Assembly (NCBI GenBank): GCA_039096225.1
Contig: JBBPEB010000003.1
Location: 806,001 to 870,000, forward strand
Origin: Blastocystis sp. Blastoise
Taxonomy: Eukaryota; Protista; Bigyra: Opalinata
Direction of reading: 5' to 3'
Length of the DNA stretch: 64,000 bases
Of this stretch, positions 1-64,000 are shown piece by piece. The notes below the pieces were generated by a model. That model saw nothing but the letters and a program-made list of their open reading frames with translations, was not told where the DNA came from and made no database searches. Every line of letters starts with the position of its first letter. Position 1 is the stretch's first letter. The translations under genes were made by a program, and so were the position numbers.

Positions 1-1479
1 TATTAATTTTGAAGCTATATTATCACGTATTTTTAATTGTGTTCCTGAATTAATGAAAAAATTTATTGAAAATGAAAATGTGAATCCTTATATGTATATT
101 ACTTGGGTATATATTTATATTTATATTATAATTAAATATATGCTATATATATAAACATTATTATTATTATTATTCTCAATATCTATAATTCTATATATAT
201 ATATAGATTATAGAGTTTGAGTATTTATTAAGTAGAAAAGATATATTTTCAAAGGATGGAAGTATAATGAATACTCTTAAAGGCATATATCAAACTATTA
301 TTGATGTTTATAATCATTACTGGGGTATATATATAATATATATATATATTATTTATATACAAGTATTAATAAATATATATATATTATATATATATCATTC
401 TATAGATGGTACATTAAAGTTTTTATCTGAATATACTGTTGATATTCGTCATATGGGAATACTTGGTCCAATTCACGTTCTTCCCGCGGTTATTGATCGT
501 TATTTATATGCATATCATTTAGGTTCAAAACGTATAGTAGAATTAGAAGGAATAATTGATGGATATAAACAAATGGGGGGTAAATTACAATCGGTATATA
601 TAGAACTATGTAAACAAAATAATATCGAAATAAAAGATTATGAAAAAAGTAAATATGTTAATGGTGAGTGTTTACAATTATTAACTGAATTATGTCAAAC
701 TATACATGATCGTGTTATTCTATTATCTACTACTAAACCTAAATATCAAGATATGTTAAAAGTACAAAATTTTTATTTTATGAATCGTACACTTGTACCT
801 CGTCATATTCAAGGTATTAATACTATTATGAAACAATGTGATAATGATTATAATGCTGTATATATATATATATATATATTATTATTATTATTATTACGTT
901 TATTATAAGAATATTTTTTTTGTATTTTTTTTTAAATAATTGTTATCTTATATATTATGTACTATATAATAAGAATTATATATATATATAGAGTCGTGTA
1001 AAATATGTTCAATGGGTATTATCTTCATCATTTCCTAGTTATATGAAATTATATACTACTATATTAAAATTATTAGAAAATAAATCCATTCAAGATATAC
1101 CTCATTATATTTCACGTTCACAATTTACAAATACATTTACTATTAAATCTCCTCGTAAACCAATTAAAAAGTTACATGCACGTGTCAAGAAACATATTCA
1201 TGAAGAATCTGGACTTCTCATGCCCGTTTGGGAAACAATTACTGTATATTAATTATTATTATACTTATTATTATTATTATACTTATTATTATTATTATAC
1301 TTATTATACTTTTATTATACTTATTGTTTATTCTATATATATATATATATATTTATATACAGCGTACCTTTGAAGATTATTGTCGTGAGATTCAGAATTG
1401 GTCAACTCAGGGATATAACGGCGCACGTGTTACTCCTTCTCCTGAGGATCTTGTTCAAATTATGTCTTCTCTACAATAA
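1..1479 (+). CDS. SEC3: Exocyst complex component Sec3/EXOC1, 3' part (5' end outside window), 5 visible exons
   Basis: GT-AG introns at about 107-206, 325-405, 858-991 and 1244-1362 give a continuous frame. The C-terminus KPIKKLHARVKKHIHEESGLLMPVWETITRTFEDY...GY..ARVTPSPEDLVQIMSSLQ resembles the Sec3 C-terminal signature (KKVDKHL.EE..LL.VVW). MGILG and KYQDMLKVQNFYF also fit Sec3. Confidence 0.75.
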
Positions 1480-2123
1480 ATATATATTTATATTTATATA
1501 TTATTATTATACTATTTATATATATAAACTATATTTTATAGTTTATTATTATTATATGTCAAATAATAATATATAATAATAATAATTAATTGTCATATAA
1601 TTAAAAATATATTTGTAACTATTTTATTTTTCATGTTTCTATTGTTTTGTACATTATGGTATTTTATTTATTTATTTTTACTTTTTTTTATATATAATAA
1701 AAGCATTTATATATATATGAATTTATTTTTTTTTACATTTCTTTAGCTTTTCTATCATTTATATGAAAATAATATTTTTTCTCTTTAGATGTGTTTTGTT
1801 TAAATATATGATATATATATTTTTCAGTTATTATAACAATTTCTTGAGTTTAAATATAAGAGTTTTTATATATAATTTTTTCAAACAATGAAAAATAAAT
1901 TGATATATTATATAAATAATAATTTTTATGAATCTTATAAATATTTAAAAATACAAAAACACAATTATAGTATAAAACTAGATAATTATTTTTATTTACA
2001 AGAAAAAGGAAATACTATATACAAGGAAATAAAAAATAATATATATACATCTGGAATATATATTACATATAAATAATATATTAAAAACTAAAAAGAAAAC
2101 GTATATTTCTTTATTATTTCAAA

Positions 2124-4545
<2,422 letters not shown>

Positions 4546-4929
4546 CTAAACAAATATTTAAGATAACCAATGATATTTCTTAATTAATCCGATGATATAT
4601 ATATTAAATACCCTTTTAATTATTGATAAAAGCAATAAAAAAGAAAAATAGATAAATACAAATCAATTTTATAAAACTATTTTGTTTCTTTCGGTGAGTT
4701 ATTCGGATTTCCCATAATTCTAGTAATACCATGTTGGGTATTGAAAAGTGTAATGAAATAGCGACATTTCTTTGTTGGGATGCCCGCAAGGAAATAAATT
4801 GTTGAGTATTGAGTAAAATAAAAAAAAAGAAAAAAAAAAAAAAACTAGAATTTTGGATTTTTTTGTTCATTGTTTTTATAAAAAATAATTGTATAATATT
4901 ATACATATCTTAGTTTTAGTTAATATACG

Positions 4930-7422
4930 ATGCCTCGAGATTTAGAAAGAGAAGCTCTTGTAGATTCAAGTCAATTTGTAGAGAAAGGGATGATAACATT
5001 CTTTGGAAAAGAAAGAAATCTTCACTGCTCCATTTCGCAAGAAAGACTGGTTTTATATCCTGAAAGTTGGTTGTATAAAAGTTGGTTGAAAAAGAATCAA
5101 GCGATAAATGGTGAGTTTTTCACTGGATTTTCTGAACGGAATTTGGAATTAATTATTGCACATATGAAAGGAGAACATGTTGATATAGATATGAAAGATA
5201 ATGAAGAAATATCTATATTAGTTGCTGATTTTCAGGATTTAAATGTTCCACTTCCTTTATATTTAACAGAAAGAATTTCAAAACAGAAATGGAATGATGG
5301 CTCTAAAGGTATCTATACAAATATAACAACATTAATTAATGATCTTACAAAACAGAAAAGTGATCTAAATTCAATTTCAAATAGTAATAATGAGCAAACA
5401 GTCATTTTGAATAAGTTACTTGGTTTAATAAATCAATTAATAAGTGATAATAAAATTCTTAAAGATGATAGTATTAGTTTAAAGAATGATATGAAAGGTA
5501 TTAAAGATGATAATAATAGTATAAAAAATGATATGAAAGGTATTAAAGATGATAATAATAGTTTAAAGAATGATATGAAAGGTATTAAAGATGATAATAA
5601 TAGTGTGAAGAATGATATAATAATGATAAAATCAAAAATTGATAAGATAAATAATAATAATTGTATTATAAACTGTGATCAAAATGATATTAAAAACATC
5701 AATAAACAACATGAATATAATAATAATATAAATAACGAAAAAGAAAACTTCTTAGATTCTAATGATAATAAAAATATATCTAATATTAGACCTATTTCTC
5801 CTAATAATTTACATTTTTCTCCTCCTCCTCCTATGAATGATCTTCATATTAATCGTATTTCAAATAACTCCTCAATTCATCCTCTTCCTATTTGTCCTCC
5901 TATGAATGATATTTATATTAATGATATGTTAGATATTGACTCAGTTTCTCCTCCTCCTATGAATGATCTTTCTATTAATCGTATTTCAAATAACTCCTTA
6001 ACTCCTCCTCCTCCTTTTCTTCCTCTTCCTATGGATGATATTCCTATTAATCGTATTTCAAATAATAACTCAATTTCTCCTCCTCCTCCTCCTATGAATG
6101 ATCTTTCTATTAATCGTATTTCAAATAACTCCTTAACTCCTCCTCCTCCTTTTCTTCCTCTTCCTATGGATGATATTCCTATTAATCGTATTTCAAATAA
6201 TAACTCAATTTCTCCTCCTCCTCCTATGAATGATCTTCATATTAATCGTATTTCAAATAACTCCTTAACTCCTCCTCCTCCTTTTCTTCCTCTTCCTATG
6301 GATGATATTCCTATTAATCGTATTTCAAATAATAACTCAATTTCTCCTCCTCCTCCTCCTATGAATGATCTTCATATTAATCGTATTTCAAATAACTCCT
6401 TAACTCCTCCTCCTCCTTTTCTTCCTCTTCCTATGGATGATATTCCTATTAATCGTATTTCAAATAATAACTCAATTTCTCCTCCTCCTCCTCCTATGAA
6501 TGATCTTTCTATTAAATATATGTTAGATAATAACTTACTTCCTCGTCCTTCTCTTGATAATCCTATTAGTTTTATTTTGGATAATGACATAATTTCTCAT
6601 CCTCCTATGAATGATCTTCCTATTAAACCTATTTTAGATAATAATTCTCTTTCTCTTTCTTCTCCTTCTGTTTCTCCTTCTCATTTAAAACATCTTTCTC
6701 CATCTTTTCTTGAAAATAATGTTTCTAATTCTCTTGTTAAATCTCATGATAATAATAATAAAGTTAAAGATACTTCATTTGATAAGAGTATAATATTAAA
6801 TGATAGTTTTCAATATATATCTTCATTAACTGATTGGCTTGGTAAAGAAAAGAAATGGAAATTGTTATTTAGGTATATTATTATTTATACAGTTTTATTC
6901 TATTCTTTTATTATATAGAGCAAGTGAACATAATTATTCTGTACGTGAATTCCATAAATATTGTGATAATCAAGGAGAAACAGTGACTTTAATCAAACAT
7001 ATAGGTCATAATAATCTTATTAATATATTTGGAGGATATACAGATCAAAATTGGAATAGTTCAAATCGTATATTTATTGTTTTTATATAATTATTATTCT
7101 ATATATAGGTGAAAAACCTTATTCTAAAGAGTTTATATTTTCTTTATCTAATGAACATCGTATTTCTCCTACTAAATATTATTATACAAGCAGTGATACC
7201 GATTGTGGTATATATTGTTGTACATTTAATGGTCCAACATTTGGATGTGGTGATATTACTATATGCGATAATTGCCATGATGATGAACAATCGTTTTGTC
7301 TTGCTGTTTCATTTGGAGAAATAAATACTCGAGAACAAAGTTCATTATTTGTAAATACAAATAAACCAGATGCTTATAATTTATTCAAAGTTGATGATTA
7401 TGAAATATGGGGAAGAACTTAA
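4930..7422 (+). CDS. BTB/POZ-like + coiled-coil + Pro-rich tandem repeat + C-terminal TLDc domain protein
   Basis: The N-terminus ISQERLVLYPESWLYK..FSERNLELIIAHM is BTB-like. After introns 6873-6918 and 7068-7108 the frame gives TLDc motifs WKLLFRASEH..FHKYCDNQGETVTLIK..IFGGYT..W, EFIFSL, GPTFG.GDI.I and FKVDDYEIW. Stop TAA at 7420-7422. Confidence 0.85.
5950..6515 (+). repeat. Coding tandem repeat, about 4 copies of ~135 nt (MNDL.INRISNNSLTPPPPFLPLPMDDIPINRISNNNSISPPPPP)
   Basis: Near-identical units that differ mainly in the number of CCT codons. A separate 42-nt repeat (KNDMKGIKDDNNS) lies at about 5460-5615. Confidence 0.95.
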
Positions 7423-8087
7423 AAATAAGAATTCTTTTTAAATCATAATAGTTCATATATCCTATATTATTACTTATTAACCAAATAGATATTGATTAAT
7501 ATTTTTTTAAATGTTTTTAGTTATAGTTTTTTTATATGTATCATAATTTATTATTTATATTATAATATTTTTCTGTTAGAAATTTCATTAATCTATTAGT
7601 ATAAATGATGATAGTATATTCTTCTTTTCAAGGTCATATACATTTTTTCTTCATTATTTACTGGTTAATTTGTTTCTTTATTATTCCTCTTGGAGTATTC
7701 TAAATTCTTAATAAGAATTAATATAACACCACAATAATATCTAGAAAAAAAATAAGTCTTAATCTGATTGGATACTGACTAATAATCAGATCACCGTTAG
7801 ACATTTATTATGTAAAATCATATTTTTTTTAAAGTTCATAATTCTATCTAGTATTATTGGATGCAACAGTTCATATAGTCAAAACAAACCATTTTCTTTT
7901 GTTTTAATTCATGATAACATTTGGTTCTTCATTTGTTACATACATATATTATTCTGTAAATAACAAAAAAAAAAAATAAACAATAAATATCACAGCAAAG
8001 AAGAATTATATATAATGAATATAAATACTACTAAATGACTTTATAAAAATATATAAATAATGTATAAAATAAAATATATAATTGTTA

Positions 8088-11000
8088 TTATATAGGAGCA
8101 ACATATGGGACTTGTACCGGTGCAACTACAGGTGCAACTGCAGGTGCAATTACAGGTGCAACTACAGGTGGAACAGTATGTGGTTTTAATTTTCTATTCT
8201 TTTTTGATTTCGTTGTAATTAATAAAATACAAGTAATTATTAAAGTCACAATAAGTATTATAATACTTATAATTAAGATTATAGTAATAATTGAGATAGA
8301 ATTACCTGTTGATACTATTTCTCCATTAATTGAAATACCAGTAATTCTCTTAAGATTAGAATCATTACTTGCTTTACATGATTTAAAAAGAATAGAATCA
8401 CTACCTGTAAATAAAGTATTTATATCATTCTTTATATTATCTTCATCAGATTTATTAACAGTTATTCTTACATTAACTGAAACACCATCAGTATAAGTAG
8501 ATGAACTAGAAACACTAATAATCTTTACACTAGAAGAAGGAATAGAATAACTAGCAAGTGATTGAACTATAAGTGTTCTAAAGGTTTCAGTTGTAGAAGG
8601 AACATTAAAATCAGTATCCGTTAATCCTTCAAGTTTAATGGAAAAATTTATAAAGACTTTATCATCAGTAGGATTTTCTTGAGAATTATACATAAAACAA
8701 TCAGAACTATCAGCAATTTGCCAAGAAGCAGTACCAACACCAGTATTTTGACAAACACGACTTTGAATACCGGATTGACCTAAAGGACATCCAATATAAG
8801 CAGTTATACCTCTTTCTGTAATAGGCCAAATACCATCAGAAGGACAATAAACAATACTTATCGTAATAGTAATAGTAGCAGTTGATTCTCCTCTAGAGTT
8901 AGAAACAGTAATAGAATAACTATTAGTAGAAGAAGAAGTAGGTGTACCATATATCAAACCATTTTGAGTATTAAAAATGAATCCATCAGGAAGAGAAGGA
9001 GATATAGTAAGATCATTAAGACTACCACCAGTAATAGAAGCAATAATAGGAGTAATAGCATCATCTTTATATCCAATAATAGTATTTGTATTATAAGAAA
9101 TGGAAGGCATCTTTAATTCGCAATTATTAATAATATCTCCCCAAACAGCAGGATATTCAAGTTTACATAACCTTGTTCTGAATCCTTCATAATTAATAGG
9201 ATCTTCGCATGGTAAAGTAGCTTGTTGACCAATTTCTGTAATAGGCCAAATAGTATCACTAGGACAATTAGCAACACTAATAGTAATGGTAATGGTAACC
9301 GTAGAATGATCTCTTGTATTAGATATAATAATAATATAGCTTTCAGAAGAAGCAGAATTAGGTGTACCATAAATTAATCCAGTAATAGGACTTAATATTA
9401 ATCCATCAGGAAGAGGAGGAGATATAGAAAGAGGATTCAGATTACCTCCAGTAATAGAAGCTATAACAGGAGTAATAGCAATATTTTTATATCCAGTTAT
9501 AGTAGCTATATCATATATTATTGTAGGCATTTTTAATTCACAATTATTAATAACATCCTCCCAAACAGCAGGATATTCTAGTTTACATAATCTTGTTCTA
9601 GAACCTTCATAATTAATAGGATCTTCACAAGGTAATGTGGTTTGTTGACCAATTTCAGTCATAGACCAACCATTTTCAGCAACACAAGATACAGTACTAA
9701 TAGTAATAGTAATAGTAGCAGTAGATTCTCCTCTTCCATTAGAGATAGTAATAGTATAACTATTAGATATATCAGAAGTAGGTGTACCATAAATCAAACC
9801 ATTTTGAGTATTAAATATTAATCCATCAGGAAGAGAAGGATTAATAGAAAGAGGATCAAGATTACCACCATTAATAGAAGCAGCCACAGAATTAATAGCA
9901 ATATTTTTATATCCAGTTATAGTAGTAGTTGTATAAGAAATTGAAGGCATCTTTAATTCGCAACCATCAACAACAGAGTCCCAAACAGCAGGATAATCAA
10001 GTTGACATAATCTAGTTCTAGAACCTTCATAATTAATAGGATCTTCGCATGGTAAAGTAACTTGTTGACCAGCTTCAGTAATAGGCCAATTATCATCAGC
10101 AAGACAAGAAGCAGTATCAATTTGAATCATAATAGTAGTAGTAACAGAACCAGCAGTATTAGTAGCAGTAACAGTATAAGTAGTAGCATCAGAATTAGTA
10201 GTAGGTGTACCAGAAATCGTGCCATCAGAAGGATTAATAGTAAGACCATTAGGAAGAGCAGGATAAATAGTAAAAGTTAATTCAATACCAGTTACACTAG
10301 CATCAAGAGATACAGGTATATTTTTATGATAAATAAAAGGAGAACCAATATAAGTAAGATCAGTAGGAGCAATTAAAGTACATAGTTGTTCAACTTCACC
10401 AAATACAGCTGCAGTACATAATCTTCTTTGAATACCAGCATAACCAATAGGACATTCTTGGAATGAATAACCACCTTCAACAGCAGGTCCCCAAGTACCA
10501 TCAGCTATACAAGAAGAAGTAGTACTAGTAATATATAAACCAAATTCAGATAATTGAAATCCATCACTACAAGTATTTCCATCAAGAGGAGTATTACTAC
10601 ATTCAGTAGCAATAAATCGATAGGAATTATAAGGTTGAGAAGCATAGAAATCATAAGAGAATGTTTGTTTATAAGAGGTAAAAAGTTGTTGGTGTTCATG
10701 ATCTAATAAAGTCCAAGTAATACCATTATCATTAGAACCTTCAATTCTCCAACTAGAAGGAGATTTTTGATTGCAATTATTGCCATTCGTAATCTTATAA
10801 TGATTAATAAATTCTTTACGACCATTATTGAATGCATATTGATAAATAGCACCAACGCATCGTGGACCACTAACAACCTTTGTATTTAAATTATTATCAA
10901 ATAACTTATCAGTACCTTCAGAATCAGTCTTTTCAATATCAGACCAAGCAACACCATCAGTTACTCTATATTCACCAGAAGCAATAAAAGAAACAACACT

Positions 11001-14000
11001 TGTGAAATTATTGGTAGTAGGAAGAGTATCTTTCTTGTGAATCTCAATAGCAATAACATTAGTACCAACAACAAGAATAGGACTAATAAGTATAGAAACA
11101 GAACTAATAATAGAAATACTAGAAATAAATTCATCAGTAGCAACAGTATTATAATCAACAGCACCAGTAGGCATATTAATTCTTCTGATTTCATTACCAT
11201 TAAGATAAACAATCATACCAGCATAAGTACTAGCACTAATATCAATTCCAGCAAAATCAGGATTAATAGTAGAAAGAGTGAAAGTAGTTCTATAATATTG
11301 AGTAGTACCAGTAGGAACAGATAAAGATCCAGCAATACCAGAAGACCAATCAGTATCAGAGAAAGTAGCAGTATTCCAATCAGAAGGAGCTTCAATACCA
11401 GAATTTAAGTATTTCCAATGATGAGAACTAGAAACAATCCTACCAATGCTTAGAATAACAGTCTTAGGAGATTCACCATTAGCAACCGTACCAGAGACAA
11501 GAGCAGTTGTGTCATCTTCAATATAAACAGAATAAGTACCAGAACCCCAACCATCATTGCTTCCATCAGCTAATTCTAAATAATATACACCAATAATTCT
11601 ACAATAAACGAAATCTTGTGTAGAATAATCAGCAGAAGTATATCTTGAATCAATAATTTTATCAGTAGAGTCTTTAAGAGTCCAAGAAGCTTCATTAGCA
11701 TGATGAGTAAAATAGAAAGATAATTTGAAAAAATTATTAGGAAAACTACAAGCAATTACAGAGAATGTAATAGTAGTAGTAGTAGTTTGTCCTTTAATAC
11801 TCTTAGCAGTAATTTTATAAGTAGTAGGAGCTAATAGAGTAGTAGGAATACCATTGAAATAGCCATTAGAATGATCTATAGTAACACCAATAGGAAGAGC
11901 AGGAGAAACAGTAAAATCATAATAATATTCAGAAGAAACCACAAGATCAGGAATAATAGCATCCTTATAAGCAACAAGATTAGAAGGTGTAAAACCAAAA
12001 GGAGGAATAATAACAGATTCAGTATTTTCAATTAAGAATTCCCATTCAGAAAAAGCATATTTATTATTCTCTTCAATAACAACAGCTTTAGTAACAGCAA
12101 TCTTATAATTAACATAAGCTTTAGTAGAACCAAGAGCATAGAAACATCTTCTTTGTTGTCTTTCTTTCCAAGAAACATTAGTTTGAGAAGTAATAGAAGT
12201 CCAAGTAGTACCATCCATAGAACCATAAATAGTCCAATCAGCAGGATCATATTGAGGAGAATCTCTATTTGAAATTAGGCAATATTTATTCATATAAATA
12301 GCTATCTTATTATTAAATTGAACGGTAACCCATCTTTCACTAATAGAATCATGAGAAGGAGTAATCCAACGAGTATAAGGATTAGAATCAAAAAGATTAG
12401 CAGGATTACCATCAGAGAAAACACCACTAGAAGCATAATAGCCATCAGAAGCATTTTGAATGACGTTAGAATCACCAAGAAGATGGAATAAACCATCAAA
12501 ATCCACTTTATAAGAGCCAGTACCAAAATTAACAAGAGCAATAGCTACAGTAACAGAATTACCATTAGAAAGAGTAGTCATAGGACCAGATACAGATCTC
12601 CATAAGAAAGAGGAATCACCACTAGTAGCAACAGTAGTTGTAGTAATTTCACCATTAGCAACATTATTTCTATAAACCTCATTACCATTTATATAAATAA
12701 CACAACCAGCTTTAGATTTAAAGAATAATTCCCAACCAACCATATTAGTCTTAGAAATAATAGTAAAAGAATTTCTAAGAAGAATAATATTTTGAGTAAC
12801 AGAAAGAAGAGGATCATAGTATACTGGAAGCCAAGAAGCATCATAGAAAGAAGCAGTCTTCCAATTAACATCAGTAGAAGCACCTTGTTGATATTTCCAA
12901 ATAGATCTACGACCAATATCAAGACGTGTATTAACATAATAAGTAGTAGTAGTACCAGTGAATAAATACATACGAGCAATTCTATGTTTAGTAGTAAGAT
13001 CATATTTTAATGAAACATCAAGATAAGCACCGTTTTCCCAACCATTATCATTATCATCGAAAAGAACAAATTTCCAACGACCAGCAACTTGACATTCATT
13101 TAATACTTGACTCGCACCATTATTAATGCCTTGAATTGTAGCAATTTGAGTATTATCTTCGGAATAGATAACAACACGTTCATCTTTAGAAGTCGATTTA
13201 TTTACTGTAGTAATAACTACTTGAGCCATAATAGGTTGTTGACAAGAAGTAATTCTAATAGTCATAGCATAAGTAGTACGAGCATTAGTAACACCATCAA
13301 TAGCACTAATAGTATATGTTTGAGTGAATGAAATCGTAGTTACAGAACCATAAATATCACCATTAGTAGAATCAAAATTTAATCCAGTAGGTAAAGTAGG
13401 AGTAATAGTATAAGTATGAATACCACTTGAAATAGGAGAAACATATATATATGTATAAGTATAAATACTTAGAGTATGAGAAGGATATTGAAGACCAGGA
13501 GCAACTAGAGGTTGATTTGTAACAAAAGTACGAATTTCAGCTAATTGAGTAACAACCTCAGAATAATTATATAATATATCCAGCTTGATCCGATTAAAAA
13601 GTTTTCTATTAGAAGGAATATTAAATACATAGATAGTACTTCTATCATAAAATATATTATTAATAACATGATCTAATAATATCCAAGTAATGCCATCATC
13701 TTCAGAACCATAGAATTTCCATTCTTGTGGATCTCTTGTTTGCATATCATTAGCAGAAGTGATTTGATAAGCATTAAACCAAGTTTTAGATCCATTAGGA
13801 AGTGCAATAGTAATAGTACTACCATAATATCTAAAGGAGTATTTAGTATTATCAGAATCATCAGCAACATTTTCACAAATGTCACTTGTATTTTCGTTTT
13901 CAGCAGAACAAGTAGCAGTACCACCAGCAGTAACAACTTCACCAGCTAGAAAAAAAATGATAATTCGTTATTATTATAATATTCTTAATAGATTATAATA

Positions 14001-15142
14001 GATATCATTGAATAAAATTAGATTTATAGTAAAAAGATATATATATGTATATATAAGAATATAATAATAATATACTAGTAGAAACAATAGGAGTAGCGAA
14101 AACATCAAAGACATCAGCAGTATTTAATTGAGAAGAATGAGAGTGAACTTCAACAGCTACAGCTAAAGCCGTACCTGAGGTAATATAAAGAGAGAGAGGA
14201 ACGACAATTCTTTATATATAATATTAATAAATATATGTATTATATATAATAGAATAAATATTTACGTTTTCCAAGTAGCTTCTGCTTCAGTAGTTAAAGA
14301 AGCAGTATTAGAATCAGATACACTATATATAAAATATATAATTATTTTATAATTATTATATATATGTTTATAAATAGAAAATAGTGATATATATGTTGTA
14401 TATAAATGAACAAAACAAAAAAGCACTTACTTAGGTAAACCAATACGAGAAGCTTCAACACCATTTATATAAACAATAAATCCAGAATTTGTTTTAATAT
14501 TAATACGTAGAGCATAAGCGGAAGCATCAGAAATAGAAGAAGAATATCTATAATAACGAGTAGTAGTAGAAACAAGAGGAAAAGCACCAGGAGAATAAGA
14601 ATTCCAATTGGAATCATAAAAATTCATTTGAGTCCAAGAAGTATAAGTTTGAGCAGTAGTAGAAGTTTTCCAAGTGGAACCAGGAAGAATAGGGATATTT
14701 ACTATATGAAAATATATTGAATTAATATTATTTAAATATGAACAAATTATCATATTTATATGTAAATAATTCTATCCATAGTAATAAAAATATATACAAG
14801 TGAATTGCTGTAATTTAGGAGTATCTAAAGAAATGTCACCTTTATTTATTCTCATAGTAAAGATTATAATATTATTATAAACAATATAAAGATAAGAACC
14901 ATAAGGCCAGAAATCATGGAAACTAAAATTATTATACAATTATGATAATTATTGTTTTCCATTAAATAACAAAAAAAAATTTTTTTTAATAATAATTGAA
15001 CATACCTATCGTACATTGCTACAGTATAAATACAGTCCATTTCAATACAAACTTCGAATTCTACAGTACTACCACTGATATCGTTAAAAGTACCATGTCC
15101 TTCACTATTAGGCATTTTTCCCCTGCAAAAACTCTCGTGCAT
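8088..15142 (-). CDS. Large single-pass surface protein: discoidin/CBM32-like modules, putative Ig (He_PIG-like) repeats, Cys-Trp HRM-like repeats, TM helix, short tail; 5' end unresolved
   Basis: The 1885-aa ORF extends upstream through in-phase exons at about 13745-13946, 14076-14209, 14268-14323, 14431-14701, 14799-14922 and 15007-15142. Motifs: DPxxWxxxGSxDGxTWxxLD (x3), LPxGLxxNxxxGxIxGTPT (multiple) and CxxDxxWPxTxxGxxxxLPC..G.RxRxC..W...C (x5). TM IITIILIISIIILIVTLIITCILLI is followed by a basic stop-transfer segment. Confidence 0.85.
9110..10110 (-). repeat. 420-nt (140-aa) coding tandem repeat of HRM-like + Ig-like units
   Basis: TAATTAATAGGATCTTC recurs at about 9190, 9610 and 10030. 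The protein repeats LPCEDPINYEGxRTRLCxLxYPAVW three times. Confidence 0.9.
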
Positions 15143-16499
15143 GAGATTTTGTCATCAGATTAAATAAGAATTTTTCAGCTTAGTTATAAACACGGGGAAT
15201 AACCTTAATATATATGATAAATTGACGGGAATATATAAAAATTCTTTATTAATGAACCAATAAAAATGTTTTTTTAATTGATATTAGCCAATGGAACATA
15301 TTTAAAATCAACAAAACGATTGGATAATTATTTAAGTATTAACATACAGAGAAAAAAACAAAGAAAACAAGCAAAAAAAGAAGAGAAAAAAGAAAAACAA
15401 AAAATAAAAGAAGAGAAAAATTATTTAGCTTTGTTACCATGCTATCTAGACACCTATAAACATTCGATAGCAGTACAGAATAATTCAGCACCTATATATA
15501 AAGAAATGGTAAGAATGTAAAATATAAAAGGTAATATAAGTATATACTATTGAGAAGAATCATTGCAATGAACCACGGTTGAGCTATTTGATCTTCCTAC
15601 AATTGCTTTCCAATTGCAGTTTTTTTGATATTTTGAGTTGATAATGATATAATAAACCTAATTCATAACTGTATTCATTTGCTTATTATTTTGATGATAT
15701 AAAGAAGCCTATATACTATTATATGTATAAAATAATAAAAATACATTTTATTAAACCTTTATTATATATTTTTGAAATATGAATAAAAGAAATATTTATG
15801 TAAAGATTGAAAATTATAAAAAAAAAATTAGCAGGGGTGGGGGTAAAAGAGAATCTTTTTATTTATTTATAAGAATTTCATAAAAATTTGATTTAAATCC
15901 AGGAGATAGATGAAAACGTCCGTTTTTCTCTTTTTTATACTAAAAAGTCTTTGTTAAACAAAAGTCTATTAATAAAGTATTAAATGAGTTGTATACGTTT
16001 ATTTATTGTTTGTAATGACGTTTAAAGACCACTGGCAAAACAATTTAAAGATTTTCAGAGAATGAAGTCATAATTACTCTTATGTATGAATTCTATGGAT
16101 ATAATAATATGACATAATTGATAAGAACAGAGTAAATTATAAAATAAGAGAATTTATATGTCTTTATGTTTGTCTAATTAGTACATTCTTTAAAAAAAAT
16201 TGTTTTTATTTTTCTATGATTATTATAATAGAAATATGTTTCTATGAATAATTTAAACAAAATAATAAATACAATTTAAATTGTTATACGAGAAATATAT
16301 CAAAAATAATAGATAATAATAAAACACTGTATCTTTATAAGAAAAGTAAATAATAACATAAAATTATCATGCAGTTTAATATAAATCAGTTTTGAATCAT
16401 AAATATATGATTTAAATGAATAATGATATTATAACAATAGGAGAATAAATATTTATTCATCGAATACATAATATATATGTGGTAATAGAAGGAGGAAGA

Positions 16500-17132
16500 A
16501 GAGTAGTTATTATATAGTGTATTATTTCTCTATAGGCTATTACTTTTTATATATTAAAAAAATAGAAAGAGTAGAATAAAAGGAGATAATAAATGATACA
16601 TAATAGTATACTGAAGTTTCTTTTGAAATAGATAATATAATATTATATATATTCAATTCAATAAGCTTATATAATTGTATATATATATATGTATATATAT
16701 ATATACCCATAAAGTAGTTCTTCTCCCATCGATAATCGTTGTTTCAATACAAATGTAAGTGTAGAATATTTAATATAATGTTTATATCTATCTTGTAATC
16801 GTTCTAAACCATAGACAACACAATATTTCTTTTCTTCTTTAGATAATATACTATATCCTTATGATACTATATATTTATTTCTATAAAGCCATTAATAAGA
16901 TATGCTTTTGCATAAAAACAATTCCAATATAATTTATTATCAAAACTCGCAATTCGAACACAGCATTCCGTTAACTTCTGCCAAAAACGATTCCATCTTA
17001 AATAATAAAGGCCAAATATATGATTTACTAAACACATAGGATAACATTCAGGTAAGGATTTCGTTAATAGCATTTGAACTGCTTTCTCTATATATGCATT
17101 TCTTATACGTTCTTCTGTTAAAGATACCTATA

Positions 17133-17181
<49 letters not shown>

Positions 17182-17360
17182 TATTTGTAAAATAGAGTAT
17201 ATATATATTATATATTATATTCATTATACTATAATATATATATACAGGAACATTTTCAAGGTTAGTAATTACATTAAATAGATCTACAGGACTGACAAAC
17301 GGATAAGATGAATTATCTTCTATATCAGGTACTAAGTACTATATATATATTATTATTATA

Positions 17361-17396
<36 letters not shown>

Positions 17397-17877
17397 CTGA
17401 GATATTATTATCATTATTATTATCTGAGATATTATTATTATATATACAATAAGTTGTGCCGTTTCATCATCTTGACTCTTCTTTAGTTTTTCCATAAATT
17501 CATATTTCACCTTAATAGTCATGGTATATGTACAATCATGACCATACGTTTTATATTGGAAATGATGATGTACGGGTCGAATGACGCTCTGTATGTCGAT
17601 ACGAAGAATGTTCGAAGAGAGTAACGTTTTGTGCTATAGAGAAATATTATAATATATGCATTAATATTATGTTTTTTAATGATATATAGAGAGTAATAGA
17701 AAAAAAACAACAATAATATACTATTATTATTATTTATATACATAATTTGTCTTTACTCGCTAATCCAATTCTATCTAAGAATACTTGTAAAGTCTTTGTA
17801 TATAGGGCGGGGATGAAGGGAGAGCGAGTAACGAAGTGGAACAACAGGAGAATCTGTGAAGGGGAGGAAAATAAAGA

Positions 17878-17920
<43 letters not shown>

Positions 17921-20601
17921 GGAAGAATAAGAGAGAATGATATCATAATCCAAACTAATTTATATATACATATATATATACCATAAACAGTGTCTTCTAC
18001 AAGATATAAAGAGGGATAAATAGAGTGATCATCGAAGAATGTTGTAAGACAAAGAGAAATGTCCCGCGGGGAATTGAGAGATAGGAAAGTAGTGATAGCC
18101 ACAGAGAGTAGTTCATTAAGGGATTCCGTGGGAGGAAGAAGGAGGGAAGATAATGGAATATCTACATACTATATATATATATATAGTTATAAATAGAGTA
18201 ATAAATATAGAATATGTATAGTAATAAATATAGTAATAATAGAGAATATTATATATATATACTTGATATCTAAGGAATTCAGGACTATCATATAAATCAT
18301 GTATATTATCTTTATTAAATTGTTCTTGTAATAGATATACATTCTTATATTTGGTTCCCGCGTCGATAGTTGCCGCCAAGGAAGTCACGAGAGGTTCATT
18401 GTTATTAATCATAATGAATGAGAAGAGAGAGAAAGAGGAAGAGAAGTATTGACGGATGTCCAGTGTAAGAAGGAGAAATGAGCTAGAAAAGAGAGGAATA
18501 TATAGCTAGAAATATATATAGGAATATATAACTAGAATAAATATAGGAATAAATAGCTAAATATATATAATAATAAGCATAATAATATGTAGAATAACAA
18601 TAATAAGTATACCTATAATAGAGTATAAAAATAAAACAAGAGAATGTCACAGTATGCGTCACATACGACGATCTACTTCGATATTTTGTTTTAGAATTCG
18701 AAGAACAGTTTTGTCAGATGTAGGACGTGCTTTGAACGATAAATAATTAATAATGGCACTATATATAAAAGTATATATAGGTATATATAGTGAGAAATAA
18801 ATAAATATAGGGTTATATAAAATACTATATATATATACTTCATGTTAGCTTCTCCATTGATTCTATCTACAAATATATTACGACTATGAACATTCTTAAC
18901 CCCGTGGGAAATCATCAAATCAAAGGGTAATTGTAAATAGCTATATAGTTATATATATATAGTTATATATATAGTTATATATATATATAGTTATATATAT
19001 AGTTATATATAGTTATATATATAGTTATATATATAGTTATATATATAGTTATATATATACAGATTAATAAGAGTATGTATATATGTAGAATTGAGACCCA
19101 ATCGGAGTAGAGAATAAAGAGCAATACCATCACTCACCTATATATATAGTTATATATAGTTATAAATATAGTTATATATAGTTATATATAGTTATATACT
19201 ATTCTTAATAATATCGTTAAAGAGTTGAGTGTAATCTTTGGTATTCTTATACCTATAATATAATAGTATATAATAATAAATAATAATAAGATATAATAAA
19301 TAATAGTAAAATATAACATATAATATACTAATCAAGATTGTCTAGAAGAAGTCGGCCTTGACTTTCTTTGCTCATCAGATCCTCGCGGGGATCTGTGTAT
19401 AATTTATGCATATTATCAATAAGTGTATAGATAGGGGTAATTGTATATATATGTATATAAAGGCAGAGAAAAGAAGGCATATAAGTCTTCAGATAGAGTC
19501 CTAATATATATATATTGATAAATAGATTAAAAAAGAATATATATATATATATACCATCTGACTTTAGATTGTTCAATTAAACTTAATATCAGTCCATTGT
19601 TAGTATTTGAATATGTATATAAGAATTTGTCTTTATTCCATTTTTATATAATTTATTTAATGTATTTCTAATTACATAAGAACTACATATATATACATTA
19701 TGTATATCGGGCATATTCTGTAGAGTTGACTGAGCATATATATTGTTGAAAAGTGGCTTAATATTGATGAATTGAATCAAAGCAAGACTTCCCGCCAATT
19801 TCACAGTCAATAAACCAGTATTTCTATATACATATATATTTATATATAGATCATATATAATAAGAAGATTAGCAGAAAATACACAGAATATATATTATTC
19901 ATGTATTATATATACTATTATATATATACTGTCCATAGATAGATACTGTTTTATACTCATTTGGCGGGATACATGGTAATAAATAAGAAAAAAAATTAGA
20001 TACATGACCATATTCCCGTGAATACATAACAATTAATAAATCAGCTATAAATATAAGTATATATAGAATCATATATATATAGACTGATATACAATTAATA
20101 GTATAGGAATTATAACGTGCCTTAACGTTCTTTGAGGGATGGAGGAGTGCGTCAGTGAGGGAGTTACAAGAAGTAACTATAAGAATGTATATATATATAA
20201 TGATTATTATGAATATATATATATATATATACAGGCAGATCTTTCAATAGGTTGAAGACGACTATATATATTATTATTATTATTATATATATATATTATT
20301 ATTATTATTATTATTATATAATATAATATATATATACATCAAGTTGTTGGAAGCTCTTTAGAATACGAAGTGCATGGAGACGATGTGTATGTAAAGGGGA
20401 GGCGAGAAGTGGTGCGAGGGTAGGGATAAGGGCCTGAAGGCGAGAGGATGAAAGGTAGGGACTATCAGAAGATAATGATGTATATAAAAATAACTTCAGA
20501 GAATATTTAAAGCAACTATATACATATAAAATAAAAATAAAAAATATATATACTTATTCTTGTTACTGTAAGAATTCCGTCATAGCCTCTCTGTCAAAAG
20601 C

Positions 20602-20644
<43 letters not shown>

Positions 20645-22600
20645 AATAACTTAAAACCAATAAACTATATTTTCCATAAATAAACCTATATATATATATT
20701 ATAAGTATAAAAATAAGTATATAGAATATAATATACTTAATAACAACATATATATATAATGTCGATTATCATTTAATTGGTTTGATAGATGAATATTTTC
20801 GTTATTATACTACTTATTCACTGTTGGTATATATTTAAGATAATGAATGACAACAACATATACGAATTCTAATGATGAAATATATATATAATATTAATTT
20901 TTATGAAAATAGAAAAAATTAATATAAAAAGAAATAGAATAATAAATAGAATAATAAATAGTAATATTTAATATAATAATAAATATACTTATCTTTAATC
21001 ATCTTGAGAACAACCTGGAAAAGTAGTGTGCTAAGTTGTAAATGATAAATGAACAATATGAGGGATTGGTACAACGCGTCATTATCACTATAGAGCATCA
21101 AGAGCTTAAATACATGAGTTAATAATGCTTCTGATTCGAAGAATGTACAAATAGATAAACCTCTTCTATATATAGATATTATTATTTTGTATACATACTG
21201 AAAACGTGTTACAAGTTTGTCTTCTATATATATATATATATATATAAGTTATACTTAATAAAGTAATTATATGTATAATATATACAGAATAATGTTTAGA
21301 AACAGATAGGTATCTTTATTTATATGATAATAATCAATTGTCTTCGTTGCATCTAACTCTTTATTCTATATATATATAATCTAATTATAAAAATAGAAAT
21401 AAATAAAAATAGAAATAAAATTACTTATAAAATTTATATATACATTTCTATATAAACGAAGTGGGTATAGATATCCTCGACCAGCAACCTGTTTTTCAAC
21501 TTCCCAAATATATGAATTATTATATACTTATACCGTAATACATTTTATAAAAATTTATATAAACATCAAGAAGTCTTAGTATAACAATCATAATAAGAAA
21601 AAGGCACAAATTGTACTATATATATATCAAATAGTAAATATAATAGAAACGAATATAATAACAGTTTATATAATGATATTTACATATGAATAATAAGTAA
21701 AATAAAAATAAATATAATAATAAAACTATATATATATATATATATATACTGCACAATAAAATTCTTCATTTCATCTTCTCTATCATCTGTATATACTTTA
21801 TATATAGTATTGTAAAGCAGATTCATAGCCTTCGTAAATATTTGAAGGTTCTCAACGGTAGAGATAAAGAGGAAGAGATAATCTGTTTCTTGAAGGATAG
21901 AACCCTATATATAAAGAAAAAGAATAAAGAAACAAAAAATAAGAGGTAGCATAAAATATAGAGTTTATATATAATAAATACTATAATAAACATAATAATA
22001 ACTATAAAATAATGATAAATAGGATGATATTAATAGATATAAATATAATAAAAATGAAATTAAATATCAAATATAATAGTATGTATATTCGGTGTTAAAA
22101 AATATACTTTACAGTATCCAGAGAAATGAAATCAATTTATAACGATCTATTGAACACTATATATATAATATTATATTTGAAAACTATACATATAATATCA
22201 AAATAATAAAAGAAAATAATAAATAGTTTGGCTATTTCCATATTAAATAGATATAAAAATGAATAAATAAAATAAAGATAATATAAAAAATAATTATAAT
22301 CGAATTAAAAAATACTCATCAAAGTAACATAGAACACACAAAAAACACACTTTGAATAATAAGAAATAATTCTGTGCTATAGAATAAAGATAGTTTAAAT
22401 AAATAAAACAAATTAAACAATATAATTATATACAGATAGCGCTTTTGGCCAAGCTGAACCATTTAGGATGACATAGAACACGATTTTACAATAGAAGAAA
22501 TTATCTAATTGTTAAAAGACCTGATTCCTATATAATCAAATGAATTAACTCTAATAAAATATAAAAAATAAAACAAATTTGAAAGGATATCATCGTACCT
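16500..22600 (-). pseudogene. Decayed multi-exon HEAT/ARM-repeat gene, probably a UTP20-like N-terminal portion
   Basis: Many exon-like GC-richer blocks with GT/AG borders. LENVPVSLTEER..NHIFGLYYLRWNRFWQKLTECC..LYWNCF and LASPLHTHRLHALRIL resemble UTP20. Apparent lesions: TAA at 21528-21530, frameshifts near 19610 and 17640-17740, TAG at 16867-16869 and a lost acceptor near 17880. The UTP20 identity is from memory and is less certain than the decay. Confidence 0.55.
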
Positions 22601-23127
22601 AAATAGAAAATGATATACTAAAAGCAAATATATATTCATATATTAAGTTCAGTATTAAAAGTAAATAAAAGACCCACTTTCAAATTATGCTTTTTTTTTG
22701 AAATGAAAAAAATTACCGTGTATTACAAAATTTGACTGTCTGAATTTTTGTTTTTGACTTTTTTTATAAACATCATAAAACAAGTTTTTTCATTTATATT
22801 ATAAGTTTAAATAGTCTACTGAATACCTCTTGACAACCTTTTATTGAAAATAAGTCAACATTTCCAAACCACTAATGTTAAGAAAACAAACCTAAAAAGC
22901 AGCTGTGTTTGTCAAATAAAGACCCTATTGATTGAATATAAACTTAAAAAGCTCATATTAACTCTATATGAGAAGAATTAAGAAAAATAGAAAAAAAATA
23001 TCGACTTAGAATTTTTTTTTCTTGTTTTTCAGAAAAATTCCTTCTCTAAACCACTTTTTTAGAAGGTCAAATTTTTAAAGAAAAATTATTGGACTATTTT
23101 AAAAATTAACCAACCAAAACTCTTAAA

Positions 23128-23139
23128 TAGGCCACCCTG
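23128..23139. mobile_element. Orphan hAT-like terminal inverted repeat end (CAGGGTGGCCTA on minus strand)
   Basis: GC-rich 12-mer beginning CAGGGT like the neighbouring MITE TIR, located where the surface-protein fragment breaks off. I did not find a partner end in the window. Confidence 0.4.
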
Positions 23140-23141
23140 CC

Positions 23142-23370
23142 TCATAGTGCTTGATGAATTAGAGTACCACTTGTATCTGTGCCTTTGAAAATTCTCCATG
23201 ATTCTTGATCAGCAGATATACTATACTTTCTTTTAACAATAATAGGTATACTGGGAGCGACACATTGCGATTGAACTACATTTATTAAAAATCTCAAACA
23301 AAATATATTTCACAAATATACCTAAAGATATCAATTCTAAAATGCAAAGCAGAACAACAAATTGTTTCAT
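23142..23370 (-). pseudogene. Truncated 5' fragment of a surface-protein family paralog (signal peptide + start of first module)
   Basis: ATG at 23370 with GT-AG intron 23276-23321 gives MKQFVVLLCILELISLVQSQCVAPSIPIIVKRKYSISADQESWRIFKGTDTSGTLIHQAL*. It ends 2 nt before a TIR-like sequence. Confidence 0.7.
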
Positions 23371-23569
23371 ATTATTATGCATATATGTATATAAGTTTTC
23401 TTTAGATCTTTATGCGTAAAAAAAGAATTCGATTTTTACTAAAAATCGGAAAAATATTTGTCAGAGGAAATAAATCATAAAAACCAGGGTAGCTTTTGAA
23501 AATAATATTTAAAATATGTTTAATCTATTGGACCGAATTTTAGTAAGTAAAAATAGTAATTCTCTTATT

Positions 23570-23709
23570 CAGGGTTCGCCACGAAGACTCTCTTGGAGTA
23601 CAAATTTCCTAAAAAAGCCAGTTTCATGGGTACTTTTAGGCGCATAAGGCGTAGATAAAAACTCTCTTGGAGTACAGACCGTACTCAAAGTACAGTTTGG
23701 CGAACCCTG
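23570..23709. mobile_element. 140-bp non-autonomous hAT-type MITE
   Basis: Perfect 12-bp TIRs CAGGGTTCGCCA (23570-23581) and TGGCGAACCCTG (23698-23709). Perfect 8-bp TSD CTCTTATT (23562-23569 and 23710-23717). Internal 16-bp direct repeat ACTCTCTTGGAGTACA (23587-23602 and 23661-23676). Confidence 0.92.
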
Positions 23710-24299
23710 CTCTTATTATCAATAAAAATAAAGACAAAAAAATGACAGGAAAATATTAATATTCATTATTTTAGTACTTCATATGACCTTTTTGATAATT
23801 TGAAAACAAACTTTTGTGTTCATGAAGATGTCTGCGTCATACTTTGGCGAAAAATATGAGAAAGTTTACTAAAAATTTTTAATTTTTTTCTTATGTTCTT
23901 GATATTATGAGGCAATTTTTACTGATTGTTGATTTTAAAAAAATTGATATATAAATATAATTTACATATAGTACGTTAACTTTCAATTATTTCAATTGTT
24001 TTATAACAGGAACTATAAAGTGACAATTCTTTGTTTTTGAAAAAAAACATATTAATATATACACATAATCAGTTAATTTATTTAAAAAAAACTTATAATG
24101 CTAACAGTCATAAAAATACAAGAAGTATCAGAAAAACAATAAGTATTCATAGCATCATATAGCGTAATAAATAATTTTTGATGTCACAAACTTTAACCAA
24201 AAAGAAATTATATATATATATATGACTGATAATATACAAAAATTACAAAAAAAATATATATATATACTATATATATAAACTATACATAATACCAAAGTA

Positions 24300-25628
24300 T
24301 TAATCAAATAAATTTTTGATTTTATCATAATTAACTTTATTACTAATCTTCTTAGCTTCTACCTATATAGCATAGAATATATAAAAAGGTATATATATAC
24401 AAGTCTACGAATTCCTTCTTCTGCTGTTTTAACTGGATGTCTATAGCCTTGAGCAACCTATATATATAATAATTATATATAATAATAATAAATATAATAA
24501 TAATAATAATAATAATAAAGCTCTATATATACATGTTTTCTAGATCTTCTACGAACAACGGGTTGATCTTTTTCTTTTTCTTTTTTCTTTTTTTCTCTTT
24601 CTATCAGCCATTCACGATTTTCTTCTTCCCATAATTCACTACGTTTCTTTTGTTCCTCTTCATTTAAAAATAATTCATCTAACTATATATATATATAATT
24701 AATTAATTAATTAATAATATGTACATATTCCGGTTATGATTAATATATATAAATACATTAATTATTGTTTCATATAGATTATATTATACACAATAAATAA
24801 TATATATATATATATAATATATATACTTCAGAATCACTATTTTCTTCTTCTCCTTCTTGTGGTACCCATTCTTGTTGTTTTGCTCCATTAGGTAATATAT
24901 TCTCGGATATAAGATGATATGTAGTACCATTCACTTTTTGACTACGTTTTGGAGAAGGAATTGAAATGATATCTGTGATTTCATTGGATGAACGCTTTTC
25001 TGATAATGATGGTGCAACCAATGAAAGATCTTGTATTTCCTGTTTTATAAATGTCTTTTCATTATTATTGTCATCATTTTTTTCATTATTATTTTCATCA
25101 TTATTTTCATCATTATTTTCATTACTTTTAGTAGACTCATTAAGAATTTCTTTATCGTGTATATCTATTAATGAATTATTTATAGATTCTTGATTAGATT
25201 CTTTATGAATAGGATCTTCTGTTATTTGTGCCAAATCTTTCTTATTTTCAATAGAATTATTATCATTATTCTTATCATTATTATTCTTATCAATATTCTT
25301 ATCATTATTATTATCATCTGTTTCTTCTTTATCCTTTACAGTTAATATATTCATATCATTCTTTTCTTCTTGCTTTTCATCTACTATAGAATTAGATATA
25401 CTAGATGTATCTATATCTATATTCTCATCACTCTTATTAAATAATTTATTATATAAATTCTTTCTCTTTTTTTGGACTTTTTCTGCAACTAAATTAATAT
25501 CTTCATCTTCGGAACTATTATCTATATAAGTTTATTATATATATATATATATAGATATAGATATATTTTTTTAATTTAATATATAAATTTAATATATTTA
25601 TATAATATAGATCATATATTTATATAAT

Positions 25629-25688
<60 letters not shown>

Positions 25689-25914
25689 TATATATATACT
25701 GTTTTCTTCTAAATCTCCTTCATCAGTAACTCCAATTTGGTCCATAATAGTTAATAATTTATTTTCTATATCTATATACATTTTCTTTTCATCACCTTCT
25801 TTTGTTAAACGACTTCTATTATATTTATCAGGTAATATATAATGAGAACCAGGAGTAATTATATTTAAATTTATTAATACTTGTTCTATATAATATATAG
25901 GAATTATATTATAG

Positions 25915-25945
<31 letters not shown>

Positions 25946-26320
25946 CCTTTTGATATTCCTTGTTCACTAGCTATATCCTCTATACTTTTTATTTCTTCTT
26001 GTTCTTTAACACGATTCTTTATATAACAAGGAGGATAACTTGATATAATACCATCATCCCCGTGGGAAACACCCTTTTCATCTATATCAAAATCATTTGT
26101 TTGATACGCCAAAGCATTAAATTCTTCAATTGATAAATTACCTATATATATATATATATAATATAAGGAATAAAGTAATTATTGATATCTCATAACTAAT
26201 AATAATAATATATATGTATATAAGATATTTACCAGCTACAGTATTACTAAACTCAGCTAATCGTTTATTAATAGTACTATCACATATCTTAACCATTGAT
26301 AATATTTGCTTCTTTGTACC

Positions 26321-26352
<32 letters not shown>

Positions 26353-26716
26353 TATTATTAGTATTATATATATATATATATATATATACGTTCAAATCCA
26401 TGCATACGTGCTGCTAATAGAAGAGATGCAGCAATAATACCTAAAGGTCTTCTTCCTCGAACAATCCAATCACGTTGCATTCTTTTTGTTAATCGTAATG
26501 CTGTTAATGTAACTGCCTATATATATATATATAAATAGATAAATTATATAATATTATTATAACAAAAAATAAATAGTATATAGTTATATATATATTATAG
26601 AGAACAAATAATAATTAATATATATATTATATATACAGCGGTTTGATCTCCAAGATCCATTTTGGCGGCAAATCTATGGAGGTAAAGAGATGGATCAATT
26701 GGCTTTACTTTCAATC

Positions 26717-26774
<58 letters not shown>

Positions 26775-27614
26775 CATAATATACCCAAGTGTATTATTTA
26801 ACTTTACAAAAACACTACCCAAACTAAATCTATATATAGAATATATCTTATATAAAAATATCTATACATAAATAAAAAAATACTATCTATGTATATATAT
26901 AAATATAACTATACATATCACATTGAAGAAAATCTGAAAAATCGATAAGCATAATAGGACTATTTTCCCATCTACAAACAACATATAAGCAACAAGCACA
27001 TACATAAGAAGCACGACGACCCTATATATTAGTTATTATTATTATTATAAATGTATATATAGTTTAAAAAATGACTAAAAAAAAAAGATTTTATTTACTT
27101 GAGTAAATTGATGTTGTACCGCTAATTCAAATAATTTTTGTGCGGATTCTACACAACTCTGTAAATTCATGGCTGCAGCATATTGAGCTATAGTTCGTTT
27201 ACCTCCATTAATAGTGATTTCTCGTGATTCTTTAAAACTAATCCATAAATAATTATGATTATAAGCAAGTCATACTTGTACCGTGATCCTGAAGAGAATG
27301 AGAAATTACTACCTGGTCCAACAAATGTACCCACGACATTACTAAAAAAAAGAACAAAAAAAGTAGATTATTCGAGATTTAATGAATGTATCTAATGTAA
27401 AAGACACGATAAACATACCTAGAACCTCCAGTACCTTCAGAGAATTCAACGGAAGAAATAATATCGTTTTCATCAAGAACTGTACCGCAATCAATACAAC
27501 TAAATTGATCAATAATAATTATTACTATCAAAAGAAATACGTTAGAGTTCCTCCTGAGGTACCTGTATCGATATTTGTACCACCACAATGTGGACAAACG
27601 TTTGTTTTTGACAT
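24300..27614 (-). CDS. BRF1: TFIIIB subunit BRF1 (TFIIB-related factor), multi-exon
   Basis: Zn ribbon CPHCG...[21 protein letters not shown]. Cyclin-fold motifs [48 protein letters not shown] and [13 protein letters not shown]-terminal W....REWL and [10 protein letters not shown]. Stop at 24300-24302. Confidence 0.95.
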
Positions 27615-27940
27615 ATTTGATTGAATCTACTTTAAATAAAACGATTAAACGTAATGAGAAAACGAATAAGTAGACTATTAAGTATATTTTTTAAAAATAC
27701 TCTATATTTGGAAATTAATAGAAACAAGCTTTATCTGAATATGACTGAAATAATAAAAAAAAAACAATTTCTTGTTTTTTTCTTTCCTAAAAAATTTACA
27801 TGAATAAATTACAATAATGAGTCAACAATTATAGAAAACCATGATTATAAGAATGTTGATCATTTTTTGCTACTCTTTTTTTTGACTTTGTTATTGCTGA
27901 TTATTGACTGCTTGAAGAGTATTATTTATCCTAGATCAGA

Positions 27941-30466
27941 ATGTATAGGGTCTTAAATAATCACAGTTCTATAAAAAATGTTGCTAACATCTTATGCAAA
28001 CAACATTTTTCTTTACGTGTAAATTCTCTTCGTTCATTTGGTACTTCTGTGAATGATGTTATGGATCTTGGTAATCGTTATAATGCAGGTAAATACTGGG
28101 TAAATCAAGCTGGTATTCCTATACAAGATGGATGTCTTAATCCTCAACATCAAGAAGATTCTTCTATCTTAACTCAAATTGATAAGAAGTTGGCATTTAT
28201 TGCTCTCAATAGACCTAAAGTATATTTTATTTTGATTTGTTTTTTGCTCATTGTTGTCAATTTTTTTATAGTCTTTGAATTCTATTGATATGGATATGTC
28301 TATGAAACTTTATGAAAAACATGTTGAAGTATTTTATTATGTTATTTTATAATTTTTTTTAAATATATTAAATAAATTTATTATTATTATATAGTATGAA
28401 CGTTATCCTGATTTAAATTGTATTGTTCAAATGGGTGTAGGAAATAAAGTATATATATGCTTATTTCATTTATTATTTTGTTATTATATTTGTTAATATT
28501 ATTTATATTATGTTTATTATTATTTTTTTTAGGCTTTTTGTTCTGGTGGTGATTTGAAATATATATATAATTTAATGAAAACAAATAAAAAGGAAGAATT
28601 AGTTAAATATTTTGGTCAAGAATATATTTTAGACCATCAAATTGCTAATAGCGGAGTATATATATATACATAATTCATAAAATATAATTATTAAATTAAA
28701 AAAATAATAATAATAATATTTACTGTATTTTATTCTAGATTCCCGTGATTAGTATATTAAATGGTATTGTTATGGGTGGTGGTGTTGGAATCTCTATGAA
28801 TACACCATATGCTATTGCTACACCTAATACTATATTTTCGATGCCTGAAGTAAATATTGGTTTCTTCCCCGATACAGGAGTAGGTAAATTATTAGCTCAA
28901 TTACCGCGGGGAATGGGATTCTATTTAGCATTAACTGGTGAACGACTTTATGTATATAATATTCTATTCTGTTATTATATATTATTATATATAGGGTGAT
29001 GAATTAATTCATACTGGATTATGTAAATATATGATCAGAAATGGTATATATATATAATTATTTATTCTTTGTTATATTATTATATCTTAATTTTAAACTC
29101 ATCTCAATAATATAATTTTATTATATATATATATAGAGGATATAAGTATATTATTGGATCGTTTGAGTTTATTGGATAGTAGAGCATCGGATGCAGTTAC
29201 TCATATACTTACTACTACTACTGAACCTGTTATGAAACCTACTAAAGAATTTGCTGAATTCCAAGATAATGTAGATCGTTTATTTGGTTGCTGTAATTTA
29301 GTTACTGATTCTATTGATAGTTTACTTGGTAGAATTGATGTATAATTCTATATATATATATTAACTATTTTTTATAACAATAATAATAATAATAATATAT
29401 ATATATATATATAGGATATGAATACTGAGTGGTCAGAGAATTTAAAACATACAATTCTTAAACAATGTCCTTTAGCTGTTAAGTTATCTTGGAAAGTATT
29501 ACGTGAAAGTATATATAAATCAAATGAAGATTGCTTAGCAAGTGATTTTAGAATAGCTTCTGTATATATTATTATAGTTATTATTAATTATTATATATTC
29601 TATATATATTCTATATTATCTATATATAGAGACTTGTTGATAAATCAGTAACAAATGATTTTTATAATGGAATTAATATCTTTTATTATTTATTTATATA
29701 CTACATATTTATTATTATTATTATATAATATATGTTCTCTTAATATTATTTACAATATTTTGCTACTAAATCTACTACTCTTCCTTCTTATAAACCAAAT
29801 ACATTAGAACAAGTTAAAGAATCTAAAGTATATATATATATATATATAATTATTATTTTGAAATAAATATTCATTTAATAAACATAAATATAATAATATA
29901 TATATATATATGTCTTTATATTTATATATATATATAGATTCAATCATTTTTTGCTCCTTTTACAAATCGTTCTGATGAACTTCAATTTCCTAAAAAACGT
30001 GATTTAGGAAAATATCCTGAATTATTTGGTAAATATGATGAACGTGTAAAGAGAGGAATGACTAAAGAATATAATAATAGTGATTTATTGATGGATATGC
30101 TGATAAGAGAAGATAATGTGTATAAAAAAGAATTTTTTGTCCATAATGTTACATGTATATTATTATTATATATTATTTATTTATTATTCTTATTAATCAA
30201 ATTATTATTATTATATAATTTTATTATATATTTTTATATTATTATTATTATTATTATTTCTTTATATTTATATATTTATTTATTATTATATATTATATAA
30301 TATAGCTGAATCATGGGTAACTCCTATTATGTGGGAAGATGAGCAAGCACGTGCTAACCAGAGAATAGAATTCGAAAAAGAAATGGCTCGTGAATTACTT
30401 CGTAATGAAAAGAAAATTGTTGAAGATACTGAAGAAGATCTTTTATTGAAAGATATTGAATTATAA
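27941..30466 (+). CDS. HIBCH: 3-hydroxyisobutyryl-CoA hydrolase family (crotonase fold), mitochondrial-type presequence, C-terminal extension
   Basis: Motifs LNRPK.LNS, AFCSGGD, FGQEY.LD..IA, ILNGIVMGGGVGIS, FSMPEVNIGFFPDTG, LALTGERL.G, CPLAVK and DFYNGI. The N-terminus MYRVLNNHSSIK...LRVNSLRSF is basic and lacks acidic residues. One AT-AC intron (29676-29753) is required. Confidence 0.9.
29676..29753 (+). other. AT-AC (U12-type) intron in HIBCH
   Basis: 5' end ATATCTTTT, branch-like TTCTCTTAAT about 10 nt before the 3' TTTAC. Removal restores DFYNGIKYFATK..PSYKP..LEQV; read-through hits TAA. Confidence 0.8.
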
Positions 30467-31204
30467 ATTATATATATATAAATAATATAAATATATAATT
30501 ATAATCTGTAGTATCTTCATTCATTTTTATTTTTATTTTTTAACATTTTCGGGGCATTCTCTTTATTTATATCTTTTTTTTATTATACATAATTTTTTAA
30601 TCTCACCATTTTTTTCGTTTATATATTCGTTAGAATTATATTTTATTATGTACAATGAATTATTCTAATAATAAAAAATTATAACAAGTCTCTCATAACA
30701 TCAAAACAAATAAAAAATGTACTTAATGGGAAAATAAGTTGATTCTTTTGGTCAATTGATTCTTTCTATATTCATAAAATGACTTACTATTATCTCTAGA
30801 ATATCCTATATTTCCTAAACGAAAAATAATATTTTAAAAATGACATAATAATTCAAATAGCCTTCAATCACAAAGCCAATTATGTATTTTTTTTGAGTAC
30901 ACTGAGAGTTGATATTAAGAAACATAAAAAAAGCCACGAAATCATTTTATTTCAAAATAATTAGATCCAAGAAAAGAAACGAGAGATAAAAATTTGTGGA
31001 AAAATGACATAAATACGTATAAAAATAATTGGGTGAAAATCATGAATTCTCGTGGTTATAGAAAGAAGATGAAGGGAATTTTATTTAACATAGAAATAAA
31101 AACGTGTGAAAATAAAAACAACAATATTCTCAAGTTTGTTTTTCTTAAATCATTATAACAAGTGTATATTACCTTCTGATATTGATAAGGATCAAATTGA
31201 GATA

Positions 31205-46947
<15,743 letters not shown>

Positions 46948-47538
46948 ATTATTATAATTATCAAATTATTTAGATTAATTATTTGCCTATTTTATTAGCT
47001 TTGTACGTTATCATTATCTAGATAATTTAATTAGATTTATTATTTTTATAAGATCTATACGTAGATTATCTTTATATCATTTATATTATATATTTTGTTT
47101 TTTATAATAAAAGAATATATCTGTATATATATATTTATATATTTTTTTGTATTTTTTTCTTATTGGGTTATTAACATAATTATTTTTAGCTGATGTTACA
47201 TATTTTTATTGATATATTGTTAATTTATTATATATATAAATTTATTAGGGTTTTTTTAATATTTGGTGCTATTTTATGGGTGTTGTTTTTTTTTAATTTT
47301 ATATAATTAGAAAGAGAAATCAACTTTTTTTTTCTTGAGTAATAATCTCTAAAGTTTTAATTATTATGTATATATGCGAACACATGTTTTTATTATGTTG
47401 ATAATACTTTTGATTGAATATCTTTATATACAAAGTAATACTATATTAAAACTGAATGAATTATAATAATTTTTTTTTGTATATAACAAAATAATGAATA
47501 CCAATAAAATACTATATTTATATATATATATATATATA

Positions 47539-48330
47539 TTATAGTTTTTCTTTTGATTCAGAATTGCCTTTTGGCTTCGATTGAATAACATCCAATTGAA
47601 TAAGATTCTTTGATACAGGAGGAGCTATAATAATAATAAATATATATATTAATAAGTATAATAATAATAAACCTATATAAATAATAATAATAAACCTATA
47701 TAAATACCTTTATAATTTTTTGGCATATCTATATAAAATAATGATTATATATATATATATATATTATTTATATACGTTTCCAATTTTTCATTCTCCATAA
47801 ATCTTTTTTAACTTCTTCTTTTTTATGTTCAGTGATCTATATTTGTCTTTATAATAAAAAAAAATTTAATATATATATATATATTAATAAAAAAAACATA
47901 CTATTCTTTGTTTATAATTATCTTCAAGCTTGGCATTCTTGTGAACAAGTCTCCATCGATGTTCTTCACAAGAAGGTCAATTTATTAAGGAAAAAAAGAC
48001 AATTAACATAATATTCATATAGAAATAATGAATTTTAAATAGTCAAAAGGATATGACAATGACAATACTCTTGATATTCATGATTCACCTTAGCAGAATC
48101 ATCTTTCTCATCAAGATCATCAAATGAAGGTAACACAACGGTGTCTTCTTTTACTGTTTCTTTATTTTCTGTGTTATTTTCATCATTTGCTTCATCTTCA
48201 CAAGAATTTAAGGATTCTTCACTTTCACTAAAGAAATAATATCACACATTATTAAATAATTATCATACCTATTTGATGTTTCTTCACTTGACACACTGTC
48301 AGCATAACTAAACAAATTGATTTGAGACAT
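47539..48330 (-). CDS. Small hypothetical protein (acidic N-terminus, HxxxxxCHCxxC motif, basic C-terminus), 6 exons, absent from the ORF track
   Basis: MSQINLFSYADSVSSEETSNS ESEES...DSAKVNHEYQEYCHC|PSCEEHRWRLVHKNAKLEDNYKQRI ITEHKKEEVKKDLWRMKNWK H MPKNYK APPVSKN...SKEKL*. All exon phases are consistent when the AT-AC intron is used. Confidence 0.75.
47976..48054 (-). other. Canonical AT-AC U12-type intron
   Basis: Minus strand reads ATATCCTTTT...TTTTCCTTAATAAATTGAC: consensus U12 5' splice site, consensus-like branch site and AC terminus; 79 nt. Confidence 0.92.
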
Positions 48331-48816
48331 TTCAAAAATATATATATTTAAAAAAACGAAAAATAGAATTTTTATTATTCTTTTTATTTTAAACTAAGGT
48401 TTCTTTTATAAATATTGGTTTAAATATTTTTGTTGAATGTCATCATAGGTCATAAAGTTATCATCGATGTACTATTCAAAATAATTAACATATTAAATAA
48501 TTAGGTCAAATAATTGACAATATTCTTTTGAATAAACGTAATATTTGTTGTCTATATATTATATTCGACCGATTATACGATAATTTTTCTCAAATTAATT
48601 AAAAAGAAATGGTATTAATTAGTAAACTTTGTATTAATTGATTTATAAATAAAATATAAATAGAGAATATCATTATTACGATCGATAATAGCAAGAAATA
48701 CATTGAATAATAAAATTATAGTAGAAAGAAATGTAAAAATAAAGAAAGAGAATCAATTTTTAGATTTGATAAATAAGAATACAAAAATCAAAAGTGTTTA
48801 CATATTTAAATTATAG

Positions 48817-50668
48817 TTATTGAATTATTTCTAGAGTACCTTGAGTTCCATCTAATCTAACTTTCATTCCTGTAGTAACTTTATTTAATAGTCCATGTAT
48901 ATTAACAACACAAGGAATACCCATTTCTCTAGCTACAATAGAACCATGAGTAAGAGGACCACCTATAGAAATAGCAACACCAGAAACATTAAGAAATAAA
49001 GGAGTCCAACCAGGATCTGTAGCAGGAGCAATAAGAATGTCACCTGCTTCAAGAACACAATGATGAGGGTCTGTAACGACAACAGCTTTTCCTTCTACTA
49101 TTCCTGATGACGTTGGAATGCCTAGTAATATATTACTAGGTAATGATAATAGCTTTTGTTTGGATACATTTGATTGGCTAATAAATGCTGAATATGGACT
49201 TAAAATGCAACGAGGAGGTGTGATTGTTTTGGATACTAAATAAGATTGTTTACGTTTTTGAATTAAAGGTATATATGTAGAGAAAGAAGAAGAATTCTTT
49301 TCAATTTCACATAACTCTGTTAGTGTTAAATAGAATATATCTTCTTTTTCTTGAAGTAGAGATTGTTGAATATATGATTTTGCTATTTTTAAAATAGCTT
49401 TTCTTTGAGCATCAACAATAGATATACATATATATTTATGATGTTCACGATAAGCATAAAGAAGTCTAGCTACAGGCAAATAATATTGAATACTAGAAAC
49501 AGCTTCAGGAGGAAGTCTTGAATATAACTATATTTATTAATTGTTATAGAAGAAGTAAAATAGTAATTATTATTTTAGTAGTAGTAGTAGTATTTTAATA
49601 ATAATAAATATAATAAATATAATAAATAAAATAATAATATATATATATATAAATCTTGTAAATGTTGTTCAGATTGTTGTTTTTTCTGTTCGGGTGATAA
49701 TAATGAATTAGAGTCCGTTTGAATAGAAAGAAGAAGAGATATAAATGTTGATGGAGTATCATCGTATCTAGGTGCTGCTATATCTAATTCATTATTACCT
49801 CTTCTACCAAATCGATCCATAAATTGAATCCAATAAGAATAAAATTCATTTATAGTTGTATTCGAAGAGGTAGAGAGTGAAGATATATATGTATATATAT
49901 CATCTTCATCACCTTTATCAGCAAGGGACTAAAGAAAAATATATATATATTCATGTTATAAATATATTCACGAAATATAAAGATTATTGTTTATAAAACT
50001 AAATAATACACAAATTATATAATTAATATAAAACTACACATTAAACAAAAGCAATAGTGACTATATATATACTTTTAATTTAGGAATAAAATCAGAATTA
50101 AATTTATTAATATTATTTATATATATAGCTAATCTTCCTATTTCATAATCCATATGAATTGATAAGTTTTCTAATTGTCCACTCATAATGACATCTAAAT
50201 TATAATTATGAATACTATTCGATTCTAATATTTTTTTAATTTTCTTTTCACAAAAAGAAGCTATAATAAAATAAGGTCTTGTAATCTTTAGCATTTCAGG
50301 AAATGTAATAGGATATTTATATAATTCATTTAAAGTAGTAGTAGTAGTAGTAGAAGAAGAAGAAGAAGAAGAAGAAATAGATTTAAAAGAATAAGGTTGA
50401 CGAAGAGGTTGTAATAATTTATTAATATCATTTATATATACATTTAGTTCTGACTGAATATCATTACAAATACGTGAAGGATTAAAGAATATAAAATAAT
50501 TATATATAATCTTATAGAGAACATAAGGTATAAAATGAGAATAACATTTTAACATAGGAAGAATAGACACAGAAGAAGAAAAAGACGAGTGACTAAAATC
50601 ATTTATATACCATTCTTGCATAATCTATATATATATAGATAGATAGATATTATCAATATATAATAATG

Positions 50669-50732
<64 letters not shown>

Positions 50733-52277
50733 TATATATAGTTATATATATATATATATATACAGAATCCATTTCTTGATCTACATTCTTAAACATATTA
50801 AAAAATAATTTTCGAGTAATAGATAATTTCATCATAGGTGCTATATCCATATACATATAATTATTAATATTCAATATATAAGTATGACTGTCCATGAGTA
50901 AATGGTTAATAGTAGAGAAACCACAAGGAGTAAAGGGTAATAATGACATTTGAATATGATGTATGCTAATACAACAACGATAAGTAGGAATAAAAGAAGA
51001 AGATAATGGATTTATTACTATAAGATATATATAATATAATAGTAATATTAATAATTATATAATTAATAATAGTATAAATAATAATAATAAATATATATAA
51101 TAATAATAATAATAATATATATACATATCATGAAAACACCTATATATATATATACCATCCGGAATATCAAATAATGTAGTTATTGGTCTTGCTTGTAATA
51201 TATATATAATATTATTATATATAGCAAATTCAATATCCATTGGTTTCTTATAATAATTCTCTATTTTTAAACCAATAGTACATATAGAGTAAATCTATAT
51301 ATATATAGAAAATAAACCATATATATATAATTATAAAAAGCTATATATAACTATCAGCAATAATATAAATATATTCAAACACAAATATATATATATATAC
51401 TTGTTGATTACTAAAGCAAGCATTCATTCCATCTTTTCCTAAATATTGCCTTTCTATTCCACCATCTTCTTTAGTATATAGCCCATATTCTTGAGTTCCT
51501 ATATGTTTTTCAACAATTTTTAATTCATTTATTCCATTTTCTTTTGGGAAATGTTTTCTTATAGTCCAATGATCTGTTTCTACTTGACCACTTACTAATG
51601 CTTCACCTTGTCCAAAAACACCATCTAAAGACATATGTTCTCGAGAACTTGTTGATGGATCACAAGTAAATAAAACACCTGATTGATCTGATGGAATCAT
51701 TTCTTGTATAATAACAGCTAATGATATATTAGTTATTAATTCATAATGATTTTCATATCGATACATTAAGGCACGAGGAGAATATAAAGAAACATAACAT
51801 TTTAAAATAGCTTGTGAAACTGATTCTATTGTAGTAGGAATATTAAGTAAAGTTTCATACATTCCTGCAAATGAATTATTCTCTAGATCTTCAGAAGGTG
51901 ATGAAGAACGTACAGAAACAAAATGACATTCCTTTAATTTAGAAAGAGATGCAGATAATGATGACAAAAAGGAGTCACCTAATTGTTCACAAAGAATTGA
52001 CTTTGTTATGGTATCACTCAGTTTTTGAGCATCCTCAAACTTCATATCAACGTTAAAACTCAAATCTAATTCGTGTTTAGCGAAAAATGAAGATATAAAA
52101 CCATCAAATGTTGTCGTTGGAATAATAAATGCCTTTGGAACAGGAATATCAGCTGAAACCAACTTTATTAGAGACGATCCCTTTCCTCCATATAACAAAA
52201 TAGATGGATCTTCCAATATGTCATTAATCTAGATGATAATAGTCATTATTTTTAGAATATACAAATGGAAACATCAT
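48817..52277 (-). CDS. Rifampin phosphotransferase (RPH)-like PEP-utilising family enzyme (ATP-grasp / substrate-binding / swivel phospho-His), ~924 aa, 7 exons
   Basis: Motifs GGKGSSL, VSVRSSSPSEDLENNSFAGMYET, AVIIQEMI, GVLFT.DP, GQGEALVSG and DIEFA...ILQARPITT. The middle region has FMDRFGRRGNNELDIAAPRY and AYREHHKY; the C-terminus has TDPGWTPLF..GGPLTHGSIVAREMGIPCVV. Introns at 52229-52262, 51295-51400, 51018-51155, 50625-50763, 49929-50072 and about 49528-49652. Exons sum to 2775 nt. Confidence 0.85.
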
Positions 52278-53110
52278 TAATATTATATGTCAATATTAAA
52301 TTGATTATCAAGTAATTCATAAATTAATTTATTATACAGATAACTTAAATAATAAATAAAAAATCTTCTAGTTTAACTTCTGTTCTTATTATTCCAGCTC
52401 AAGATCTACTTTTTAAACATAAAATCAGTTGAATCAAAGGATTATAATGTATTTTATTCTGTTAACATACCAATTTGTAGATTAAAACTATTTTTTTTTA
52501 AATGGTGAAATTTTAATGAAATAGTTGATTTATTGTATTTAAATTTAAATATTTGTATATAATATATAAAAATATTTTCCAATTTGGTGTTCTAATCTGC
52601 AAAAATCATACATTTTATATAAAAACAAAAAAAGGATGTAGTTTTATTCTTGTTAGAATATAGTTTATTGTTATGTACAAGTTATGGATATAATTTCTAT
52701 GTGTTTTTCATTGTGATTTAACTAAAGATGTAGTGGAACACAATTCATTTTGCTTTATTTCTGTGTGAATAATATAAATATTTATTTTTTGACTTTTAGA
52801 GTATAGTTCGGTAATATTATTTATTTTAATAACTAGCTATAAATGTCATCATTCACTTATAAACGCTGTTTTTTTATATAAGCTTTATTTTTTAAATTGT
52901 TGAATTTTCATTAATTAAGCATTTCATTGCATATACTTTTAATACTAACTTTATATTTAAAATATTAAAAAATGAATGAAAAGTTGTAGTTAAAAAAATT
53001 AGAATAGATATTGTTTTCTCCGTAATCAATCATGATATTCCATGGGAATCCAAGATTTATTAATACTTTTTTTTTATTATTATTTTTACATATACATATA
53101 CAAAATCAAA

Positions 53111-54749
53111 ATGGATACATTTCCTGATTCTTTTGAGATGCCTCCTAGAGTTCAGAAAAGAGCATTTCCTGCTGCTTTCTTAGAAACGTATATTTTATTT
53201 CTTGACATTGTTATTTTATGCTTTATTGTGTTTAGACTTAAGTGTGAGATACAACCTATACATCCTAAGTCCTGGGAAGGATTATTTGATTCATGTAAAG
53301 ACATTACACTTCCTCAAGGAGTATATTCTAGAGATTTTAATATTTACAGAATCTATATATAGACATTTCGAGTTTATTTTGCTGGAAATCGTGGTCCTCG
53401 TGTTTTATGTTTACATGGATGTGGACTCTCAGCCTTATCTTTTGCTGCATTCGCTGTATATTATATATATATATATATATATTTAATTTTCTATATAATC
53501 ATAATACATATTAAATAAATAGAACGAATGTAAGAATTTCTGTCAGATCATAGCGCCTGATTTCCGTGGACATGGTATGTTTTGTTAGTGAGTAATCGTT
53601 TTTATATTGTTTTTATCTATAGGGAATTCACATTCCACTAATGATATTGATTTTTCTCTTAAAACATTATCAAATGATACAAAAGATATTGTTGAGAATA
53701 TTATTGGAGATGATCTAGAAACACCTCTAGTTGTTTTAGGTCATAGGTATATATGTGCTTTTTTTTTAATTTTTTCTTCTTATATTTTTGAATTTATTTT
53801 TTTTTAAACCTATGATTATTTTTGATAATTATTTAAATTAAATAATTAATTATGATTATATATAGTATGGGAGGTGCTATAGCTTGTGAGTATTGTCATA
53901 TAGAGACTAAATACCCTATAAAAGGTTTATTAGTATTAGATGTAGTTGAACAGACAGCTATAGATGCATTATCACATATGAATATGGTTATTATGAGGAA
54001 ACCAAAAACATTCTCTTCTTTAGAATCTGCTATTGCATGGAGGCATCTATTTATTATATTTATTTATTTATTATATTTATTATATTTATTATATTTATTA
54101 TATTTATTATATTTATTATATTTATTATATTTATTATATTTATTATTATTATTTTATTTTTTATTGTTATGTTTTAATTAAAATTATATATATATATATA
54201 GTTTTAATTCTGGTACATTACAGAACCGTGATTCTGCGTGTATAAGTATCCCCGATCAATTGAAACAAGAAGGAGACCATTATGTATGGAAAGTCGATTT
54301 AACAAAAAGTGAACCTTATTGGAAAGGTATATATATATATATATATATTTATCATTTATATTTATCATTTTTTTTTTATTATTTATTATTATTATTATAA
54401 CTTTTATATTTATATTATATTTATCATTTATATTTATAATTTATTATTATTATAACTGTTATATTCATATATATATTTATCACTTATATTTATTATAACT
54501 TTTATATTCATATATATATTTATCACTTATATTTATTATAACTTTTATATTCATATATATATATACTATATGTTCATTCTGTATATGATTATATAAGAAA
54601 AGAATTTATTTATATATATATATATATATAGATTGGTATACAGGTATGAATAAGAAGTTTTTAAGTGCTCCAGGCTATAAATTATTAGCTGTAGCAGGAA
54701 GAGATCGACTTGATAAAGAATTAACTATAGCCCAAATGCAAGGCATATA

Positions 54750-54796
<47 letters not shown>

Positions 54797-55235
54797 TTAT
54801 ATTTATAATGATACTATTTTGAATAATAATTACAAGAATATTTTATTATTATTGTTATTATTATCATTATTATTATATTTATATATGATACTATATTGAA
54901 TTATAATAATAATCTATTATCATTATTATTATATTTATATATGATACTATATTGAATTATAATAATAATATATTATATATATAGGTAAATTTCAGATGGT
55001 TGTTTTGAATGGATTAGGTCATCATCTTCATGAAGATAATCCTAGAGAAGTATATATATATACTATATATATATATATATATATACTATCTAAAATATAT
55101 AAATAATATATATACTATATTCTATAGATGTCTCATGTATTACAGCGATATTTATGGAGATATAAATTTATTTCTGAAGAATTAGAAAAGGAATTAGTTA
55201 AAGAAAAATTATTAAATGAATATTATAATTTATAA
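53111..55235 (+). CDS. PPME1: Protein phosphatase 2A methylesterase 1 (alpha/beta hydrolase), multi-exon
   Basis: LCLHGCGLSALSF, APDFRGHG, VLGHSMGGAIA, LDVVEQTAIDAL, AGRDRLDKELTIAQMQGKFQ and GHHLHED. Two GC-AG introns (54043-54201 and 54743-54984) are required. Confidence 0.95.
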
Positions 55236-55916
55236 TTTTACTCTATATATAAATATATACTTATAAAATTGCCTCTCTTTTCATTTCACTTTTTTTTAAT
55301 ATATATATATTTTTTTGTGTTTTCTATGTTATTTTTATATATTGTTTATAATTTTTATTTCCATACAACACAACTATATTCATTGTATATTTAAAAAGTC
55401 TGTTATCACAAATTAATATTTTTGTTTCATTATACTTGTGTTTTATCAAAAAAATAATAATAATTTAAGGAATATTTTTATTATACGCTTTCAGTAATGA
55501 TCAGAGAGTTTAAAAAAAATAAAAAGAGTGAATGATAGTCTGAGAGAATGAACTGTAAAAAATATATATAACGTTCCTTATGTTTTTTTCATATCATATA
55601 CATCTATATAACTAGTTATATTCATTAGTTATCCATAATACAGAAGAAATACCTATAACAAAGAAAAGCCAATAAAATCTCAAGTTTTGATCAATCTCAA
55701 TTCCCGTGATTATTTCATATTTCTGGCAGAGATATTGGGAATCGTTCAAAAGTCGGTTTTTTTTTATTGGGTAGTTCTTTTGTTACAATATTATTAACAG
55801 CTTCTTTTTAGCCATTTATTTAATCCATATTATCTATTTAACGAGATCGTATCAAAGATGTATATATAGATTGAATAATTGTTTTTAATAGTTTGACTAT
55901 ATGATTCTTTTTGTAG

Positions 55917-57603
55917 ATGGAAAAGCATACTACAAGTTATACAGCTAGACGTGTTGTTGGTAATGGTTCTTTTGGAGTAGTCTATCAAGCTGTTGTTGCC
56001 GATACAAACGAGATTGTTGCTATTAAGAAAGTTTTACAGGATAAACGTTTCAAAAATCGTGAGTTATATATTTTAAAGAAAATGGATCATCCTAACGTTG
56101 TAAGACTTCTTAATTCTTTCTATTCTGATAAACAAAATGTATTTTATATTTATTATAATTTTAAATAGTTTATCTATTAGTTTATTATAAATATATGTTA
56201 TTTTATTCTAAATATATGTTATTTTATTATAAATATTTTTTATTTTATTCTAAATATATGTTATTTTATTATAAATAAATGTTATTTTATTCTAAATATA
56301 TGTTATTTTATTATAAATAAATGTTATTTTATTCTAAATATATGTTATTTTATTCTAAATATATGTTATTTTATTATAAATAAATGTTATTTTATTCTAA
56401 ATATATTTGTAGGGTGAATTATATTTGAATCTTGTGATGGATTATATTCCAGATACTTTATATCGTTGTTCTCGTCGATATATTAAAGTGAATACATTGA
56501 TGCCTATGATTTATGTTAAAGTATTTTTAATGCTTATTATTTATTTATTATATATTTATTATATATTTATTATTTATTTATTATTAATCAAATTATTATT
56601 AATATTATTATTAATCAAATTATTATTATTATTATTATTAACATATATATATATATATTATCTAACAATATTCTACTATATAGTTATATGCATATCAATT
56701 ATTTAAAGCGTTAAATTATGTTCATTCTTTAGGTTTTTGTCATCGTGATATAAAACCACAAAATTTACTTATACAGATAGAAACACATATATTAAAATTA
56801 TGTGATTTTGGTAGTGCTAAGAAATTAGTAAAAGGTGAACCTAATGTTAGTTATATATGTAGTCGATATTATCGTGCACCTGAATTAATTTTTGGATCTA
56901 CTGAATATACTGTAGCTATAGATATATGGAGTGCTGGTTGTGTATTAGCGGAGTTATTAATAGGTAAACCATTATTCCCAGGGGAAAGTAATGTGGACCA
57001 ATTAGTCGAAATTATTAAAGTATTAGGTACACCTACTAGTGAACAAATTAAAGAAATGAATCCATCCTATCAAAACTTCAGATTCCCTTCTATTATTACA
57101 AAACACTGGGAAGATGTATATATATATAGAGAGATACAAGTTTTATTATTATTATTATTTTTTGTTGTTTTGTTTTTTGAGAAATATGTTAATTTAATAT
57201 TGATTTTGTTTATACAATCTATTTGTTTTATTTATTTTACTTATTCTATATATATTTATTCTATAGGTATTATCTATTCGTCCTGACCCTCTCTGTATTG
57301 ATCTTATTAATAAAATATTAATATTTGAACCCACAAAGCGTCTTACAGGTATAGTATTATTATTATGTTTATTATTATTATTATTATTATGTTTATTATT
57401 ATTATGTTTATTATTATACTTATTATTATTATATATATATAGCCTTAGAAGTCATGGCTCACCCCTTCTTCGATGATCTCCGCGCGGGATGCCTTCTTCC
57501 TGGAGGAACTCCTCTTCCTGATACACTATTTGATTTCACAGATACAGAACTTGCTTCGAATCCTTCTCTATTAGACAAATTATTACCTAAAAAACAAGAA
57601 TAA
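55917..57603 (+). CDS. GSK3: Glycogen synthase kinase-3 / shaggy-like kinase
   Basis: [71 protein letters not shown] and [14 protein letters not shown]; stop at 57601-57603. Confidence 0.97.
56185..56405. repeat. ~21-bp AT minisatellite (AAATATATGTTATTTTATTCT-like) in GSK3 intron 1
   Basis: About 10 imperfect tandem copies visible. Confidence 0.85.
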
Positions 57604-58671
57604 TAATATTATATATCTATTTTCAACTACTCATTTTTTCTTCTATTTATTTTTTTTTTTTTTTTGTTTTTTTAAATTATTTTCAATTTAAATATTCCCC
57701 AAAAATTCTTCTTTTTCTATAAATATATGTATCTTTTTTTAAACCTATTTTTATTGTGTATATATGATATTTTAAACTATATTATTTTCATTAGAATATA
57801 TTTATTTCCTCTATATTTGTATATATATTTATTTTTAAAATTATCATTACAAAAAATTTATAACTATTTTTTTTTTAATTTCTATCTATATATATTTCTA
57901 AAATTCTATAGTATATATATATGTATATTTTTTAAAACAGTAACTATATATATATATATATATTTGATTTAGAATCATTATTTTATTTTATTACTCTTTC
58001 AAATTATATTCGTGAACTTGATATTTTTTTTTATATGTTTATTTTTTTTTATATATATAATTAAATTAATTGTTGTTTCTTCATTCCTCTGTTCATATCA
58101 TTTATAGCACTTTATATATCTTTTATATATGTATTATAACATGTATTCATTCTCTCTTTATTTGTATCCAATGTCATTTCTGTATATAGTTGTTTCAACT
58201 TTTCTATTCTTTTTATTTTTTATATTACATTTTTATGTGTAACGATTGTTTTTACGATTTGACTTTTGTTATTATTGATAGCACTAATATATCTCTTTTT
58301 TTTTTACAAAATTTCCAAAATCATCTTAGAAAAAAGCGAGATTCATATTTCAGATAATTTTTCTGTTATCCTATATCACATAAGATACTTTTATGAACGA
58401 AGAATTAAACTCAAGAAAAAGATGAAAGTATGTCAATAGTGAATTTGTTCACAAATCACTTGTTGATACAATGGTATCCATCGAGCATTTATGTTTAGAT
58501 GATAAATAAAAACAAATAAAGAATAATGATTGCTTTTTAAATGTGGAAGAAAAAGAAAGAGCCGTTTTTTCAAATTCTATTGTTTTACACATATTTAATA
58601 TGTTATGAAATTTTCATAATAGAATCTATGATATTTTTATATTATAGAATAATAGTAGTAACATATTTAAC

Positions 58672-59800
58672 ATGATGAATAGTCGTTTAGTTCACATCTC
58701 CAAAACACTTTCACTCATTCTTCGACATAAAGCTTCTGATTTTAATGTTTCTATACGAGACGATGGTTTTGTTAGAGTTTCGGATCTTCTTCATTTGCCA
58801 CTTTTCAAAGATGTGACACTTCAAGACATTATTGAAGTTGTTAATCAGAATGAAAAGAAACGATTCGAATTGAAAACTATAGATGGTCATTCTTATATAC
58901 GTGCTTGCCAAGGACATACAATATCAACCATAAAAGATGAAGAATTATTAGAATTAATTCAAGATTCAACACAATTACCCATGTGTATTCATGGGACATA
59001 TTATACAGCATGGAAATCAATTAAGTATATTCTTATAAACATTAAATAAGAATTTACATTGCTGTTAATAAATATATTTTTATTTAACTGTTAATAATTT
59101 ATATATATATATATATATATATTAAGAAAACAGGTTTAAATAGAATGAAACGAAATCATATTCATATGGCAATTGGACTACCAGAAGATCAACATGTATA
59201 TATATATATATATATTTAATAATAAAAACTCTTTATATATATATTAAATAATAAATACTCTTTATATATATATTAAATAATAAATACTCTTTATATATTA
59301 AATAATAAAACCTCTTATATATTAAATAATAAAAACTCTTTATATATATTAAATAATAAAAACTCTTATATATTAAATAAGAAAAAGTCTTTATATATAT
59401 ATTAAATAATAAAAAATACTCTTTATATATATATTAAATAAAAACTACTCTTTATATATCTATTAAATAAAAAATACTCTTATATATTAAATAATAAAAA
59501 CTACTCTTTATATATTAAATAATAAATACTCTTTATATATTAAATAATAAAAACTCTTATATATATATTAAATAATAAAAACTCTTTATATATATCTATA
59601 TATAGGTAATATCAGGTATTCGTAATAATTGTGAAGTATATATATATATAAATGTTCAAAAAGCAATGAAAGATGGTATTGAGTTTTATACAAGTAAAAA
59701 TAATGTTATTTTAAGTAGAGGGTATAATAATAACGGTATTATTCCTGTAAAATATTTTGAAAAAGTTATTTCTAAAAATGGACAATTATTATCTTATTAA
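58672..59800 (+). CDS. TPT1: tRNA 2'-phosphotransferase (Tpt1/KptA), 3 exons
   Basis: ISKTLSLILRH, NEKKRFEL, IRACQGHT, CIHGT, GLNRMKRNHIH, ISGIR and FYTSKNNVIL; stop at 59798-59800. Confidence 0.95.
59215..59595. repeat. AT-rich minisatellite (TATATTAAATAATAAAAACTCTT-like) filling TPT1 intron 2
   Basis: About 13 imperfect tandem copies. Confidence 0.85.
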
Positions 59801-60363
59801 TATATGTATATACTGTTTAGCGATTTTATATTTTTTTTAATTTAGTTTGTCAATATTTATTAGTGTGTACAAAGTCTATTATTATTAGTGAATTTATATA
59901 TATTACTTATTTTAAGTTCTATAAATATCTATATTCATCAAATAAAATAATAATTTTATTTAAAAAAAATAAATATTAAAGAAAAATATAATAATTGTAT
60001 TCAAAATAAATATATATATATTAATAATTAAAAAAAATTATACATAAAATCACTATATACATTTTGATAATTCATCTTTTTTCCATAAATTTATTTAAAA
60101 AAAAAAGTAAAAATACAAAAAAAAAGTTAGTTTTATTCTCATAAAAAATATTAAACAAAACATAATACAAAATGTTTATTAGATTTTTTTTCTATAATTG
60201 CTAAAATAAAAAATAACAACTATATATTTGTATAAAATGATAAATTAAAGAATAAAGATATATAATAGTATAAATGACGATTATAAACATGAATTTATTA
60301 GATTATTATTATGAATAATGATCCAAAATATTATGAATCATATCTTTCAAGATATATATAAAC

Positions 60364-60369
<6 letters not shown>

Positions 60370-60452
<83 letters not shown>
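60370..60452. repeat. (TA)n microsatellite, intergenic
   Basis: Directly visible. Confidence 0.95.
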
Positions 60453-60456
<4 letters not shown>

Positions 60457-61324
60457 TATTTTGAAAAAGAATAATTTAAAGAAATGAAATGGTTGAAAAT
60501 CGAAAATAAATTCATGTTTATATATATAAGAAATAAATTACGAAGGAGAAAAAAAGCAAAAGAATATAAAATTTTAAAAAAAGTATATATATGTATAAAT
60601 ATATATAGAATTTAAAAAAAAAATCTTTGATATAAAAAAAATTGAATTATTTTTATAGAAATACAAAATAAACCTTTATAGAATTTATATATAGTATCAA
60701 TAAAATTATATAATAATAACTATTAATATATGGCAGACTTAGCTAATATAAATATATAATAAAACTAGTTATATATATAATGAATATTGTTTATCTAAAG
60801 TTATAATAAGTATATATATATATTCTGTAGATAAATAAGAAAAAATTAAATATATATGATTATTATTATATATATATATATATATATATACTAAAGTGAA
60901 AAAAAACAAATAAGATGTTTTTAATAAATAATATGATTGTTATTTTTATTATTACAATAAAATGAAATAATAAACAGAGTAAAATTATTTATAAAAATAA
61001 ATAGAAAAAGTATAATATTTTTTAAATATCAAAGAACTATATAAATAGTTGAAAAATATATAAAAATATATAAGTATATGTATATTAATAGAGAGATAAT
61101 GTTAATTAAAAAGAGAGAATAATAAAAATGATATAGTAATCATAGATATAAATTGATTATATATATATGTATATAAAGAAATAATTCTGATCAATTATAT
61201 TGAAGCATAAAAAGATATATATATATATATAGTCTATAAATGTTAAAAAAGAATATATAATTCTTATTAATATATATACCCATAATAATAATAGAAGAGA
61301 ATATAATTACGGTATATCTATATA

Positions 61325-62584
61325 TTAATGATGAACACGAGAGGGATAAGCAATTGGCGGGGGAATCACGGAATTGGCGGGAAGACACGAAATAGGAATT
61401 GATGAATATGTAATATTAGTATTAGTAGTATTATTAGTATTATTAGTAGTAGTATTATTAGTAGTATTATTAGTAGTAGTATTAGTAGTAGTATTAGTAA
61501 TAGAAGAAGTAGAAGAAGAAGTTGTATCCTCCCTACTATTAATATCATTACAATCAATATTCTTAATAGTATTCATTTGATTAGAATGTGTACTTGAAGT
61601 AATATCTTTCTTTTGTACATATAATTTGTTACTATCTCCTTTTTTATTGATTACTGATTCTTTCTGATAATTTATATTCATATCTTTCTTCTTATCTATT
61701 TTATACTCTATATTATTATTAGTAGTAGTAGTATTAGTTATATTTGTAGAGCTATCAATTTCTTTATATCTATCTATAGAATTAGGTATGTTAGCATTCA
61801 TTGTTATATTCTGTAAAGAGGATATAGTATGAATAGAAGAATTAATAGGAGGAATAGTACTAATAGGAGGAATAGGAGGAGGAATAGTACTAATAGGAGG
61901 AATAGGAGGAGAAATAGTAGAATTATTTTGAATAGTACTAATAGGAGGAGAATTAGTACCAATCGGAGGAATAGGAGGAGCAATAGTAGAATTAATAGTA
62001 GAATTATTATGAATAGGAGGATTAATAGTAGAATTAGTACGAATAGGAGGAGAAATAGTAGAATTATTATGAATAGGAGGAGAATTAGTAGAATTATTAT
62101 AAATAGGAGGAGAATTAGTAGAATTATTATGAATAGGAGGAGAATTAGTAGAATTATTATGAATAGAAGGAGAATTAGTAGAATTATTATGAATAGGAGG
62201 AGAATTAGTAGAATTATTATGAATAGGAGGAGAATTAGTAGAATTAGTACCAATGGGAGGAGCAATAGGAGGAATAGAGGAGGAAGGTGACATTATATTC
62301 TTATATACTAAAGGAGTACTAGCAGATGGAGTTCCTTCATGAATAATCTACATATATATATATATATATTAATAATATATATACATATATATACATTGTC
62401 TTTTACTGTTGAACCTGATGGAGTAATCTCTATATAAATATCAAATAAAATTAAAATATTTATATAAATATATTATTTAAAAAATAATAAAATAAACTAT
62501 ATATATATTTACGATTCGTATTTCTATTCGAATTCATAATAATATTATTGTTTGTATTTGGCATATAATTCTTTATATCTTTTA

Positions 62585-62633
<49 letters not shown>

Positions 62634-64000
62634 TATATATGTTGTTTTCATATCATAAGAAGGAATAGAAGATATATAAGAAGAAGGAATATAAGATATA
62701 TAAGAAGAAGGAATATAAGAAGAAGGAGAAGTGAGATTAGATTGTATATACATAGTATTATAAGGTGTGGTTTGAGTCATTGAAGGAATTGAAATAAATC
62801 TCATTGAGGGTTGTATATTATTTATAGATCTAGTTGAGGGATTGTACGAAACAGTAGATGGTGTATACAGAACACGTGGATAATTGTACGAAGATATATT
62901 ATTTGGATTTGCTATTAAGAATGATTGGAGAGATCCTTTAGGATTTGTATCTATTGATTTTGATGCTGTTTCCCCTAGTGTTAATGTAGTATCTATTGAT
63001 TTTGACGTACTGTCACTTGATTTTGAGATATTCTCTATTGTTTGTTCAGAATGATGTTTATGTTGTTTAACTTGATGTTTTATACTCTTATTCTTATTAT
63101 TCTTATCATTATTCTTTTTACTATAATAAATATCTTTAATTTCTTTACTGATTATAGTATTATATCGAATAGGTGGCAATTTAATGGAATGTACATATTT
63201 TGGAAGAGGAGATAGAGCTTCTTTTGTAAAGGATTGATATTTTTTGGTAGAAGATTCAACTCTTTTAGTAGCGGATAGAACTCTTTTAGTAGCAGATAGA
63301 ACTGTTTTACTAGGGCATTCAACCTTTTTAGTAGGGGATAGAACTTTTTTGGTAGGGCATTCAACTTTTTTGTTAAAGCATTCAACCTTTTTAGTAGGGC
63401 ATTCAACCTTTTTGGTAGGGCATTCAACTTTTTTGGTAGGGGATAGAATAGGAGGTAATGGTGGAGGAGACGGTGAATGCATGTCTGAAATTGACTGAGT
63501 TCGTCTGGAATCACTAGTATGGAAGAAATTGATTTGTGGTGGAAGGCGAGGAGATAAAGAATAATTATTATTATAATTATTATTATTATAATTATTATTA
63601 TTATAATTATTATTATTATAATTATTATTATTATTATAACTAGTAGGAGAAGAAAAATGATTTGAATGATTGAAAACATAAGGACTAGAAAAATGTGATG
63701 AATCTAAAGATTGTACGGATTGTACGGATGGTACAGACATGGGGGATTGTGAAGCAGAAGAAGACATATCTATTGAAGATGATTCTATATATATATATAT
63801 TTAGAATAATTATAGAATAGAATTATATATATATATTTACGGTTTGTGGAAAAGAATTCGGTAATCCGTTTTTCTAAATATATATATAAATAAATATATA
63901 TATATATAAATACATAATAAATAAATAAATTTAATTATATATATAAATAATAAATTATATATATAAATAATAAATTATATATATAGATACCTTTATAGGG
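61325..64000 (-). CDS. Hypothetical Ser/Pro/Asn-rich low-complexity protein, 3' part (5' end outside window)
   Basis: Large open exons at about 62510-63786 and 61325-62348, linked by small exons. Coding repeats PTKKVEC (21 nt) and NSTNSPPIHN (30 nt). No family recognised. Confidence 0.6.

Follow-up and report, generated by a model that had tools for sequence, protein, structure and literature searches.

A seven-exon dikinase gene of rifampin phosphotransferase architecture in Blastocystis sp. Blastoise, a probable member of a Blastocystis-wide multigene family

The rifampin phosphotransferase of Listeria monocytogenes (RPH-Lm) is known from the structures 5FBS, 5FBT, 5FBU and 5HV1 (PMC4844700). 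Eleven of its residues contact rifampin (RIF), namely Gln336, Tyr351, Thr354, Pro356, Ala357, Met359, Val368, Leu387, Leu478, Phe479 and Met673, and RIF binding is largely hydrophobic. The validated enzymes form clade A, defined by more than 42% identity to RPH-Lm (PMC4844700), whereas a homolog from a distant clade tested by Stogios et al. conferred no RIF resistance. PEP synthase (PpsA) and PPDK are built from the same kinds of ATP-grasp and swivel phospho-His modules and share the chemistry that converts ATP to AMP and Pi; in both, the His domain occupies the middle of the protein and the C-terminus is formed by a PEP/pyruvate TIM barrel. Genes acquired by horizontal transfer are well documented in Blastocystis. 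A "Phosphoenolpyruvate synthase" was listed among the predicted secreted proteins of Blastocystis ST7 (Denoeud 2011), but we could not link it to the RPH-like family treated here. We found no description of this family in the Blastocystis literature searched, and the main text of the 2025 tortoise Blastocystis genome paper (PMC12129017) does not mention it.

The gene described here lies on the minus strand at 48817-52277 of the window, the 64,000-nucleotide stretch of Blastocystis sp. Blastoise DNA that was analysed (contig JBBPEB010000003.1, positions 806,001 to 870,000). Blastoise is an isolate from a tortoise. Translation of the minus strand yields seven exons encoding about 923 amino acids. 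In GenBank, the same gene is the "hypothetical protein" KAK8814292.1 (P0001), which consists of 867 amino acids and differs from the seven-exon model solely in the last intron. The features, in window positions, are as follows.

52263..52277, minus strand: exon 1, from translation; MMFPF, ATG at 52277-52275, identical to the annotated P0001 N-terminus
52229..52262, minus strand: intron 1, 34 nt, GT..AG, phase 0; positionally homologous to the paralogs' first intron
51401..52228, minus strand: exon 2, ATP-grasp domain (PPDK_N; Pfam PF01326, 1e-51; RPH-Lm alignment); Lys22 equivalent at 52183-52181
51295..51400, minus strand: intron 2, 106 nt, GT..AG, phase 0
51156..51294, minus strand: exon 3, end of the ATP-grasp domain (QARPITTL)
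51018..51155, minus strand: intron 3, 138 nt, GT..AG, phase 1
50764..51017, minus strand: exon 4, "arm 1" of the middle domain; Gln337 equivalent at 50952-50950 (HIQM)
50625..50763, minus strand: intron 4, 139 nt, GT..AG, phase 0
50073..50624, minus strand: exon 5, helical middle domain (helical in the predicted model) with a Ser/Thr-rich low-complexity loop
49929..50072, minus strand: intron 5, 144 nt, GT..AG, phase 0
49656..49928, minus strand: exon 6, 91 aa if the family's conserved structure is followed; ends at 49799 in the public annotation
49528..49655, minus strand: intron 6, GA..AG, phase 0, at the family's conserved position
49527-48820, minus strand: exon 7, end of the middle domain and swivel domain; stop codon at 48819-48817
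49452-49432, minus strand: YREHHKY in exon 7, equivalent to Arg666/Glu667/Lys670 (RPH-Lm alignment)
48948-48946, minus strand: phospho-His codon in exon 7, equivalent to His825 (RPH-Lm alignment)

Introns 2-5 are placed exactly by mapping KAK8814292.1 onto the DNA, and the start of this protein, MMFPF followed by INDIL, agrees with the exon 1/exon 2 junction obtained by translation. The gene has a host-like composition of about 22-25% GC and sits on a 1.33-Mb eukaryotic contig, close to a split protein-kinase gene. One probable RNA run contains 57% of the words sampled; as exons already account for about 75% of the stretch, this hints only weakly at a spliced transcript. The intron-bearing seven-exon gene proposed in a preliminary description, with its ATP-grasp, helical middle and C-terminal swivel domains, is real according to translation, Pfam and KAK8814292.1. 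Its six "host-style" introns are likewise spliceosomal, with host-like composition and on a eukaryotic contig, except that the last one begins with GA.

Exons were queried singly, with the annotated 867-residue P0001 serving as the full-length proxy. On full P0001, PF01326 scores 6e-67. The PEP-utilizers mobile domain (PF00391) is found in exon 7 (4e-21) and spans residues 791-861 of 867 in P0001, with the stop codon 6 codons further on. The domain order is ATP-grasp, helical middle and C-terminal swivel phospho-His, and the protein ends right after the swivel with no PEP/pyruvate barrel beyond it. An identity as PEP synthase or PPDK was rejected on these grounds: there is no PEP-utilizers_C barrel, and PpsA models match the ATP-grasp and swivel parts only. 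The RPH-type motifs named earlier are all present, with THGSIVARE and YREHHKY in exon 7, FMDRFGRRGNNELDIAAPRY in exon 6 and SIHHIQMSLLPFTPCGFS in exon 4. [quoted passage not shown] With all three domain features in place, the window gene is a member of the RPH-architecture dikinase superfamily (PRK06241 type), and the earlier assignment to this architecture rather than to that of PEP synthase or PPDK holds.

The predicted fold agrees with this assignment. At both ends of the protein, the best PDB relative is the Listeria rifampin phosphotransferase (5FBS/5HV1; 5e-33 and 5e-40). The AlphaFold model of annotated P0001 has a pLDDT of 84 and a pTM of 0.77, with low confidence in the loop 491-504. 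In Foldseek, this model matches full-length RPH-Lm (E 2e-46, TM up to 0.67), including 5HV1-5HV3 over their full length, at an alignment identity of 24-25%. A precomputed Rph_4th (PF27448) Pfam hit is present in the paralogs and absent from annotated P0001.

The resemblance to RPH-Lm divides between two sets of residues. The phosphotransfer residues Lys22, Arg117, Thr136, Glu297, Gln337, Arg666, Glu667, Lys670 and His825 (RPH-Lm numbering) are all kept. The rifampin-contact residues are identical at 9/11 positions in Bacillus RPH and at 0/11 in the window gene, where Gln336 is replaced by Ile, Tyr351 by Ile, Thr354 by Leu, Pro356 by His, Ala357 by Thr, Met359 by Ile, Val368 by Met, Leu387 by Phe, Leu478 by Met, Phe479 by Leu and Met673 by Cys. 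These positions also differ from one Blastocystis paralog to another. Identity to Bacillus RPH (P0230) is 28% overall, well short of the clade A level, and 18% in the middle domain; equivalog models likewise stay below their cut-offs, with 381 bits of the 999 needed for RIF_Ptrans_rph (NF041857) and 249 of 1700 for NF000283. A bona fide rifamycin-inactivating phosphotransferase of clade A was rejected, as identity, equivalog scores and contact residues all fall short.

These values bear directly on the suggestion that the gene encodes a bacterial rifampin phosphotransferase, gained recently, whose role in the gut is to inactivate rifamycins. RPH-Lm is indeed its best PDB match, the residues that handle phosphate are retained, and a mostly hydrophobic mode of binding could tolerate some substitutions (PMC4844700). 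Against this stand the change of every contact residue, the distance from clade A, the lack of resistance from the distant-clade homolog of Stogios et al., and the age and 13 loci of the family. We give this explanation very little credence, and the rifamycin-phosphorylating role put forward earlier is not upheld. Since the catalytic residues are kept and the rifampin binders are absent and variable, the substrate is probably a small molecule other than rifampin.

The genome of Blastocystis sp. Blastoise holds 13 loci of this RPH-like family, and introns were mapped in the 10 paralogs that have annotated proteins. All ten, the most divergent copy included, have their introns at the positions and in the phases seen in the window gene, and 7-8 such positions are conserved among them. 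Eight of them open with a first exon of 6-8 amino acids followed by an intron of 35-47 nt, and P0151 and P0160 carry additional N-terminal exons ahead of the intron 1 junction. The last exon encodes 235-244 amino acids in nine of the ten; P0002 has lost the last intron. Among the tortoise paralogs, identity is 68% in the ATP-grasp domain, 80% in the swivel and 38% in the middle domain. When the middle domain alone was used as a query, in a search limited by its word filter, only the tortoise paralogs matched. On sequence grounds, the paralogs probably also differ from one another in substrate.

Intron 6 is where the window gene departs from its paralogs. The donor of this intron (49655-49528) reads GA, its acceptor is AG, and neither GT nor GC occurs anywhere within it. 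In the public model, the last intron lies at 49798-49503 (GT..GAAG), at the cost of 56 conserved residues. Among the 66 introns of the ten mapped paralogs, none ends in GAAG and all are GT..AG. Exon 6 as modelled here aligns without gaps to a single exon of paralog P0162 (588-683; E 7e-15), and it also aligns with Bacillus RPH at the GxRxxGEIDxxxxRW block. The 48 exon 6 codons left out by the annotation are open, with a chance probability of about 0.015. A search for transcript-derived ORFs found no near-identical ORF across the last junction in the protein collection searched. We conclude that the public model probably deletes the 56 residues to sidestep a non-GT donor; the GA reflects either a T missing from the assembly, or non-canonical splicing, or the use of cryptic sites as annotated.

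The GA donor may mean that the window copy is mis-spliced or decaying. Under such a scenario, the loss of the GT donor would force cryptic splicing and leave a non-functional paralog with a crippled middle domain. The 56 removed residues include the GxxELDxxxPRY block (arm 2 and the start of the apex), the public model pairs a cryptic GT with a GAAG acceptor that occurs in none of the 66 family introns, and the gene models of the genome paper favour introns with RNA-seq support (PMC12129017). The branch of the window copy is, furthermore, the longest in the seven-copy tortoise expansion. However, all seven exons are open and the catalytic residues are intact at about 44% identity to the paralogs, a pattern that points to purifying selection over a long time. 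The 48 codons "deleted" in the public model are conserved as well as open, misassembly of a single base (GATTT in place of GTATTT) explains the donor equally well, and even the deleted 867-residue isoform folds confidently in silico. Decay is therefore possible, but we consider it unlikely.

The family extends beyond the tortoise isolate. The B. hominis ST7 protein XP_012894720.1 clusters with P0012, and a metagenomic Blastocystis contig (L012) has eukaryotic neighbours (Mo25) and a 30-nt GT..AG intron at the intron 4 position; a synteny comparison of this contig with the window showed no likeness outside the gene. In an unrooted tree (IQ-TREE, LG+C20 PMSF), all Blastocystis copies form one clade with 100/100 support; in another tree, of all 150 best representatives, this clade holds only Blastocystis-type rows. 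In the IQ-TREE analysis, the window gene groups with six tortoise paralogs at 98/95 and branches as sister to these six (100/98), which places it as the earliest-branching copy within a tortoise-specific expansion. Its terminal branch measures 0.82, compared with 0.09-0.5 in the other six copies. The Blastocystis clade is joined to prokaryotic sequences by a stem of about 1.46 changes per site, at an identity of about 30%. A bacterial genome scan keyed on two peptide patterns returned scattered weak relatives, the best at 27% identity, and was uninformative on the donor.

This long stem, for which no donor clade could be identified, is also compatible with an old, vertically inherited eukaryotic family common to animal or other protist YvkC-like genes, as opposed to a bacterial transfer into the Blastocystis lineage. 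Fully conserved introns and host-like composition suit such a history, and arthropod genomes contain genes annotated, by name rather than by architecture, as PEP synthase or YvkC-like. Yet an exhaustive HMMER search with the last exon over 1.84 billion representatives added nothing but Blastocystis-type sequences to the clade, the named sequences outside it (a minority of the outgroup rows) are all bacterial or archaeal, and the neighbour clusters in the ESM Atlas are 94-98% bacterial in every case. Shared eukaryotic inheritance is, to our judgement, clearly improbable. Bacterial ancestry of the RPH-like family is plausible because its nearest relatives outside Blastocystis are prokaryotic. 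Given the presence of the family in other Blastocystis and its conserved introns, any transfer would be older than the split between tortoise and mammal/bird Blastocystis. Of the domesticated horizontal acquisition proposed in the preliminary description, the bacterial ancestry thus survives as plausible; a single or recent event does not fit the 13 loci, the conserved introns and the copies in other Blastocystis. That description had itself stated that branching within a broad, vertically inherited eukaryotic clade would speak against recent transfer, and the gene branches in this manner at the scale of the genus.

We propose, with a probability of roughly 0.7, that the window gene belongs to a Blastocystis-wide multigene family whose intron-bearing members encode dikinases of RPH architecture (PRK06241 type). 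By analogy with the solved Listeria enzyme, the swivel-domain histidine would accept the beta-phosphate, with release of AMP and Pi, and the swivel domain would next dock onto the helical middle domain, where the Gln and the Arg-Glu...Lys block would orient the phosphate so that a hydroxyl of the bound small molecule can receive it. Historically, a bacterial-type family may have entered Blastocystis, or have been there already, before the split between the tortoise lineage and the mammal/bird lineage. The introns would have been gained by that split, followed by multiplication to 13 loci in the Blastoise strain.

The locus opens no long-standing question. It does separate a family name (RPH-like) from a function (rifampin inactivation), the phosphotransfer machinery being retained and the ligand pocket diverged, within a bacterial-type family that has become fully "eukaryotised" and has expanded in a tortoise isolate. 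With the substrate domain as its most variable part, the family can reasonably be put forward as a candidate for the handling of small molecules in the gut. We tentatively raise the rather doubtful idea that the 13 loci, with their conserved catalytic core and a substrate pocket that varies among copies, form a eukaryotic "phosphorylation detox battery", with which a protist of the herbivore gut might use ATP to phosphorylate, and so inactivate, a range of microbial antibiotics or plant phenolics. If true, bacterial antibiotic kinases and aromatic-hydroxyl dikinases would have a counterpart in a protist.

Compared with the described systems, RPH-Lm has the same domain order and full-length fold. 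The window gene differs from it in being eukaryotic, in its six introns and 13-locus family, and in an identity of 24-28% (about 18% in the substrate domain). The non-RPH "phosphoenolpyruvate synthase" proteins of the PRK06241 group, found in Bacillota and other prokaryotes, share with the window gene an HIQ (not HQQ) motif, a REHPKY-type block and the arm 1 insertion. One of these proteins, MFW5976611.1 (P0027), is the top bacterial match of paralog P0002 (404 bits). The best-scoring curated model for the window gene, NF004878, represents this group; its 469 bits reach about half of the family cut-off (945), the sequences are about 29% identical, and the long stem lies between. Within Blastocystis, the ST7 protein XP_012894720.1/CBK20672.2 ("PEP-utilising enzyme mobile domain-containing protein") belongs to the same clade but to the sister, mammal/bird-type subclade, with about 41% identity in the last exon and an annotated length of just 556 amino acids. 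PigC/RedH and the acetovanillone dikinase HpeHI (PDB 9GOJ) share ATP-grasp homology and the phosphorylation or activation of small molecules. An identity as a PigC/RedH prodigiosin ligase was rejected (NF052631, 287 bits against 1300; NF052632, 241 against 1350), and HpeHI, unlike the product of the window gene, is a two-subunit enzyme.

On the minus strand, positions 52277 to 48817 contain seven open blocks that can be linked through six introns, and GC content lies at about 20-25% across the whole window, this gene included. The blocks are arranged as follows:

52277-52263, minus strand, exon 1 (E1), encoding MMFPF
52228-51401, minus strand, exon 2 (E2)
51294-51156, minus strand, exon 3 (E3)
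51017-50764, minus strand, exon 4 (E4)
50624-50073, minus strand, exon 5 (E5)
49928-49656, minus strand, exon 6 (E6)
49527-48820, minus strand, exon 7 (E7), followed by the stop codon at 48819-48817

In Pfam, E2/E3 matches the PPDK_N ATP-grasp domain and the end of E7 the PEP-utilizers mobile domain, a swivel His domain; pieces of the gene fall among the PRK06241-type 'PEP synthase', rifampin phosphotransferase (RPH) and PigC models of NCBIfam. The Listeria RPH is the best solved relative for both ends of the product. As every motif quoted in the preliminary description was also found, the gene, architecture and introns described there are real.

The last exon, used in an exhaustive HMMER search, retrieved an 867-aa protein with 98% identity, KAK8814292.1 (P0001), located on a 1.33-Mb contig of the Blastoise genome (34 contigs, 33.3 Mb), whose low GC is in line with the tortoise isolates of Genome Res 2025 (PMC12129017). 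A split protein-kinase gene lies downstream. The gene is therefore already public but unnamed, as its GenBank entry reads 'hypothetical protein WA158_008154 [Blastocystis sp. Blastoise]'; a literature search for this family in Blastocystis found no describing paper.

Introns 2-5 of the seven-exon model map exactly from the annotated protein, and its N-terminus (MMFPF, then INDIL) is consistent with the E1/E2 junction. The public model departs at the last intron, joining ...FMDRFGRR to AVSSIQ... across 49798-49503 (296 nt, GT..GAAG), where the preliminary model continues exon 6 to 49656 and resumes at 49527. The latter structure is favoured by four observations. In paralog P0162 the homologous region is a single exon, and exon 6 (91 aa) aligns to it without gaps. 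The 48 codons omitted by the annotation are open (chance P ~0.015 at this composition) and hold a GxxELDxxxPRY block, which is common to the family and also aligns with Bacillus RPH. The acceptor at 49528/49527 (ATAG|TTA) matches the family's last intron, present in nine of ten mapped paralogs, in position and phase. Among 66 paralog intron ends, 55 read ATAG and none GAAG. The public gene model is thus probably faulty. The donor of the conserved-position intron reads GATTTATAT in the assembly, resembling the usual donor GTATTTATAT with one T missing, and neither GT nor GC occurs anywhere in 49655-49528. This may reflect an assembly error, non-canonical splicing, or true donor loss with cryptic splicing; no transcript-derived ORFs of the gene were found in the protein collection.

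The last exon matches 13 loci in the Blastoise genome, twelve at 50-55% identity and one at 35%. Ten paralogs were mapped exon by exon, starting from annotated proteins, and intron positions and phases recur across them, even in the most divergent copy (contig C25):

Intron 1, after about aa 6, phase 0
Intron 2, after about aa 288, phase 0
Intron 3, after about aa 334, phase 1
Intron 4, after about aa 420, phase 0
Intron 5, after about aa 587, phase 0
Intron 6, after about aa 640, phase 2, missing in some copies
Intron 7, after about aa 680, phase 0

In the C25 copy (G000:C25:760400-766700, L024; P0075), the family introns are all present, as are the ATP-grasp domain and the phospho-His. Equivalents of Gln337, Arg666, Glu667, Lys670 and Thr136 are lost, and LSQHHLH stands in place of YREHPKY. 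This copy may represent a pseudo-enzyme or an enzyme with an altered second half-reaction. Two near-identical paralogs lie about 42 kb apart: G000:C32:87400-93600 (L015, P0151) contains introns 3, 4 and 7 (45, 42 and 37 nt), whereas G000:C32:134300-140500 (L013, P0002) reads through all three, as if one duplicate had recently lost them. At G000:C1:313700-319900 (L016, P0160), about 190 additional N-terminal residues with a SAP domain (PF02037) are annotated on three additional upstream exons; either a genuine fusion or the merging of gene models may account for them. Two copies appear N-terminally truncated, G000:C19:69600-75900 (L018; P0003, 613 aa) and C19:123400-129700 (L017; P0163, 685 aa); the family profile found no full ATP-grasp match at either locus.

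Homologs extend to B. hominis ST7 (XP_012894720.1) and many gut-metagenome contigs. On one metagenomic Blastocystis contig (L012, 36% GC), the homolog adjoins a eukaryotic Mo25 gene and carries a GT..AG intron of exactly 30 nt at the intron-4 position and phase; 30 nt is the hallmark intron length of mammal and bird subtypes (PMC12129017). An in-frame stop at L012:3821-3823 within the ATP-grasp exon (..LSEE*GKTP..), where the relative P0007 has Gly, may stem from a sequencing error, mark a pseudogene or be polymorphic. The 'Phosphoenolpyruvate synthase' GSBLHT00000617001, listed as predicted secreted in ST7 (Denoeud et al. 2011, Additional file 2 Table S4, PMC3129679), may be a family member.

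In an IQ-TREE phylogeny (LG+C20 PMSF, 41 rows, 888 columns, with Blastocystis as the only named eukaryote), the Blastocystis sequences form a single clade (UFBoot/SH-aLRT 100/100), and the stem that separates it from 27 prokaryote-type sequences is some 1.46 changes per site long. Within the clade, one group (98/95) joins the window gene to six other tortoise paralogs, which together are its sister (100/98); a second group (86/80) comprises the other-Blastocystis sequences, and the C25 copy sits on a long branch with unstable placement. Bacterial ancestry is plausible, since the clade holds only Blastocystis-type rows in a tree of all 150 representatives that best match the last exon, named sequences outside it are all bacterial or archaeal (Bacillota, Hyphomicrobiales, Actinomycetota, Methanosarcina), and bacteria make up 94-98% of the ESM Atlas neighbours. 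A less likely alternative, on a sampling whose named eukaryotes are all Blastocystis, is an older eukaryotic history of the family. Any transfer would be old, preceding the genus radiation, from a donor group that these trees do not name.

Residue roles reported for the Listeria monocytogenes enzyme, RPH-Lm (PMC4844700), were transferred through Bacillus RPH to the family alignment. The window gene retains the ATP residues Lys22, Arg117, Thr136 and Glu297, the phospho-His (His825) and, for phosphate handling in the second half-reaction, Gln337, Arg666, Glu667 and Lys670 (RPH-Lm numbering). None of the 11 rifampin contacts is kept:

Gln336 to Ile
Tyr351 to Ile
Thr354 to Leu
Pro356 to His
Ala357 to Thr
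Met359 to Ile
Val368 to Met
Leu387 to Phe
Leu478 to Met
Phe479 to Leu
Met673 to Cys

These positions vary between paralogs. Averaged over the tortoise paralogs, identity reaches 80% for the swivel domain and 68% for the ATP-grasp domain but drops to 38% for the middle domain. Recent horizontal transfer of a rifampin-resistance gene, as initially proposed, is not supported. The window gene belongs to an old family of bacterial-type dikinases that is Blastocystis-wide and has 13 loci in this genome, and it carries a splice-donor anomaly.

We postulate that the protein is an ATP-dependent small-molecule dikinase, by homology, whose substrate is probably not a rifamycin. This is based on the retained catalytic residues and the replaced contacts, on 28% identity to validated RPH (clade A, the validated RPH clade, exceeds 42%), and on scores of 381 bits for the RIF_Ptrans_rph equivalog (cut-off 999) and 469 for the top model NF004878 (cut-off 945). 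For the annotated protein, AlphaFold gives a confident model (pLDDT 84, pTM 0.77) that matches RPH-Lm over its full length. The pattern agrees with Stogios et al. (PMC4844700), who foresaw retained phosphotransfer with altered substrate for distant clades and reported one distant homolog inactive on rifampin. Bacillus RPH, unlike the window gene, keeps nine of the 11 contacts.
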